A program made the translations under genes and the position numbers. 64,000 nt of DNA from Vicinamibacteria bacterium (GTDB lineage: Bacteria; Acidobacteriota; Vicinamibacteria; Marinacidobacterales; Marinacidobacteraceae): contig OZ219816.1 in NCBI GenBank assembly GCA_964291235.2, positions 1,856,001-1,920,000 of the forward strand, in the 5' to 3' direction. The notes beneath the pieces were generated by a model that was given only the letters and a program-made list of their open reading frames with translations, was not told where the DNA came from and did no database searches. Shown here piece by piece: positions 1-64,000 of this stretch (the stretch's first letter is position 1; the number at the start of each line of letters is the position of its first letter).

Positions 1-2
1 CG

Positions 3-773
3 TGGTGGTTCGGGCGGGCCCAGGAGATCCAGTTCTTTGGCGGACGCTTCGACGTGAAAATGTGGTTCTACGTCGTCGGCGGGACGATGTTGTCGCTGAA
101 CGCCCTGTCCGGGGCCGTTTACCACTACGAACTCTTCGGCCAAAACTCCAATCCGGGCGTTTTCATCTACGCGGGGTTCTTCACGTTCTACGTCCTGGAC
201 TACTTCGTCTTTGAGCGCGTCCAGCTCTACACCTACGACCTGATCCACGAAAACGTCGGCTTCAAGCTGTTCTGGGGTGGACTGGTGGTCTATGGATGGA
301 TGTTCATCCTCCCGCTCTGGGGCATGGCGGTTCACCCGAATCCGGGGTTTTCGCCGGGGGCGACGAACTTCTGGCTCGTCGGGACGGTGGCGCTGTTCCT
401 CTTGGGATGGAGCATCTCGCGGGGAGCCAACCTGCAGAAGTACACCTTCAAGCGTTGGCCCGACCGCAAGTTCCTAGGGCTGATCCAGCCCGAGTACATC
501 CAGGCCGAGGATCGCAAGATCCTGTGCAACGGTCTGTGGGGCGTCGCGCGCCACTTCAACTACATGGGGGAAGGGTTTCTTTCCCTGTCCATCGCCCTGA
601 TATTCGGCCACTTCACGAACCCTTGGGCCTGGACCTATTTCGTCTTCATCGTCTCGATGTTCACCTACCGTCAACTCGATGACGACGCACACTGCGCCGA
701 GAAATACGGCGCCGAGAAGTGGGCGGAGTACCAGTCACGGGTGCCGTACCGCATTATTCCCGGCATCTACTGA
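3..773 (+). CDS. ERG4/ERG24-family sterol reductase (C14/C7 reductase-like), 5'-partial
   Basis: Frame open from window edge (WWFGRAQEIQFFGGRFDVKM); motifs DLIHENVGFKLFWG, ANLQKYTFK, GLWGVARHFNYMGE and C-terminal RQLDDDAHCAEKYG...VPYRIIPGIY. Confidence 0.88.
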   Translation, partial: WWFGRAQEIQFFGGRFDVKMWFYVVGGTMLSLNALSGAVYHYELFGQNSNPGVFIYAGFFTFYVLDYFVFERVQLYTYDLIHENVGFKLFWGGLVVYGWMFILPLWGMAVHPNPGFSPGATNFWLVGTVALFLLGWSISRGANLQKYTFKRWPDRKFLGLIQPEYIQAEDRKILCNGLWGVARHFNYMGEGFLSLSIALIFGHFTNPWAWTYFVFIVSMFTYRQLDDDAHCAEKYGAEKWAEYQSRVPYRIIPGIY

Positions 774-838
774 GACGGTTTCGTGCGAAGTCCGGGCAAG
801 GCGCCGGTCATGAGTTGACCGGGCTGCCCGGATTCTCC

Positions 839-1507
839 ATGCCGACCGTCCACTTCCTGACCATCGGCCAGTCGCCGCGGCCGGACGTGGTGCCGGAAAT
901 CCTGGGAATGCTGGGAGAGCGCGCAGACGCGATCACGGCCGTGGAAGCGGGCGCCCTCGATGGATTGACGCGGGAAGAGGTCCGCGGAGGCGCGCCGCGG
1001 GCGGGCGAGATGCCGCTGGTTTCGCGGCTGCGGAGCGGGGAAGAGATCGTGATCGGAGAGGACTTTGTCGAGGAACGGATGGCGGCGCTCCTCAGCGAGA
1101 TCCCGCCGGACGACATCGCAGCCATCCTCTGCACCGGACCCTTTCGGGGAATTGGCGAACGCCCGGGGCTCGTCAAGGCCGGCCCGATCTTCGACCGGAC
1201 GCTGCGAGCCGCCACCGCTCCGGGGGCCACGGTCGGAATGCTGATTCCGGAACCGCGGCAGGAAGCCGACGCTCGGCGACGGGTCCCTGACGATTCCCCG
1301 TGCGTGATCGGAGTCGCGTCTCCCTATTCGGACGGCGGAGTGGAGGGGCGGCTGGCGAATGAGTTCCGGGACGTGGACGTCATCGGTTTGAACTGCCTCG
1401 GCTACGGCGGCCCCCTGGAAGCGGCGGTCGCGCGCGCCACCGGAAAACCGGTGGTCCTCGCGCGTCGGGCGCTCGCGGAGGCGGTGCGGCGCCTGGTGGC
1501 TGGCTAA
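839..1507 (+). CDS. AroM family protein
   Basis: N-terminal TIGQSPRPD, EAGALDGL, LVSRLRSG, ILCTG, LNCLGY; ATG at 839 within ORF 719..1507. Confidence 0.85.
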   Translation: MPTVHFLTIGQSPRPDVVPEILGMLGERADAITAVEAGALDGLTREEVRGGAPRAGEMPLVSRLRSGEEIVIGEDFVEERMAALLSEIPPDDIAAILCTGPFRGIGERPGLVKAGPIFDRTLRAATAPGATVGMLIPEPRQEADARRRVPDDSPCVIGVASPYSDGGVEGRLANEFRDVDVIGLNCLGYGGPLEAAVARATGKPVVLARRALAEAVRRLVAG

Positions 1508-1519
1508 CGCCGCGGTGGT

Positions 1520-1766
1520 GATTGAGTCAGCGAGTTTCGCGGCCAGGAGCGCCAGCCTCCAGGCTGGCATCGCCGAGCGAAGCGAGGCGAAACTCTCGTC
1601 GCTCGCTCGCCAGGATGGCGCCGCAGCCCGGCGCCATGGCGCAGCGCTGCTCATGCGGCGGTAAAGCGCTACGCCGTCCCCGTTTGGGTTGCCGTCGTCG
1701 GGGATGATTGAGTCAGGGAGTTTCGCTCCGCTGCGCGGAGCGATGCCGGCCGGAGGCCGGCGCTCC
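1520..1766. repeat. REP-doublet (REPIN-like) element: two inverted GGAG-headed double-hairpin units (1546-1597 and 1717-1766)
   Basis: GGAGCGCCAGCCTCCAGGCTGGCATCGC faces GCGATGCCGGCCGGAGGCCGGCGCTCC; spacer is homologous to 26041-26135. Confidence 0.85.
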
Positions 1767-1820
1767 TGGGGCTGGGCGTCATGCGGCGGACGAATTCGCG
1801 AGTTCCGCAGCCTCCGGCGG

Positions 1821-1842
1821 CGGTGCCGGCCTGGAGGTCGGC
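1821..1842 (-). repeat. degenerate REP hairpin
   Basis: GGTGCCGGCCTGGAGGTCGGC resembles the family core but lacks the GGAG head. Confidence 0.45.
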
Positions 1843-1922
1843 CCGGTCCTCCCGATGGGGGATCCCTTCCCGGATACCATCGGAAGCACCCGTCGCCCCA
1901 AGACATCGGAGGGGAGGAAGTC

Positions 1923-3917
1923 ATGCACCGACATTTGTCCATAGCCCTTTCCGCCGCCGCGCTGCTCGCCAGCGCCGCGGCCGCTGCCGCACAGGAATCG
2001 TCCCCGGTGGAGGAGGCATTCCGGGCCCAGATCTCCCTGCAGTCGGCAAGCGGCCCCCGCATCTCGCCCGACGGGAGCATGATCGCGTATTCCGTGGGCA
2101 CCACGGACTGGGAGAACAACCGGTTCGACCGGGAGATCTGGCTGGCTCCGGCCGACGGCGAGCCCTTCCGGCTCACCGACACTGAGGACGGCAGCAGTAG
2201 CGGGCACCGGTGGTCTCCGGACGGGTCCCAGCTCGGTTTCATCGCGGACCGTGGGGACGGCGCGCAGATCCACCTGATCCGCCCGGAGGGCGGCGAGGCC
2301 AGGCAGCTCACCTCCCACGACGGAGGCATCAACTCGTTCCGCTTCTCGCCCGACGGCAGCCGGATCGCGTTTTCGGCTTCCGACCCCGCTCCCGACGACT
2401 TCGAGGAGCGGGAGGAGAGCTTCGGGGACTACGCCGTCGAGGACAGGGACTTCCGCATGTCCCACCTCTGGGTTGTCGAGGTGCGCGACGGGGCCGAGCC
2501 CCGCCGCCTGACCGAAGGCGACGAATTCACGGTTGGGACGTTCGCGTGGTCACCGGACGGCGGCGAGATCGCCTTCGACCACACGCCCACCCCCCAGGTC
2601 GATTCGTTCCGGCAGGCGGACGTCTCGGTTGTCGAGGTGGCCAGCGGAACGGTCCGGGTGCTGGCCGGCGATCCCGGCCGCCAGCGCGGACCGCTCTGGT
2701 CGCCGGACGGCGCGCTCATCCTCTTCTCCACCTCCGGGGAAGCGAGCCCCTACTACGGCAACAGTGAACTCGCGGTGATCCCCGCGGCGGGCGGCGAATC
2801 CCGCATCCTGACCGCCGGCTTCGACGAGAACCCGTCCCCGGTGGCGTGGAACGACGACGGGGTGTTCTTCGTCGCTTCGCAGCGGACCGCCCGCCAACTG
2901 TTCCTGCTGGATCCCGACTCGCGCGACGTGACTGTGGCGCTGGACACCCCCGAGATGATCGCCACGGTGGACATCGCGCGCGATGGCTCCGCCATGGCGA
3001 TCCAGGGCGAGGACCGCACCACCGTCTCCGAGATCTTCCGGAAATCGGGGGGCGCCGGGGCTGAGCGGGTCACCGACATGACCTCCCAGTTGGCCGATTG
3101 GGGCGATCTGGGCACCCGCGAAGTGGTGACCTGGAATAGCGAGGACGGCGCCGAAATTGAAGGAGTGCTGATGAAGCCTCCCGGCTACGACCCTGCCCGC
3201 GCCTACCCGCTCATGGTGATCATCCACGGGGGACCCACCGGTACTTCCCGGCCCCAATTGGTCGGCGGCTACGTCTATCCCGCCCTCGAATGGCTCAAGA
3301 AGGGCGCCGTGGTGATGATGCCCAACTACCGCGGCTCGGCGGGCTACGGCGGCGAATTCCGAGCGCTCAACGTCCGGAATCTCGGCGTCGGCGACGCCTG
3401 GGACGTCCTCTCCGGTGTCGAAGCGCTCGTGGAACGCGGCGTGGCGGATCCGGACCGGGTCGCGGCGATGGGCTGGAGCCAGGGCGGCTACATCTCCGCC
3501 TTCCTGACCACCAGTAGCGACCGCTTCCGCGCCATCTCGGTGGGAGCCGGCATTTCCAACTGGATGACCTACTACGTCAATACCGACATCCACGGCTTCA
3601 CCCGGGAATACCTGAAGGCCACGCCCTGGGACGACCCCGAGATCTACGCCAAGACCTCTCCGATGACCTACATCAACCAGGCCAGCACCCCGACCCTGAT
3701 CCAGCACGGCGAGTTCGACGCCCGGGTGCCCACGCCCAACGCTTACGAGCTGTACCAGGGGCTCCAGGATGTCGGCGTCGAGACGGAGCTCATCATCTAC
3801 AAGGGTTTCGGTCACGGGATCACGAAACCGCGCGAACGGCTCGCAGCGATGGTGCACAACTGGGAGTGGTTCGCGCGTCACATCTGGGGCGAGGAAGAAA
3901 AGGCGACGAACGAGTAG
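1923..3917 (+). CDS. S9 family (prolyl oligopeptidase / acylaminoacyl) peptidase, secreted
   Basis: GGAGG RBS before ATG 1923; signal peptide; WSPDG propeller repeats; IHGGP, NYRGS, GWSQGG nucleophile, D..VP and GHG catalytic motifs. Confidence 0.93.
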   Translation: MHRHLSIALSAAALLASAAAAAAQESSPVEEAFRAQISLQSASGPRISPDGSMIAYSVGTTDWENNRFDREIWLAPADGEPFRLTDTEDGSSSGHRWSPDGSQLGFIADRGDGAQIHLIRPEGGEARQLTSHDGGINSFRFSPDGSRIAFSASDPAPDDFEEREESFGDYAVEDRDFRMSHLWVVEVRDGAEPRRLTEGDEFTVGTFAWSPDGGEIAFDHTPTPQVDSFRQADVSVVEVASGTVRVLAGDPGRQRGPLWSPDGALILFSTSGEASPYYGNSELAVIPAAGGESRILTAGFDENPSPVAWNDDGVFFVASQRTARQLFLLDPDSRDVTVALDTPEMIATVDIARDGSAMAIQGEDRTTVSEIFRKSGGAGAERVTDMTSQLADWGDLGTREVVTWNSEDGAEIEGVLMKPPGYDPARAYPLMVIIHGGPTGTSRPQLVGGYVYPALEWLKKGAVVMMPNYRGSAGYGGEFRALNVRNLGVGDAWDVLSGVEALVERGVADPDRVAAMGWSQGGYISAFLTTSSDRFRAISVGAGISNWMTYYVNTDIHGFTREYLKATPWDDPEIYAKTSPMTYINQASTPTLIQHGEFDARVPTPNAYELYQGLQDVGVETELIIYKGFGHGITKPRERLAAMVHNWEWFARHIWGEEEKATNE

Positions 3918-3981
3918 CCGCCGCCATCCGCGCGATCACGCGGGTCGGCGATCCGTAGTTCGCCCGCCGGCGGCGGATGGC

Positions 3982-4004
3982 GCCGACCCGAAGGCCGGCG
4001 CTCC
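3982..4004 (-). repeat. REP hairpin variant
   Basis: Reverse complement GGAGCGCCGGCCTTCGGGTCGGC in the peptidase-OPT spacer. Confidence 0.6.
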
Positions 4005-4021
4005 CCCATACTTCGGGGCGC

Positions 4022-5602
4022 ATGGCTGAGCCGAGACGCCACCCGAGCATCTTCGAGCCCGGGACGCTGCTCTTCGGGGCGGCGCTGGCCCTGATCGGGG
4101 CCATCATCGGGATGGAGCTCCTGACCCGCGTCGGAATCAGCCCAAACAGCTCCATCATCGCCGCGGTACTCGCCATTGCAGTCGGGCGGATCCCGCTCGC
4201 CTTCACCCGCCGCTTCCGCAGCACCGCACGCCAGAACCTGCTCCAGACGGTCATCTCGGCGGCGACCTTCGGCGGGGCGAACGCGGTGTTGCTGCCGGCC
4301 GGGATGGTGTGGCTTTTCGGCCGGCCCGACCTCGTGCCCGTGATGATTCTCGGCGCGGTGCTCGGGTCGCTGCTCGACATCGCTCTGCTCTACCGGCTCT
4401 TCGGCAGCCGGGTGTTTCCGGCGGAGGGGCTCTGGCCCTCCGGGGTCGCCACCGCCGAATGTCTGCGGGCGGGAGACGAAGGCGGCCGGCGGGCGACGCT
4501 GCTGATCACCGGAGGGGTCGCAGGCGCCCTCGGACGGCTGGTGGGCATTCCCACCGACATTGTGGGGGTCTGCTGGATCGGGAACCAGGTGGCCCTGCTC
4601 ATGTTCGGGCTGGGGCTCCTCGCCCGCGGCTACGCGCCACCAGTTCTCGGGCTGGACCTCGCCGCCATCCACGCGCCCCACGGCATCATGATCGGCGCGG
4701 GGGCGGTGGCGCTGTGGCAGATGGGCCGAGCGATCCGCGGCCGCCAGGAATCACCCAGCACCTCATCCGCCACCGGACCCCAGCCCGGGCTCTCGACATT
4801 CGCCAAGGGGTACTCCCGCTTCGCGGCGGCGGCCGCGCTCGTCGCGGTTCTCGGTGGACTGCTGTCCGGGATGGGGATTCCCGGCGTCCTCGCCTTCGCG
4901 TTGTTCGCGGCGGCCGCCGCGCTCATTTCGGAACTCCTCTGCGGGGTTGCGGCGATGCACTCGGGGTGGTTTCCGGCCTTCGCGACCTCGCTCATCTTCT
5001 TGCTCCTGGGAATGCTGCTGGGGTTCCCGCCGCTCGCGCTGGTCCTCCTGACCGGCTTTGCCTCGGCCACCGGGCCCGCGTTCGCCGACATGGGCTACGA
5101 CCTGAAGGCGGGCTGGATCCTCCGGGGTCACGGCGAAGACCCGGACTATGAGATTCAGGGCCGGGCCGCGCAGCGCGGGGCGGAAGTCTTCGGGCTGCTC
5201 GTCGCTTCGGGACTCGTGCTGCTGACCTACGCCTCCTACTTCGAGGCGGACCTCTTTCCGCCCTACGACCGGGTCGCGGTGGCGACCATCGCGGCGGGAC
5301 AGAACCCGGGGCTCGCTCGCGAGCTCGCGATCTGGGCCGTGCCCGGGGCGATCCTGCAGGTCCTCGGCGGCCCCAACCGGCAGATGGGGGTGCTCTTCGC
5401 CACCGGGCTGCTGATCGTGAACCCGGTCGCCGGCTGGACCGCCCTCGCCGCGCTCCTCGTTCGACGGGTCGTGAGTTGGCGCACTGGCAACCGCTACGAC
5501 GGGCTGCGCTACATCGTGGCGGGCGGGCTGATCGCGGGGAGCGCCCTGATGAGTTTCTTCTCGGGCGTCGCCTCCGGAATGTTCAGCCGCCGGGTACCAT
5601 GA
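4022..5602 (+). CDS. OPT/YSL family oligopeptide transporter
   Basis: Highly hydrophobic; GISPNSSII, QNLLQTVISAATF, WPSGVATAE, AMHSGWFPAFA, ADMGYDLKAGW motifs. Confidence 0.82.
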   Translation: MAEPRRHPSIFEPGTLLFGAALALIGAIIGMELLTRVGISPNSSIIAAVLAIAVGRIPLAFTRRFRSTARQNLLQTVISAATFGGANAVLLPAGMVWLFGRPDLVPVMILGAVLGSLLDIALLYRLFGSRVFPAEGLWPSGVATAECLRAGDEGGRRATLLITGGVAGALGRLVGIPTDIVGVCWIGNQVALLMFGLGLLARGYAPPVLGLDLAAIHAPHGIMIGAGAVALWQMGRAIRGRQESPSTSSATGPQPGLSTFAKGYSRFAAAAALVAVLGGLLSGMGIPGVLAFALFAAAAALISELLCGVAAMHSGWFPAFATSLIFLLLGMLLGFPPLALVLLTGFASATGPAFADMGYDLKAGWILRGHGEDPDYEIQGRAAQRGAEVFGLLVASGLVLLTYASYFEADLFPPYDRVAVATIAAGQNPGLARELAIWAVPGAILQVLGGPNRQMGVLFATGLLIVNPVAGWTALAALLVRRVVSWRTGNRYDGLRYIVAGGLIAGSALMSFFSGVASGMFSRRVP

Positions 5603-6687
5603 GCGGGATGTCGCAAGCAGCCTGTGAACAAAGTCACGCGGCATTCGAACGGCGATGCATCCCGCCTGAAACGGGCCGCTGTGCGGCCCTCATCGTTGCG
5701 TTTGTGTCGGAATACACCCGGTATTCCTCCCTCACGCGCCGCCCCCACCGGGAGAACCGGGTCAGCCGGACCCCCACCGGGAGAACTGGGCCTCGCCGTT
5801 CTCGATGCTCCCGTCACGTTGTCCGCAGGCTGTTAAACGGCCGGCGCGTCGGCGTCTTCCCGGCCGCGCTTCTGATCCTTGCCGGTTGCGGAGGATCTCC
5901 CGAAGTCGAGGGCGAAGGCCCCTTGGTCGTTGCCGCCGACGTGGGGTTCGCCCCCCACGCCATGATGACCGCGAACGGCGAGGTGGAGGGGTTCAACGTG
6001 GACCTCGCCCGGGAGATTGCGGACCGGCTGGGCCGTCCGGGCTTCGAAATCGTGGACTCGGAGTGGTCCTCGATCTTCTCCGGGCTCTACGCGAAGAAGT
6101 TCGAGTTCGTGATCGCGCCGACCACGATCACCGCGGGCCGGGCCGAACGGGTATTGCTCACCGAGGGGTACCTGGACACGGACCCGGTCTTTCTCCGCCG
6201 CCGCGACGATGCCGAACTGACGGACCTGGCTCAGCTCCGGGGACAGTCGATCGCGGTGAACAACGGCTCGGCCTACGACCTCTGGGCCACCGACAACCAC
6301 GAGGCTCTCGGTTTCGAAGTGCTCCGCTACGGAAAGAATGCCGATGCGGTGCAGGCGGTGCTCTCCGGCCGGGCGTTCGCCAATCTGGTCGGCGAATCGG
6401 TCGCCATGTGGGCGGTGCGCCAGAACGCGGGAGTGCGGGCCGACTTCCGCATCCGGGCGGAGACGGCCTTCGCCGTGGCCTTCCGGAATGACGACGTCGA
6501 AACGCGCAACCAGGTGGAGGAAATCCTGGAGTGCATGAAGACTGACGGAACCATCGCGCGCATCCACCAAGAGTGGCTGGGGGTGGAACCGGCGCCGGGC
6601 TCCGCCGCGGTCACGGCGTATCCGGGATTCGGACCGCCCGGGCTCTCCGGGTTCATGGAGACGCCGGGACGCCAGCCCTGCGGGTGA
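5599..6687 (+). CDS. polar amino-acid ABC transporter substrate-binding lipoprotein (N-terminus carries an in-frame MITE)
   Basis: ATGA overlap with OPT stop; lipobox LILAGC; DVGFAPH, GFNVDLA, TITAGRAERV (SBP_bac_3-type); true start uncertain. Confidence 0.85.
   Translation: MSGMSQAACEQSHAAFERRCIPPETGRCAALIVAFVSEYTRYSSLTRRPHRENRVSRTPTGRTGPRRSRCSRHVVRRLLNGRRVGVFPAALLILAGCGGSPEVEGEGPLVVAADVGFAPHAMMTANGEVEGFNVDLAREIADRLGRPGFEIVDSEWSSIFSGLYAKKFEFVIAPTTITAGRAERVLLTEGYLDTDPVFLRRRDDAELTDLAQLRGQSIAVNNGSAYDLWATDNHEALGFEVLRYGKNADAVQAVLSGRAFANLVGESVAMWAVRQNAGVRADFRIRAETAFAVAFRNDDVETRNQVEEILECMKTDGTIARIHQEWLGVEPAPGSAAVTAYPGFGPPGLSGFMETPGRQPCG
5615..5835 (+). mobile_element. MITE copy 1 (221 bp), imperfect terminal inverted repeats
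   Basis: Ends AAGCAGCCTGTGAACAA / TTGTCCGCAGGCTGTTA; colinear with the reverse complement of 39950-40134 apart from two 18-nt insertions. Confidence 0.85.
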
Positions 6688-7412
6688 GTCACGTTCTGGA
6701 GCTCCGGGGGGTCGGGAAGACCTTCTCCGGAATCCCTGCCCTCCGGGACATCCACCTCGCGGTGGGATCTGCGGAGCTGGTAGCGCTGATCGGGCCGTCC
6801 GGCTCCGGGAAAAGCACGCTGCTCCGCTGCTGCAACCGTCTGGCCGAGCCAGACGGCGGGGACGTCATCTTCGAAGGGCAACCGGTCCCCGCGGGAGGCG
6901 CCGAACTCGCCTCCGTGCGGCGGCGGATGGGCATGGTGTTCCAGGCGTTCAACCTCTACCCGCACCTGAGCGCGCTCGAAAATGCCGCCCTCGCACCGCG
7001 CCGCGCGGCAGGACTCACGCAGGTCGAAGCAGAAACGGCGGCGCGGGAGGCGCTCGAACGGGTGGGTCTCGGGGACCGGACGGGCGCTATGCCGGATGAA
7101 CTCTCCGGGGGCCAGCAGCAGCGCGTCGCCATCGCGCGGGCGCTCGCGCTCAAGCCCCGCATCCTGCTGCTCGACGAACCCACGAGCGCCCTCGACCCCG
7201 AACTGGTGGGCAGCGTCCTGCGGGTGATCCGGTCCCTGAAGGAGGACGGGGTCGCAATGATGATCGCCACCCACGAGATCGCCTTCGCTCGGGAGGCCGC
7301 CGACCGGATCGCCTTCCTGGCCGAAGGGGAGATCCTCGAGTGCGGCCCGCCGGAAGAGATCCTCGACCACCCAAAGAGCGAAAGGCTCCAGAACTTCCTG
7401 AGCCGCCTTTAG
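6684..7412 (+). CDS. polar amino-acid ABC transporter ATP-binding protein
   Basis: GPSGSGKST, LSGGQQQRVAIARAL, LLLDEPTSALDPE, THE; GTGA overlap with upstream stop. Confidence 0.95.
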   Translation: MSHVLELRGVGKTFSGIPALRDIHLAVGSAELVALIGPSGSGKSTLLRCCNRLAEPDGGDVIFEGQPVPAGGAELASVRRRMGMVFQAFNLYPHLSALENAALAPRRAAGLTQVEAETAAREALERVGLGDRTGAMPDELSGGQQQRVAIARALALKPRILLLDEPTSALDPELVGSVLRVIRSLKEDGVAMMIATHEIAFAREAADRIAFLAEGEILECGPPEEILDHPKSERLQNFLSRL

Positions 7413-7425
7413 ACGCGCCGGTCCA

Positions 7426-8094
7426 ATGCGCATCTTCTTCGACCCGGAGGTCCTCGCCGCCGCCTGGCCGGCCATCCGATCCGGGATCGGCGTGACGCTC
7501 GGGCTCGCGCTCTCCTCGATCGCCGCCGGCGTGGCGCTCGGACTCCTGCTCGCCACCATCCGCGCGCTCCTCCGGGGGGCGCCGCTCCGGCCGGTCGGAG
7601 GACTGATCGCCGCCTACGCCGATGTCTTCCGCGCCCTCCCGCCGCTCGTCCTGCTCGTCGTCCTTTATTTCGCGGCGCCGTTCGCGGGGATCGAACTGAG
7701 CGGTTTCATGGCGGCCTTCGTAGCCCTGGGACTCGTGCTGGGCGCCTCGGCGGAGGAGATCTTCTGGGCCGGCATCACCTCGGTGAACCGCGGGCAGTGG
7801 GAGGCGGCGCTTTCCACCGGACTCAGCCGCGGGGAAGCGTTCCGCCGGGTGGTGCTGCCGCAGGCGGTGCGCCTCACCATCCCCCCTCTCACCAACCGGG
7901 CGATCGCCACCGGCAAGAACACCGCGCTCGCTTCGGTCGTGGCAGTGCCCGAAGTACTGAACCAGGCCGCGAGCATCCAGGCGCAGACCGCAAGTCCGGC
8001 ACCGCTCCTGCTCGCCGCCGGCGTCTACGTCGCCCTCTTCCTCCCGCTCGTCCGCGCGGGGCGCTGGCTGGAAACGCGCTTCCCCACCCGCTGA
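7426..8094 (+). CDS. amino-acid ABC transporter permease
   Basis: FRALPPLV, GQWEAALSTGL EAA loop, KNTALAS. Confidence 0.93.
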   Translation: MRIFFDPEVLAAAWPAIRSGIGVTLGLALSSIAAGVALGLLLATIRALLRGAPLRPVGGLIAAYADVFRALPPLVLLVVLYFAAPFAGIELSGFMAAFVALGLVLGASAEEIFWAGITSVNRGQWEAALSTGLSRGEAFRRVVLPQAVRLTIPPLTNRAIATGKNTALASVVAVPEVLNQAASIQAQTASPAPLLLAAGVYVALFLPLVRAGRWLETRFPTR

Positions 8095-8100
8095 GCCGTC

Positions 8101-8772
8101 GTGTCCGAGTTCTTCCAGACCTTCCTGAACCCGCAGGTGATGGCGGAGAGCTCCGGGCTCCTGCTGCGGGGTCTGCTGGTCACCGTCGAAGCGTGCTTGA
8201 TCGTGATTCCCGGAGGACTGTTCTTCGGCGCCGGTCTGGCGCTCGCCCAGACGCTCGCTCCCCGCGGGGTAACCGGGCTTCTTTCCTGGGGCGTGGACCT
8301 GGTGCGCGCCTTCCCGCCCCTGGTGCTGCTCGTTCTCATCGTCCACGGGCTGCCGTTCCTGGGCATCGAGCCGCCGCCGCTCCTGGGAGTCGGGATCGCG
8401 CTCACCATCAACACCTCGACCTACTACGGGGAGATCCTGCGGGCCGGAATCCTGAGCATCGAGCCGACCCAGTGGGAGGCGGCGCGCTCCACCGGGCTCG
8501 GCACCGCGGCGACGCTGCGCCATGTGATCCTTCCCCAGGGCGTCCGGAACGTGCTCCCCGACCTGGCGGGCAACACGCTCGAGGCCGTCAAGCTGACTTC
8601 GTTGGCAAGCGTGGTGGCGCTACCCGATCTGCTGCGGATGGCGCGGGTCGCGCAGGGGGTGCATTTCAACCCCTCACCGCTGATCCTGGCGGCGCTCCTT
8701 TACCTGGCGCTGCTCTGGCCGCTGGTCCGGCTCATCCGCCGACTCGGCGGGCGCGCGGTCCTACCGGCCTAG
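8101..8772 (+). CDS. amino-acid ABC transporter permease
   Basis: RAFPPLV, TQWEAARSTGL EAA loop, KLTSLAS. Confidence 0.93.
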   Translation: MSEFFQTFLNPQVMAESSGLLLRGLLVTVEACLIVIPGGLFFGAGLALAQTLAPRGVTGLLSWGVDLVRAFPPLVLLVLIVHGLPFLGIEPPPLLGVGIALTINTSTYYGEILRAGILSIEPTQWEAARSTGLGTAATLRHVILPQGVRNVLPDLAGNTLEAVKLTSLASVVALPDLLRMARVAQGVHFNPSPLILAALLYLALLWPLVRLIRRLGGRAVLPA

Positions 8773-8808
8773 CCACCCCTGGTTTGGCCGCGCCCGCTAC
8801 GGGCCGGC

Positions 8809-10923
8809 TCACTCCTCACCCACGAACCGGACCCGATGTCCCGTGGGCGCCACCTCGACCCGGAGCGAGAGTCCGTCCAGCAGAACCGTTCCGCCATCCT
8901 CGACGGCGCCCGTTCGTTCCCCGTCCTCATCCCGGGAACACTCATCGAGAATCCCGTTGCGGTTCGTATCGACGCATACGAAGTCGCTCAGCGAGGCGAC
9001 CGCCACGGTGTCGGAGTTCCCGGCGAGCCCGCCCGGCCCGCCGGTGTTGAAGAGACCGTCCACATTCGCATCAACGACGCCGACCAGGACCGGTTCACCG
9101 GCAGGCGGATCGACTTCGCCAACCCAGGTGCTGCCGCCCATCACGCCCAGCCCCTCGGAAAGATCGCGCCCGGTCCACAACCGGATCGCGTAGGGCAACG
9201 TTTCGCCGGAGGCGTAGGAGACCCGCAGCACGGTGTGGACACCGGGTTCGCGCCACGGATCCCCCCGGTTGCGCCCCAGCAGCAGGGGAGGTCCGTCATC
9301 GGTCAGATCGCGGTTCTGGTTGCGATCCACATGGATGCGGTCCACGAAGTGCTCGAAGTAGGCGAGCGGGTCGGGCGAGTCCTCGCACAGCGCCGGAAAC
9401 AGGACGGTCTCGCAGGCTTCGGCCCGGTGGAATCGCTCGACCATGACGTGGAACTCGCGGGTTCCGTCCCCCAGTTCGAGGACGTGGTAGGACTGCTCGT
9501 CCCCCTCCGCCGGCGGAAAGACGACGGACGTGTTCCTTCCGGCGAGTGTCGGGACCACAGGGTGTTCCGCGTTCGTGACGGACAGGACGCCCTCCACGTT
9601 CGTGCGGAATGTCAGGTGCTCGTTCCGGCCGCCCGGCTCCAGAACCGGGTCCAGCCGATCCGGCATCCCGTCGCCGTCGTCATCGTCGTCGAGGTTGTCT
9701 CCGATTCCGTCCCCGTCCGTATCCCTCCACTCTCCCGGATCCAGGGGGAACGGGTCGGCAGCGTTCTCCACCCCGTCGCCGTCGGCGTCCGCGTCCTCGA
9801 AATTCCCAATCCCGTCGCGGTCGGTGTCGAGGTACTCGCGCCGATCCGTGGGGAGGGCGTCCAGGAAATCCAGCGCGCCGTCATCATCGTCGTCCGGGTC
9901 CCGGGAGTTGGGGATTCCGTCGCCGTCCGGATCCTCGCTGGCCGCCGCGGCGCCTCTTCCCTGGAGTCCGCCGAGCGAGAGCCACTGCCATATTTCCGGC
10001 CAGGAAGTGGCGCCCAGCGCGCAGTGCCCGCCGGGCGCGGCGAGATCCCAGCGGGTGTCGAGCCCCAGGGTCTCGTCGTAGTACTGAGCGAGAGCGACGG
10101 ACTCGCCGTGCAGGAAGTCTCCGGTAGTGGCCTGCACGAAGACCCGGAAGCGCTCGCCCACAAAGTCCGCGGAGGACGGGTTCCAGGGAATGGAAGGACT
10201 CCACTCGGGCGCGGCTCGGGGTGGGCGCCGGCCGGAGTCCGGATCCCACAGACAGCCGCACCAGGCATGAAAACCGCCCCCGTAGATCCCCGCGTAGCGC
10301 TCGAAGAACCGCGCGAGGAAACAGGTCCCCTGGGACGCGCCGAAGAACACGATCTGGTCGTGATTGACCGCGGCCGAGGCGCCGAACCCGCTCTGCAGGA
10401 GTTCGTGGAGGAGCCGCAGGTCGCGGTGTTCCCAGGCGCGCCGGCCGTCCCCTTCGAAGTCCTGGTCGAACAACTCGGCAGGATGCCCGCGCGGGGTGGA
10501 TTGCGGCGCGGCCACCAAGGCAGCGATGAGGCCGAGTTCGTGCGCCGCGGCGATGGGCCCCGAACCGGCCGGGATGAAGTTCACCAGCCTCTCGGTGGTC
10601 CCCGTCGCGAGGCCGTGCAGAAAGATCAGCACGCCGCGCGGCGCCTTCAGGTCCCAGCTCTCGTCGAAGTGCAGCCGGAAGCGGATGGTCCGACCCTCGG
10701 AGTTCGTGAACGTTCCATCCAGGGGTGAACCGGGCGGCGGGTCCGGCTCGGGAGGCGGAGGCGGGGGTGGCGGAGCGGGCGGCGGTTGGGTGGGAACCGT
10801 CGGAGCGGGGGCCGGGGCGCTGTCATCCGCGCACCCCGCGACGAACGAGGCAGCCGCAGCCGACAACAGGAGCGCCAGGGCCGCCCTTCCCGAGATTGGG
10901 GAGGCATCTCTCGGGTGAGGCAT
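8809..10923 (-). CDS. lipoprotein with alpha/beta-hydrolase-like domain, thrombospondin type-3-like Asp-rich repeats and unknown C-terminal domain
   Basis: Signal ending FVAGC, poly-Pro linker, IFLHG and FGASQG motifs, DxDGDG repeats at about 9650-9935; ATG at 10923. Confidence 0.75.
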   Translation of the reverse strand: MPHPRDASPISGRAALALLLSAAAASFVAGCADDSAPAPAPTVPTQPPPAPPPPPPPPEPDPPPGSPLDGTFTNSEGRTIRFRLHFDESWDLKAPRGVLIFLHGLATGTTERLVNFIPAGSGPIAAAHELGLIAALVAAPQSTPRGHPAELFDQDFEGDGRRAWEHRDLRLLHELLQSGFGASAAVNHDQIVFFGASQGTCFLARFFERYAGIYGGGFHAWCGCLWDPDSGRRPPRAAPEWSPSIPWNPSSADFVGERFRVFVQATTGDFLHGESVALAQYYDETLGLDTRWDLAAPGGHCALGATSWPEIWQWLSLGGLQGRGAAAASEDPDGDGIPNSRDPDDDDDGALDFLDALPTDRREYLDTDRDGIGNFEDADADGDGVENAADPFPLDPGEWRDTDGDGIGDNLDDDDDGDGMPDRLDPVLEPGGRNEHLTFRTNVEGVLSVTNAEHPVVPTLAGRNTSVVFPPAEGDEQSYHVLELGDGTREFHVMVERFHRAEACETVLFPALCEDSPDPLAYFEHFVDRIHVDRNQNRDLTDDGPPLLLGRNRGDPWREPGVHTVLRVSYASGETLPYAIRLWTGRDLSEGLGVMGGSTWVGEVDPPAGEPVLVGVVDANVDGLFNTGGPGGLAGNSDTVAVASLSDFVCVDTNRNGILDECSRDEDGERTGAVEDGGTVLLDGLSLRVEVAPTGHRVRFVGEE

Positions 10924-10940
10924 CAGGTCAGCCCGGAGCC

Positions 10941-11870
10941 TCAGTCCGGGGGCAGCGGGGCGGTGCGCTCCGTGATCAGCCCGTAGTGCTCGGTCCGCCG
11001 GTGGCGGGCGAAATCGAAGACGTGGCACCTCAGGTCGGTTCCCACTTCGAGATCGCAGTCGGCGATGATCAGTTCGTCTCCCTCGCCCGCCGACTCGGCA
11101 ACGATCTCCCCGTTCGGAGAGACGATCGCCGAGCCGGCAATGAGGCGGCTGCCGTCCTCGACGCCGCACTTCGCGGCGGCCACCACCCAGGTGGCGTTCT
11201 GGTAGGCGCCCGCCTGCAGCGATAGCCGGTGGTGGAACATCCGGAGGTGCGCCGGCTCCCGGTGGTGGATGTTCACCTCGGGGGTGTTGTATCCGAGCAC
11301 GATCATCTCGACGCCCTGGAGCCCGAGGACCCGGTAGGTCTCCGGCCAGCGGCGGTCGTTGCAGATGCACATCCCGAAGATCCCGTCAAAGGCGCGCCAC
11401 ACCGGAAACCCGAGGTCACCGACCTCGAAGTAGCGCTTTTCGAGATGTTGGAATGGCGCTTCGGGAAGGTGATGCGAGTGTCCGGGGAGATGGACCTTCC
11501 GGTACTTCGCGAGGATTTCGCCGCGGTCCACCAGGATCGCGGTGTTGAAATGGCGGTTGCCGCCCCCTTCCCGGACCAGTTCGGCGTAGCCGAGGTGGAA
11601 GCCGACGCCGAGCCGCCGGGACGCGTCGAACAGGGCCTGGGTCTCCGGGCCGGGCATCGCGGTCTCGAAATACTCGTCCGCGGCGGACGCGTTCTCGAAG
11701 AAGTAGCGCGGAAAGAAGGTGGTGAGGGTGAGTTCCGGAAAGACCACCAGCCGGCAGCCGCCCGCGGCCGCCCGTTCCATGAGGGCGAGCAGCCGCTCGA
11801 CCACCTGGGTTCTCGTCTCTTCCGGCTGGATGCCGCCGACCTGGGCGGCGGCGACCCGGAGGATGCGCAT
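10941..11870 (-). CDS. N-carbamoyl-D-amino-acid hydrolase (nitrilase superfamily)
   Basis: FPELTLTTFFPR, YRKVHLPGH, FQHLEKRYF, CICNDRRWPE (E-K-C triad), LGYNTP; ATG 11870. Confidence 0.92.
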   Translation of the reverse strand: MRILRVAAAQVGGIQPEETRTQVVERLLALMERAAAGGCRLVVFPELTLTTFFPRYFFENASAADEYFETAMPGPETQALFDASRRLGVGFHLGYAELVREGGGNRHFNTAILVDRGEILAKYRKVHLPGHSHHLPEAPFQHLEKRYFEVGDLGFPVWRAFDGIFGMCICNDRRWPETYRVLGLQGVEMIVLGYNTPEVNIHHREPAHLRMFHHRLSLQAGAYQNATWVVAAAKCGVEDGSRLIAGSAIVSPNGEIVAESAGEGDELIIADCDLEVGTDLRCHVFDFARHRRTEHYGLITERTAPLPPD

Positions 11871-11927
11871 GGGCGCGGATTGTAGGAGGCGTGACCGGGG
11901 CCGCCCCCGGGGACGGATAATCGCGCA

Positions 11928-13589
11928 ATGCCTCGCTCTTCGCTGGTAGCCGCTCTGGCCGGCTTGATCTTCTGTGGCTGCGGGGGCGCCGAGGCGCCAC
12001 CGCCCCGCCCCAACATCCTGGTCCTGATCGCCGATGACCTCGGCTACACCGATCTCGGCGCCTTCGGCGGTGAGATCCGGACCCCCAACCTGGACGGCCT
12101 GGCCGCCTCCGGGCTGCGCTTCACGAGCTTCTACACCGCCGCCACCTGCTCGCCGACCCGCGCGATGCTGCTCTCCGGGGTGGACCACCACCGGGCCGGA
12201 CTCGGGGGGATGGCGAGCCTGATGGGGGACGACCTCGAGGGCCGGATCGGCTACGAGGGATATCTCAACGAGCATGTCTTCCACCTGCCCGCGGTGCTGC
12301 GGGACGCGGGCTACCACACCTCGATCGCCGGGAAATGGCACCTCGGCCAGGCGGCGGAGCAGAGCCCGCCGACCCGGGGATTCGACCGCTCGTTCGTCCT
12401 CCTGCCCGGAGCGGCCAGCCACTTCGAGGACGCGGCGCCGGTGGACACGCTCGACGACATCCACTACCGGCGCGACGGGGAGATCGTTCCGGCATTGCCC
12501 GCGGGCTTTTATTCCACCCGGGCGCACACCAACGAGCTCATCAGCTACATCCAGGAGGCGAAGGAGGCCGGCAAGCCCTTCTTCGCGCTCGGAACCTACA
12601 CCGCGCCCCACTGGCCGCTCCAGGTCCCCGACGAGTTCCTCGACCTCTACGCCGGAGCCTACGACGACGGCTGGGAGGAACTCGCCGCCCGGCGGGTGGC
12701 CGGGGCGAAGCGCGCCGGGGTGATTCCTGCGGACACGGCTCTCCCCCCGCTGCCCAACTACTCCCGGCGCTGGGACGAGTTGAGCGACGAGGAACGCCGG
12801 GTGGAGGCCCGCAAGATGGAGCTCTACGCCGCCATGGTGGAACGGCTCGATCACCACGTGGGCCGGCTGATCGCCGAAATCCGGGAACTCGGGGAGTTTG
12901 AGAACACCCTGATCGTCTTCTTCTCGGACAACGGAGCGGCCGGCGAGGACGTCAGCGGACTCGCTGACAACGAAACCTTCCTGCCCCAGCGGTTCGATCT
13001 GTCCTACGAAAACATGGGCCGCCTGGACTCCTTTGTCTACTACGGCCCGGAATGGGCCAGCGCCGCGAGCGGCCCCTACCGCCACTTCAAGCAGTTCGTC
13101 CACGAGGGCGGCATCCGGGTGCCGGGCTTCGCGATCGTGCCACCGGCGCTCGCCGAGCGGCTTCCGGGCGCCACGACCGACGCCTACCTCCACGTGACCG
13201 ATCTGTTTCCGACCTTCCTCGACCTCGCGGGGGTGGAAATGCCGGACGCTCCCGACAAGATCGCACCGGTCGGGCGATCCATGGCGCCCCTGCTGCGCGC
13301 CGAGGCCGAGGTGGTTCACGAGGAGCCCGCCGCGGGCTGGGAGATCTTCGGCCGCCGGGCGATCCGCAAGGGTTCGTGGAAGGCCTCCTGGCTGGCCCCG
13401 CCTCTCGGCAAGGGCGACTGGGCGCTTTACAACCTCGACGAGGATCCGGGCGAGTTGACCGACCTGGCGGATGCCCGTCCCGAGGTGCTCGCGGAACTGC
13501 TGGCCGCGTGGGACGACTACGTGGAGGAGAACGGGGTGATCGTCGTCGAAGAAGACCGGGCGTTCGGCCCGCCGGTGTCGCTGCGCTGA
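11928..13589 (+). CDS. arylsulfatase (Cys-type, formylglycine-dependent), probable lipoprotein
   Basis: PNILVLIADDLG, CSPTR, GKWHLG, APHWP, FSDNG. Confidence 0.95.
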   Translation: MPRSSLVAALAGLIFCGCGGAEAPPPRPNILVLIADDLGYTDLGAFGGEIRTPNLDGLAASGLRFTSFYTAATCSPTRAMLLSGVDHHRAGLGGMASLMGDDLEGRIGYEGYLNEHVFHLPAVLRDAGYHTSIAGKWHLGQAAEQSPPTRGFDRSFVLLPGAASHFEDAAPVDTLDDIHYRRDGEIVPALPAGFYSTRAHTNELISYIQEAKEAGKPFFALGTYTAPHWPLQVPDEFLDLYAGAYDDGWEELAARRVAGAKRAGVIPADTALPPLPNYSRRWDELSDEERRVEARKMELYAAMVERLDHHVGRLIAEIRELGEFENTLIVFFSDNGAAGEDVSGLADNETFLPQRFDLSYENMGRLDSFVYYGPEWASAASGPYRHFKQFVHEGGIRVPGFAIVPPALAERLPGATTDAYLHVTDLFPTFLDLAGVEMPDAPDKIAPVGRSMAPLLRAEAEVVHEEPAAGWEIFGRRAIRKGSWKASWLAPPLGKGDWALYNLDEDPGELTDLADARPEVLAELLAAWDDYVEENGVIVVEEDRAFGPPVSLR

Positions 13590-13604
13590 GCGAACGGGCG
13601 GCAG

Positions 13605-15074
13605 CTACTTCAGGAAATCCGTCGCCCCGAACCGGCGGGCCAGCGCCACCGACCAGGACGGACGGCCGAGCGGCGCGGCGGACCCGGGCCGGTCGCGGAC
13701 GATGAACTGTCCGCTGCCCGGCTGGGCGCGCGGCTGACCGTCCCGCACCACCACTTCGCCGCGCCGCAGCACGGTCTCGGGGAATCCCTTGATCTGACGG
13801 CCTTCGTACGGCGAATAGCCCACGTGGTCGTGGAGGTCCGCCCAGCGGATGTCCACCACCTGGTCCGGATTCCAGATCGCGAGGTCCGCATCACTTCCCG
13901 GCGCGATCGTTCCCTTCTTCGGATACAGGCCGAAGAGCCGGGCCGGCGCCTCGCAGCAGACCGCGACGAAGCGCTGGAGGCTGATCCGGGCCTTGCCGAC
14001 GCCCTCGGAGAAGAGCAGCGGCATCCGCAGCTCGACACCGGGAACGCCGTTACAGATCTTTGGGAAAGGCGGCTCGGGTCCCCACGCCAGCTTTCCCTTG
14101 TCGTCGAAGCTGTAGGGCGCGTGGTCGGAGCTGACCACGTCGAAAGTCCCGTCGGCGATGCCTTCCCAGAGCGCTTCCTGGCATTCCTCGTCGCGGGGCG
14201 CGGGACTGCAGCAGAACTTGGCCCCCTCCATCCCCGGCTTGTCGAGGTCCTCCGCGGTGAGCAGAAGGTACTGGGGACAGGTCTCGGCAAACACCTTGAG
14301 ACCGCGCCGCCGGGCGGCCGCGATCTCCTCGGCGGCTTCCTTCGAGGAGACGTGGACGATGTAGAGGGGCGCGTCCACGAGTTCGGACAGCTCGATGGCG
14401 CGGCCGGTGGCCTCGCTCTCGGCGAGCTTGGGGTGGCCGGCGGCGTGGAACTTGGGGGCCTGGTGCCCCTCCCCGACCAGACGCCCCGAGAGCCAGCCGA
14501 TCATGTCGTGATTTTCGGCATGGACCATGGTGAGCGCGCCCATCCGCCGCGCCGCTTCCAGGACATCGAGGAACTGCCGGTCGTCGAGGCGCACCAGGTC
14601 GTAGGTCATGTAGATCTTGAAAGAGACCACGCCCTCCGCGACGAGCTGCGGGATCTCCTCTTCGAGCGCCTCGGGCGTGGGGTCGGAGACGATGAGGTGA
14701 AACCCGTAGTCCGAGACCGCCTTCGGCCCCGCCGCCTCGTGGTAGGCGGCCACCACTTCCCGGGGTGAGGCTCCCTTCCCCTGCACCGCGAAGGAGAGGA
14801 CGGTGGTCGTGCCCCCGCAGACGGCCGAGACGGTCCCGGAGTGGTAGTCGTCGGCGCACATCAGCCCCATCGAGGACTTCTGCTCGATGTGGGTGTGGGC
14901 GTCCACGCCGCCGGGGATGACGAGCCGGCCCTTCGCGGAGAGTTCTTCCTCGCCGCTGCCGAGTTCCGGTTCGACGGCCCGGACCACGCCCCCCGAGATG
15001 CCGACATCGGCGGACCGGACACCCTCGGCGGTGACAACGGTGCCGCCGCGCACCACCAGATCGAAATCAGCCAT
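13605..15074 (-). CDS. hydA: dihydropyrimidinase / D-hydantoinase
   Basis: PGGVDAHTH, SFKIYMTY, VHAEN, YIVHVS, ETCPQYL, SSDHAP, NGVPGVE. Confidence 0.93.
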   Translation of the reverse strand: MADFDLVVRGGTVVTAEGVRSADVGISGGVVRAVEPELGSGEEELSAKGRLVIPGGVDAHTHIEQKSSMGLMCADDYHSGTVSAVCGGTTTVLSFAVQGKGASPREVVAAYHEAAGPKAVSDYGFHLIVSDPTPEALEEEIPQLVAEGVVSFKIYMTYDLVRLDDRQFLDVLEAARRMGALTMVHAENHDMIGWLSGRLVGEGHQAPKFHAAGHPKLAESEATGRAIELSELVDAPLYIVHVSSKEAAEEIAAARRRGLKVFAETCPQYLLLTAEDLDKPGMEGAKFCCSPAPRDEECQEALWEGIADGTFDVVSSDHAPYSFDDKGKLAWGPEPPFPKICNGVPGVELRMPLLFSEGVGKARISLQRFVAVCCEAPARLFGLYPKKGTIAPGSDADLAIWNPDQVVDIRWADLHDHVGYSPYEGRQIKGFPETVLRRGEVVVRDGQPRAQPGSGQFIVRDRPGSAAPLGRPSWSVALARRFGATDFLK

Positions 15075-15130
15075 CGGAAGCGCGCGATTCTAAGCGGAGC
15101 GCGTTCCGCCTTGTCCGCTCCGATGTCAGC

Positions 15131-15691
15131 TCAAGACATGAGTTTCAGCAAGCGGGTCGTCGTGTTCCAGTTACGGATCGTCATGTCCTGGTACACCGGC
15201 ATCGAGACGAGCCGGCTGAGGTAGCTCCGGGACGCCTGGCTGATCAGCCGCGAGAAGTAGAGGACTCCGTTGCCGGCCCAAGCCTCGTCCACACCGGGCC
15301 GGGTGCGGACCTTCTCGATAGCGGCGCCGGCCGTCAGGGCAGGTCTCAGGAAGAGGGTGTCGTAGCGATAGCGATCGGGTTGCGACCCGAATCCGGCCGG
15401 CGCTCCGGCGACCACCGCCTCCATCTCCTCGCGGGAGCGCAGCACAACTCGGGCCTGGTAGTTGAACGCCGAGGCCAACATCTCCTCGATGCGAATCGTC
15501 AGTGGGCCGGGAGCCGAGCCGGACGAATGGAAGATCACGTTTCCGCTCTGGATATAGGTGGTGACCTCACGGAAGCCCTCAACCTCGAAGCGGCTGCGGA
15601 GTTCGGCCATCCGGATCACGTTCTTGCCGCCGACGTTGATGCCGCGCAGGAGAGCGACGTAGGTGTCGCCCGGCGTGCCGGATAGCGTCAT
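15131..15691 (-). CDS. DUF1697 family protein
   Basis: YVALLRGINVGGKN, TYIQSGNV, TIRNWNT. Confidence 0.92.
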   Translation of the reverse strand: MTLSGTPGDTYVALLRGINVGGKNVIRMAELRSRFEVEGFREVTTYIQSGNVIFHSSGSAPGPLTIRIEEMLASAFNYQARVVLRSREEMEAVVAGAPAGFGSQPDRYRYDTLFLRPALTAGAAIEKVRTRPGVDEAWAGNGVLYFSRLISQASRSYLSRLVSMPVYQDMTIRNWNTTTRLLKLMS

Positions 15692-15730
15692 GTCAAGGCG
15701 GCTTGATCCGTCGAGCGCCGCCGATTGCCC

Positions 15731-16219
15731 TTATTCCCGGATCACCCGGCCGAACATGAAGCCGCCGACCTCGCCGTGGTCCCAGGTGCCGCCGTAGCGA
15801 TCGCCGTCAAACACGATCGTGGCGCCGAACTCCTCGCCCAGGCCGGGAATCTCGAAATCCACCATGCGGATGATCGGAACGTCCCCGGCCCAGCGAATCG
15901 GGACCACAACCGGCAGGGTCACATCCACGTCGCCGTAGGTGATCCGGGCATCGAACCGCCAGCGGTCGCCGTCCAGCTTGGTCACGCCCGCGATCTCGTA
16001 GCGGTCGCTGTAAACGCCGTCCCGAGCTTCCGGCCAGGCGACGGTGAAGCTGCCGTCGAGCACCACCTCGCGCATCCGCTCCTCGAAGGCCCGCTCACGG
16101 TCTTCGAGGCTCGCTTCCGGGGCCACCCGTCCGACTCCGATCCCCGACGCAAGCCAGCCGGCGCCTCCCGCGAGAGCGAGGAGCGAAACGAGTGCCGCGA
16201 TCTTCAAAATGCTGCGCAT
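15731..16219 (-). CDS. hypothetical exported/membrane-anchored protein
   Basis: N-terminal hydrophobic segment then beta-rich domain (WAGDVPII, YGGTWDHGEVGGFMFG); fills gap between real genes. Confidence 0.7.
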   Translation of the reverse strand: MRSILKIAALVSLLALAGGAGWLASGIGVGRVAPEASLEDRERAFEERMREVVLDGSFTVAWPEARDGVYSDRYEIAGVTKLDGDRWRFDARITYGDVDVTLPVVVPIRWAGDVPIIRMVDFEIPGLGEEFGATIVFDGDRYGGTWDHGEVGGFMFGRVIRE

Positions 16220-16283
16220 GACGAGCCTCCCAAGCGAAGGGGACGGTAGCACCGGGCGGGACCGCCGCTATCCTGTTTCCGCG

Positions 16284-17630
16284 ATGGACTCCCCGGCGCC
16301 GTCTCCGGAAACCCTGGACCGGAAGCCAACGCCGGAGGAACAGCAGGCCGCGGCCGCACACCTCCGGCGGGCGGAGCGAGAGGCGGCACGGTCGCGGCGG
16401 ATTCCGGAGGGAGTGACGGGCTCCGAGATTGAAAGCGCCGGGATCATCGGCTTCGGAACCATGGGCCGCGGGATCGCGATGTCCTTCGCGGCGGCGGGAA
16501 TCCGGGTCGCCGTTTTCGAGGAGTCGGACGCCGCCTGGACACGGGGCGAGACCGCCGTCGCCGGCAGCCTCGCGCGGGCGGTCGGCCGGGGGAAGATTGG
16601 CGCTGCGGAGGCGGAACGTCAGCAGCGCCGAATCCGCCGGGCGACGCGGTTCGAAGACCTCGGCGACGCGGACTTCTGTGTCGAGGCGGTCTTCGAGGAC
16701 ATGGCCGTCAAGAAGGCGGTCTTCCGCCGCCTCGACCGGATCGCGAGACCGGGAGCGGTCCTCGCCACGAACACCTCCTCCCTCGATGTGAACGTCATCG
16801 CCGCCGCTACCGGACGGCCGGACGCGGTCGTGGGGACACACTTCTTCAGCCCGGCGCACGTCATGCGGCTGTTGGAAGTCGTGGTGGGCGACGCGACGTC
16901 GCCGGACACGCTGGCGACCGCCATGACCCTCGGTGTCCGCCTCGGGAAGGCGCCCGTGCCGGTGGGGGTCTGCGACGGTTTCGTGGGGAACCGGATGCTC
17001 TACGCCTACCGTCGCCAGGCGGACCGACTGCTTCTCGAAGGGGCGCTGCCCGAACAGGTGGACGAGGCGCTCCAGGGCTTTGGGTTCCGCATGGGTCCCT
17101 TCGCAGTGGCGGACCTGGCCGGACTGGACATCGGGCGGGCGGTCCGGAGACGGCTGGCGCAGGAGGCCGAGGCGCGCGGCGCGCCCCCTCCCCCGCCGAA
17201 CGTCGCCGACCGGCTCTGCGAACAGGGACGGTTCGGGCAGAAGACCAGCGCGGGGTTTTACCGATACGACTCCGGAGACCGGACGCCCCATCCCGACCCC
17301 GAGGTCGCGGAGATCGCCCGCCGGGAGTCGGCCGCGCAGGGGATCGAACGCCGGAAGGTGGGCACCCGGGAAATTCTCGAGCGTTGCCTGTTCGCGCTCG
17401 TGAACGAGGGAGCCGAGATCCTCGGTGAGGGGATCGCGGAACGGGAAGGCGATGTGGACGTGGTCTGGGCGCTCGGCTACGGGTTCCCGCGAGAGTGCGG
17501 CGGCCCGATGTATTGGGCGCAGCGAATCGGTCTGCCGGCGGTGGTCACGGCGCTGGACCGACTCGCCGGCGCGACGGGAGATCCCCACCTGGCGCCATCG
17601 CGGGGCCTGCTGGAACTCGCCGTCCGCTGA
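16284..17630 (+). CDS. 3-hydroxyacyl-CoA dehydrogenase (FadB/FadJ-type C-terminal part, no hydratase domain)
   Basis: GFGTMGRGI, VEAVFED, ATNTSS, HFFSPA, GFVGNR, GRFGQKT, second helical domain GYGFP...GGP. Confidence 0.9.
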   Translation: MDSPAPSPETLDRKPTPEEQQAAAAHLRRAEREAARSRRIPEGVTGSEIESAGIIGFGTMGRGIAMSFAAAGIRVAVFEESDAAWTRGETAVAGSLARAVGRGKIGAAEAERQQRRIRRATRFEDLGDADFCVEAVFEDMAVKKAVFRRLDRIARPGAVLATNTSSLDVNVIAAATGRPDAVVGTHFFSPAHVMRLLEVVVGDATSPDTLATAMTLGVRLGKAPVPVGVCDGFVGNRMLYAYRRQADRLLLEGALPEQVDEALQGFGFRMGPFAVADLAGLDIGRAVRRRLAQEAEARGAPPPPPNVADRLCEQGRFGQKTSAGFYRYDSGDRTPHPDPEVAEIARRESAAQGIERRKVGTREILERCLFALVNEGAEILGEGIAEREGDVDVVWALGYGFPRECGGPMYWAQRIGLPAVVTALDRLAGATGDPHLAPSRGLLELAVR

Positions 17631-17635
17631 CCCGC

Positions 17636-17971
17636 CTACCCGATCCGTTCCCCACCTCGCGGTCCGTAGAAGATGACCCACGCCTTGAACGACTCGTCGA
17701 AGTCGAGAAACCGGTGCGGGACGCCCGCGGGAACGAAAAAGAAGTCTCCCGGCCGGAAAGACACCGTCTCTTCTCCCATTCGGAACCGCCCCTCGCCCTC
17801 GACGATCACGTAGCACTCGTCCTGGTCGTGCGGCTGCTGTGGGTCCGTGCCCTCGGGCGCGTAGAGCCCGATTTCAAGGGTGCCGCGGTTCAACGCGACG
17901 AAGTAACGATCGTCGGGTAGCTGGGCGGCGCAGTCCGCGGGAGAGATCTTTCGGCAGTCCGTGCGTTTCAT
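17636..17971 (-). CDS. cupin domain protein
   Basis: QQPHDQDECY and PGDFFFVPAGVPHRF cupin motifs. Confidence 0.88.
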   Translation of the reverse strand: MKRTDCRKISPADCAAQLPDDRYFVALNRGTLEIGLYAPEGTDPQQPHDQDECYVIVEGEGRFRMGEETVSFRPGDFFFVPAGVPHRFLDFDESFKAWVIFYGPRGGERIG

Positions 17972-18080
17972 GGGGTCAGGGTAGCGAGCGCGTGCCGTCG
18001 CGGCCCTTCTTGTCCGTTGACGCGAGCGCTCCTGGCGTTGACGTCTTCGCCATCACGGATTGGGTCCGGGACGTGGGGAC

Positions 18081-18143
18081 GATCAGGTTTGGGAGTTTCG
18101 CTCCGCTGCGCGGAGCGATGCCGGCCTGGAGGCCGGCGTTCCC
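18081..18143 (-). repeat. REP double-hairpin unit
   Basis: GATCAGGTTTGGGAGTTTCGCTCCGCTGCGCGGAGCGATGCCGGCCTGGAGGCCGGCGTTCC closely matches the reverse complement of 25996-26054. Confidence 0.85.
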
Positions 18144-18184
18144 TGCCCGACGCGCCGCGATACCGGGTGGGGACGGCCTTGTCT

Positions 18185-19018
18185 CTACGGGGGTTCGGCG
18201 AGGAAGTCGGCGAGGGTCCACCAGTTCCGAGCGGCCTCACCGCCCGCGAAGCTCCCCGGGCCGAAGGCGAGCACCAGGTCGTAGATCTCGCTCCGGTGCT
18301 CCTGAACCGCCGCCGAGAGAAAGATGGCCGGAGCTCCTTCATTCAGGGTCGCGCAGCGGCCGACCTGCCACGCCACCTGGAACAGACCCGCCGCACCGGC
18401 GAGATTTCGCTCGAGAACCGCTTCGGCGAGGGGCACGATGTCCTCGATCGAAGCACAGCCCACGGCCCCGGTCAGGCCCAGGGAGTCCACCGGAAACCGG
18501 TCGAGCGTCGTGTCGAAGACAAGGGATTCGCCGCGGGAGAAGCGCGCGAACACCCGGTGTTCGCCATCCGCGGGCAACTCGGGCACGTTCGCGTCGAGGT
18601 CGGCCCCGCCGATCCGAAGCGTGGCGCCCGGAGAGAACATCAACTCACCCTCGGGCACGCTGATGCCGTCACCGTCGTAATCGCCGCGCCGGATCTGGTA
18701 GCGGAATTCCAGCCGGCCAACCTCGCTTCCGGTGAGGGCGGCAGGCTCGCTCGCCAGTCCGAGATCGAAGATCAGGAAGATCTCCCCCGTGGTCTCGATC
18801 TCCTCGCCGCTCGTGAGCGGCACCGAGAAGACGAGTTCCTCGCCGTCGAGATAGGTCCCGTTCGCCGCCGGCTCCGAGGCGATCTCCACCCGGTCGATCA
18901 GCGCGTTCGACGGCTCCGGGGGTTCGGGACCCGTCGGGCCTCCTTCCCCCTCCTCGCAGCCGGAGAGCAGCAAGCACCCGAGCGCCGCCGCGGACCAGGC
19001 GGCGGCCGCGCGGTTCAC
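18185..19018 (-). CDS. hypothetical lipoprotein
   Basis: Lipobox LLSGC, Pro-rich linker, beta-rich domain with GDYDGDGI; GTGA overlap with symporter stop. Confidence 0.72.
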   Translation of the reverse strand: MNRAAAAWSAAALGCLLLSGCEEGEGGPTGPEPPEPSNALIDRVEIASEPAANGTYLDGEELVFSVPLTSGEEIETTGEIFLIFDLGLASEPAALTGSEVGRLEFRYQIRRGDYDGDGISVPEGELMFSPGATLRIGGADLDANVPELPADGEHRVFARFSRGESLVFDTTLDRFPVDSLGLTGAVGCASIEDIVPLAEAVLERNLAGAAGLFQVAWQVGRCATLNEGAPAIFLSAAVQEHRSEIYDLVLAFGPGSFAGGEAARNWWTLADFLAEPP

Positions 19019-20544
19019 CGCAGCCTCGCCCAGCGCGCGGCCTCGTCCACCTGTTTCGCGCCCTCGGGATCCGGCCGGGTCAGCAGGCTGACGACGATGG
19101 CGGCGGCGAACCCGGCGGCAAACCCCACAACCATCTCGTAGAGCTGGAAGTACACCGGCTTGCCCCAGAGGAACCAGCCGACCGAGGTCCCGAATCCGGT
19201 CACCATGCCGGCGACCGCCCCGGGCAACGTCATTCGCCGCCAGAAGATGCCCAGGATCGCCACCGGCGCAAAGGCGCAGCCGAGCCCTGACCAGGAGAAG
19301 AGGACGAAGAAGAAGATGACCCGCACCTCGGGGAGCGCCACTCCGATGCCGACGACTCCGAGCACCAGGGTGACCGCCTTGCCGAAGCGGGCCAGACGCG
19401 CTTCATCGCCGGTTACCCGCGCCACGAAGCCGGAGATTCCGGAAGCCGCCGGATCCCGGTGGCGCGGTCCCAGAAGCTTTTCGAAGAAGTCGCGCACCAC
19501 CGCCGAGGAGGCGAGCAGCAGAACGGAGTCCGCCGTGGACATGATGGCCGCCAGAACCGCGGTCAGGAAAATACCGGTCACCACCGGCGGCATCAGATCC
19601 GAGGCCAGGAGCGGCAGGATGCCCTCCGGATCGGCGATCTGCGGATAGAGCACCCGCCCCGCCATCCCGGTGAGCACGGCCCCGAGATCGAACAGCACGA
19701 TCACGAATGCGGCCATGAACCCGCCGTCCGAGAGGGTGCGCCGATCCTTCGAGGCCATGAAGCGGACCAGAAGCTGGGGCGCTCCCAGGAAGGCGAGACC
19801 GATCCCCATGTGACTGATCACGTCGACGAATCCCTGGGTGCTGGCGCCCGAGGACCCGAGCGGCCGCAGGAGGCCGGGATCCGCGCTCGCCAGCCGCTCC
19901 GCCAGGACCGAGAAACCGCCGATCTCGTGGATCGCGACGACCGGCAGCGCCACGAGCGCCGCGGCCATCAGCGTCGCCTGGATGAGGTCACTCCAGGCGA
20001 CCGCCTTCAGCCCGCCGAAACTCGTGTAGAAGAGGATGACGACGGCGCCGAGGATCACCCCGACCTCATAGGGGATCCCGAGGAACGACTCGAACGTCTT
20101 GCCCGATCCGGTGAGCTGGGCCGCCATGTAGGTGCCCGCCATCACCAGGATCACGACCGATCCGAGGATGCGGAGGATCTGCCGCCGGTCGCCGAAGCGC
20201 TGCTCCATCCAGTCGGCAACCGTGATGGCCTGGTACCGGTCGGCGAGCGCCTTGAAACGCGGGCCGATGAAGGCCCAGGCCACCGCGGTAGCGAGCACCT
20301 CGCCGAAGACGATCCAGAGCGCGTTGACCCCGAGGAGGTAGCCCATGCCGGTGAGGCCCAGCAGCAGCCAGGCGCTCTCGCCGGTGCTCGCCGCCGAAAA
20401 GCCGACTACGGCCGCCGGGAGCTTCCGGCCAGCCAGGTAGTACCCGGCGAGGTCTCGCGTGCTGCGGGAACTCCAGATCGCCAGCCCGAAGAGAATGGAG
20501 AGATAGGAAACGAGGACCGCCCAAAGGGGCCAGTTCTCCGCCAT
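19015..20544 (-). CDS. sodium:solute symporter, PutP-like
   Basis: YYLAGRKL, SAWLLLGLTG, YTSFGGLKAVAWSD, PQLLVRFMA, AAIMSTADS. Confidence 0.92.
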   Translation of the reverse strand: MAENWPLWAVLVSYLSILFGLAIWSSRSTRDLAGYYLAGRKLPAAVVGFSAASTGESAWLLLGLTGMGYLLGVNALWIVFGEVLATAVAWAFIGPRFKALADRYQAITVADWMEQRFGDRRQILRILGSVVILVMAGTYMAAQLTGSGKTFESFLGIPYEVGVILGAVVILFYTSFGGLKAVAWSDLIQATLMAAALVALPVVAIHEIGGFSVLAERLASADPGLLRPLGSSGASTQGFVDVISHMGIGLAFLGAPQLLVRFMASKDRRTLSDGGFMAAFVIVLFDLGAVLTGMAGRVLYPQIADPEGILPLLASDLMPPVVTGIFLTAVLAAIMSTADSVLLLASSAVVRDFFEKLLGPRHRDPAASGISGFVARVTGDEARLARFGKAVTLVLGVVGIGVALPEVRVIFFFVLFSWSGLGCAFAPVAILGIFWRRMTLPGAVAGMVTGFGTSVGWFLWGKPVYFQLYEMVVGFAAGFAAAIVVSLLTRPDPEGAKQVDEAARWARLR

Positions 20545-20556
20545 GGCAGCTCGCCG

Positions 20557-20664
20557 TCAGCGGCCGGCCCGCCGGCCGCGGGCGGCGTTCCAGATGGCGA
20601 GCGTCATGCCGGGCACCACTGCGAAGACCAGCAGGACCCAAGCCGCCGCCGGAAACCCGTTCAT
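20557..20664 (-). CDS. 35-aa single-pass membrane peptide (not in ORF track)
   Basis: MNGFPAAAWVLLVFAVVPGMTLAIWNAARGRRAGR; ATGA overlap with amidohydrolase stop, ends 12 nt before symporter ATG. Confidence 0.65.
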   Translation of the reverse strand: MNGFPAAAWVLLVFAVVPGMTLAIWNAARGRRAGR

Positions 20665-23600
20665 TCGGAACCACCAGGCCGGATGGGCCGGTCGTCGGTT
20701 CGGTACATGTCCTCGTTCAGCCAGGGATAGCCCCCGTAGGGCCTCGCGTCCGGCCAGACCTCGTCCAACGTGTCGCCGTCGTAGATCCGGCCGTCCTTCA
20801 CCACGAAGCGGATGGCGGTGGTGGCGCGGATGTCCTCGAGCGGGTTCTCATCGAGCACCACCAGATCGGCGAGCTTGCCGTCCTCGATGGTCCCGAGTTC
20901 GTGCTCGAGCCCGAGGAAGGCCGCGCCCTGCCGGGTCGCGAGGTCGAGGGCGCCGAGCGGTCCCATCGCCGCCTCCGCCATCCAGATCTCCCAGTGCGAG
21001 CCGATGCCGTGGTGCTGGCCGTGGGCGCCGATGGCCCCCGCCCCCCCCTCGTCGATGATGTCCTGAAGCCCCTGGGCGAGCAGCGGGAAGCTGTAATCGG
21101 TCGCGGGGCGCAGCGGACGGCGCCGGGTGTGCGGGATCAGCATCCGCCAGGGGAGCCAGCGCTGCTGCTTGGGATCCTGCCAGTTCGGCGTCTCCTGCCA
21201 GAAGAACTCCTCGTTCCAGGCCGCCGGGCCCCCGACCACGAAGGTGATCGAATAGACCGTCTTGGTGCGCCCGAAGAACTTGGCGGCGTCCTCGTAGAGC
21301 GGGACGTAGGTGAGCGGGTGTTCCCAGCCGGTCTGACCGTCGAGAATCAGCCCCACGTTGTACACCAGGCTGCCCCCCTCACCGGTGACCATGAGGTCGC
21401 GCTCGCGGGAGATCTCGGCGATCCACTGGCGCTGGTCGCGCCGGGGCTGCATGTAGGACTTGATCGCGGTGGCGCCCCAGGAAGTGAGGCGCTCGACGTT
21501 GTGCTCGGCGTCCTCATAGCTCCGGATGTCGTTTTGGCGCGAACCGTCGCCGTTGTACATCGGATCCCCGGTGCTGAACATGCGCGGGCCGACCATTTCA
21601 CCGGCCTCCACGAGTTCGGCCGCCGAAAAGATGTTCTGGGACCACTGCGAGTTGTCGAGGGTGGTGGTCATCCCGTAGGCGAGGTAAATGCCGGCTTCCC
21701 AGTTGCGGCGCGGCAACACCCCGGTGTGGTCCCGGTGATGGTGGGCGTGCATGTCGATGAGCCCGGGGATGATCGTCTTCCCCGACACGTCCACCACCCG
21801 GTCCTCGTCGGTCCAGACGCAGTCACCGACGCAGACGATCCGGCCGTCCGAGATGCGGACGACGCCCGCCTCGAGGGTCCCCTTCTCGCCAAGCGTGACG
21901 ATCCGGGCGCCGGTCAGCACCGCACCTCCCTTCGCGCGCTGGCGCGGCAGCTCGAGGCTCACCTCGTGGTGCGTGGTCTCCTTGCCGTCCGGATCGTAGG
22001 TGGTGATCCGGGGACCGCTGCCCAGGTAGAGCAACCCGTCCGGCGTCCAGCGCGGGAACATCCCGCCGTCCCTGGTGATGGTGCGGATCGGCAGGGAAGC
22101 ACTCCGCCGCTCGATGTGCGGGGCCTCCATGCCGGCGCCCGGCCAGGGGAGCGCCGTGAGATACACGTTGTCGCCCTCGGCGAAAGCGACCCAGCGTCCG
22201 TCCGGAGACGGGGCTGCTTCGTCCGCGAAGGGGAAGGTCAGGTGGACCCGGCGGTCGGATCCGTCTGGTTTCACCGAGACCAGCCGGGTCACGTCCTCGC
22301 GGCTTCCGCCGCGCTCCCAACTGTCCTGCTCGGGGAAGAACAGGCGGCCGTCGGGGCCGAACGAAGGCGCGACGATCTGCCGGCGCGGCATGAGGGGCCG
22401 GCCCGCGTTGAACGGACGGAGCGTCTTCGCGATGAGAGTGGCTTCGCCGCCCTCGGCCGGAATCCGGACCAGGTCGTAGCGGAGATTCTGCGACCAGGAC
22501 CGCCCGCGCGCGGGGGCGCCGGTGCCGCGGGCCACCACGATCCCGCTCCCGTCCGGGGTCCAGACCGGGTGGATGTACTCGGATGGGGTTTGGGTAAGCC
22601 GCGAGGGCGCGCCGCCCGTCGCCGGAACCGTCAGGAGGTGCCCGTCGGTGTCGTCCCAGGAGGTGTAGGCGACGGTGGCGCCGTCGGGCGAGAACGCCGG
22701 CGACAGCTCGTAAGCGGGATCGTCGCCCTCCACCAGCCGCTCGGGAGTGCCGTCCGGAAGCGTCATCCGATAGAGCCGCCCGGCCGCGTGGAAGACCGCC
22801 ACCGAACCGTCCGGCGAAACGGCGGGCCAGCGGATCATCCGCGCCCGGAAGGTGTCGCCGGAAATGTCGAACCTGGCTCTGGCCTGTTCGGAGACTCGCC
22901 GGCGGACCTCGGCCACGAACCCCACCTCCGCGGTGTCCCCGCTCGCGGCGTCCACCTTGACGATCCGGCCGCCACGGAGCACGTAGAGCGCCGCGCTGTC
23001 GGGAGTCCAGGAATAACCGGGGAGGACGCGTTCGGTCTTCATCCCCTCGGCGGTGTCCGTCTCGATGGGATCGGCGAGCAGGCGCTCGGCTCCGGTGTGG
23101 AGATCACGCAGGAAGAGCGCCGTGCGGGGGCCGAAGCGGTGGCCCTTGAACGAGATCGTGCCGCCGGGAATCCGGCGGGCGAAGGCGAGCCAGCGGCCGT
23201 CCGGAGAGGGCTCGGGCGCGATGGCGCCCCCGCTCGATCCCTGGTACTGCTGCTGGGACTCTCCCTCGGTCACGTCATAGACCTTGCCGGTCTCGAGGTC
23301 GAGTTCCCGGATCTGCATCGCCCCCCGGACCAGATCCCGCTCGGAAGAGGGAGCGAAGTGGAAGTAAAGGGTTCCGTTCGCCGATGGCGCGGGCCAGCCG
23401 GCGCGCCCGTAGTCCGCCCCGTCCACGAGTTCCACCCCGCTCCCGCCATCCGGATGGAAGAGGTAAAGCCCGGACCGGCGGGGCCGGGACAGCGTGGACC
23501 AGCGGGCCACGATCCCCTGCCCGTTCGGGAGCCAGGCGGGGGTGGCGACCCTCGATTCGGGATCCTGGTGGACCGCCCGCGGATTGCCGCCGTCCGCGTC

Positions 23601-23987
23601 CATGAGCCAGAGGTTCGACTGTCCACCACGGTCGGAGACGAAGGCGATCGTCTCGCCGTCGGGCGACCAGCGCGGGTGGTAGTTGACCGCCACCCCGCTG
23701 TCCTGGGTGAGGCACTCGGCCCGCCCGCCGGCGATGGGCATCCGGTAGATGTGTCCGAGCAGGTCGAAGACGAGGGCACTGCCGTCCGGAGACACGTCGA
23801 GCGACATGAAGGTGCCCTCCGAGGTCTCGAAGACGAGGTCGTAGGCGTCGCCGCGGGCAAGCGTGGTGTCCCAGCCCGAATCGTCCGTGCGGCCGCCCCG
23901 CTGGGCAGCGGCTGCGGGCGCGATCAGAGCGAAGGCGGCGAACAGGGTCAGGCTGCGTCGCAGCGGGGACGGAACGGGGTTCCTCAT
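20661..23987 (-). CDS. secreted amidohydrolase with TolB/PD40 beta-propeller domains
   Basis: Signal peptide, repeated SPDG motifs, IPGLIDMHAH, GWEH, IGAHG, GTIEDGKLADLVVLD. Confidence 0.9.
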   Translation of the reverse strand: MRNPVPSPLRRSLTLFAAFALIAPAAAAQRGGRTDDSGWDTTLARGDAYDLVFETSEGTFMSLDVSPDGSALVFDLLGHIYRMPIAGGRAECLTQDSGVAVNYHPRWSPDGETIAFVSDRGGQSNLWLMDADGGNPRAVHQDPESRVATPAWLPNGQGIVARWSTLSRPRRSGLYLFHPDGGSGVELVDGADYGRAGWPAPSANGTLYFHFAPSSERDLVRGAMQIRELDLETGKVYDVTEGESQQQYQGSSGGAIAPEPSPDGRWLAFARRIPGGTISFKGHRFGPRTALFLRDLHTGAERLLADPIETDTAEGMKTERVLPGYSWTPDSAALYVLRGGRIVKVDAASGDTAEVGFVAEVRRRVSEQARARFDISGDTFRARMIRWPAVSPDGSVAVFHAAGRLYRMTLPDGTPERLVEGDDPAYELSPAFSPDGATVAYTSWDDTDGHLLTVPATGGAPSRLTQTPSEYIHPVWTPDGSGIVVARGTGAPARGRSWSQNLRYDLVRIPAEGGEATLIAKTLRPFNAGRPLMPRRQIVAPSFGPDGRLFFPEQDSWERGGSREDVTRLVSVKPDGSDRRVHLTFPFADEAAPSPDGRWVAFAEGDNVYLTALPWPGAGMEAPHIERRSASLPIRTITRDGGMFPRWTPDGLLYLGSGPRITTYDPDGKETTHHEVSLELPRQRAKGGAVLTGARIVTLGEKGTLEAGVVRISDGRIVCVGDCVWTDEDRVVDVSGKTIIPGLIDMHAHHHRDHTGVLPRRNWEAGIYLAYGMTTTLDNSQWSQNIFSAAELVEAGEMVGPRMFSTGDPMYNGDGSRQNDIRSYEDAEHNVERLTSWGATAIKSYMQPRRDQRQWIAEISRERDLMVTGEGGSLVYNVGLILDGQTGWEHPLTYVPLYEDAAKFFGRTKTVYSITFVVGGPAAWNEEFFWQETPNWQDPKQQRWLPWRMLIPHTRRRPLRPATDYSFPLLAQGLQDIIDEGGAGAIGAHGQHHGIGSHWEIWMAEAAMGPLGALDLATRQGAAFLGLEHELGTIEDGKLADLVVLDENPLEDIRATTAIRFVVKDGRIYDGDTLDEVWPDARPYGGYPWLNEDMYRTDDRPIRPGGSE

Positions 23988-24052
23988 CGGGATCTCCTCC
24001 GGACTCGGCTCCCCGAAGAGGCGGGAAGCCGGGCCGCATAATAACGGCGCTC

Positions 24053-25066
24053 ATGGCCCCGTCCCCCGTCTCTCCGGAAGCGGAGACCCGAGACCCGGGA
24101 TCGCCGGCCGGCGCTGCCGCCGCGATCCAGCCCCCCCGCTGGCCGGACGCGGTAGCGGCCGCCGAACGGCTCCGGCGGGTGTTTCCGGCGAGTCCCCTGC
24201 TGTCCGCGGATGCCGCTCTCGGAGATCGACTGCTCCTGAAGGCGGACACGCTGCTCCCCACCGGATCCTTCAAGGTGCGCGGAATCTGGGACGCGGTCTC
24301 CCAACTGGACGAGGACCGGCTGACGTCCGGGCTCTCCACCGTCAGCGCCGGAAACACGGCGCTCGCCCTCGCCTGGGCGGCGCGCCGGCGCGGAGTTGCG
24401 GCGTTCTCGTTGCTGCCGGAAACTGCGCCGACGGCGAAAGTCGAGGCGTTCCGGGAAGCCGGGGGGACGCCGCGTCTCGTGACCGTCCCGGAACTGTTCC
24501 GCTTCCTCAAGGAGCACCTCTGGGAGGGGGAGCCCTACGTCTTCGTCCATCCGTGGACCTGTCCCCTGGTCCACCGCGGGCACTCGAGCCTCGCGGTCGA
24601 GATCCTGGACGCGGCACCGGAGGTCGAGTCCGTCTTCATTCCGGTGGGCGGCGGTGGCCTGCTGACCGGGGTTGCCGGCGCGCTCAAGGATCGCCGCCCG
24701 GAAATCCGCATCTTCGCCGTGGAACCGGCGGGCTGCGCCGCGCTCCATCACAGCCTTCAGGCCGGGCGGGCGGTTTCGGCGCCGTGCGAAACGGTGTGCG
24801 ACGGCGCCGCCGTCCCCTACCTCACCGAAGAGCTCTACCCGGCGCTGGCGAGCCTCGTGGACCGGACGGTACTGGTGCCGGACGAACGAACGCTCGCCAC
24901 CTCCCGGCATCTACTGCTCGGCCAGAAAGTCGTCACCGAGCCGTCCGGGGCGCTCGCCACCGCCGCCGTTTCGATGGTGCCGGCCGAAGAGCGTGGTCTG
25001 AGCGTCGCCCTCCTCACCGGCGCCAGCGTCGGCTCGCTGGGGATCCGACGCCTCCTGGACGTCTAG
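24053..25066 (+). CDS. PLP-dependent threonine/serine dehydratase family enzyme
   Basis: PTGSFKVRG (PLP Lys), SAGN, PVGGGGL, EPSGA. Confidence 0.88.
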   Translation: MAPSPVSPEAETRDPGSPAGAAAAIQPPRWPDAVAAAERLRRVFPASPLLSADAALGDRLLLKADTLLPTGSFKVRGIWDAVSQLDEDRLTSGLSTVSAGNTALALAWAARRRGVAAFSLLPETAPTAKVEAFREAGGTPRLVTVPELFRFLKEHLWEGEPYVFVHPWTCPLVHRGHSSLAVEILDAAPEVESVFIPVGGGGLLTGVAGALKDRRPEIRIFAVEPAGCAALHHSLQAGRAVSAPCETVCDGAAVPYLTEELYPALASLVDRTVLVPDERTLATSRHLLLGQKVVTEPSGALATAAVSMVPAEERGLSVALLTGASVGSLGIRRLLDV

Positions 25067-25164
25067 ATGGGAAAGATCACAGCGTGGCTCTAGGATTCCC
25101 GCCGATGAGCGGTGCGGTTCACTTCCATTTCGCCGAGGATCAACCCTGAGGAGCGACGGGACAC

Positions 25165-25971
25165 ATGGGCTTTTGGGGCACGCTGATCGGCGGCACGCTC
25201 GGATGGACCCTCGGCGGTCCGCTCGGAGCCATGCTGGGCGCCGCCATCGGCTCCAGCATGTCGGGCCAGGCCCGCGTCCACTCCTATCCGGGGCAGCGAC
25301 CCGGCGCACCGCCGCCGCCACCGGGGAACCACCACGAGCAACGCCGCGTCGCGTTCTTCGTCGCCACTTTCGGGGTGATGGGCCACATCGCGAAGGCGGA
25401 CGGCCACGTCAGCGAGGAAGAAGCTCAGCTCGCCCGCGACGTCATGACCGGACTCGGGCTCGATGCCCAGGACCGCAACCTGGCAACCCGCATCTTCAGC
25501 GAGGGGAAGTCACCGCGTTTTTCGCTGGACGACGCGCTCGGCCAGCTTGTCCAGGTGGCGGGCCGGCGCCGCAATCTGCTCCGCGCCTTCGTGGAGATCC
25601 AGTTCAAGGCCGCCTGGGCCGACGGCAGCATGCATCCCGAAGAGCGCCGGATTCTGGATCACATCGGGGCAGTTCTTGGCTTTTCGCGCGCCGAGATGGC
25701 GCAGATGGAACGGGTCGCGACCGCGGGTATGGCGCCCCGGCGGGCCAGCCCGGAGGAAAAGCTCAAGGAGGCCTACGGAGTCCTCGGCGCCGAGCGGGCG
25801 GCGAGCGACGACGAAATCCGATCCACCTACCGCCGGCTCATGCGGCAGCACCATCCCGACCGGCTGGCGGCGCAGGGCCTGCCGGAGGAGATGAAGGAAG
25901 AGGCCACGAAGCGGACGCAGGAGATCCAGAAGGCCTACCAGACGATCCGGGAAGCGCGCCGCGCAGCCTGA
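25165..25971 (+). CDS. djlA: co-chaperone DjlA (TM anchor, TerB-like and C-terminal J domain)
   Basis: GGPLGAMLG anchor, AKADGHVSEEE, AWADG, HHPDRL J-domain; GAGGAG RBS. Confidence 0.93.
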   Translation: MGFWGTLIGGTLGWTLGGPLGAMLGAAIGSSMSGQARVHSYPGQRPGAPPPPPGNHHEQRRVAFFVATFGVMGHIAKADGHVSEEEAQLARDVMTGLGLDAQDRNLATRIFSEGKSPRFSLDDALGQLVQVAGRRRNLLRAFVEIQFKAAWADGSMHPEERRILDHIGAVLGFSRAEMAQMERVATAGMAPRRASPEEKLKEAYGVLGAERAASDDEIRSTYRRLMRQHHPDRLAAQGLPEEMKEEATKRTQEIQKAYQTIREARRAA

Positions 25972-25995
25972 CGACGCCCCGGCATCCCCGTCCTT

Positions 25996-26454
25996 GGAGC
26001 GCCAGCCTCCGGCTGGCATCGCCCGCGCAGCGGGCGAAACTCCCCAACCTGATCCGCCAGGATGGCGCCGCCCCCCGACGGCATGGCGATGCGCCGTCCC
26101 CGTTTAGGTTGCCGCTATCAAGGCTGATTGAGTCTGGGAGTTTCGCGGCCGGAGGCCGCGATGCCGGCCGGAGGCCGGCGCTCCTATGCGGCGGTGTGAC
26201 GATGCGCCGTCCTCGTCTAGGTCGGCACCATCAAGGGCGATTAAGTCTGGGAGTTTCGCGGCCAGCGGCCGCGATGCCGGCCGGAGGCCGGCGCTCCTAT
26301 GCGGCGGTATGACGATGCAACGTCCTCGTTTAGGTCGGCGCCATCGGGGACGATTGAGTCTGGGAGTTTCGCGGCCCTGCGGCCGCGATGCCGGCCAGAG
26401 GCCGGCGCACCTTGCCGGCGCTCCTGTGCCGGCGCTCCTATGCTTGCGCTCCTA
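25996..26454. repeat. REP cluster: one forward unit, three 113-bp tandem reverse units and three 14-bp tail repeats
   Basis: GATT(G/A)AGTCTGGGAGTTTCGCGGCC at 26126, 26239, 26352 (period 113); TGCCGGCGCTCCT-like at 26413, 26427, 26441 (period 14). Confidence 0.92.
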
Positions 26455-28491
26455 ACGAATGAGCGGGGCGATGACGAGCGCTACCACCGACATCAGCTTG
26501 ATGAGGATGTTGATGGCCGGACCAGCGGTGTCCTTGAAGGGATCGCCGACGGTGTCGCCAACGACCGCCGCCTTGTGCGCCTCGCTGCCCTTGCCGCCGT
26601 GCTCGCCGCCCTCGATGTACTTCTTGGCGTTATCCCAGGCGCCGCCCGCGTTCGCCATGAAGATGGCGAGCAGGACGCCCGACACCAGGGCTCCGGCGAG
26701 CAAACCCGCCAGGAAGTTCTTGTCGATGAATCCGGCGACCACCGGAATCAGCACCGCCATCAGGCCCGGCGCCACCATCCGCCGGAGCGCCGCCGCGGTA
26801 GCGATGTCCACGCAGCGGGCGTTATCGGCCTTGGCGCCGGGGGCGCCCTCGAGCAGCCCCGGAATCTCGCGGAACTGCCGCCGGACTTCCTTGATCATGT
26901 CGAAGGCCGCCTCTCCCACCGCCTGCATGGCGATCGAGGAGAAGAGGAAGGGCACCATCCCGCCAATCAGCAGGCCGGCGAGGACCACCGGGTTGCCGAG
27001 CGAGAGACCGAGTGCGCCGACCCCCGCCTGCTGCTGGAAGGCCGACATCAGCGCCATCGCCGCGAGGGCCGCCGAACCGATCGCGAAACCCTTGCCGATC
27101 GCGGCAGTGGTGTTCCCCACCGCATCCAGCTTGTCGGTGCGCTGGCGCACCTCGGGGGGGAGTTCGCTCATCTCGGCGATCCCACCGGCGTTGTCGGCGA
27201 TGGGGCCATAGGCGTCCACCGCCAACTGGATACCGACCGTAGCGAGCATCCCGAGGCCGGCAAGCGCAATCCCGTAGAGGCCGGCCAGTTCGTAGCCGAT
27301 CGTGATGGCCGCGGCGATCAGCAGCAGCGGGAACGCCGTGGACCGCATGCCGAGCGCCAGCCCGGCGATGATGTTGGTCGCCGCGCCGGTATTCGATGCC
27401 TGGGCGACGGCCTGCGCGGGCTTCCGCGCGTCCGAGGTGTAGTACTCGGTGATCAGGCCGATCGCGGCCCCCACCGCCAGTCCGGTCACGAGGCAACCGT
27501 AGAGCGCCCCCTGCGCCTCGGGCGCCAACTGGCCGATCACCGGCCAGGCGATCACCAGCATGAGCACTCCGGCCCCGAGCGTCCCCAGGTTGAGAGCCGT
27601 CTGCGGATTTCCTCCCTCGCGGGTTCTCACCGCAAACGTCCCGAGGATGCTGGCTGCGATACCGAACCCGGCGAGGACCATCGGGAGCATCACGTAACGG
27701 AGCGGGTCGGCGCCCGGGATGGACTCCGCAAACGCCACCCCGAGCACCATGCCGCCGATGATGGCTCCTACATAGGACTCGAAGAGGTCGGCCCCCATGC
27801 CGCAGACATCACCGACGTTGTCACCCACGTTGTCCGCGATCACCGCCGGATTCCGCGGATCATCCTCCGGAATCCCGGCTTCGACCTTGCCGACCAGATC
27901 CGCCCCCACGTCGGCCGACTTGGTGTAGATGCCCCCGCCCACTCGGGCGAAGAGCGCGATGGAAGAGGCGCCGAGACTGAATCCCGCCAAGACCTGCAGC
28001 ACCTGCCCGAGCGGTTCGGCGCTCTCTACGAATACAACACGCGTGTAGAAGAGAAACAGCCCCGAAAGACCCAGGATCCCCAGCCCGACCACGGACATCC
28101 CCATCACCGACCCGCCGGCGAAGGCGACGCGCAGCGCCGGCGCGATCGAGTTCCGGGCGGCGTTCGCGGTGCGGACGTTCGCCGCGGTGGCGACCCGCAT
28201 GCCGAACCAGCCGGCTAGCGCGGAGCAGAGCGCGCCGATGAGGAAGGAGAGGCCGACGAGTTCGGTGCCGCCCCCGAGGTTCGCCACGTAGAGCAGCACG
28301 GCGACCACCACCGCGAACACGGCGAGCACCGAATACTCGCGGCGCAGAAAGGCCATCGCTCCCTCGCGGATGGCGGCGGCGATCTCAACCATCCGCTCGG
28401 TGCCGGCGTCCTGCCGGCTGACGAACCGCGCCCGGTTCAGGGCGAAGAGCAGCGCCACCGCGCCGAACGCGGGGGTCAGATAGAGGAACAT
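26452..28491 (-). CDS. hppA: membrane-bound pyrophosphatase, K+-dependent type (probably Na+-translocating)
   Basis: [48 protein letters not shown] (Ala at the K+-dependence site), [10 protein letters not shown]; alternative GTG at 28497. Confidence 0.95.
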
Positions 28492-28796
28492 GTCCACGGG
28501 GCAGGATCTCCAGTTGGTTATAGGGCCGGTTCTCGGCTTCTTGCCGGTGCTCGGAACCCAGCCTGAGGCGGGAGCCGCGAGTACGCGCTATCCCGCTCGG
28601 CGAAAACCGAAGCGATCCGCCGGTCTGCAGGACCGCCGGGAGCAAGGCGGCGGGAACGGCGAAAACGCTCGCCGTCAGGCCGGAGAACCCGCTCCGAACC
28701 CCTTTCCCGCTCTGCCGGAAGCCCGCAATTTTACCAAAGCGGGCGCATTGGAGGCTGTTAGACTCGGTTCCCGGCGCGCGGCCAGAAAACCTTCTC

Positions 28797-29633
28797 TTGC
28801 AACTCCCTCGCGGTGTCCGGGTCCTGACCCGTTACCTTGCCGCTCCGCTGATCTTCGGTCTCGTGTTGCCGATGACGGCTGCGGCCGAAGAACTCCGATA
28901 TCCCGTGGACGTGGCGGTCGGGCCCGGCGGCGAGATCTACGTGGCCGATATCGAGGCGGCGGCATTGCTCCGCTGGAGCGGGGCCGGCTTTGAAGTGGTG
29001 GCGCGGGGGGAGGGACTTCCCAAGACGCCGCTCTTTGGAATCCGGCACATCGTTCCGGCCGGCGACGGCACGGTCCTCGCAAGCGATCCCGCCACGATGG
29101 CGCTCTACCGGATCGCGGCCTCCGGCGAAATCGCCGCCATTCCCGACGACGCCGGATTCGTGACCCCGTGGGGAATCGCGGTCGATGGCTCGGGCGGCAT
29201 CCTCGCGGTGGACCGCGTCACCCAGCGCCTCCGCCGGGTGGGACCGGACTCCATCGAGGACCTCGCGACCATCCGGGCGCCCCGGGCGATCCTGGCCGGG
29301 AGCGACGGCTCGCTCCACGTGCTCACCGACCGGAACGTGCTCCGGATGGAAGACGGCGACGGACAGCCGCTCATCCAGTCCCCTCCGTTCGAGTTCCCGC
29401 ACGACTTCGTGCGAGCCGCTGACGGGGGCTTCTTCGTGACCGACGGCTACGCCCGCTGCATCTGGAAGGTCAGCCCCGAGGGGCGGGTCTCCGTGCACGC
29501 GCGCGGTGCACCGCTCGTAAGTCCCCAGGGCATCGCGCTCGGCGAAGACGGCGACCTGTTGGTCGCCGATGCCCACGCGAAGACCATTTTTCGCATCTCC
29601 GCCGACGGGCAGGTTCTCCCGCTGGGCGAGTAA
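28797..29633 (+). CDS. secreted NHL-repeat beta-propeller protein
   Basis: YPVDVAV, TPWGIAVD, FPHDFV, SPQGIAL repeats after a signal peptide; start uncertain. Confidence 0.8.
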   Translation: MQLPRGVRVLTRYLAAPLIFGLVLPMTAAAEELRYPVDVAVGPGGEIYVADIEAAALLRWSGAGFEVVARGEGLPKTPLFGIRHIVPAGDGTVLASDPATMALYRIAASGEIAAIPDDAGFVTPWGIAVDGSGGILAVDRVTQRLRRVGPDSIEDLATIRAPRAILAGSDGSLHVLTDRNVLRMEDGDGQPLIQSPPFEFPHDFVRAADGGFFVTDGYARCIWKVSPEGRVSVHARGAPLVSPQGIALGEDGDLLVADAHAKTIFRISADGQVLPLGE

Positions 29634-29674
29634 CAGGTAGCAGTTAGGCAGCCAGCACCGGAAAGGAACTCCAC

Positions 29675-31027
29675 ATGTCTGAAGAGCGCGGAAGCTGGGG
29701 GTCTCGCCCCGGTTTCATCCTGGCCGCCACCGGTTCCGCCGTGGGCCTCGGAAACATCTGGGGTTTTCCAACCCAGGTGGGACAGGGCGGCGGCGCGGCC
29801 TTCGTGCTGCTCTACCTGATCGCGGTCGCCTTCATCTGCGCACCCATCCTGCTCGGCGAGGTCCTGATCGGGCGCTACGCGCAGCTCGGACCCGCGGGCT
29901 CCGTTCGGCGGATCTCGCCGAAGGGTCCCTGGTGGGTCATCGGCCTGCTGGCGGTAGCCGCCGGGACCTTCATCCTCTCTTTCTACGCGGTGATCGCCGG
30001 TTGGACCGTCCAGTACCTCTGGCTGGCGGTAACGGACGGCCTGGCAGCGGACGCCGAGGGGTCGGGAGCTCTCTTCACCGCCCTGGCGGCCGACTCGACC
30101 CGGAACATTCTGTTCACGGGCTTCTTCATCGCCGTCACCGTCTGGTGCGTCAATCGGGGGATCCGCCGCGGTATCGAAGCGGCGTCGCGCCTGATGATGC
30201 CGCTGCTGTTTGTTCTGCTGGTGATCCTCGCGATTCGCGCGGTAACGCTCCCCGGAGCCGCCGAGGGCCTCGCCTACTACCTGCGCCCCGATTTGTCCCA
30301 GGCCTTGAATCCCGAGATCATCGGAGCGGCGGTGGGCCAGGCGTTCTTCTCGCTCAGCCTCGGGATGGGAGCCCTCATCACCTACGGCAGTTACCTCCAC
30401 CGCTCCCACCGCGTTCGCATGGCGTCGATGGCGATCGTCGGCATCGACACCACGATCGCGCTGCTCGCCGGCTTCATCATCTTCCCGGCCGGGTTCTCCA
30501 TCGTGGGGTTCGACCCGACCGCCAGCGGGCCCGGCCTCATCTTCGCCGTCCTGCCCCAGCTCTTCGCGACGCTTCCCGGCGGGCTGCTGTTCGGGGCCGC
30601 CTTCTTCCTGCTCCTGTCGGTCGCCGCCTTCACCTCCACGATCTCACTGCTCGAGGTGCCGGTCGCGCATGCCATTGACGAGTGGCGCTGGCCGCGCAGC
30701 AAGGCCGTGCTCGCCGTCGGCGCCTTCACGTTCGCCTTCTCCATTCCGTCCGCGCTGTCCTTCAGCGGCGGGTTCTTCGGGGAGCTTCCCGTCGTCGGCG
30801 GCACCTTCTTCGACCTGATGGTGAACGTCTGGAACGAGGGAGCGCTGCCGGTCGGCGGAATGCTCATCAGTCTCTTCATCGGCTGGAAGTGGGGCGCCCG
30901 CTTCGCCGGCGACGAACTCCGGCGCGACGGTGTCGGTTTCCCAAGCCCGGCGCTGTGGGGCTTTCTGATCCGGTTCGTTTCACCGACCGCGATCTTCCTG
31001 CTGATCGTCTTCCGCTTCGTCGGCTAG
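29675..31027 (+). CDS. NSS family sodium-dependent transporter
   Basis: GSAVGLGNIWGFP, GQAFFSLSLGMG, GPGLIF; AAGGA RBS. Confidence 0.95.
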   Translation: MSEERGSWGSRPGFILAATGSAVGLGNIWGFPTQVGQGGGAAFVLLYLIAVAFICAPILLGEVLIGRYAQLGPAGSVRRISPKGPWWVIGLLAVAAGTFILSFYAVIAGWTVQYLWLAVTDGLAADAEGSGALFTALAADSTRNILFTGFFIAVTVWCVNRGIRRGIEAASRLMMPLLFVLLVILAIRAVTLPGAAEGLAYYLRPDLSQALNPEIIGAAVGQAFFSLSLGMGALITYGSYLHRSHRVRMASMAIVGIDTTIALLAGFIIFPAGFSIVGFDPTASGPGLIFAVLPQLFATLPGGLLFGAAFFLLLSVAAFTSTISLLEVPVAHAIDEWRWPRSKAVLAVGAFTFAFSIPSALSFSGGFFGELPVVGGTFFDLMVNVWNEGALPVGGMLISLFIGWKWGARFAGDELRRDGVGFPSPALWGFLIRFVSPTAIFLLIVFRFVG

Positions 31028-31052
31028 TCGTCCCTTTCTCCAAGGAAACACC

Positions 31053-32441
31053 ATGAGTGAATTCATTGCCTGGGCGTCGAACGCCATCTACCAGTGGTAC
31101 GCCCTGCCCCTCCTGCTGGTCGTCTGCGGCCTCTACCTGACGATCCGTACCGGCTTCGTCCAGATCCGTGGATTCGTCGCCGGCATGCGGCGGGTCGTTT
31201 CGGGGATGTCCCACGACCAGAAGGGCGCCGAAGGGGAGATCACCCCTTTCCAGGCGCTGTCAACCGCCCTCGCGTCCACCGTGGGAAACGGCAACATCGG
31301 CGGCGTCGCGACCGCCATCCTGATCGGAGGCCCGGGCGCCATCTTCTGGATGTGGGTCACCGCGGTCTTCGGCATGGCGACCAAGTATTCCGAAGCGGTG
31401 CTCGGCGTCACCTACCGGGTGAAGAAGGAATCGGGGGCGTTCGCGAGCGGCCCGATGTACTACATCATGGCGGGTGTCCGCCACGCGGGGCTGGCGAAAA
31501 CCCTCGCGATCATGTTCTGTGTCTTCGGCGCGGCAACCGCGCTCCTCGGCACCGGCAACATGGCGCAGTCGAACACCATCGTGCGAACGTTCGTGGAGGC
31601 GGCCTCCGGGTTCGGATGGGAGGTTTCGCCCTGGGTTCCGGGGCTCATCATTACGGGGGCGGTGGGCGCCGTCCTGCTCGGCGGTATCCACCGGATCGCC
31701 TCCGTGGCCGAGAAGCTCGTTCCCACGATGCTGGTGATCTACCTCGGGATGTCCCTCACCTACCTGCTGATGAACTTCAGCGCACTGCCCGGGGTCTTCG
31801 CGACGATCTTCGAGCACGCCCTCTCGCCGCACGCGGCGGCCGGCGGGTTCCTCGGGGTGACGGTTCGCCAGGCGATCGCGGCGGGGATCAGTCGGGGTGT
31901 GCTCTCGAACGAGGCCGGGCTCGGCAGCGCCCCGATCGCCCATGGGATCGCGCAGGTGAAACATCCCACCGACCAGGGCCTCGTCGGGGTCTTCGAGGTG
32001 TTCATCGACACCATCGTGGTGTGCAGCATGACCGCGTTCGCGGTGCTTTCCTCGGGCATGTGGATGGACGCGGCGTACCAGAACGCCAGTGGCGACCTCA
32101 CCGCCGCGGCCTTCTCGGTGTCGATTCCGTTCGCGCCGGTGGTGATCGCGATCTCCTCGTTCCTGTTCGGCTTCTCGACGATCATCGGCTGGTATTACTA
32201 CGGCGAGACCTGCTGGGAGTACATGTTCGGCCAGAAGGGCATCTTTTCCTACCGGATCATCTACGTCGCCCTCCTCCTCATCGGCGGGCTCGTGACGGTG
32301 GAGACGGTCTGGAACATCGGGACCCTGCTGAACGGCTTCATGGCCTTTCCCAACCTGATCGGCATGTTGTTCCTCGGTGGGGTGGTCGCCAAGAAGACAA
32401 ACGAGTACTACGCCGCCGAAAAGGGCGGAGGATCGAGCTGA
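31053..32441 (+). CDS. alanine/glycine:cation symporter (AGCS)
   Basis: TVGNGNIGGVATAI, GGPGAIFWMW, SNEAGLGSAP, FIDTIVVC. Confidence 0.95.
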   Translation: MSEFIAWASNAIYQWYALPLLLVVCGLYLTIRTGFVQIRGFVAGMRRVVSGMSHDQKGAEGEITPFQALSTALASTVGNGNIGGVATAILIGGPGAIFWMWVTAVFGMATKYSEAVLGVTYRVKKESGAFASGPMYYIMAGVRHAGLAKTLAIMFCVFGAATALLGTGNMAQSNTIVRTFVEAASGFGWEVSPWVPGLIITGAVGAVLLGGIHRIASVAEKLVPTMLVIYLGMSLTYLLMNFSALPGVFATIFEHALSPHAAAGGFLGVTVRQAIAAGISRGVLSNEAGLGSAPIAHGIAQVKHPTDQGLVGVFEVFIDTIVVCSMTAFAVLSSGMWMDAAYQNASGDLTAAAFSVSIPFAPVVIAISSFLFGFSTIIGWYYYGETCWEYMFGQKGIFSYRIIYVALLLIGGLVTVETVWNIGTLLNGFMAFPNLIGMLFLGGVVAKKTNEYYAAEKGGGSS

Positions 32442-32458
32442 TCCGGGAAGCCGACAGT

Positions 32459-32484
32459 GCCCGCCGCCTGGCGGCGGGCGCTCC
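32459..32484 (-). repeat. REP hairpin variant
   Basis: Reverse complement GGAGC-GCCCGCCGC-CAG-GCGGCGGGC: same head, different perfect stem. Confidence 0.55.
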
Positions 32485-32561
32485 GCCACTGCGGAGCCTC
32501 ACCCCGGCGGCGCTGAGTCGCTCCGCCCGGCGCCCGATGTGCTAGAGATGCACCGCAGCCG

Positions 32562-34829
32562 ATGACGGACGGTCAGCACCCGCCCCCGGCCGGGACAGCG
32601 TCGGGACACGGTTTCGGTACCGCTCCCGTCTTCCTGGCGTCGATCAGCACCATCCTCGGGGCAATCCTCTTTCTGCGGTTCGGCTACGCCGTCTCGGATG
32701 TCGGGCTCCTCGGCACCCTGCTGATCATCGCGATCGCGCATCTGGTCACCATCCCGACGGTCCTCGCGGTGTCCGAGATCGCGACGAACCGCCGGGTCGC
32801 CGGTGGCGGCGCCTACTACATCATCAGCCGGTCCTTCGGGACCCGGATCGGCGGGGTCATCGGAATCACGCTCTATCTGTCGCAAGCCATCTCGATCGCG
32901 TTCTACGTGGTGGCTTTCGGCGAGGCGTTCGGACCGGTGTTCGACTGGATCGAGGCCAACTGGAACGTGGTCGTGGACCCACGGTTCGTGAGCGTTTCGG
33001 CAGCCCTCGGGCTCCTGGTGCTGGTCCTGGCGAGAGGCGCCGACCTCGGGGTCCGGGTGCTGTGGGTGGTCTGCCTGTTACTGGGCGGCTCCGTTGCCGC
33101 CTTCCTGCTCGGCTCGGCTCCCGAAGCGATCCGTCCGGAGAGCTTCAGCCTGACCGCCACCAACGAGAACCCGCACAGCTTCGGGGTGGTGTTCGCGATC
33201 ATCTTCCCCGCCTTCACCGGGATGATCGCGGGCCTCGGGCTATCGGGGGATCTGAAGAATCCACACCGGAGCATTCCCCTGGGAACGATCCTGGCGACCG
33301 TCGTGGGAATGCTCATCTACGTCGTGGTCGCCATCAAGCTGGCCGTCAGCGTCAGCCCGGAGGAACTCCACGCGGACCAGTTCGTCATGGCGAGGATCGC
33401 GCTCTGGGGCCCCGCGATCTACGTGGGGCTCGGGGCAGCCGCCCTTTCCTCCGCGCTCGGCTCGGTCCTGGTCGCGCCGCGCACCCTGCAGGCGCTCGGC
33501 CAGGACAAGGTGCTGCCCTTCCCGGCGCTGAACCGGTTCGTAGCGAAAGGATTCGGGGAGGCGGGCGAACCGCGCTGGGCGGCAGCGCTGTCCGGCGCCG
33601 TCGCGGTCTTCTTCGCGGTGATCGGCGATGTGGACTTCATCGCCCAGATCCTGACGATGTTCTTCCTGGTCACCTACGGCGCGCTCTGCACGGTGTCTTT
33701 CCTGGAGTACTTCGCCGGCAATCCGTCCTATCGGCCGACCTTCCGCACCCGGTGGTACCTCTCGCTCGTCGGGGCAATCATGTGCGGGGTGCTCATGGTG
33801 CGGATGAACGCCCTCTATGCCCTAATCGCGTTCTCGGTGATGTGGCTCATCTACCTGGGACTGAGTCGCTCGCGCCGCGGCGAGCGGGACTTCGCCGCCA
33901 TCTTCCAGGGCACCATCTTCCAGCTCACCCGACGGCTCCGCATCACTCTCCAGAAGAACCGGGTGGAACGGGCCGCCGGGGGCTGGCGGCCGTCGGTGGT
34001 CGCGGTAACCCGGCACGGGGAACGGCTGGGTCACTTCGACCTCCTGCGCTGGATCAGCCACCGGCACGGCTTCGGCCATTTCGTCCGCTACTTCGAGGGG
34101 GACTATTCCCTCGCCACCACCCGGGAGGCCCGTGCGGAAGTGCGCAGCCTGATCGGCCAGACGGAAGCCAGTGGAGCGGGTGTCTATGTGGACTCCCTCA
34201 TCAGCCCGTCGTTCCCGCTCGCGCTCGCCCAATCGCTCCAGATGCCGGGAATCTCCGGACTACCCAACAACTGCCTGCTGCTGGAGTTCGACAAGCCGCG
34301 GCGGGAGGAAATTGCGGAGACCGTCCAGGGAGCCCGAACCGCGGTGGACACCGGGTTCAACGCCCTGGTCCTCCGCTCCACCAGCCATCGCTTCGGCTAT
34401 CGCTCGTCCATCCACCTGTGGTTGACCGAGGACAACTTCGACAATGCGCCTCTCATGCTGCTGCTCGCCTACATCATTGTGGGACACCCGGAATGGAAGC
34501 GCGCCGAGATCCAGGTGTTCGAGTGCTGCGATCTGAGCTCGAGCGAGCATCAGAACCATGACCTCGCGGGGCTGCTGTCGCAGGAGCGCCTGCCCATCTC
34601 GGAGCAGAACCGAATGACGATCGGCTACCGCGGCGACGAGGACCTTGAGGAAGAGGTTTCACGGCGGTCCGCACGAGCCGACCTGGTGATCGCCGGAATC
34701 CCGGCCGCGACGCTCAGGGGAGAGGAAGCGGAGCGGGCGCTCCGCGGCTACGCATCCACGAACGACGTGCTGTTCGTCAGCGGGGTAGAGCAGATTTCGC
34801 TGGCGGACGGAGGCGCGGGCGGCGGATAG
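32562..34829 (+). CDS. cation-chloride cotransporter (SLC12/CCC)-like APC permease
   Basis: ILGAILFLR, GGGAYYIISRSFG, FPAFTGMIAGLGLSGDLKNP..SIPLGT, RPTF, WRP, large C-terminal soluble domain. Confidence 0.88.
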   Translation: MTDGQHPPPAGTASGHGFGTAPVFLASISTILGAILFLRFGYAVSDVGLLGTLLIIAIAHLVTIPTVLAVSEIATNRRVAGGGAYYIISRSFGTRIGGVIGITLYLSQAISIAFYVVAFGEAFGPVFDWIEANWNVVVDPRFVSVSAALGLLVLVLARGADLGVRVLWVVCLLLGGSVAAFLLGSAPEAIRPESFSLTATNENPHSFGVVFAIIFPAFTGMIAGLGLSGDLKNPHRSIPLGTILATVVGMLIYVVVAIKLAVSVSPEELHADQFVMARIALWGPAIYVGLGAAALSSALGSVLVAPRTLQALGQDKVLPFPALNRFVAKGFGEAGEPRWAAALSGAVAVFFAVIGDVDFIAQILTMFFLVTYGALCTVSFLEYFAGNPSYRPTFRTRWYLSLVGAIMCGVLMVRMNALYALIAFSVMWLIYLGLSRSRRGERDFAAIFQGTIFQLTRRLRITLQKNRVERAAGGWRPSVVAVTRHGERLGHFDLLRWISHRHGFGHFVRYFEGDYSLATTREARAEVRSLIGQTEASGAGVYVDSLISPSFPLALAQSLQMPGISGLPNNCLLLEFDKPRREEIAETVQGARTAVDTGFNALVLRSTSHRFGYRSSIHLWLTEDNFDNAPLMLLLAYIIVGHPEWKRAEIQVFECCDLSSSEHQNHDLAGLLSQERLPISEQNRMTIGYRGDEDLEEEVSRRSARADLVIAGIPAATLRGEEAERALRGYASTNDVLFVSGVEQISLADGGAGGG

Positions 34830-34852
34830 AAGCCGGGCGAACCGGGGCGATA

Positions 34853-34896
34853 GGAGTTTCGCCCGCTGCGCAGGCGATGCCGGTGCGATGACCGGC
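34853..34896 (-). repeat. degenerate REP double-hairpin unit
   Basis: GGAGTTTCGCCCGCTGCGCAGGCGATGCCGGT...ACCGGC between convergent genes. Confidence 0.65.
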
Positions 34897-34917
34897 CCAG
34901 TGGTGGGGGTTCCTCGC

Positions 34918-35322
34918 CTACTTCCAGACGGACAGCAAGAGCGCCTGCCCCATCAGCGCGACGAAGTTGTAGGCGACGTTCATCACCGCGAGTCCGGATT
35001 TCCGCTTCTCGAACGCCACCGACTGGTGCGACACCGGGATCACGAAGGCGATCGTGGCGACGAGGGCGGCGTGGACACCGTGGAGCGGGCCGCTGAAGCC
35101 GTCGAGCAGCACCGCGAGGCCGAAGGCGGACGCGATGGCGAACAGGAATGACCCGCCGTAGGTCTTCAGGGGATTGAAGCCCTCGGCGATGGCCTCTTCG
35201 GTGGTCTCCATGAGCGCCAGCCAGCGCTTCCCGAAGATCGGGCCGTACCAGAGCGCGCCCACGATCAGCGGCACGATGCCGGCTACGAGAATGGCCAGGT
35301 AGTTGAGGTCGGGTCCGTGCAT
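34918..35322 (-). CDS. DUF1761 family membrane protein
   Basis: LNYLAILVA, GALWYGPIFGKRW, FEKR. Confidence 0.85.
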   Translation of the reverse strand: MHGPDLNYLAILVAGIVPLIVGALWYGPIFGKRWLALMETTEEAIAEGFNPLKTYGGSFLFAIASAFGLAVLLDGFSGPLHGVHAALVATIAFVIPVSHQSVAFEKRKSGLAVMNVAYNFVALMGQALLLSVWK

Positions 35323-35334
35323 GGGTTCCTCCCG

Positions 35335-36654
35335 CTATTCGCTGTCGAGATCGTCGCCGGAGACGCTGATCCCTGCTTTTTCGAGCTCCCAGAGCACCGC
35401 ATCCGCGAATTCGTCGAGGGTCGGCAGCCGCCGCCCATTGATGAATAGCGTCGGGGTACCGGTGATTCCGAGTCGCATTGCCTCGGCGATGTCGGACTGG
35501 AGCGCCGCTTCCGCCTGAGGCTCGGCCAGGCAGGCCCGGAAGGCTGCTTCGTCGAGCCCGGCGCCCACCGCGATGCGGACCACATCGTCCACATCCGGTC
35601 CATTCGGCGGGGCCCGATAGACGGCATCGTGATACTCCCAGAACCCACCCAGAAGGTTGGCGCAGGTCCCGCCGCGCGCCACCTCGCAGGCGCCGGGGTG
35701 CATCACGCGCGGGAGGTGCGCGGAGCACGTCGAATCGAGCGGATAGCTCCGGTAGTAGAGGGCGATGTGGGGACCCGTGGGGCCTTCCACGTATTGATCG
35801 AAGGCCAGCGCGAAGCGCCGGCAGGACGGACAGAGAAAGTCCGAAAAGGTGACGATCTTCACCGGGGCGTCGGAATCCCCCTTGACGGGTAGCCCGTCGA
35901 GCGAAACTTCCTGCACCCGCTGCTGTTGAAACGAGGGATTCCTCCACTGCGGCAAGACGCCGGCGCCTTGTACCGGCAGCGCGCGGGGGACATCCTCCGA
36001 AGCCGCCGAGCGGACTCCCAGGATCGAGAGGTCAACGGAGGTCTCGGCGCGGTCGCCGAGGCCGGTATTGATCACCAGCACGGCCGCGGCGACCAGGCAG
36101 GCGGCGAGCCAGAACGCGCGAATCGCGAATCGTTCCACGGCAAACTGCGGATCCGCCGCCGGCGCCGGCGTTCCCCCCGGCCGCCGGCGGGCCGGCAACA
36201 GGAACCAGAAGGCCGCCGCGTTGGCTCCGTAGGTCCAGATGCAGAGCGAACAGAAGCTGCCGATGGCGAGCGCCTGAACGCCGAACAGGAACAGATCCAC
36301 GAGGAGCGCCAGGCTCACGAGACCGAGCGCCAGGCGGCCGGGCCGGCTGGAAAGCGGGGCCTTCCCGAGCAGGGCAAGCGCCAGCAAAAACCCGAGGGAG
36401 ACGAAGAACGCGAGCCCCACCGCGGCAAGGGGAACCCCCGCCACCGCGGACCAGGAACTCGCGGCTACTTCCTCACAGCCCGAGTTCATCGGATCGCAGG
36501 CGGCCGCGGCGAGGGCGCCCGCATCGAGGCCGTGATGCCGGAGAAGCAGGACTCCCGAAACCACCGCGCCGAAGGTGGCCGCGGCAAAGGCGAGTCCAAG
36601 ACGAACGGTGTCCGTTACGCGAGAAAAGGGCATGGGAGCCCGGAGTTTATCCAC
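35335..36654 (-). CDS. VKOR-DsbA (thioredoxin) fusion
   Basis: Loop cysteines C..GCEEV, FCSLC in membrane part; FSDFLCPSC and GTPT in soluble part; alternative ATG 36633. Confidence 0.88.
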   Translation of the reverse strand: MDKLRAPMPFSRVTDTVRLGLAFAAATFGAVVSGVLLLRHHGLDAGALAAAACDPMNSGCEEVAASSWSAVAGVPLAAVGLAFFVSLGFLLALALLGKAPLSSRPGRLALGLVSLALLVDLFLFGVQALAIGSFCSLCIWTYGANAAAFWFLLPARRRPGGTPAPAADPQFAVERFAIRAFWLAACLVAAAVLVINTGLGDRAETSVDLSILGVRSAASEDVPRALPVQGAGVLPQWRNPSFQQQRVQEVSLDGLPVKGDSDAPVKIVTFSDFLCPSCRRFALAFDQYVEGPTGPHIALYYRSYPLDSTCSAHLPRVMHPGACEVARGGTCANLLGGFWEYHDAVYRAPPNGPDVDDVVRIAVGAGLDEAAFRACLAEPQAEAALQSDIAEAMRLGITGTPTLFINGRRLPTLDEFADAVLWELEKAGISVSGDDLDSE

Positions 36655-36707
36655 CGTCGCCGGCCTTGAAAGGAATCCGCGGGAGAGCCCGACCCGCCTG
36701 GGTTCCG

Positions 36708-37376
36708 CTACCTGCCGCGCACCTCTCGTTCGTAGCCGACAACGTAGTCGGGCGCACCAATGCCTTCCCTCAGATCCGGCGCCGGCTCCGGCGGCCCGAA
36801 AGTCGTTCTCACCGGGACCAGGCCGGCCCAGCAGGACAGCGCGAGGTCCTCATCATCGTCGGCGGGAGGCCCGGTCCGCACTTTGGCAGTTGCCTCGCTG
36901 ATGGGGATGGACGCAACCAGCGTCGCCTTGAGTTCCACGGCGTTGGTCGGCCGGGCATCTCCGTGTCGCCCCGGCACCAACCGGCTCAGCAGGACATCAA
37001 GGGCGCGCATCTTCTCGCCTTCGTCGGCGACCTCTTCGGTGCGCCCGAGCACCACCACCGAGCGGTAGTTCATCGAATGGTGGAAATAGGACCGGGCAAG
37101 GACGAGGGCGTCCAGCAGGGTCACGGTGACCGCGGCCTCGGTTCCGGCGACGAGCTGACGCATCAACCGGCTCGCCGACGAGCCGTGCAGCAGCAGGCGA
37201 TCCCCGTCGCGGGCGTATCCCATGGGAATCACGAATGGCGAACCCTCGTGGACGAAACCGACATGCGCCACGATGCCCTCGTCGAGGATCGAATCGATCA
37301 CCGTCCGGTCGTGCGAGCCCCGTTGCGGCAGCCGCCGGACACGGCTGCGGGGCGTCCGCTGGATTTCGGAAGCCAT
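36708..37376 (-). CDS. pyridoxamine 5'-phosphate oxidase-like flavin-binding protein
   Basis: PFVIP, LHGSSASR, LARSYFHHSMNYRSVV, AKVRTGPP. Confidence 0.88.
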   Translation of the reverse strand: MASEIQRTPRSRVRRLPQRGSHDRTVIDSILDEGIVAHVGFVHEGSPFVIPMGYARDGDRLLLHGSSASRLMRQLVAGTEAAVTVTLLDALVLARSYFHHSMNYRSVVVLGRTEEVADEGEKMRALDVLLSRLVPGRHGDARPTNAVELKATLVASIPISEATAKVRTGPPADDDEDLALSCWAGLVPVRTTFGPPEPAPDLREGIGAPDYVVGYEREVRGR

Positions 37377-37400
37377 TGTCTCCCGAGTCTAGCGGTGGTC

Positions 37401-38531
37401 CTACAGGTCGGTACGCAGCGAGAGCCGACTCCGCAACATCGCGACGGTTACCACGCCCACGAACCGTCCGGCATCGAGGACCGCCAGGGACCGCCGGCCT
37501 TCGGAGAGGAGAGTCACGGCGCGGATGGCCGCGTCCTCCGGGGACAGCGTCGTGGCCAGGATGTCCGTACGCATGAGATCCCCGGCGGTGAGCCGCTCCA
37601 GTTCGTCCGCCGACCGCCGCCGCAGATCCTCGACGCGGACGGCTCCCACGAGGTCCGCCTCATCGAGCACCGGGATTTCGGAGTGGGGCGTTTCCAGCGT
37701 TGCCAGTTCGAGGCCGGAGGCATCTCTCGGAACCGAAAGGATGCGGTAGTCGAGCAGGTGGGCCGCCGTAACTCCCTCGAGCGTCTTGGCGAGCCAGACG
37801 TGGCGGGTCACCTCCCGCGACGTCCGCCGGAGGTGGAGCCCGATGAGGACAAACCAGGCGCCGAGCACCAGTCCAATCGCGCCCCCCGCCGTACCGCTGC
37901 CGCCAAAGAGCGCCAGCGCGCCGAACGCGATCATCAAGAGCCCAAACGCGCCGCCGGTAGCCGCAACCGCCCGGGTGGCGGCCAGGGGACGGTCCCAGAC
38001 CGCCCAGAGAGCGGCCCGCAGAATCCGGCCGCCGTCCAGGGGAACCGCCGGGATCAGGTTGAACGTCAGCAGCAGGCCATTGATCAGCGCAAGGTTGTTC
38101 GCCACGGCGACGACCGCGGACGCGTCCGCGCTGACGAGTGCCGAGGTGGCGAGGAACAACAACAGGAGGAACAGGGTGGCGAATGGCCCCGCGAGAGCGA
38201 TCCGGAGTTCCGCCGCCGCACCCCGCGGATGCCCTTCCAGCTCCGTAGCCCCTCCGAACACCCGGAGCGTAATTCCGGAAACCTTCAGCCCCGTTCGCGC
38301 CGCCGCGGCGGCATGGGCCAGTTCGTGAATCAGGACGGACCCGAGGAGCAGCACGCTGGTCACCACGCCGAGGGCGGCGGCGCCCGCTGCCGATAGCCCG
38401 GGAACACCCCGGTAGTAGAGCACCGCAAAGAGCGCCGAGACGACGCTCGCGGTCAGCAACCACGAATAGTGGATACGGATCGGAAACGGAAGCCAGAGTT
38501 GGCGGACTCCCGGCCGCCCTGCCCTGGTCAC
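37401..38531 (-). CDS. site-2 protease (M50) with CBS domains
   Basis: HELAH, FGG, IALAGP, FNLIPAVPLDGGR; C-terminal CBS pair. Confidence 0.92.
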   Translation of the reverse strand: MTRAGRPGVRQLWLPFPIRIHYSWLLTASVVSALFAVLYYRGVPGLSAAGAAALGVVTSVLLLGSVLIHELAHAAAAARTGLKVSGITLRVFGGATELEGHPRGAAAELRIALAGPFATLFLLLLFLATSALVSADASAVVAVANNLALINGLLLTFNLIPAVPLDGGRILRAALWAVWDRPLAATRAVAATGGAFGLLMIAFGALALFGGSGTAGGAIGLVLGAWFVLIGLHLRRTSREVTRHVWLAKTLEGVTAAHLLDYRILSVPRDASGLELATLETPHSEIPVLDEADLVGAVRVEDLRRRSADELERLTAGDLMRTDILATTLSPEDAAIRAVTLLSEGRRSLAVLDAGRFVGVVTVAMLRSRLSLRTDL

Positions 38532-39925
38532 GGAACCTGTCTCCCGGAAGCCGGCCGTTGCCGGTCTCGCGACAGGATCAGGATGCGCTCTCCCGGACCG
38601 AGTGGCTCACGCAGCCAACTCCGATTCAGGGATTCCACGGCGGCGAGCGGCCCGTCGATCCTCCCCTCGGCGGCGAGTCGGTCGAGTGCGTCCCGTACCG
38701 AACCCGCCTCATCCACGGCCAGCGCGGCGATCCGCAGCGGCCCCGGCACCGGCGTGTCCCGAAGCCGGTCGGCGCTCCCGACGACAGCCATGAAAAGGGC
38801 CTCACAGGCGTCAAAGCGCCGGCGCCCGCAAGCGAGACTCACTTCCACCAGGGACCCCTCCGAGCGGAGGAGCGCGACGAGCCCGGGGGAGGCGCCGGGA
38901 ACGGTCCCGGATGCGGAACCGTTCCGGGCGCCGGGCTCCGCTCCGCGGTCCCGGTTCACCGGTACCGCATCCGGATCCACCGCGGCCCGCGGGTCCTCGG
39001 CCGACAGCGGCTGCACACGACCCCGCACCGCGGTGAAGCCGCGGAACCGGAGCGCCTCGACAAACGTCGCCTCCGCTCCGCGACCGCCCGCCGCCTGGCG
39101 GAGGCGGGCTCCCAGATCCGCCAGCTCGGCGCGGTGCTCGGCTGTCCGGCTCCCCGCCGTTGCCGCGGTGAATGCCGCCGCCGGTATCTCCCGGACGGTG
39201 AGGCCCAGTGGCTCGGCCCCTCGGATCGCGCGGAAGACGCCGCGCCCCGCGGGCTCGAACGCGCTCTCCTCCGGCAGGGACAGCCGGAGATCGGCCTTCG
39301 GCAACAGCAGTTCCGGTCCGTCTGCCACGCCGAACTCGATGGGTTCCCCGAAGAGCAGCCCGTCCAGGAGGTCCATCCAGCGCTCCCGGCCGGTGGCCGG
39401 GTCGGCAGGATCGTCCTCGGGATCCGGCTCGGCCGGCAGCGTCAGGCGGATCGGTTGCTCGACGAGCCCCTCTCCGGGCACCGGCCGGAAACCGCCGCTC
39501 GCGAAGGTCGTCGCCGCGGACTGGAACAACGCGACGAGCGCCGGCTCGCCCGGCAAGGCGGCCAGCGCGCCGCGGGAAACGAAGATCGTCCGGTCCGCGA
39601 ACAAGAACGCCGCTGGTTTCGGATCGTCGAGGACGTGAAATCGCCAGCCCTCCCCCAAAGTCGCAACCACGCCGTTTCCGGCGGCAAACAGCGGAGCCTC
39701 GGCGAGCGCTTCGAGACCGACCTCCGAAACCCGCGCAGTGAGCGCGGGGTCCCGCACGACGGGACGGCCTTCCGCGAAAGCGAGGCGGGCGCGCTCGGCG
39801 GCGTGAATCGCTGCCGCGTCGGGCGGGACCGCGACCGGGCCCGAGGTGGTCGCGCAACCCGCGCCAGCAAGGCTTCCGAGAAACGCGACGACCGGGTACA
39901 ACCCGGGAAAGAGCTTCCGGGTCAC
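38528..39925 (-). CDS. M48 peptidase-like lipoprotein lacking HExxH
   Basis: Lipobox-like LAGAGC; WRFHVLDDPKPAAF...IFVSRGALAAL resembles the M48 N-terminal region; LDGLLFGE; degenerate LysM-like end. Confidence 0.6.
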   Translation of the reverse strand: MTRKLFPGLYPVVAFLGSLAGAGCATTSGPVAVPPDAAAIHAAERARLAFAEGRPVVRDPALTARVSEVGLEALAEAPLFAAGNGVVATLGEGWRFHVLDDPKPAAFLFADRTIFVSRGALAALPGEPALVALFQSAATTFASGGFRPVPGEGLVEQPIRLTLPAEPDPEDDPADPATGRERWMDLLDGLLFGEPIEFGVADGPELLLPKADLRLSLPEESAFEPAGRGVFRAIRGAEPLGLTVREIPAAAFTAATAGSRTAEHRAELADLGARLRQAAGGRGAEATFVEALRFRGFTAVRGRVQPLSAEDPRAAVDPDAVPVNRDRGAEPGARNGSASGTVPGASPGLVALLRSEGSLVEVSLACGRRRFDACEALFMAVVGSADRLRDTPVPGPLRIAALAVDEAGSVRDALDRLAAEGRIDGPLAAVESLNRSWLREPLGPGERILILSRDRQRPASGRQVP

Positions 39926-39949
39926 GCGAATTCCAGAAGGTTCGACCGA

Positions 39950-40134
39950 TAACAGCCTGTGGTGAAACGCACGTGAGCACCGAGACAGGTGAGGCGCCCG
40001 GCTGACGAGGCGCGTGAGGGAGGAATACCGAGTGTATTTCGACCGAAACGCAACGATGAGCGCCTCGTAGAGGCGCGGTTCAGCCGGGATGGATCGCCCG
40101 TCGAATGCCGCGTGGGTTTCACCACAGGCTGTTA
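39950..40134 (-). mobile_element. MITE copy 2 (185 bp) with perfect 19-bp terminal inverted repeats starting with TA
   Basis: TAACAGCCTGTGGTGAAAC ... GTTTCACCACAGGCTGTTA; homologous to 5615-5835. Confidence 0.9.
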
Positions 40135-40198
40135 CCGGTGGAACAGTTCAGGGTGACGGGACACGAATCCCGCCCCGCGGCGGTGGCTGGAAACCCAG

Positions 40199-40456
40199 TC
40201 AGGCGTAGTAGTTCGTGTTGATGTCCCGGTAGTCGGACCACTCCTCGGGCAATTCCTCGTCCGGGAAGATGGCCGTCACCGGGCACGCCGGTTCGCAGGC
40301 ACCGCAGTCGATGCAGGTGTCGGGATCGATATAGAGCTGGGTAGCCTCTTCAAACCCGTCCTCGTCACTCGTGGGGTGGATGCAATCGACCGGACAAACG
40401 TCCACACACGCGGTATCTTTGGTCCCAATGCAGGGTTCGGCGATCCAGTAAGACAT
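40199..40456 (-). CDS. dicluster ferredoxin (7Fe FdxA-like)
   Basis: CIGTKDTACVDVCPVDC and CIDCGACEPACP; AGGAGG upstream. Confidence 0.95.
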   Translation of the reverse strand: MSYWIAEPCIGTKDTACVDVCPVDCIHPTSDEDGFEEATQLYIDPDTCIDCGACEPACPVTAIFPDEELPEEWSDYRDINTNYYA

Positions 40457-40519
40457 CGTAGGAAGCTGCCTCCTCAGACAGACACAAACAGAGTGGTCAG
40501 GGCGTTATTGGCTCCTGGC

Positions 40520-42016
40520 TCAGCCGAGTTCAAGAAGTTTCTGCGAGTACTCGGTGACCCGATCCAGGGAACCCCAGAATAGTAATCCAAGAAGGTTCGG
40601 GACGACGAGCACCGCGAGCAAACCGACATCGAGGCGGCTGAACGCGAGAGCCGGTGTTGGTCCGGATTCCTGGTCGATCACCATGATCCGCAGGACCTTC
40701 ACGTAGTAGAAGGCGGCCACCGCGCTGTTCAGCACCCCGATCACAGCGAGCCAGCCGAGGCCGGCGTTGATCACCGCCGCGAAGACGTACCACTTGGCGA
40801 GGAAGCCGGCGAAGGGGGGAATCCCCATCAAGGAGAAGAGGAAAATCCCCATCGCGACAGTGAGCAGCGGCGACCGCTTCCAAAAACCCGCGTAACCGCT
40901 GATCTCGAAGCTCCCGGTGACCCGGTGGGCCAGAATCACCACCAGGAAGGCTCCGAGGTTCATGAAGAGGTAGATGGCCAGGTAGGCCACGATGGCCTGC
41001 ACGCCTTCCACCGAAAGCACGCACGCCGCCATCAGCATGGTCCCGGCATGGGCGATCGAGGAGTAGGCGAGCAGCCGCTTCACGTTGGTCTGGAGGAGAG
41101 CCGCCACGTTCCCGAGGGTCATGGTGATGACCGAGAGGATCATCAACAGAAGCTGCCAGTCGGCGCCCCCCACCGGGGCAATCGTTCCGCCGCCCGTGGG
41201 CTCCGCCATTCCGAGGAAGAAGAAGCGGATCAGGACGGCGAACCCGGCGGCCTTCGGGCCGACCGACAAGAACGCGGTAACCGGGGTGGGGGCCCCGGTG
41301 TACACGTCGGGACACCAGAAATGGAAGGGCGCGGCGGCGATCTTGAACCCGATTCCGGCGGCGATCAGGATCAGAACGAACAGCAGCCCCGGCCCGAAAG
41401 CGCCGTCGGCCAGGGCGGCCCGCACTTCGTAGAGATCGAGGGTGCCGGTCATTCCGTAGAGGAGCGAGAGCCCGAAGAGCATGGCCCCCGTAGAGACCGC
41501 CCCGAACAGGATGTACTTGAGCGACGCCTCGTTCGAGAGTCGGTCGGAACTCAGGTAGCCCACCATGAGGTAGGAGGCCACCGAGACCGTCTCAAGCGAC
41601 AGGTAGATCATCACCAGGTTGACGGAGCCCGCCATCCACATGAGCGCCGCGGTGACGGTGAGCAGCAGCGCCACCATCTCACCCATCCGCACTCCCTCGA
41701 GTTCGCGGGAGCGCATGGTCAGGAGCAACACCACGATGGAGGTGAGAACGAAGACCACCCGGAGCACCCCGAGCAGTCCGTCGTCGGCGACCATCGAGGC
41801 GAAGAGCGCCTGCGGTTCGCCGCTGGCCCCGAGCGCCTGCCAGGAGGCCACGAGGGCTGCCACCAGTCCCGCGAGGGTGATGCCGTTCAGAAGGTTGGTG
41901 TTGTCCTTCAGCGGGCGGCGCTGGGTGAACAGATCCGCGACGATCACGAGGGCCAGAACGGCCATCAGGATCAGTTCGGGAATGAACCGGGAAAGGCTCT
42001 GAAGGGCGTCAGACAT
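40520..42016 (-). CDS. nuoN: NADH-quinone oxidoreductase subunit N
   Basis: EASLKY, FKIAAAPFHFWCPDVY, KRLLAYSSIAH, GIPPFAGFLAKW. Confidence 0.93.
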   Translation of the reverse strand: MSDALQSLSRFIPELILMAVLALVIVADLFTQRRPLKDNTNLLNGITLAGLVAALVASWQALGASGEPQALFASMVADDGLLGVLRVVFVLTSIVVLLLTMRSRELEGVRMGEMVALLLTVTAALMWMAGSVNLVMIYLSLETVSVASYLMVGYLSSDRLSNEASLKYILFGAVSTGAMLFGLSLLYGMTGTLDLYEVRAALADGAFGPGLLFVLILIAAGIGFKIAAAPFHFWCPDVYTGAPTPVTAFLSVGPKAAGFAVLIRFFFLGMAEPTGGGTIAPVGGADWQLLLMILSVITMTLGNVAALLQTNVKRLLAYSSIAHAGTMLMAACVLSVEGVQAIVAYLAIYLFMNLGAFLVVILAHRVTGSFEISGYAGFWKRSPLLTVAMGIFLFSLMGIPPFAGFLAKWYVFAAVINAGLGWLAVIGVLNSAVAAFYYVKVLRIMVIDQESGPTPALAFSRLDVGLLAVLVVPNLLGLLFWGSLDRVTEYSQKLLELG

Positions 42017-42019
42017 TGC

Positions 42020-42325
42020 CTAACCCTTGAGCTCCGCGGCGTCGTCGAGGTTCACGTGCTTCACCACCCGGTAGAGCGACATGACGATGGCGAGGGCGAC
42101 CGCCGCCTCGCAGGCGGCGATGACGATCACCAGCAACGCGAAGACCTGCCCGCCGAGCGCCCCCTCCACGAACCGTGAGAAGGCGACCAGATTGATGTTG
42201 GCCGAGTTGAAGATCAACTCGATGGACATCAGGACATTCACCGCGTTCCGCCGGGTGAGCACCCCGAAGACGCCCAGCGAGAAGAGCGCCGCGGAGATGT
42301 AGAGGTAGTGCTCCAGGGGGATCAT
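42020..42325 (-). CDS. nuoK: NADH-quinone oxidoreductase subunit K
   Basis: RRN, LMSIEL, AACEAAVALA, LKG end. Confidence 0.96.
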   Translation of the reverse strand: MIPLEHYLYISAALFSLGVFGVLTRRNAVNVLMSIELIFNSANINLVAFSRFVEGALGGQVFALLVIVIAACEAAVALAIVMSLYRVVKHVNLDDAAELKG

Positions 42326-42834
42326 GACGAACCACCTCTCCGCCGGCGGACCAGCATGGCCGCGCCCATGAGCGCAATCAGCAAGAGGACCGAGGCGATT
42401 TCGAACGGAAGCAGGTAGTCGCCGACCAGCAGTCGCCCGATGGCTTCGCTCGTGGGTCCGGGATCACCCACGTCCATGGCGCCCCAATCCACCGAACGGA
42501 TGATCCAGACGAGGAGCGCGAAGACGAGTCCCGCGGACAGCGCTCCCGGAACCACCTGGATCGCACCGGAAGAGAGATTCAGGTTGTAGATGCGGTTGGT
42601 CAGCATCACCCCGAACACCATCAGCGTGAGAACGCCGCCCACGTAGATGACCACCTGGGCGCCGGCCAGGAAATCGGCCCCGAGATAGACGTACAGGATC
42701 GCCACTCCGAAGAACGTTCCCATGAGGGCGAAAGCGCAGTGCACGAGGTTCCGGCCGAGGACTACGTAAAAGGCCGACGCGAGCATGAACGCGGCGGTCC
42801 CGTAGAAGATCGCCGCGACCCCGAGGGACTCCAT
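42322..42834 (-). CDS. nuoJ: NADH-quinone oxidoreductase subunit J
   Basis: AQVVIYVGG, YLLPFEIASVLLLIALMGA; ATG 42834. Confidence 0.94.
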   Translation of the reverse strand: MESLGVAAIFYGTAAFMLASAFYVVLGRNLVHCAFALMGTFFGVAILYVYLGADFLAGAQVVIYVGGVLTLMVFGVMLTNRIYNLNLSSGAIQVVPGALSAGLVFALLVWIIRSVDWGAMDVGDPGPTSEAIGRLLVGDYLLPFEIASVLLLIALMGAAMLVRRRRGGSS

Positions 42835-42853
42835 CGTCTTCCTTCTCTTCCCG

Positions 42854-43384
42854 TCAGGCGCCGGCCCGTCGAGCCGGCGGAGCGGCGGGCTCCGCGGTCC
42901 GCGGCTCCTTCGCGAACCGGTAGAGGAGGTCTCCCTTCGTCTTCCCGCCGAACTCATAGTTCGGAGTCATCTCGATGCAGTCGGTCGGGCACGGGAAGAC
43001 GCAGAGCTGGCAGTAGCAGCAAAGCGACATGTCGATATCGAACTTCACCACCGTCTGCTTGATGGCCGTCCCGTCGGCCGCAAAGATCGGCGGTGCGTCG
43101 CGGGCCCGCTTCTCGTTGTCGATGTGGATGCAGTCCACCGGGCAGGCGCGTTCGCACTGCTTGCACCCGATGCAGTCCTCGATCTTGACGTGGAGCCGCA
43201 TCCGCGAGCGATCCATCAACGACTCCTTGGGGATGTCGAGCGGCGAACGCCAGCGTTCCTCGGGAAGCTCGTCGGCGGAGTATTGCTGGGTCACGGAACG
43301 CGTGAAAACGTGCCGGAGGGTCACCCCCATCCCGATCAGAACCGTGCTGACGGTTTCCCAGAGGTCAACGAAATACCGCTTCAT
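42854..43384 (-). CDS. nuoI: NADH-quinone oxidoreductase subunit I
   Basis: [12 protein letters not shown] and [17 protein letters not shown]. Confidence 0.92.
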
Positions 43385-43385
43385 G

Positions 43386-43610
43386 TCATCCCGCGGAGAA
43401 AGCGCTCCGCGTCGTGGTCAAAACGGGGTTCACACCCGAAGCCGAATGTAGTCCGCATGCGGAGCGCTTTTTCCCCGGGATGATGCCGCGGATCGCTCTG
43501 CGATCCACGACATCCTTCCTCGCGGGGAGGGGAAACCCCTCCCCGCACCCCACCCCCGCGGCGCTGGGCGCCGCGACGGACCGGTAAGACGTTTTGCTCA
43601 CAGGCTGATA
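43386..43610. other. structured intergenic element (four hairpins) between nuoH and nuoI
   Basis: About 27-bp imperfect stem 43386-43483; GGATCGC/GCGATCC; GCGGGGAGGGG/CCCCTCCCCGC; CGCGGCGC/GCGCCGCG; MITE-end-like TTTTGCTCACAGGCTGATA. Confidence 0.65.
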
Positions 43611-43616
43611 TCCCCC

Positions 43617-44768
43617 TCAGAACAGTCCCTTGATCACGGTGGTCGCGATCAGGAGGAAGAACGAGATCGGGATCACGTACTTCCAGCAGACGCCCATCAA
43701 CTGGTCCACCCGGAGCCGCGGAAGGGTCCAGCGGAGCCACATCTGCACCACCACCAGTCCAAACCCCTTGAGGAAGAACAACAAGGGGTTCGACCCGAAG
43801 GGCCCGATCCAGCCCCCAAGGAACAGCAGCGCCGCCAGCATCGAAACCAGCAGCATGTTCCCGTATTCGGCCAGGAAGAAGAACGCGAACCGCATCCCGC
43901 TGTACTCGGTGTGGAAACCGGCCACCAACTCCGACTCCGCTTCCGGGATGTCGAAGGGGGTGCGGTTCGTCTCGGCGAGGCCGCAGATGAAGAACAGGAC
44001 GAAAGCGATCAGGTTGAGCGGGAAGAGCTGGAAGATGAGCCAGTCGCCGACCCCCAGGATTCCTCCCGACTGGGCAGCCACGATGTCGGGGATGTGGAGG
44101 CTCCCGACCTGGGCAACCACCACCAGGATCAGGATCGCCGTCGGGATCTCGTAGCTGACCATCTGGGCAGCGGCGCGCATGCCCCCGTAGAGCGCGTACT
44201 TGTTGTTCGAGCCCCAGCCCGCCATCAGCACCGCGAGCGCCCCCAACGAGGTGATCGCGATGAAGTAGAGAACCCCGATATTCAGGTTGGAGACCGCGAG
44301 GACCACCCCGTCTTCGCGAACTCCCCAGGGAACGACGGCAAAGGCCGCAAACGCACTCGCGATCGCAAGCATCGGGGCCGCCCGGAAGAGAACCCGGTCC
44401 GCATCGCGGGGAATGAGATCTTCCTTGAAGAGCAGCTTCACCCCATCGGCGAAGCTCTGGAGCAGTCCGTGCCAGCCCACCCGCATCGGACCGAGCCGGT
44501 CCTGGACGTGGGCCGCGACCTTCCGCTCGAGCCAGATCGAATAGATGGGATTGAGCGCGAGGATGCCCACAAAGCCAACCGTGCCCAGCAGCACCACCAC
44601 GAGATGCTGCAGGCCGGCCGGCACGAAATCGCCGACCAGTTCGGAAATCATGGCGGCGAGCATGGGGAGCGCCGCGATCGTGCCGAGCACCACGAAAACC
44701 AGCACGATGGGGATCATCGTGAGCGGCCCCATGAGCCGCATCTCGATCTGGCGGAACCGGGTAATCAC
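43617..44768 (-). CDS. nuoH: NADH-quinone oxidoreductase subunit H
   Basis: ERKV..QDRLGP, ADGVKL, SYE, AETNRTPFDIPEAESELVAGFHTEYSG; GTG 44768 overlaps nuoD stop. Confidence 0.95.
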   Translation of the reverse strand: MITRFRQIEMRLMGPLTMIPIVLVFVVLGTIAALPMLAAMISELVGDFVPAGLQHLVVVLLGTVGFVGILALNPIYSIWLERKVAAHVQDRLGPMRVGWHGLLQSFADGVKLLFKEDLIPRDADRVLFRAAPMLAIASAFAAFAVVPWGVREDGVVLAVSNLNIGVLYFIAITSLGALAVLMAGWGSNNKYALYGGMRAAAQMVSYEIPTAILILVVVAQVGSLHIPDIVAAQSGGILGVGDWLIFQLFPLNLIAFVLFFICGLAETNRTPFDIPEAESELVAGFHTEYSGMRFAFFFLAEYGNMLLVSMLAALLFLGGWIGPFGSNPLLFFLKGFGLVVVQMWLRWTLPRLRVDQLMGVCWKYVIPISFFLLIATTVIKGLF

Positions 44769-45982
44769 CGGTCGATCTCCCCGAGGACGATGTCCAGACT
44801 GCCGATGATGGCGATGATGTCGGCGATCATCTCGCCGCGGGTGATCTCGTGGAAGAGCCCCATAGCGACGAAACAGGGGGAGCGGCCCTTCACCCGGTAG
44901 GGGATGGGTTTCTTGTTTTCGGCAACGATGTAGAACGCCAACTCGCCCCGGGGCGCCTCGCTCCGGCAGTACGCCTCGCCGGCCAACGGCCGGACGAACC
45001 GCGGCACGTTCTCGTGCACGTCGCCCTCCGACGGCAGCCGGTCGAGCGCCTGGCGGACGATCTTGACACTCTCGTACATCTCGCGTACGCGGACGAAGTA
45101 CCGGTCCCAGCACGAACCGACGGGGCCGTGCGGGCTGTCGGCGACGACGACGTTGAAGTCGTAGTTTTCGTAGCCCAGATAGGGGTCGTCCCGCCGCAGG
45201 TCCCAGTCGATCCCGGAGCCGCGCAGGTTCGGACCGGAGAGCGCGTAGTCCTTCGCCATCTCCGGCGTGATGATCCCGATATCGGCGGTCCGGCGGATGA
45301 AGATCTTGTTGTGGCTGAGGAGCTTGTCCACCTCGTCCAGCACCGGCACGAACTCGTCGAGGAAGCGCCGGCACTTGTCGGTCCAGCCCTCGGGCAGGTC
45401 GTGGGAAACGCCGCCGACCCAGTTGTAGTTGTAGAGCAGGCGGGCGCCGCAGAGCCACTCGAAGAGATCGAGGACCCGCTCGCGCTGCTGGAAACAGAGC
45501 AGGAACGGCGTGAAGGCGCCGATGTCCATCCCGTAGGTGCCCATCGCGAGCAGGTGGCTCGCGATCCGCTGCAGTTCCGCGGTGATCACGCGGATCCCGG
45601 CGACCCGCTCGCCGACTCCGATGCCGAGCAGTTTCTCGACGGTGAGCGCGTACGCCAGGCTGTTCCCCATCGACCCGACGTAGTCCATCCGGTCGGTGAA
45701 GGGGATGACGCCCTGGTAGTCGATGTTCTCGGCGTGCTTTTCGAAATTCCGGTGCAGGTAGCCGATGTGGGGCCGGGAATCCTTGACGATCTCTCCGTCG
45801 GTCTTGAGCTCCACCCGCAGCACGCCGTGCGTGGAGGGGTGCTGGGGCCCCATGTTGAGGATCATCTCGTCCTCTTCGAGGTCCTCGGGAGAGAACGCGT
45901 AGGAGTTGTCGGGCGGCAGTTCCTCGTCGTAGAGGGTGACGGCCGGAGCGCCGTCGAAGCCTGTGGAGCCCGGTTTGTCCAT
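44765..45982 (-). CDS. nuoD: NADH-quinone oxidoreductase subunit D
   Basis: NMGPQHPSTHGVLR, GYLHR, DRMDY, EAPRGE, GEIDR end. Confidence 0.96.
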   Translation of the reverse strand: MDKPGSTGFDGAPAVTLYDEELPPDNSYAFSPEDLEEDEMILNMGPQHPSTHGVLRVELKTDGEIVKDSRPHIGYLHRNFEKHAENIDYQGVIPFTDRMDYVGSMGNSLAYALTVEKLLGIGVGERVAGIRVITAELQRIASHLLAMGTYGMDIGAFTPFLLCFQQRERVLDLFEWLCGARLLYNYNWVGGVSHDLPEGWTDKCRRFLDEFVPVLDEVDKLLSHNKIFIRRTADIGIITPEMAKDYALSGPNLRGSGIDWDLRRDDPYLGYENYDFNVVVADSPHGPVGSCWDRYFVRVREMYESVKIVRQALDRLPSEGDVHENVPRFVRPLAGEAYCRSEAPRGELAFYIVAENKKPIPYRVKGRSPCFVAMGLFHEITRGEMIADIIAIIGSLDIVLGEIDR

Positions 45983-45991
45983 TCCGCTTCC

Positions 45992-46543
45992 TCAGTCGAA
46001 GGGGCCGACGCCCGTCATCTGACCGCTCTCGGCGCGGTCGGTCATCTGGCGCCCCGCCTTCACCGGGATCTTGTGCCAGGTTTCGGGCCACTCCCAGTCG
46101 CGAAGCAGCGGGTGCCCGGGCCAGTCGTTCGGCAACAGGATGCGCCGGAGATCGCTGTGTCCCTCGAAGCGGACACCGAAGAGGTCGTACGCCTCCCGCT
46201 CGTGCCAATTCGCCGTCTTCCAGACATTTTCCAGCGTCGGAAGGCTGGCGCCCTCCCGCTCCACCCGGGTCTTCACGACGATCCAGTGCTTTTTCGTCAT
46301 GGACGTGAGGTGGTACACCATCTCGATAGCGGGCGGATCGTCACCGGGCCAGTCCACGCCGGAAACGCAGTGGAGGGTGTCGAAGTCGAGATCCGGATCC
46401 GCCTTCAGAAACTCCGCGGCTGCGAGCAACCGGTCTCCCGGGAGGCGGATCCACGGATCCTTCGCTTCCGCATCGGACTCGAACGAGCCCTCGGCGAGGC
46501 CGAGCCCTGCCGCCAGGCGCTCGATGATCTCGGCGCCCCTCAC
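45992..46543 (-). CDS. nuoC: NADH-quinone oxidoreductase subunit C
   Basis: [33 protein letters not shown]. Confidence 0.94.
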
Positions 46544-47121
46544 CCGGCAGTCTCCATGACCCGGGGCTCCGGGGGCTGTCTCCCGGCCGACGAACTCTCG
46601 GCGGGCAAGGCAGCTCGCCCCTCACGCGGATCATCGAGAAGCGACCTCTCCCGGATCCGGTCCTGAAGCGCCATGATGCCGTAGAGGAGGGCCTCCGGCC
46701 GCGGCGGACAACCCGGCACATACACGTCCACCGGGATGATCTGGTCCACGCCCTTCACCACGTGGTAGCCATACTGCCAGTAGGGGCCACCGTTGTTGGC
46801 GCAACTGCCCATGGAGATCACGTACTTGGGCTCTGGCATCTGGTCGTAGAGCGTCTTGATCCGGATCGCCATCTTGTGGGTTACGGTGCCGGCGACGATC
46901 ATGCAGTCGGACTGCCGGGGCGTGGCCCGCGGAATCAACCCGAGGCGGTCCCAGTCGAAACGGCTCGCGCCGGTTGCCATCATCTCGATGGCGCAACAGG
47001 CAAGACCGAAGGTCATCGGCCAGATCGCCGACAGCCGCGCCCAGTTGACGATCGCGCTGACGGTCGTGAGCGCTACGTTGTCCCTGCCGAGTCCCTTGCC
47101 GAGGGCGCCGATCAGATCCAC
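46540..47121 (-). CDS. nuoB: NADH-quinone oxidoreductase subunit B
   Basis: [26 protein letters not shown]. Confidence 0.96.
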
Positions 47122-47161
47122 ACGGACTCTCCGTTCAACGGCCCCTCGAACGCCCGGAGCC

Positions 47162-47590
47162 TCAGGCGGCCGCCCCCGAGGTGGAAGAGGCCGATGGGCC
47201 GGAACGAGCCTTGAGCGCCCGCCGGTCTTCCTCGCGGACCCACTCCAGATCGCCCTTCACCCAGACATCGGCGAGCCCGAGAACCAGCATGCCGATAAAG
47301 ATGAGCCCCGCGATCAGCGCTCCCGCGCCGAGATCGAGATAGGCGAGCGCCCAGGGAAGCAGCATGACCGCTTCCACATCAAAAATGAGAAACACCAAGG
47401 CGAAGACGTAGAACCGGATGTTGAATTGCACGCCCCAGGGAGTCCCCACCGGATTTTCGCCACACTCGTAAGGCTGCGACTTGCTGCTGAGCGGCAGCGA
47501 GGGGCGAACCAGCGAGGAGACGAACAGGGTGACGCCCACGAAGAGCACGCCGACCGCGATCGCGACCAGCGGTCCCAGGTATTCGCCCAT
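47162..47590 (-). CDS. nuoA: NADH-quinone oxidoreductase subunit A
   Basis: [28 protein letters not shown]; ATG 47590. Confidence 0.95.
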
Positions 47591-47683
47591 GAAATTCGAA
47601 AAATCCGCCGCCTCGACTGTCCGGGCCGCGGAACGCACAGAATTCTAGCGGGCGGCCGGACGGTAGGTAAAGACCAAAACGTC

Positions 47684-47730
47684 GGAGCGCCGACCTCCGG
47701 TCGGCATCGCCAGCCGCCCGGCTGGCGAAC
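47684..47730 (+). repeat. REP double-hairpin unit with compensatory changes
   Basis: GGAGC-GCCGACC-TCC-GGTCGGC-A-TCGCCAGCC-GCCC-GGCTGGCGA. Confidence 0.75.
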
Positions 47731-47825
47731 AAAGGCGCCGCCCACATTCATGTTTTGCCGAGACGTTCCACGCCGCTAACACTACGCCCCAGGGCCTCCA
47801 CCATCCACCACTTTCTGCCGCCGCC

Positions 47826-48530
47826 GTGATCTCCGTCGTAATCCCGACGCTCGACTCCGCCAAAACCGTGGGCGCCGCCATCCGCTCCGCCCCGTTTGGT
47901 GCGGAGGTGATCGTGGCGGACGGGGGCAGCCGCGACGACACCGCCGGAGAGGCGGAGCGCGCCGGCGCCCGGGTCCTGGCGACCGCGCGGGGACGCGCCG
48001 CCCAGTTGAACGGCGGAGCGCACGCCGCAAGCGGCGACATCTTGATGTTCCTCCACGCCGACTGCCGGCTCCCGGAAGATGCCGCCCGGCAGATCGGCGT
48101 GGTACTCGGCCGGCCCGGAGTCACCGGCGGGTGGTTCCCCCTGCGGATCGACGGGGCCGGAGTGCTGCTGCGCCTCGGGGCCCGCGGGTCGAACCGGCGG
48201 GCGCGCTGGCTGGCGCTCCCGTACGGAGATCAAGCGATCTTCACCCGCCGCGACGCTTTCCGGCGGGCCGGCGGGTTCCCCGACCACCCGATCATGGAGG
48301 ACGCCGGCTTCGCACGCCGGCTGCGCCGCCTGGGCCGGCTCGAACCGGCGCGCTCTCCCGTAACTACCGGAACCGAGCACTGGCGGCGTCTCGGACCGGT
48401 GGGGACCGGGCTCCTCGACTACCTGACGCTCGGGGCCTGGCTGGTCGGGGTGCCCCCGGCGTGGATCGCTCGGGTGTACTTCCCGCTCCAGCGGGGATCT
48501 CCTACCGGAGAACCCCCGGAACAAGGCTGA
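47826..48530 (+). CDS. GT2 glycosyltransferase, TIGR04283-like
   Basis: ISVVIPTL, DGGSRD, GRAAQLNGGA, FLHAD, PYGDQAIF, IMED. Confidence 0.88.
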   Translation: MISVVIPTLDSAKTVGAAIRSAPFGAEVIVADGGSRDDTAGEAERAGARVLATARGRAAQLNGGAHAASGDILMFLHADCRLPEDAARQIGVVLGRPGVTGGWFPLRIDGAGVLLRLGARGSNRRARWLALPYGDQAIFTRRDAFRRAGGFPDHPIMEDAGFARRLRRLGRLEPARSPVTTGTEHWRRLGPVGTGLLDYLTLGAWLVGVPPAWIARVYFPLQRGSPTGEPPEQG

Positions 48531-48600
48531 CCCGCCGATCCCGCTCCCGACCTCGGCGGCGTTCGCGGGCGGCGCGGGCTGTCTCTATACTGAGGTCGTG

Positions 48601-48951
48601 ATGAAGCGATCCGGCAGCCTCCGGCGGAAGCCGCTCGCTGCGGCTGTCCTCGCCGTGGTGCTCGCCTTCGCGGTCGTCTGTCCGCTGATGGCGGCGCCCG
48701 GGATTCCTGCCGAGCAGGGATGCCACACCGGTTCCGAACCGGCTTCGGAAGGCGAACGCATGAACGTCTGCTGTTCCTCGGTCACCGTTCCCAAGCTGCT
48801 CACCCCCGACCCGGGCCCGGCGGCGGTCCTGCCGGCCTCCGTGGAGACCTCCGTAGCGCCTCCCAGGTGGAACCACCAACCGGGTGATCCCCTTCCCCCG
48901 CGCGAGCCGAACCCACCTCTCTTCGTCCAGCACGCCGCCCTGCTGATCTGA
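48601..48951 (+). CDS. small Cys/Pro-rich leader-like protein upstream of cusCBA
   Basis: Signal-like N-terminus, CPLM, GCH, MNVCC, Pro-rich tail ending PPLFVQHAALLI. Confidence 0.65.
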   Translation: MKRSGSLRRKPLAAAVLAVVLAFAVVCPLMAAPGIPAEQGCHTGSEPASEGERMNVCCSSVTVPKLLTPDPGPAAVLPASVETSVAPPRWNHQPGDPLPPREPNPPLFVQHAALLI

Positions 48952-49196
48952 GTTTCCGTCCGACGCACGTTCGGCTCCGCTGAGCCGGGCGCTGCCGGAT
49001 CGGGCTCGCGTCTCGCTCGCGCGCCCGGCAGGCGTCGCTCCCGGCCAGTCCCCTGACGACCGGCGGCCTGCGCTCGCGCAGGGTGGTCTTCCGGGCTCGC
49101 CAACCCGGTGACCCGCCGGCGGCCAGCGCCAGCCCGCCCAGCGCGGTCCCGCCCTGGCCCCGACCCGCCGCAGCCTGGCAACGGAATCTCCCAATC

Positions 49197-50537
49197 GTGT
49201 TCTTACGAAGATCCCTCTCCGGCAGCGCAGTGGCGGTCTTGCTGGCCGTCCCCGCTTCCGGAGGAACCCAGCCCGAGGCAGCGCTCGATTCCAGGCCCGA
49301 TTTCTACGCCGCCGAGCCGGAACTGAGGAGTTGCGTGGACAGCGCCATCGAGCGGCACCCCGCTCTGCTCGCATCGCGGGCGAACTACCACGCCGCCCGG
49401 GAACGGGTCCCGCAGGTCACCGCGCTCCCGGACCCGACCCTGAGCGTGAGTCAGGCGGTCCGGCGCGTGGAAACCCGCGTGGGCTCCCAGACCGGCGGCA
49501 TCACCGTGACCCAGTCCCTGCCCTGGTTCGGCGCCCGCGATCTCCGCGGCCGGGTTGCGCTCTCCGAAGCCGACGCCCAGCGCCGCGTTTACCAGGCCGA
49601 GGAGCGTGAAGTCATCGCTCGGATCAAGCGGACTTTCTACGACGTCGCCTACCTCGACGCCGCGCTCCGGCTACTGAACGAAGAGCACTCGCTCGTCGGG
49701 CACTACGAAACCCTGGCGCGGGCGCGCTATTCCACCGGCCAGGGTCTCCAGCAGGCGGTGATCCGGCTGCAGGCGGAACTCACCCGGATCGGCGACCGGC
49801 AGCGACAGCTCACCCGCCAGCGTCGGACGCTCGCCGTGAACCTCAACACGCTCTGCGCCCGGCCCCCGGAGACCGCCGTCCCGCCCATCCCCTCCCTCGA
49901 CCCGCCGGGGATGACCCTGGACCGGGCACATCTGGTGGGCCTGGGAGAGCGGAACCGGCAGGAGATGCTGGCGGCGACGGCACTGATCGAGGCGAGTCAG
50001 GACGCCGTCGAACTGGCCGGGATGAACTTCCGGCCCCGTTTCACCGCGAGCCTCGCGCTCATGAACGTTGCCGGCCGCGACCCGGCGGACGTCCTCGGAC
50101 CGCTCCCTCCGGATGAGGGCAAGAACTCCCTGAGCCTGTCGCTGGGGGTGTCGCTACCGGTGTGGAAGGAGAGCTACCGCGCTGGCGTCGAAGAAGCCGG
50201 GTACCGGCTCACGGCGCATCGAAGGCGTCTCGAAGAAGCCCGGGACGCCATGGAAAGCGCGGTGGAGCACGCCCTGATCCGGGTCGAGACCATCGAGGAA
50301 CAGCTCGCCCTGCTCGACACCGTGCTCGTTCCGCAGAGTGAGGAAACGCTCCACGCCACCGAGACCGCCTACGAAACGGGTCAGGTGGGAGTGCTGGACC
50401 TGCTCGACAGCGAACGCGTGCAACTCGACGTCCTGAGGATGCGGGCCCGCTACCTGTCCGACCTCCTCATTGCACTCGCCGATCTCGAACGTGGCATCGG
50501 CACCCGGGTACCCCTGCCCGCCGGGAGGGCCTCATGA
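49197..50537 (+). CDS. TolC family outer-membrane efflux protein (CusC role)
   Basis: LPDP, QSLPWFG, ARYSTG, AYETGQ..LDLLD; GTG 49197 precedes a signal peptide; ATGA overlap with cusB. Confidence 0.9.
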   Translation: MFLRRSLSGSAVAVLLAVPASGGTQPEAALDSRPDFYAAEPELRSCVDSAIERHPALLASRANYHAARERVPQVTALPDPTLSVSQAVRRVETRVGSQTGGITVTQSLPWFGARDLRGRVALSEADAQRRVYQAEEREVIARIKRTFYDVAYLDAALRLLNEEHSLVGHYETLARARYSTGQGLQQAVIRLQAELTRIGDRQRQLTRQRRTLAVNLNTLCARPPETAVPPIPSLDPPGMTLDRAHLVGLGERNRQEMLAATALIEASQDAVELAGMNFRPRFTASLALMNVAGRDPADVLGPLPPDEGKNSLSLSLGVSLPVWKESYRAGVEEAGYRLTAHRRRLEEARDAMESAVEHALIRVETIEEQLALLDTVLVPQSEETLHATETAYETGQVGVLDLLDSERVQLDVLRMRARYLSDLLIALADLERGIGTRVPLPAGRAS

Positions 50538-52015
50538 ACCGCACGCTCGTTATCGGGGCCGGCGCCTTCTTCGCCGGCATGGCGCTCGTCGCTCTCGCCG
50601 GGTTCGCCCTCGGCGGCTGGGAGTGGCCTCCCCGCTACGGCGTGCCCACCGAACAACACGAAGGGCACGACATGAGCGCCCCGGCCGCACAAGCGGAACG
50701 GGAAATCCTCTACTGGCGCGCCCCCATGGACCCGAACTTCACCTCGGATCGGCCCGGCAAGTCCCCCATGGGAATGGACCTCGTCCCGGTCTACGCGGAT
50801 CCTGCCCCGCCGGCGGAACGGGAGGTCCTCTACTGGCGCGCCCCCATGGACCCGAACTTCACCTCGGATCGGCCCGGCAAGTCCCCCATGGGCATGGATC
50901 TCGTCCCGGTTTACGCGGACGAAGCAGGGAGTCAACCGGAGGGGACGGTGCGCATCGACCCGACCTTCGTGCAGCGGATCGGCGTCCGCACGGCGCCCAT
51001 CGAGCGGCGCGACATCGCCCAGACGATCCGGACCGTCGGCACCCTCGCCCATAACGACAAACAGATCGCCTGGGTGGGCACGAAGTACGACGGCTGGATC
51101 GAAAACGTCGCGGTGAACTATCTCGGCGAGACCGTCGAGCAGGGCCAGGTGCTCTTCGACATCTACAGCCCGCAAATCGTCGCCACCCAGACCGAGTACC
51201 TCCACGCGCTGCACTACGCGGAGCGGCTGGACGCCTCGCAGTACCCCGACGTCGCCGAACGGGCGCGCTCGCTCGTGGAATCGGCCCGCACCCGGCTCCG
51301 CTACTGGGACATCACCGACGATCAGATCGCCATTCTGGAGCAGGAAGAGGCCCCGCGCCGCACGCTCTCGGTGGTCTCCCCCGTGACCGGCGTCGTGGTG
51401 GAGAAGGTGGACGAGGCGCTCGAGGGCATGTACGTCGAGCCGGGGATGAACCTCTACAAGGTGGCCGACCTCACCACCATCTGGGTGGACGTCGAGATCT
51501 TCGAGCACCAGGTGCAGGCCATGCGGATCGGCCAGCGGGCCGAGGTGGAACTGCCTTACGTGCCGGGACGGCCCTACACGGGCTTCGTCCGTTTCCTGTA
51601 TCCCCATTTCAACCAGGAGACGCGGACCATGACCGTGTCCATCGAGCTCGCGAATCCCGATCTGGCGCTCCGCGCGGGCATGTACGCGAACGTCACCTTC
51701 GACGTTCCGGTGGCCCGGGATGCCCTGGCGGTTCCCGAAGAAGCGGTGATCCGGAGCGGCACCCGGGACCTGGTGGTCCTTGAACTCTCGCCGGGCCTGT
51801 TCCGGGTGGCGGACGTCACTCTGGGCGCCAGCGGCGAGGGGCTGCTGGAGATCGTCGAGGGCGTAACCGAAGGGGACCGGGTCGTGGTCTCGGCCCAATT
51901 CCTGATCGATTCCGAAAGCAACCTCACCCAGGCCATCAAGGCGCCCGTCGCCGAACCGGAGGCCGCGGAGCCCGAGGCGCCGGAACCGGCCATGACCCAC
52001 CGCCACCACGGCTAG
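50534..52015 (+). CDS. cusB: CusB-type RND periplasmic adaptor with two Met-rich heavy-metal-binding domains
   Basis: Two YWRAPMDPNFTSDRPGKSPMGMDLVPVY; YSPQI, GMYA, AQFLIDSES; His-rich ends. Confidence 0.9.
   Translation: MNRTLVIGAGAFFAGMALVALAGFALGGWEWPPRYGVPTEQHEGHDMSAPAAQAEREILYWRAPMDPNFTSDRPGKSPMGMDLVPVYADPAPPAEREVLYWRAPMDPNFTSDRPGKSPMGMDLVPVYADEAGSQPEGTVRIDPTFVQRIGVRTAPIERRDIAQTIRTVGTLAHNDKQIAWVGTKYDGWIENVAVNYLGETVEQGQVLFDIYSPQIVATQTEYLHALHYAERLDASQYPDVAERARSLVESARTRLRYWDITDDQIAILEQEEAPRRTLSVVSPVTGVVVEKVDEALEGMYVEPGMNLYKVADLTTIWVDVEIFEHQVQAMRIGQRAEVELPYVPGRPYTGFVRFLYPHFNQETRTMTVSIELANPDLALRAGMYANVTFDVPVARDALAVPEEAVIRSGTRDLVVLELSPGLFRVADVTLGASGEGLLEIVEGVTEGDRVVVSAQFLIDSESNLTQAIKAPVAEPEAAEPEAPEPAMTHRHHG
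50693..50919 (+). repeat. intragenic tandem duplication, period 120 bp
   Basis: Near-identical DNA at 50693-50799 and 50813-50919. Confidence 0.95.
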
Positions 52016-52019
52016 CCCC

Positions 52020-55000
52020 ATGCTGACGCGCCTCATCGAGTGGTCGCTCCGGAACCGCCTGTTCATCCTCGTGCTGGCGGTGTTCCTCGCCGTCGCCGGG
52101 TTCCAGGCGCTCCGCGCCACTCCACTGGATGCGCTGCCGGATCTCTCCGACGTCCAGGTGATCGTGTTCACGGACTACCCGGGACAGGCCCCGCAGGTCG
52201 TCGAAGACCAGGTCACCTACCCGATCACCACCCAGATGCTCGCGGTCCCATCGGCCACCGTGGTGCGGGGCTATTCGTTCTTCGGCTTCTCGTTCGTCTA
52301 CGTGATCTTCGAGGATGGCACCGATCTCTACTGGGCCCGGAGCCGGGTTCTCGAGTACCTCAACTACGTCAGCGGCAGGCTCCCGGAGGGAGTCAGCCCC
52401 ACCCTGGGCCCCGACGCCAGCGGCGTCGGCTGGGCCTACATGTACGCGCTCCGCTCCGCGGACCACGATCTCGCCGAACTGCGGTCGCTCCAGGACTGGT
52501 TCCTCAAGTACGAACTCACCGCGGTCCAGGGGGTCTCGGAGGTGGCGAGCGTCGGCGGGTTCGTGCGCCAGTACCAGATCACCGTGGATCCGAATCGGCT
52601 CCGCGCCTACGACATCTCCCTGTCCCGCATCCGGGACGCGGTGCAGCGCAGCAACACGGACGTGGGGGGACGGGTCTTCGAGACCGCCGAGACGGAGTTC
52701 ATGGTTCGCGGGCAGGGCTATATCCAGGGGCTCGACGACGTGCGCCGCATTGCGCTCGGGGTGGACGCTTCCGGCACTCCGGTCACCGTCGAGGATGTCG
52801 CAACCGTCCAGTTCGGACCGGAAATCCGCCGGGGGCTGGCCGAACTGAACGGCGAGGGAGAGGTGGTCGGCGGCATCGTCGTGGTGCGGTCGGGCGCGAA
52901 CGTCCACGACGTCGTCGGACGGGTCAAGGCGCGGCTCGAAGAGCTCCAGGCGGGCCTTCCCGAAGGCGTGGAGGTGGTGCCGGTCTACGACCGGACGGAA
53001 CTGATCGAGAACTCCGTCGCCACCCTCCGCGAGAAGCTGATCGAGGAGATGGCGATCGTGGCGCTGGTCTGCGTCGTCTTCCTGATGCACCTGCGCTCCG
53101 CGCTGGTCGCGGTGATCACCCTGCCACTCGCGGTGCTGATGGCGTTCATCGTGATGTACGTGCAGGGGGTCGGGGCCAACATCATGTCGCTCGGCGGCAT
53201 CGCGATCGCCGTCGGGGCCATGGTGGACGCGGCGATCGTGATCGTGGAGAACGCCCACCGGCACCTGGAGCGGGACCGGGGCAAGGTACCCCACTGGAAG
53301 ATCATCGCGCGCGCCTCCACCGAGGTCGGGCCCACCCTCTTCTTCGCGCTGCTGGTGATCACAATCTCCTTCGCGCCCATCTTCGCGCTGGAGGCACAGG
53401 AAGGCCGGCTCTTCCGCCCGCTCGCGTTCACGAAGACCTACGCGATGGCCGCTGCGGCGCTGCTCTCCGTGACCCTCGTGCCGGTTCTCGCCGGCTTCTG
53501 GATCCGCGGGCGTATCCGGCCGGCGCGCCGCAATCCGGTCACCTGGCTGCTCATGGCGCTCTACCGCCCCATCCTGCGTCGGGTGCTGGCCTGGCGGTGG
53601 GCGGTCCTCGCGCTCACCCTGGCGGGAGCGGCCGCCACCGCGGTGCCGGTCTCGCGTCTCGGATCCGAGTTCATGCCGCCGCTCTGGGAAGGGGACCTGC
53701 TTTACATGCCGACCACCCTGCCCGGGGTCTCGATTACCAAGGCTCGCGAGGTGCTGCAGCAAACCGACCGGATCCTCCGGGACTTCCCCGAAGTGGACCA
53801 GGTATTTGGCAAGGTCGGACGCGCCGACACGGCCACCGACCCGGCGCCGCTGAGCATGATCGAGACGACGATCCTGCTGAAACCGGAGAGCGAGTGGCGG
53901 CCGGGCATGACCCCGGACCGGCTCATCGAGGAGATGGACGACGCCATCCGCTTCCCCGGACTGACCAACGCCTGGACGATGCCCATCAAGACCCGGATCG
54001 ACATGCTGTCCACCGGCATCAAGACCCCGGTGGGAGTCAAGCTGTCCGGTCCCGACCTGAGCGTGCTCGAGGATCTGGGCAGCCAGGTCGAAGCGGTCGT
54101 GCGCGACGTTCCGGGCACCCGTTCCGCCTATTCGGAACGGGCCATGGGCGGCAACTACCTGAACTTCACGATCCGCCGGGACGCCATCGCCCGCTACGGC
54201 CTGACGGTGGCCGACGTGCAGGAGGTCATCCAGTCGGCGATCGGCGGAATGAACATCACGACGACCGTGGAGGGGCTGGAGCGGTACCCGGTCAACCTCC
54301 GCTACAGCCGCGATCTGCGCGACAACCCGGCCGATTTCGGGGACATCCTCGTCCAGACGCCGACCCGGCAGCAGATCCCGCTCGCTTTCCTCGCGGACAT
54401 GTCCTTCGTCAAGGGACCGCCGGTCGTCAAGAGCGAGCAGTCCCGCCCGAACGCGTGGATCTACGTGGACATCGAGGACGTGGACATCGGAACCTACGTC
54501 GAGAACGCCCAGGCGGCGGTCGCCGCGGAGGTCGAGATCCCGACGGGCTACAGCCTCGGCTGGAGCGGGCAGTACGAGTTCCTGCTCCGCGCCCGCGAGC
54601 GCATGGAAATCATGATTCCGCTCACCCTGTTGCTCATTCTGCTCACGATCCAGATGAGCACCCGCTCGCTGTCGCGGACGCTGATCGTGGTGACGGCGGT
54701 GCCCCTCTCCCTCGTGGGCACCTTCTGGCTCCTCTTCGCGCTCGACTACAACCTGAGCATCGCGGTCGGTGTCGGGATCATCGCCCTCGCCGGGCTGAGC
54801 GCCGAGACGGGCGTCGTGATGCTTCTCTATCTCGACCGCTCCTGCGAAGCGGCCCGGGAGACGGGACGCCTCACGAACCGCGCCGAGCTGAGCGAGGCGG
54901 TGTTTGACGGCGCGCTCCGGCGTGTTCGTCCCGTCGCCATGCTGACCGCCACCACCGCGCTCGGCCTGCTGCCCATCATGTGGAGCACCGGCGCCGGGTC

Positions 55001-55142
55001 GGACGTCATGAAGCGGATCGCCGCCCCCATGGTGGGCGGAGTGGTGACCGCCGCATTGGTAGTGCTGGTGGTGTTTCCCGCGATCTACTTCATCTGGCGA
55101 GCGCGCGGGCTGCCGCGGACGACCGATGTCGCCCGGGACTAG
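52020..55142 (+). CDS. cusA: CusA/SilA heavy-metal RND efflux permease
   Basis: DALPDLSDVQVI, GPDASGVGW, GAMVDAAIV, Met sites LLYMP / PLSMIE / WTMPIK, RIAAPMVGG. Confidence 0.96.
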   Translation: MLTRLIEWSLRNRLFILVLAVFLAVAGFQALRATPLDALPDLSDVQVIVFTDYPGQAPQVVEDQVTYPITTQMLAVPSATVVRGYSFFGFSFVYVIFEDGTDLYWARSRVLEYLNYVSGRLPEGVSPTLGPDASGVGWAYMYALRSADHDLAELRSLQDWFLKYELTAVQGVSEVASVGGFVRQYQITVDPNRLRAYDISLSRIRDAVQRSNTDVGGRVFETAETEFMVRGQGYIQGLDDVRRIALGVDASGTPVTVEDVATVQFGPEIRRGLAELNGEGEVVGGIVVVRSGANVHDVVGRVKARLEELQAGLPEGVEVVPVYDRTELIENSVATLREKLIEEMAIVALVCVVFLMHLRSALVAVITLPLAVLMAFIVMYVQGVGANIMSLGGIAIAVGAMVDAAIVIVENAHRHLERDRGKVPHWKIIARASTEVGPTLFFALLVITISFAPIFALEAQEGRLFRPLAFTKTYAMAAAALLSVTLVPVLAGFWIRGRIRPARRNPVTWLLMALYRPILRRVLAWRWAVLALTLAGAAATAVPVSRLGSEFMPPLWEGDLLYMPTTLPGVSITKAREVLQQTDRILRDFPEVDQVFGKVGRADTATDPAPLSMIETTILLKPESEWRPGMTPDRLIEEMDDAIRFPGLTNAWTMPIKTRIDMLSTGIKTPVGVKLSGPDLSVLEDLGSQVEAVVRDVPGTRSAYSERAMGGNYLNFTIRRDAIARYGLTVADVQEVIQSAIGGMNITTTVEGLERYPVNLRYSRDLRDNPADFGDILVQTPTRQQIPLAFLADMSFVKGPPVVKSEQSRPNAWIYVDIEDVDIGTYVENAQAAVAAEVEIPTGYSLGWSGQYEFLLRARERMEIMIPLTLLLILLTIQMSTRSLSRTLIVVTAVPLSLVGTFWLLFALDYNLSIAVGVGIIALAGLSAETGVVMLLYLDRSCEAARETGRLTNRAELSEAVFDGALRRVRPVAMLTATTALGLLPIMWSTGAGSDVMKRIAAPMVGGVVTAALVVLVVFPAIYFIWRARGLPRTTDVARD

Positions 55143-55276
55143 GGCCGGACGATCGCGGAAGAGCGCTCGTAGCGAGCCATGAGTGTCTTCGCGGACACCT
55201 CCAGGTTCCGCGCTACACCTTCCGGATCGCCGGCCACCCGGATCTGATCGCCCAGTTCATCGAACTGCAGCGCCAT
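55139..55276 (-). CDS. possible 45-aa protein
   Basis: ATG overlaps upstream TGA (TGATG); MALQFDELGDQIRVAGDPEGVARNLEVSAKTLMARYERSSAIVRP; stop overlaps cusA stop at CTAG. Confidence 0.3.
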   Translation of the reverse strand: MALQFDELGDQIRVAGDPEGVARNLEVSAKTLMARYERSSAIVRP

Positions 55277-56136
55277 CACCGGCGCGGCGAAGGCGGATCG
55301 ACCGGCCCGCCCGCTGACGATGCGGGGAGGGCCAGCATCCCGGTCCCCGCCAGCACCGCCAGGTCGACAAACAGCAGCGGCGCGAACGGCGGAGCGCCGT
55401 GGACGAACGCCTCGAAGGGCCGTCCGCCGATGGCGCTGATCCCGGCGTCGAGGTGCAGCCAGAAGCCGAGCAGGCCGACTCCGACCTGAACCAGCAGCGT
55501 GAGACACGCGAGGCGGACGAGCCCCGGCGCGGGGGTGCGCCGCAATCCCACGAGGACGAGGTTCGACACCGCGAGCGCCGCCGCGACCACCGGAATCCAC
55601 TCGGTCCAGAAGGAAAATCCGTTCTGTTCGTGGTCCAGCAACGAGAGCACGAAGTTGCCCGCGAACCCGCCGGCCGCGAACATCGTCACCCAGCGGCCCC
55701 AGCCGAAATCGTCTGCGGCGGGACGGAACAGGCTTCTCCGGTTGGCGAGCAACAGGAACCCGATCCCGGCGTAGGCCAGCGGCGCCACGAACGGCGCCGC
55801 ATAGACAAGCCCGTCGAGGGCGAAACGGCGAAAGAAGGCGCTCTGGAGGTGCAGGATCGTCCCCCAGATCCCCACCCCCACCGAGAGCGCGCCGATCACA
55901 CCCCCGGCCCACCGCGCTGCCGGCGCATCGGGCCCCCGTCCGGACGCGAGCAGCCCGAAGAGCACAAGTCCGCCGGCCAGCGAGAACCACAGCGGCAGCC
56001 ACTCGACCGGCTCGCGGAACGAATTGACCGAGTGTGCGAAGAAGATGTCCACGGCCAGAAACAGCAGGTTCCCGGCGAGAAAGACCTCGAGCAAGAGGCG
56101 CCGGCGGCGCCGCAGAAACGCGAGGCGGCGGCTCAC
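55276..56136 (-). CDS. uncharacterised integral membrane protein, two internal repeats, four repeat-conserved His
   Basis: H..N.F...EW.P, GVG..G..LHL and AP..APL each occur twice; about 8 hydrophobic segments. Confidence 0.78.
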   Translation of the reverse strand: MSRRLAFLRRRRRLLLEVFLAGNLLFLAVDIFFAHSVNSFREPVEWLPLWFSLAGGLVLFGLLASGRGPDAPAARWAGGVIGALSVGVGIWGTILHLQSAFFRRFALDGLVYAAPFVAPLAYAGIGFLLLANRRSLFRPAADDFGWGRWVTMFAAGGFAGNFVLSLLDHEQNGFSFWTEWIPVVAAALAVSNLVLVGLRRTPAPGLVRLACLTLLVQVGVGLLGFWLHLDAGISAIGGRPFEAFVHGAPPFAPLLFVDLAVLAGTGMLALPASSAGGPVDPPSPRR

Positions 56137-56185
56137 GGGGCGCTGATTCGGCCGCTCGGGGTTCCGGCTGCCCGACCGGCCCCGG

Positions 56186-57448
56186 TCATTCCCGCTCGAG
56201 CCCGGCGATCCGTTCCTCGATCTCGCTGAGCCGGTTCAGCAGATCGTAGGTGCCGTGCCACTGCACGAAGTCGGCGCCATCCATGAAGGCGCCGTGTTTC
56301 ACCGTCCGCCCCGCGTAGTGCCACGCGTCGAAGAACAGGAAGTCGAGCGGCTCGTCAAACGGGGCATCGGTCAGCAGCCCGGCTTCCTGGACCTCGGCCA
56401 TCCGCTCCATGAGCGCCGACACCCGGACATTCGTGATGTCCACGACCCTCTCCGCCTCCGCGTAGAACTGTTGAATCTGCTTCTCCGCGTGGCACTTGAG
56501 GCAGATGCCCTGCATCTCGGCCTGCGCCTGGTCGTAGTGCGGACGTTTCTCGGAAACCGGCGCGAAGAGCCACCACGAGAGACGCTCGGTGGTGTCGTGG
56601 GTCACCTTGGCGCCCTCGAGCCCGCTCAGGTGGCAGGTGGCGCAGGTCGGGACCGGCATGTCGAACGCGGTGAGCAGCTTCGGCTCCGCATCCAGGTTCA
56701 TCAGGTGGCGCTGCGCCTCGAAGAGGATGCCGTGCTTCGACTCGCTGTAGATCTCCTTCTGGGCGTGGTCGGGCCCCATGTGGCACTGCCCGCAGGTCGC
56801 CGGCGACCGGGCCAGCGAGATGGCGGTGGAGTGCCGGCTGTGGCAGGCCGTGCATGTCCCGATGGAGCCGTCGGCGTTGGGCTGGCCGATGTCGTGGCAG
56901 CCAAGACAACCCGAAACGGCCGTCGCTTCGCCTTCCAGCCGGGCCAGCGCGTTCGGGGGGCGCCGTACCGCCCCCGGATGAAGTTCCTCCGCCCGCGCGA
57001 TCCGCTCGGTGGGGAACGTCGCGGGGTATCCCTCGGTACCCATGACCGCCGCGTAGGCGGGGAGCGCGTGCCGGCTGCGTTCGAACTGGCGCACCTCGTC
57101 GGCGTGGCAGTCCTGGCAGGCGAGGGCGGTGGCCGCGGTGGTCATTTCGAACCCGTGGTGCTCGAGGGCCGTCTGTCCCGGGCGCACCTGGTGGCAGTCG
57201 AGGCAGGTGACTCCGGCCCCGGCATGGGCGCTCATTTCAAACTGCGCCACCACCGCGCCGGTCTCGTTCCGGTGGCAGTTCGCGCACTCGCCGCTCGCCC
57301 GGATCTGTTCCGCCGACCGGCCGGCCACCCGGGGGCGGGCCTGGTGAAGCAGCACGGCGCCCGCCACCAGGACTCCGGCCACGCCGACGACCGCGACCAC
57401 GTCACGGAAGCGGATCCCGGCGAACGTCGGTGAACCTTGACCGGCCAT
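56186..57448 (-). CDS. membrane-anchored octaheme cytochrome c, hydroxylamine oxidoreductase (HAO) family
   Basis: Eight CxxCH (CANCH, CLDCH, CQDCH, CLGCH, CTACH, CGQCH, CATCH, CLKCH); GPDHAQKEIYSESKHG; HGAFMDGADFVQWHG. Confidence 0.88.
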   Translation of the reverse strand: MAGQGSPTFAGIRFRDVVAVVGVAGVLVAGAVLLHQARPRVAGRSAEQIRASGECANCHRNETGAVVAQFEMSAHAGAGVTCLDCHQVRPGQTALEHHGFEMTTAATALACQDCHADEVRQFERSRHALPAYAAVMGTEGYPATFPTERIARAEELHPGAVRRPPNALARLEGEATAVSGCLGCHDIGQPNADGSIGTCTACHSRHSTAISLARSPATCGQCHMGPDHAQKEIYSESKHGILFEAQRHLMNLDAEPKLLTAFDMPVPTCATCHLSGLEGAKVTHDTTERLSWWLFAPVSEKRPHYDQAQAEMQGICLKCHAEKQIQQFYAEAERVVDITNVRVSALMERMAEVQEAGLLTDAPFDEPLDFLFFDAWHYAGRTVKHGAFMDGADFVQWHGTYDLLNRLSEIEERIAGLERE

Positions 57449-57582
57449 GCCGCCATGCTAGCCCGGACCCGGGACCCCGAGCGGGTGCCGGGGGCAATCC
57501 CGGTTCCGGCCGCGAGCGCGGCCGGCGCTCCCCGTTCCCGGCGGCCTGTCGCCCGGCGCGCCGGCCGGTTCCGGCCGCGCCG

Positions 57583-59859
57583 TCAGGACTGGGCGAACAG
57601 ATCCGGCGGCCCCGCCGTCTCCTGCGACTCGACCACTGCGATGGCGACCACGTTGACGATCTCTTCCACTTCGGCGCCGCGCTGCAGGACGTGCACCGGA
57701 CGGCGGAGACCGGTCACGATGGGGCCGATCGCCTCCGCGCCCCCGAGGCGCTGGAGCAGCTTGTAGGCCACGTTCCCGGCTTCCAGGCTGGGGAAGATCA
57801 ACACGTTGGCGGCCCGATCGAGGCGCGAGAACGGATAGGTACCGCGGAGCAGGTCGTCCACCACCGCGGTGTCGGCCTGCATCTCCCCGTCGGCAACCAG
57901 ATCCGGCGCCCGCTCGCGCAGGATCTCGACCGCCTCGCGCACCTTGTTCGAACGCTCGTGGGGAGCGCTTCCAAAGTTGGAGAAGGAGAGCATCGCCACC
58001 CGTGGCTCCACGTCGAAGCGCTTTGCCACTTCGGCAGTCTGGATCGCGATGTCGGCGAGATCCTCGGCGCTGGGATCGATGTTCACCGTCGCGTCCGCGA
58101 AGAACTTGATCTCGTTGGGGAAGACCATCAGGTACACCCCGGCGACCCGCCGGACGTCGTCGCGCATCCGGACGATCTGGAGCGCCGGACGGATGGTCTC
58201 GGGATAGTGCTGGGTGACGCCCGCCACCATCGTGTCGGCGTGCCCGAGGTTCACCATCATGGCTCCGTACACGGTCGGGTTCTTGATGAGCTCGCGCGCC
58301 TTGGCGGGCCCGACCCCGCGCCGCTGACGGATCTCCACCAGGCGCCGGGCATATTCCTCGCAACGCTCGGGGTCGGTGACATCCACCACCCGGGCGCCTT
58401 CGACATCGATGCCGAGGGTCTCGCAGGCATCCCGGATGACCTGCGGGCGTCCGAGCAGGATGGGCTCGGCGATTCCCTCATCGAGCAGCCGCTGGGCAGC
58501 CCGCAGAATCTTCGGCTCCTCGCCTTCGGGGAACGCGACGGACCGGGTGACCCGCTTGGCGCGGCCGATCACCTGGCGCATGACTTCGCGCTCGAGACCG
58601 AGGCGGGATTCGAGCCGGGCGCCGTACTGCTCCAGGTCGATCTGGATGCGGGCGACGCCGCTTTTCATCGCGGCCTCGGCGACCGCGGGGGCCTCCCAGA
58701 GAAGCACCCGGGAGTCGAACGGCGAGGGAATGAGGTACTCCGGGCCGAAGGACATCCGCTCCTTGCCGTGCGCGCGCATCACGGAATCGGGAACGTCCTC
58801 CTTGGTGAGTTCCGCCAGGGCCCTTGCGGCCGCCAGCTTCATCTCCATGTTGATGGTGCGGGCCCGCACGTCGAGTGCGCCCCGGAAGATGAATGGGAAC
58901 CCGAGGACATTGTTGACCTGGTTCGGATAATCCGAGCGCCCGGTGGCCATGAAGACGTCGCTGCGAGCGTCCATGGCGTCTTCCCAGGTGATTTCCGGGT
59001 CCGGATTGGCCATCGCCAGCACGAGCGGCTGGTCGTGCATGGAGACGAGCATTTCCTTCGAGACCGCGTCCTTGACCGAAAGGCCCATGAACACGTCGGC
59101 GCCGCGCATGGCATCGGCGAGGGATCGCATGGAGGTGTCGAGGGCGTAGCGCTCCTTGAACTCGTTCATCCCCGCCTCACGGCCCGCGTGGATGACTCCG
59201 CGAGAGTCGCACATCACCACGTTCTCGTGGAGCACACCCAGGCTCTCCGCGAGTTCGGCGCAGGCAATCCCCGCCGCCCCGGCGCCGTTGATGACCAGTC
59301 GCACCTCGGCGGGGTCCTTGCCGGTGAGTTCGAGCCAGCTCAGGAAGGCGGCCCCGGAGATGATCGCGGTGCCATGCTGGTCGTCGTGGAAGACGGGAAT
59401 GTCCATCTGCTCCCGGAGCTGGGACTCGATGTAGAAGCAGTCCGGCGCCTTGATGTCCTCGAGGTTGATTCCGCCGAAGGTCGGTTCGAGGGCCTTCACC
59501 ACCCGGACCACTTCCTCCGGGTCGGTGACGTTCAGCTCGATGTCGAAGACGTCGATGTCGGCGAAGCGCTTGAAGAGCACGCCCTTGCCTTCCATGACCG
59601 GCTTGGCGGCCAGCGGCCCGATGTTGCCGAGGCCGAGCACGGCGGTCCCGTTCGAGACCACGGCGACCAGGTTGCCGCGCGCGGTGTAGTCGAACACCCG
59701 CTCGGGAGCCTTGTGGATTTCGCGGCAGGGCTCGGCGACGCCCGGGCTGTAGGCAAGCGACAGATCCCGCTGGGTCTGGGTGGGTTTCGTGGGCCGAACC
59801 TCGATCTTTCCGGCCCGGCCGGTCATGTGGTAGTCGAGGGCATCCTGTCTGCGAATCAA
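57583..59859 (-). CDS. maeB: NADP-dependent malic enzyme with phosphotransacetylase-like domain
   Basis: [44 protein letters not shown]; TTG 59859 after AGGAG. Confidence 0.95.
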
Positions 59860-60067
59860 GGGACTCTCCTCACAAGGGTGAGATGCGCGGGCTCGGCCGC
59901 TGGAGTGCTGGCGGAGCGTGGCCGCGGGTGACTCAGGGTCCCGCCCATTCGGGACCGGAAGGCGCGAAGTGTAACGGTCCGGCACCCGTTTGAAGGACCG
60001 GCGTCGGGGCCTCCGGAGATTCCCGGATCCGGAAGGCCCTTGCCGCGGGGCCTACGGGCCAGCCCCG

Positions 60068-60098
60068 GGAGCGCCGGCCTCCAGGCCGGCATCGCTCC
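60068..60098 (+). repeat. REP unit
   Basis: GGAGCGCCGGCCTCCAGGCCGGCATCGCTCC. Confidence 0.8.
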
Positions 60099-60113
60099 CC
60101 AATTCGACGACGG

Positions 60114-62216
60114 TCAGCGGCTGTTCGCCGCGTCGTCGGTCTCTTCTTCGGGCGTGTGCGCCCGGAACCAGGTCAGGATGCGCTCGGAGACATCCATCAG
60201 GAACTTCGGCTCCCTGGGGCCGTGCGGAGTTCTCGGGTACACGACCATCTCGGTGGGTACCCCCCGGCGGTCGAGCGCCCGGTAGAACTCCTGTCCCTGG
60301 GTGAACGGAACCCGCAGATCCTGGGCGCCGTGGATCACCTGGGTCGGAGTGGTTACCTCGGCGATCCGGTAGATGGCCGAGTGGGCTTCGTATACCTCGT
60401 AGTCCTCCCAGAAATCCCCTCCCATGTGGCCCGCCAGATAGTCCTGGATGTCGGTGGTGGTGACCATGCTGATCAGATTCGGAAGCCCCGCGCCCATGCT
60501 GGCCGCCACGAAGCGGTCGGTCCGGGTAACGGCGAAAGAGGTCATGTAGCCGCCGTAACTCCATCCCATGATGTAGAGCCGGCTGGGCTCGGCCACTCCC
60601 TGCTCGATCACCAGGTCCACCCCCGCCATCAGGTCGTCCATGTCTCCGAAACCCCAGTCCTTGAAGTTCGCGTAGCGGAACTCCTTGCCGTAGCCCGTGG
60701 AGCCGCGGGGGTTCGGACGCAGGATGGCGAACCCTTCCTGGGCGAAATACTGGAGCATGTAAATGGAGGGTGACCCGGTGAAAGTCTCCGAGTAGACCCC
60801 GGCAGGACCGCCATGGACGTTCAGCACCAGCGGGTAGCGGCGTCCTTCCTCATAGTCCACCGGGAGCGTCAGGAGGCCCTCCACCGGGGTGCCGTCGGGT
60901 GAAGTCCAGGTGAGCACGCTGGTCTTACCCATCGCGGGACGGGCCACGTCCCGGTGCAGATCGGTCAGTTGCCGCGGCTCGAAATTCGCGGCCGCCCCGC
61001 CTCCGGTCCCGAGATCGGCGGCGAAGACATCCCACGGCGTATCCGGCGTCTCGTGGGTAAAAGCCATCACGTCGGCGGCCGTCGCGATTGCGGGAGAGCG
61101 GAAGACGCCCTCACCCGGAGTCATTTCCACCAGGTCTCCGCCGTCCGCCGGCAGCCCGAACAGACGCCGCGAGGTCCGGTCGGCCTCGGTCACGTAAACC
61201 AGCGAGCCGTCCCGGGACCAGCCGAGGATCCCCGGGCTGCGGTCCTTCGTTTCCGCGAGCCGCACCCGTTCGCCGCCCATGACGGGCATCACGTAGATGT
61301 CCCCGAGCCCGATCGGCTCGGGCTGGTCACCGGTCGAGCGGAAGGCGACGGTCTGGCCGTCGGGGGAGACCCGGGGACTGCTCTCGATTCCGTCGCCGGC
61401 GTGGAGCACATCCACGCGGCCGTCTCCCAGGTGAACGACCGACAGATCCCCGGAGCGGCGATTCGTGTTGATCCGAGGGTCGTCCTGATGGCTGAAGACG
61501 ATCCGGTCGCTGCTCGACCAGTCCCAGCCCGAGACGTGGAAATCACCCCAGGTGAGGCGGCGATCCTCGCCGTCCGGGTCGTAGCCGTCCGTCACCAGAG
61601 CGACGTAGAGGTGGCCGTACTTGAAGTTCCGGTCCACCAGTTCGACGTCCCGCTTTTCCTTCTTGCGGGTCTTTTCCTCTTCGGTCTCGGGATCGCTCAT
61701 CAGGTAACCGAGGCTGCGGGCGTCCGGCGAGAACCGGAAAGCGCGCGCACCGTTCTCCGCGTGGGTGAGCTGGAAGGCCTCGCCGCCGGCGAGCGGCAGG
61801 GCCCATACCTGCTGCTTTTCCGTCCCTTCCCTGAGAAAGCCGAGATAGCGGCCGTCCGGGGAGAAAGCGGGAGAGGTCGCCGAGTTCTCGCCGGTGGTGA
61901 ACGCGACCGCGTCGCCGCCGCTCGCCGGGACGACGTGGATCTGGGTCCGGTATTCGGACTTCTCGCCCTCCATGAGCGGCACCGTGACCGTGAAGGCCAC
62001 GAGCGAACCATCGGACGAAACCGCCACCGAGGAAACCCGGTGGTACTTCATGGAGAGCGCCGGGGTCCAGCGATCGTCCTCGGCGGACGCCGCGGAGGCG
62101 GCGCAGAACACCGCCAGGATTCCGGCAAGAACGGCAGAAACGGTTGAGCGAGCGAGCACGGCGGGCCTCCTCGGCGGCCGGGAAACGCCTCGGCTGCCAA
62201 CGCCGAAGTATCCCAC
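60114..62216 (-). CDS. S9 family peptidase, secreted
   Basis: Signal peptide, SPDG repeats, VHGGP, NPRGSTGYG, GWSYGG, DLRVP, PHG; start uncertain. Confidence 0.93.
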   Translation of the reverse strand: MGYFGVGSRGVSRPPRRPAVLARSTVSAVLAGILAVFCAASAASAEDDRWTPALSMKYHRVSSVAVSSDGSLVAFTVTVPLMEGEKSEYRTQIHVVPASGGDAVAFTTGENSATSPAFSPDGRYLGFLREGTEKQQVWALPLAGGEAFQLTHAENGARAFRFSPDARSLGYLMSDPETEEEKTRKKEKRDVELVDRNFKYGHLYVALVTDGYDPDGEDRRLTWGDFHVSGWDWSSSDRIVFSHQDDPRINTNRRSGDLSVVHLGDGRVDVLHAGDGIESSPRVSPDGQTVAFRSTGDQPEPIGLGDIYVMPVMGGERVRLAETKDRSPGILGWSRDGSLVYVTEADRTSRRLFGLPADGGDLVEMTPGEGVFRSPAIATAADVMAFTHETPDTPWDVFAADLGTGGGAAANFEPRQLTDLHRDVARPAMGKTSVLTWTSPDGTPVEGLLTLPVDYEEGRRYPLVLNVHGGPAGVYSETFTGSPSIYMLQYFAQEGFAILRPNPRGSTGYGKEFRYANFKDWGFGDMDDLMAGVDLVIEQGVAEPSRLYIMGWSYGGYMTSFAVTRTDRFVAASMGAGLPNLISMVTTTDIQDYLAGHMGGDFWEDYEVYEAHSAIYRIAEVTTPTQVIHGAQDLRVPFTQGQEFYRALDRRGVPTEMVVYPRTPHGPREPKFLMDVSERILTWFRAHTPEEETDDAANSR

Positions 62217-62416
62217 CCGCCGTCAGCGCGGCGCGACTCCAAGCCTTTGGCGCCAGCAACGGAGCGAAGCGGGCGCCACCGGGTTCCTTCAAGGCATCGC
62301 CGTAACCGTTCGTAGCGGTGGCCGCGTCGGGCAACGGCAAGGATCAGAATCAGCAACCGACTCTGTACGCTGTCTCAAATGAACCCTTGGGGCCTCGCTT
62401 GCGTAGTCTTCGCGCG

Positions 62417-63580
62417 ATGACTGCGGTAAAGGTGCGGACCGGCCTGGACCGGCTCCCGGAAATGGGGGAGTTGCTGCGAGGACTCCGGGTCGGGCTGATC
62501 GCGAACCCGTCCTCGGTGGACTCTTCCTTCCGCCACGCACGAGAGGTGGTGGCCGGGCTGCCGGGGGTGACGCTGGCGGCGCTCTTCGCCCCCGAGCACG
62601 GCTTCGACGCCGTCGAGCAGGACCTGATCGAGATCGCCGACGCGGACGGAAAGGTCCCGGTCCACAGCCTCTACGGCCCGACGCGGCGACCGACCTCCGC
62701 CATGCTGGAAGGGCTGGACGCGCTGGTCTTCGACATTCAGGACATCGGTTCGCGCTACTACACCTACGTCTGGACGATGGCCCACGCGATGGAGGCCGCC
62801 GCCGAACACAAAAAGCGCATCGTCGTCCTCGACCGCCCCAACCCCATCGGGGGCGCCGTCGAGGGCAACCTGATCCGGGACGACCACCGATCCTTCGTGG
62901 GGCTCTATTCGCTCCCGAATCGCCACGGGATGACCGCCGGCGAGATCGCGGGGCTGTTGAACCGGCACCACGGGATCGGGGCCGACCTGGTGATCGTGGG
63001 CTGCGACGGCTGGCGGCGCGACCAGTGGCTCGATGCGACCGGAATTGCCTTCATCCCACCCTCACCCAACATGCCGACCCTCGATACCGCCGCCGTCTAT
63101 CCCGGGGCCTGCCTGATCGAGGGAACGAACCTTTCCGAAGGCCGGGGAACCACCCGGCCGTTCGAACTCTGCGGGGCGCCCTGGGTGGATGGACCGCGCC
63201 TCGCGGAAGCGCTGGCCGAAGAGGAACTCCCCGGGGTCCACTTCCGCCCGGTGCGTTTTCGGCCCACCTTCCATAAATTTGCGAACGAGGAGTGCGGCGG
63301 GGTGATGCAGCACGTCACCGACCGGGACGCCTACCTGCCCTGGCGCACCGGCATCGCCGTCCTGAACCAAACTCGGCGTCTCTGGCCGGCCGACTTCGCC
63401 TGGCGACAGCCTCCCTACGAATACGAGTTGGAGCGCCTGCCGATCGACATCCTGGGTGGAAATCCGGGCATCCGGGAGGGCATCGAGGCGGGACGCGCCA
63501 CGGCCGAGATCGCGGGCGCCGGGAACGCCGAGGGAGACGGCTTTCGCCCGATCCGCGAAGCGTTCCTGCTCTACCGCTGA
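62417..63580 (+). CDS. namZ: exo-beta-N-acetylmuramidase NamZ family (DUF1343)
   Basis: FAPEHG, SLYG, FDIQDIGSRYYTY, DRPNP, RHGMTAGE, SPNMP, SEGRGTTRPFE; ATG 62417. Confidence 0.9.
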   Translation: MTAVKVRTGLDRLPEMGELLRGLRVGLIANPSSVDSSFRHAREVVAGLPGVTLAALFAPEHGFDAVEQDLIEIADADGKVPVHSLYGPTRRPTSAMLEGLDALVFDIQDIGSRYYTYVWTMAHAMEAAAEHKKRIVVLDRPNPIGGAVEGNLIRDDHRSFVGLYSLPNRHGMTAGEIAGLLNRHHGIGADLVIVGCDGWRRDQWLDATGIAFIPPSPNMPTLDTAAVYPGACLIEGTNLSEGRGTTRPFELCGAPWVDGPRLAEALAEEELPGVHFRPVRFRPTFHKFANEECGGVMQHVTDRDAYLPWRTGIAVLNQTRRLWPADFAWRQPPYEYELERLPIDILGGNPGIREGIEAGRATAEIAGAGNAEGDGFRPIREAFLLYR

Positions 63581-63610
63581 GGGCGACGGTCCCGGCCTGC
63601 CGGGCGCGCC

Positions 63611-64000
63611 TCAGCCCCCGACTCCGCGCCCCGTGGCCAGGTAGGTGGCGAAGCTGCCGAGCCAATGGCTGCCGACGTAGTTGGTCGGATCCACCCCGGC
63701 GAAACCCGCCTCCGCGTTCCGCGCGGCGAGCGCGGCCATCGCTCCTCTCCGGCCGTCACCTTCGGGGAGGGCGCTCACGATGCCCTGGAGCATCCAAGCG
63801 CGGCTCAGGTGCAGGCCGTGGAGGTGCCCGAACGCGTCCTCCTCGTCCTGCGGCACCCGCACGGGCTCGAGGTTCGGCGGCAGCGGGCCGGGCAGGAAGG
63901 CGTCCAGCCAAGCCGCGAATTCGTCCGCCGGCAACACCCGGCGCATGAAGTCGGCCTCCGCGACGCACGGCGAAAGGAAGTCCTGCCCTGACGGTTCGTA
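63611..64000 (-). CDS. DUF2891 family protein, 5'-partial
   Basis: YEPSGQDFLSP, HLHGLHLSRAW, YVGSHWLGSFA. Confidence 0.8.
   Translation of the reverse strand, partial: YEPSGQDFLSPCVAEADFMRRVLPADEFAAWLDAFLPGPLPPNLEPVRVPQDEEDAFGHLHGLHLSRAWMLQGIVSALPEGDGRRGAMAALAARNAEAGFAGVDPTNYVGSHWLGSFATYLATGRGVGG

What the first reader, a model, noticed from the sequence alone, without database searches (positions are those of the whole stretch)
55276..57448. Octaheme HAO-like cytochrome paired with an unknown four-histidine duplicated membrane protein: candidate new quinol-linked N-oxide reductase module
Seen: a 420-aa protein with an N-terminal TM helix and eight CxxCH motifs is followed 49 nt later by a 286-aa protein made of two homologous halves, each with two His (FFAHSVNSF/LLDHEQNGF; TILHL/FWLHL) plus EWxP and APxxAPL. 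Known: oxidative HAO has a Tyr cross-link to the catalytic heme, whereas epsilonproteobacterial Hao lacks it and works reductively; described partners are c554/cM552, NapC/NrfH or NapGH, none of which is in this window. Inference: by-eye alignment puts Trp (MDGADFVQW) at the cross-link Tyr position, implying nitrite/hydroxylamine/NO reduction, and the four His could ligate two b hemes to form a quinol dehydrogenase of an undescribed fold.
Basis: partly seen in the sequence, partly recalled or inferred. Interest (0 to 1): 0.8.

Follow-up and report, generated by a model that had tools for sequence, protein, structure and literature searches.

The report
Octaheme reductase with unknown membrane partner
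Two adjacent genes encode a membrane-anchored eight-heme enzyme of the hydroxylamine-oxidoreductase family and an unannotated eight-helix membrane protein with four invariant histidines, a pair kept together across many bacterial phyla that probably wires the enzyme to the membrane quinone pool in an untested way.

Summary
Gene A (56186-57448, minus strand, 420 aa) has one N-terminal membrane helix and eight CxxCH motifs. Gene B (55276-56136, minus strand, 286 aa) lies 49 nt downstream. It is an internally duplicated 4+4-helix membrane protein.

- **A** belongs to the HAO/IhOCC octaheme clade.
- **B** matches no Pfam or NCBIfam family, no solved sequence and no membrane fold.
- **The pair is strictly conserved.** 79 of 80 loci with a B relative have A directly upstream; the one miss sits at a contig edge. 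In 401 Acidobacteriota genomes, the same 14 carry both.
- **The four His are invariant** in 81 of 81 B rows. All sit at the periplasmic membrane face.
- **Sister octaheme clades** (18 loci) have Rieske/cytochrome b or NapC/NirT in B's place and never B.
- **A few pairs** sit next to hcp, qNor or nnrS.

Best reading (about 0.55): B is the quinone-pool electron-transfer subunit of a reductive nitrite/NO/hydroxylamine enzyme. Three points stay unproven:
- heme b binding by B;
- the substrate;
- the Tyr cross-link column.

The complex prediction never ran. This scan has found the same module before on other DNA.

The parts
56186..57448 (-). Gene A: membrane-anchored octaheme cytochrome c of the HAO/IhOCC clade (420 aa)
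   Evidence: ORF. Eight CxxCH motifs. Pfam PF13447 at 5.3e-19, 69 bits against a cut-off of 21.9. Family profile against solved sequences: IhOCC 4qo5 8.7e-49, Nitrosomonas HAO 3.8e-28, Kustc0458 8.2e-24. Fold: residues 226-420 match 1fgj_A with Z 16.8, rmsd 2.4, 192 aligned.
57344..57400 (-). N-terminal membrane helix of A (residues 17-35), a likely uncleaved signal anchor
   Evidence: Hydropathy peak of 2.52. Helix 14-37 in the model. The helix sequence is conserved across phyla, and R38 and P39 just after it are invariant in 39 rows.
56137..56185 (-). 49-nt spacer between A and B
   Evidence: In relatives the two frames are closer. In 43 of 79 loci the estimated B start lies before the A stop; these starts are estimated from alignment offsets, not from verified start codons.
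55276..56136 (-). Gene B: uncharacterised 8-helix membrane protein made of two homologous four-helix bundles (286 aa)
   Evidence: ORF. Eight helices. Model pLDDT 92.1, pTM 0.90. Halves 31% identical, E 8e-5. No Pfam or NCBIfam family. At least 878 relatives, with 'hypothetical protein' the only kind of name in the 120 listed rows. 538 clusters at 50% identity.
56032..56034 (-). Codon of His35 (periplasmic end of helix 1)
   Evidence: 81 of 81 rows.
55849..55851 (-). Codon of His96 (helix 3, GxxxH motif)
   Evidence: H96 and G92 are each present in 81 of 81 rows.
55630..55632 (-). Codon of His169 (periplasmic end of helix 5, preceded by invariant Asp168)
   Evidence: 81 of 81 rows.
55453..55455 (-). 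Codon of His228 (helix 7, GxxxH motif)
   Evidence: H228 and G224 are each present in 81 of 81 rows.

Best explanation
A and B are the two subunits of one membrane-bound enzyme.

**A** is held in the membrane by its N-terminal helix. Its eight c-type hemes face the periplasm. It is the catalytic subunit: an HAO/IhOCC-type octaheme cytochrome working in the reductive direction on a nitrogen oxide (nitrite, NO or hydroxylamine).

**B** is its electron-entry module. It is built from two four-helix bundles. Each bundle presents a pair of invariant histidines, on the first and third helix, at the periplasmic membrane face.

**Proposed mechanism.** B oxidises (mena)quinol near that face and releases the protons to the periplasm. 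It passes the electrons to the heme chain of A, either through one b-type heme per bundle or directly from a cofactor-free quinol site. B would therefore play the role that NapC/NrfH-type tetrahemes or Rieske/cytochrome b complexes play for sister octaheme cytochromes.

**Shown here**
- gene anatomy;
- family membership of A;
- strict pairing of A and B;
- conservation and sidedness of the His residues;
- replacement pattern in sister clades.

**Inferred**
- physical complex;
- quinol oxidation;
- heme b;
- substrate;
- direction of catalysis.
For: **The pair is one unit**
- 79 of 80 loci with a B relative have an A relative directly upstream on the same strand. The single miss (L051) starts 86 bases from a contig end. 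By record title the loci span Acidobacteriota, Planctomycetota, Verrucomicrobiota, Gemmatimonadota, Zixibacteria, Myxococcota, Poribacteria, Bacteroidota/Rhodothermales and others.
- Among 401 Acidobacteriota genomes, the 14 with a B orthologue (E <= 6.6e-72) are the same 14 as those with an A orthologue (E <= 6.4e-138), at adjacent coordinates. One of the 14 (G024) is unpublished; without it the count is 13 of 13.
- Beyond close relatives, the flanking genes are unrelated.
- The 39 B-linked cytochromes form one side of a long branch (SH-aLRT 99, length 1.49) against 19 sister cytochromes.

**B occupies the slot of a quinol module**
- In 18 sister-cytochrome loci no B-like gene was found (0 of 18).
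- Rieske plus cytochrome b lie directly upstream in 3 loci (L112, L120, L125).
- Cytochrome b lies directly upstream in 3 more (L126, L127, L128).
- NapC/NirT-type cytochromes lie adjacent in 2 (L122, L123).

**Chemistry of B**
- H35, H96, H169, H228, D30, D168, E179 and the GxxxH glycines are present in 81 of 81 rows.
- By my own count of loop charges in the sequence, the cytoplasmic loops carry about +16 and the outer loops about -3. This puts the N-terminus inside and all invariant residues at the periplasmic face, next to where A's hemes must be.

**Nitrogen-oxide context**
- hcp lies directly upstream on the same strand in 4 of 80 loci.
- qNor lies directly downstream on the same strand in 3 loci and nearby in 1.
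- nnrS lies downstream in 2 loci.
- qNor also lies beside sister cytochromes in 4 of 18 loci.

**Reductive type**
- The closest solved relative by sequence is IhOCC. It is described as lacking the P460 cross-link and as a nitrite reductase (PMC9250108, passages).
- The C-terminal region of A aligns by sequence only to IhOCC and to Kustc0458. Kustc0458 lacks the Tyr cross-link and reduces nitrite to NO (PMC8042395, abstract and passages).
- The Asp-His pair after heme 6 (D227, H228) is present in 80 of 80 rows. It is shared with Nitrosomonas HAO and Kustc0458 in the printed alignments.

**Wider family**
- Double-bundle relatives of B sit in an operon with a GMC flavoprotein dehydrogenase and its small subunit in 3 of 3 loci. 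I saw no cytochrome c subunit there.
Against: - **No direct evidence.** Nothing here shows that A and B bind, that B binds heme or quinone, or what the substrate is.
- **No family or fold match.** B matches no known quinol-oxidising family or fold. The best fold matches are soluble two-bundle proteins 3d19_A (Z 16.0) and 3dby_A (Z 15.7); the rest are generic four-helix bundles.
- **Distant relatives look non-redox.** The most distant relatives of B are single four-helix units of about 145-170 aa. In 24 of 24 loci they pair with a secreted helix-hairpin-helix repeat protein, which is not a redox protein. Only 7 of those 24 also have a PQQ dehydrogenase nearby. The conserved His pair therefore need not mean electron transfer.
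- **Some relatives have no cytochrome.** A full-length paralogue group of B (8 genomes, E 1e-30 to 1e-38) has no cytochrome nearby in the one locus I read (L087).
- **No fusions.** I found no fused A-B protein (the tool itself calls this weak evidence).
- **Thin nitrogen context.** Only 10 of 80 loci have nitrogen-oxide genes beside the pair.
- **This genome lacks the usual N-oxide genes.** The window's own genome (90% complete) has no NarG, NapA, NirK over cut-off, Hcp, qNor or NnrS. There is only a weak partial cytochrome d1-like hit (28.5 bits).
- **Tyr cross-link unresolved.** Tyr401 is nearly invariant (79 of 80 rows) close to the expected region. Position 394 is Tyr in 9 of 80 rows.
Confidence: 0.55

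Rival explanations
1. B is not an electron carrier. It is a membrane dock, an assembly or maturation factor, or a stabilising subunit for the anchored cytochrome. A receives electrons from elsewhere, for example from the cell's own cytochrome bc-type complex through a soluble carrier.
For: - One-bundle relatives of B pair with a secreted helix-hairpin-helix protein in 24 of 24 loci.
- B has no match to any quinol-oxidising family or fold.
- The genome holds a cytochrome b gene elsewhere.
Against: - Sister cytochromes carry their own quinol modules in the same gene slot, and the B-linked clade never does.
- All invariant polar residues of B cluster at the membrane face next to the hemes.
- Double-bundle relatives sit in operons with GMC dehydrogenases.
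Confidence: 0.2
2. The enzyme works oxidatively, on hydroxylamine, hydrazine or a related compound. B is then the quinone reductase that takes up the electrons, a short version of the HAO-c554-cM552 chain.
For: - The Asp-His pair of the HAO active site is kept.
- The C-terminal half matches Nitrosomonas HAO as well as it matches IhOCC (Z 16.8-16.9 against 16.2).
- The Tyr column is unresolved, with Tyr401 nearly invariant and Tyr at position 394 in 9 of 80 rows.
Against: - By sequence A is much closer to IhOCC (8.7e-49) than to HAO (3.8e-28).
- Its C-terminal region aligns by sequence only to the two cross-link-free structures.
- IhOCC also has Tyr at the column of Tyr401 in the printed alignment, and it is reported to have no P460 heme (PMC9250108, passages).
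- The neighbours, where informative, are NO or hydroxylamine reductases.
Confidence: 0.1
3. The pair is a quinol-linked reductase, but its substrate is not a nitrogen oxide. Candidates are sulfite, tetrathionate, a metal or a peroxide.
For: - 70 of 80 loci give no nitrogen context.
- This genome lacks nitrate and nitrite reductases of the usual kinds.
- Octaheme relatives such as MccA and OTR act on sulfur compounds (PMC9250108, passages).
Against: - All solved close relatives act on nitrogen compounds.
- MccA matches only weakly (Z 6.2).
- The only recurring functional neighbours are hcp, qNor and nnrS.
Confidence: 0.12
4. B is a channel or transporter for the substrate, the product or protons of the cytochrome.
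For: B is an eight-helix protein with inverted-repeat-free tandem bundles and conserved Asp, Glu and His residues.
Against: - The conserved residues lie at one membrane face only, not along a path through the membrane.
- Substrate and product of a periplasmic reductase need not cross the membrane.
- No transporter fold stands out.
Confidence: 0.03

Closest known systems
IhOCC, octaheme cytochrome c of Ignicoccus hospitalis (PDB 4qo5)
   Same: - Best solved sequence match to A: 1.7e-32 for the single sequence and 8.7e-49 for the profile.
- Fold match Z 16.2, rmsd 2.0, 194 aligned.
- Eight hemes.
- Reported without the P460 cross-link and as a nitrite reductase (PMC9250108, passages).
- Found in membrane fractions (PMC4429474, passages).
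   Different: - It is archaeal and about 100 residues longer.
- At the Asp-His pair after heme 6 it has Asp-Val in the printed alignment.
- The passages I read describe no B-like partner. I did not see the original structure paper.
Kustc0458/Kustc0457 (HAOr) of Kuenenia stuttgartiensis (PDB 6h5l)
   Same: - HAO-family octaheme without the Tyr cross-link that reduces nitrite to NO (PMC8042395, abstract and passages).
- Matches A at 8.2e-24, including the C-terminal region.
- Fold match Z 13.8.
   Different: It is soluble, and its partner is a diheme cytochrome c, not a membrane protein.
HAO-like octahemes built into Rieske/cytochrome b complexes (Kuste4574 of R/b-3)
   Same: - An HAO-like enzyme wired directly to a quinol-oxidising membrane module (PMC12485887, passages).
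- The same layout appears here in sister cytochromes of Acidobacteriota: 6 of 18 loci.
   Different: The membrane module there is a classical Rieske/cytochrome b pair. The B-linked clade has neither next to it.
Epsilon-Hao and NrfA with NapC/NrfH-type tetraheme quinol dehydrogenases
   Same: - A reductive multiheme enzyme fed from the quinone pool by a small membrane subunit encoded beside it. That epsilon-Hao uses such a donor is my recollection; PMC5317091 (passages) discusses candidate donors for it.
- NapC/NirT genes flank 2 of 18 sister cytochromes here.
   Different: B has one Cys and no CxxCH (sequence), so it cannot be a c-type cytochrome. It has eight helices, not one.
HaoB (orf2), the gene next to haoA in ammonia and methane oxidisers
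   Same: A protein of unknown function encoded directly after an HAO gene and expressed with it (PMC3772326, PMC5623727, PMC8402940; passages).
   Different: - HaoB accompanies oxidative, Tyr-bearing HAO.
- B hit no NCBIfam model at E <= 1. That NCBIfam holds a HaoB model is my recollection only.
3d19 / 3dby, soluble 'conserved metalloprotein' of Bacillus cereus
   Same: The only whole-length fold matches to B: Z 16.0 (rmsd 3.7, 239 aligned) and Z 15.7 (rmsd 3.9, 227 aligned). Both are two four-helix bundles side by side.
   Different: They are soluble and 5-7% identical to B. The likeness may be only the common arrangement of two helical bundles.

Membership tests
HAO/IhOCC octaheme cytochrome c family (Pfam PF13447) | Eight CxxCH heme c motifs | tested here: met
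   Motifs start at residues 55, 82, 111, 181, 199, 219, 269 and 316. 75 of 80 family rows have eight; the other five have 3, 5, 5, 7 and 7.
HAO/IhOCC octaheme cytochrome c family (Pfam PF13447) | Profile match above the curated cut-off | tested here: met
   PF13447 at 5.3e-19, 69 bits against a cut-off of 21.9.
HAO/IhOCC octaheme cytochrome c family (Pfam PF13447) | Fold with the long C-terminal helices | tested here: met
   Residues 226-420 match 4n4n_E (Z 16.9), 1fgj_A (Z 16.8), 4qo5 (Z 16.2) and 6h5l_A (Z 13.8). The next family, MccA, scores Z 6.2. The N-terminal half is supported by sequence only.
HAO/IhOCC octaheme cytochrome c family (Pfam PF13447) | Asp-His pair after the sixth heme motif (its active-site role is recalled) | tested here: met
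   D227 and H228 are each present in 80 of 80 rows. They align with the D-H of Nitrosomonas HAO and of Kustc0458.
Oxidative HAO/HDH subgroup (P460 heme) | Tyr that cross-links to the catalytic heme of the next subunit (Tyr467 of Nitrosomonas HAO; the number is recalled) | tested here: inconclusive
   - Sequence profiles align A to HAO only as far as chain residue 408.
- A C-terminal profile finds only IhOCC.
- The fold match covers chain residues 266-491 and so includes residue 467, but it gives no residue pairs.
- Residues 386-400 of A hold no Tyr. Tyr401 is present in 79 of 80 rows, and position 394 is Tyr in 9 of 80.
NapC/NirT/NrfH/cM552 quinol dehydrogenases (tested for B) | Four CxxCH heme c motifs on a single-helix anchor | tested here: not met
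   B has one Cys, no CxxCH and eight helices.
NrfD/PsrC family (tested for B) | Match to Pfam PF03916 | tested here: not met
   No Pfam hit for B at E <= 1 except DUF6264 (E 0.1, 13.2 bits against a cut-off of 31).
NrfD/PsrC family (tested for B) | Eight-helix NrfD fold | tested here: inconclusive
   Foldseek lists an ActC chain (6btm_C) only at E 1.0 with TM 0.18. No such chain appears among the 50 rows shown from the wide search.
Di-heme membrane cytochromes b (bc1 cytochrome b, NarI, b561, FdnI; tested for B) | Family profile match | tested here: not met
   B gave no hit to PF00033, PF13631, PF01292 or PF14358. The same scan setting found these families readily in the cytochrome b genes beside sister cytochromes.
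Di-heme membrane cytochromes b (bc1 cytochrome b, NarI, b561, FdnI; tested for B) | Two His pairs at different membrane depths, making a transmembrane heme pair | tested here: not met
   The four invariant His lie on four different helices (1, 3, 5, 7), all at the periplasmic end. Sidedness comes from my count of loop charges.
HaoB (orf2) of ammonia oxidisers (tested for B) | Sequence homology to HaoB | not tested
An accession I recalled turned out to be a different family.

The most novel reading that the evidence does not exclude
B is the founding member, in functional terms, of a new superfamily of membrane redox modules. The unit is a four-helix bundle with one His at the end of helix 1, a GxxxH on helix 3 and an APxxAP turn before helix 4. 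Each unit would bind one b-type heme at the outer membrane face.

As a tandem pair or a dimer, the module would link the quinone pool to quite different enzymes:
- HAO-like octaheme reductases;
- GMC flavoprotein dehydrogenases that lack their usual cytochrome c subunit;
- perhaps PQQ dehydrogenases.

That would make it a fourth kind of quinol/cytochrome coupling device, beside NapC/NrfH, NrfD/PsrC and Rieske/cytochrome b.
Probability: 0.3. Interest if true: 0.8.

Novelty: new variant of a known kind. Interest (0 to 1): 0.66.

Why it matters
**Ecology.** HAO-like octahemes are often scored in metagenomes as 'hao', and so as a sign of nitrification or of a missing nitrite reductase (for example PMC11266412, passages). 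This clade occurs in at least 524 species genomes of soil, marine and sponge-associated phyla. Its activity and its electron source therefore bear on budgets of nitrite, NO, N2O and ammonium.

**Bioenergetics.** If B is a new quinol-oxidising subunit, it adds an unannotated family to the small set of devices that connect the quinone pool to periplasmic enzymes. It would also explain how these organisms feed the enzyme without NapC/NrfH or a dedicated bc-type complex.

**Testability.** The question can be tested now, because cultured carriers exist:
- Locus L081 comes from a Tautonia isolate.
- A B relative is named from a Poriferisphaera isolate.
- PMC11266412 (passages) notes that Poriferisphaera corsica encodes the cytochrome.

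Tried and rejected
- **Complex prediction.** There is no result of any kind.
- **Fused A-B proteins.** A search among proteins of 502-2000 residues found none. The tool calls this weak evidence.
- **Foldseek of B against the PDB.** No match at E <= 0.001.
- **ESM Atlas for B.** Only unnamed clusters came back.
- **Solved sequences for B.** The only row was 7rh6_Q at E 0.52.
- **Reading the Tyr column by sequence.** Neither the full-family profile nor a C-terminal profile reaches that region of Nitrosomonas HAO.
- **HaoB.** The accession I recalled (TIGR04390) is an unrelated family. A paper search with 'HaoB' and 'transmembrane' returned only author names. Homology with HaoB is untested.
- **First locus scan.** A 16-sequence alignment worked.
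- **Promoter and terminator scan around the pair.** No sigma-70-like site was found. The two terminator-like sites both lie inside the genes and are no more than chance would give.
- **Expression.** No RNA holder was listed among 17 runs, so I laid no reads.
- **Earlier notes of this scan, searched by sequence.** Nothing was returned.
- **Crude longest-ORF gene calling** in GC-rich loci gave spurious antisense clusters. I replaced it with a GC3-based choice.
- **Not in print, as far as searched.** Paper searches, and the passages I read from 13 papers, gave no description of a B-like partner. Supplements were not opened, and the original papers on IhOCC, epsilon-Hao and the hao clusters were not seen.


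Full report
**What is there**

On the minus strand of the window lie two genes.
- Gene A, 56186..57448, encodes 420 aa and starts with ATG.
- Gene B, 55276..56136, encodes 286 aa and starts with GTG.
- 49 nt separate them.

Upstream on the same strand, after a 134-nt gap, lies a long ORF at 57583..59985. By eye it looks like a malic enzyme. Downstream, an RND efflux-like operon converges on the pair. I tested neither.

A has one hydrophobic helix (residues 17-35) and eight CxxCH motifs, which use all 16 of its cysteines.

B has eight hydrophobic helices. Its model is confident (pLDDT 92.1, pTM 0.90) and shows two four-helix bundles. The two halves align at 31% identity over 112 residues (E 8e-5), pairing H35 with H169, H96 with H228, EWLP with EWIP and APFVAPL with APPFAPL.

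**What A is**

- *Pfam:* A falls in PF13447 (5.3e-19, 69 bits against a cut-off of 21.9).
- *Solved sequences:* a profile of 39 family members matches IhOCC 4qo5 at 8.7e-49, Nitrosomonas HAO at 3.8e-28, Kustc0458 at 8.2e-24 and hydrazine dehydrogenase at 1.5e-20.
- *Fold:* the model of A (pLDDT 80.8) matches, over residues 226-420, Nitrosomonas HAO (Z 16.9 and 16.8), IhOCC (Z 16.2), Kustc0458 (Z 13.8) and hydrazine dehydrogenase (Z 12.4). The next family, MccA, reaches only Z 6.2.
- *Active site:* the Asp-His pair after the sixth heme motif is kept in 80 of 80 rows. It aligns with the same pair in HAO and Kustc0458, whereas IhOCC has Asp-Val there.

A is therefore a member of the HAO/HDH/IhOCC clade described in PMC9250108 (passages).

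**The Tyr cross-link**

The literature treats the presence or absence of one Tyr as the mark of oxidative or reductive catalysis (PMC8042395, passages). I could not read that column.
- Sequence profiles align A with Nitrosomonas HAO only up to chain residue 408.
- A profile of the C-terminal 80 residues finds only IhOCC.
- The fold match spans chain residues 266-491 of 1FGJ, and so includes residue 467 (a number I recall from the literature). It gives ranges only, not residue pairs.

The window protein has no Tyr in residues 386-400. Tyr401 is nearly invariant (79 of 80 rows), and position 394 is Tyr in 9 of 80 rows. IhOCC carries Tyr at the column of Tyr401 in the printed alignment, yet it is reported to lack the P460 heme (PMC9250108, passages). 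Tyr401 is therefore not diagnostic.

The C-terminal region of A aligns by sequence only to the two cross-link-free structures. I lean towards 'no cross-link' and file the test as inconclusive.

**What B is not**

- No Pfam family. The only row is DUF6264, far below its cut-off.
- No NCBIfam family at E <= 1.
- No solved sequence.
- No named cluster in the ESM Atlas.
- No Foldseek match at E <= 0.001.

An exhaustive fold comparison puts two soluble Bacillus cereus proteins made of two four-helix bundles on top: 3d19_A (Z 16.0, rmsd 3.7, 239 aligned) and 3dby_A (Z 15.7). Below them come only generic four-helix bundles.

B has one Cys and no CxxCH, so it is not a NapC/NrfH-type cytochrome.

The family is large:
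- at least 878 relatives in one database, with 'hypothetical protein' the only kind of name in the 120 listed rows;
- 538 clusters at 50% identity in another.

**The pair is a unit**

It returned the best 80 loci. In 79 of these an A relative lies directly upstream on the same strand. The exception, L051, begins 86 bases from a contig end. In 43 of 79 loci the estimated start of B lies before the stop of A; the starts are estimated from alignment offsets.

By record title the loci span Acidobacteriota, Planctomycetota, Verrucomicrobiota, Gemmatimonadota, Zixibacteria, Myxococcota, Poribacteria, Bacteroidota/Rhodothermales and others.

Looking from A's side, I searched 401 Acidobacteriota genomes.
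- 135 hold some relative of A at E <= 1e-10.
- The 14 best (E <= 6.4e-138) are the same 14 genomes that hold a B orthologue (E <= 6.6e-72), at adjacent coordinates.
- One of the 14, G024, is unpublished; without it the count is 13 of 13.

In a quick maximum-likelihood tree of 58 cytochromes, the 39 B-linked ones form one side of a long branch (SH-aLRT 99, length 1.49). Phyla are intermixed inside that group, which suggests that the two genes move together. That tree was built with a short search and has two long-branch rows outside the group.

**Conservation in B**

Across 81 rows, all of the following are invariant:
- H35, H96, H169 and H228;
- N23, D30, P48, G92, Y112, P115, P119, D168, E179, G224, P249 and P253.

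H246 is not invariant (47 of 81).

Counting charges in the sequence, the N-terminus and the loops after helices 2, 4 and 6 carry about +16, and the other loops about -3. The N-terminus is therefore inside. All invariant residues sit at or near the periplasmic face, on helices 1, 3, 5 and 7 and at the starts of helices 2, 4, 6 and 8.

Four His on four helices at one face could hold two hemes side by side, one per bundle, between the diagonal helices 1 and 3. They could not hold a heme pair across the membrane. The Gly one turn before each helix-3 His would suit close packing of a flat cofactor. That last point is inference only.

**Comparative evidence for the role of B**

I read 18 loci of sister octaheme cytochromes from Acidobacteriota (E 1e-41 to 1e-104 to the A profile). 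None has a B-like gene (0 of 18). Their neighbours are instead:
- Rieske plus cytochrome b directly upstream in L112, L120 and L125;
- cytochrome b directly upstream in L126, L127 and L128;
- a NapC/NirT tetraheme upstream in L123;
- a five-heme, three-helix NapC/NirT-like protein downstream in L122;
- qNor, with a small cupin gene between them in the two loci where that gene was scanned, next to the cytochrome in L114, L115, L124 and L129.

In this protein family, then, the gene next to the cytochrome is often a recognised quinol-oxidising module. The literature knows this layout for Kuste4574 in a Rieske/cytochrome b complex (PMC12485887, passages) and discusses such donors for epsilon-Hao (PMC5317091, passages). 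The B-linked clade never has such a module and always has B. This is the strongest argument that B does that job.

**Substrate context**

Of 115 genes flanking the pair in diverse loci, most are unrelated to each other. The recurring ones, counted over all 80 loci, are:
- hcp directly upstream on the same strand: 4 loci (L060, L063, L070, L076);
- qNor: 4 loci (directly downstream on the same strand in L054, L056 and L077; on the opposite strand in L046);
- nnrS: 2 loci (L024, L045).

That is 10 of 80 loci, all pointing to NO or hydroxylamine chemistry.

The window's own genome (3.45 Mb, 90% complete) has one HAO-like gene. In it I found:
- no NarG, NapA or NrfD;
- no NirK over cut-off (24 bits against 296);
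- only a weak partial cytochrome d1-like hit (28.5 bits);
- no Hcp, qNor, NnrS or NapC by tblastn.

Here the pair stands alone. It may act on nitrite, NO or hydroxylamine made by neighbours, or its substrate may be something else.

**The wider family of B, for and against**

The profile searches also found more distant relatives.

*Double-bundle proteins of about 320 aa.* Both halves resemble the second half of B. In 3 of 3 loci read (L086, L088, L093; one family, three genera) they lie in an operon with a Gluconate_2-dh3-type small subunit and a GMC flavoprotein dehydrogenase. I saw no cytochrome c subunit there. This fits a role as membrane electron acceptor. However, the small subunits show no obvious export signal, so the side of the membrane is open.

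*Single bundles of about 145-170 aa.* In 24 of 24 loci (8 Acidobacteriota, 16 Gemmatimonadota) they are followed by a helix-hairpin-helix repeat protein of about 170-230 aa. The three of these whose N-terminus I read carry a signal peptide. PQQ dehydrogenases lie beside 7 of the 24. Four are fused to a cytochrome c domain, all in one genus; one of the four was judged by homology only. Three are of the GSDH type. The constant partner is thus not a redox protein, which counts against a purely redox reading of the family.

*A full-length paralogue group (8 genomes).* The one locus I read (L087) has no cytochrome nearby.

Across 17 aligned units, the invariant residues are the helix-1 His, the helix-3 GxxxH, one Pro at the start of helix 2 and one Pro of the APxxAP turn.

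**Verdict**

The pairing is about as strict as gene pairs get, and B belongs to no described family that I could find. Paper searches, and passages of 13 papers, mention no such partner. PMC11266412 (passages) notes the cytochrome in Phycisphaerae and proposes a nitrite reductase without naming a partner. I opened no supplements.

My confidences are as follows.

| Claim | Confidence |
|---|---|
| A and B work together | about 0.9 |
| B is the link to the quinone pool | about 0.6 |
| The enzyme works reductively on a nitrogen oxide | about 0.6 |
| B binds heme b | about 0.45 |
| The combined statement | about 0.55 |

This scan has reported the same module before on other DNA (e1-2345500, e1-3588880, e1-776805), with the same reading. 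I saw those notes only after my own tests.
- the two-way count in 401 genomes;
- the replacement pattern in sister clades;
- the tree;
- the one-sided placement of the His residues;
- the mixed evidence from the distant relatives.

Noticed in passing
L085:5266-6393, L104:5039-6177 and 22 further loci (L084, L089-L092, L094-L103, L105-L111): Single four-helix relatives of B (about 145-170 aa, with the same His / GxxxH / APxxAP signature) are followed by a helix-hairpin-helix repeat protein in 24 of 24 loci from Acidobacteriota and Gemmatimonadota. The three partners whose N-terminus I read carry a signal peptide. This is an unannotated conserved pair of unknown function.
   Followed up: partly
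L093:5139-8574; also L086:5040-8514 and L088:4950-8490: Double-bundle relatives of B lie in an overlapping operon with a Gluconate_2-dh3-type small subunit and a GMC oxidoreductase. I saw no cytochrome c subunit, and the small subunits show no obvious export signal.
   Followed up: partly
L125:1783-8111: One strand carries, in order, Rieske, cytochrome b, a 546-aa octaheme HAO-like cytochrome, a molybdopterin oxidoreductase and a tetraheme cytochrome. This looks like a compact nitrate-to-product respiratory island in an Acidobacteriota genome.
   Followed up: no
L114, L115, L124, L129: Sister octaheme cytochromes lie next to a qNor gene. In L114 and L115 a small cupin-domain gene lies between the two; in L124 and L129 that gene was not scanned.
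   Followed up: no
L112, L116, L118, L121, L123: An Alginate_exp-type outer-membrane barrel gene lies beside sister octaheme cytochromes in 5 of 18 loci. One also lies upstream of the pair in L047.
   Followed up: no
A residue 394 (window 56267-56269) and its relatives: Position 394, inside the stretch where the HAO cross-link Tyr may align, is Phe in 70 and Tyr in 9 of 80 family rows.
   Followed up: partly
G359:C5:101899-103126 and L060:3097-4736: In one Acidobacteriota genome the A gene is split into two frames while B is intact. In L060 the hcp gene upstream of the pair is split into three ORFs. These may be frameshifts or assembly errors.
   Followed up: no
window 49083-55142 (+) and 57583-59985 (-): By eye only, the pair is flanked by a three-gene RND efflux-like operon (outer-membrane factor, adaptor and a 1040-aa pump) that converges on it, and upstream by a malic-enzyme-like gene. 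The same neighbours recur only in close Vicinamibacteria relatives.
   Followed up: no
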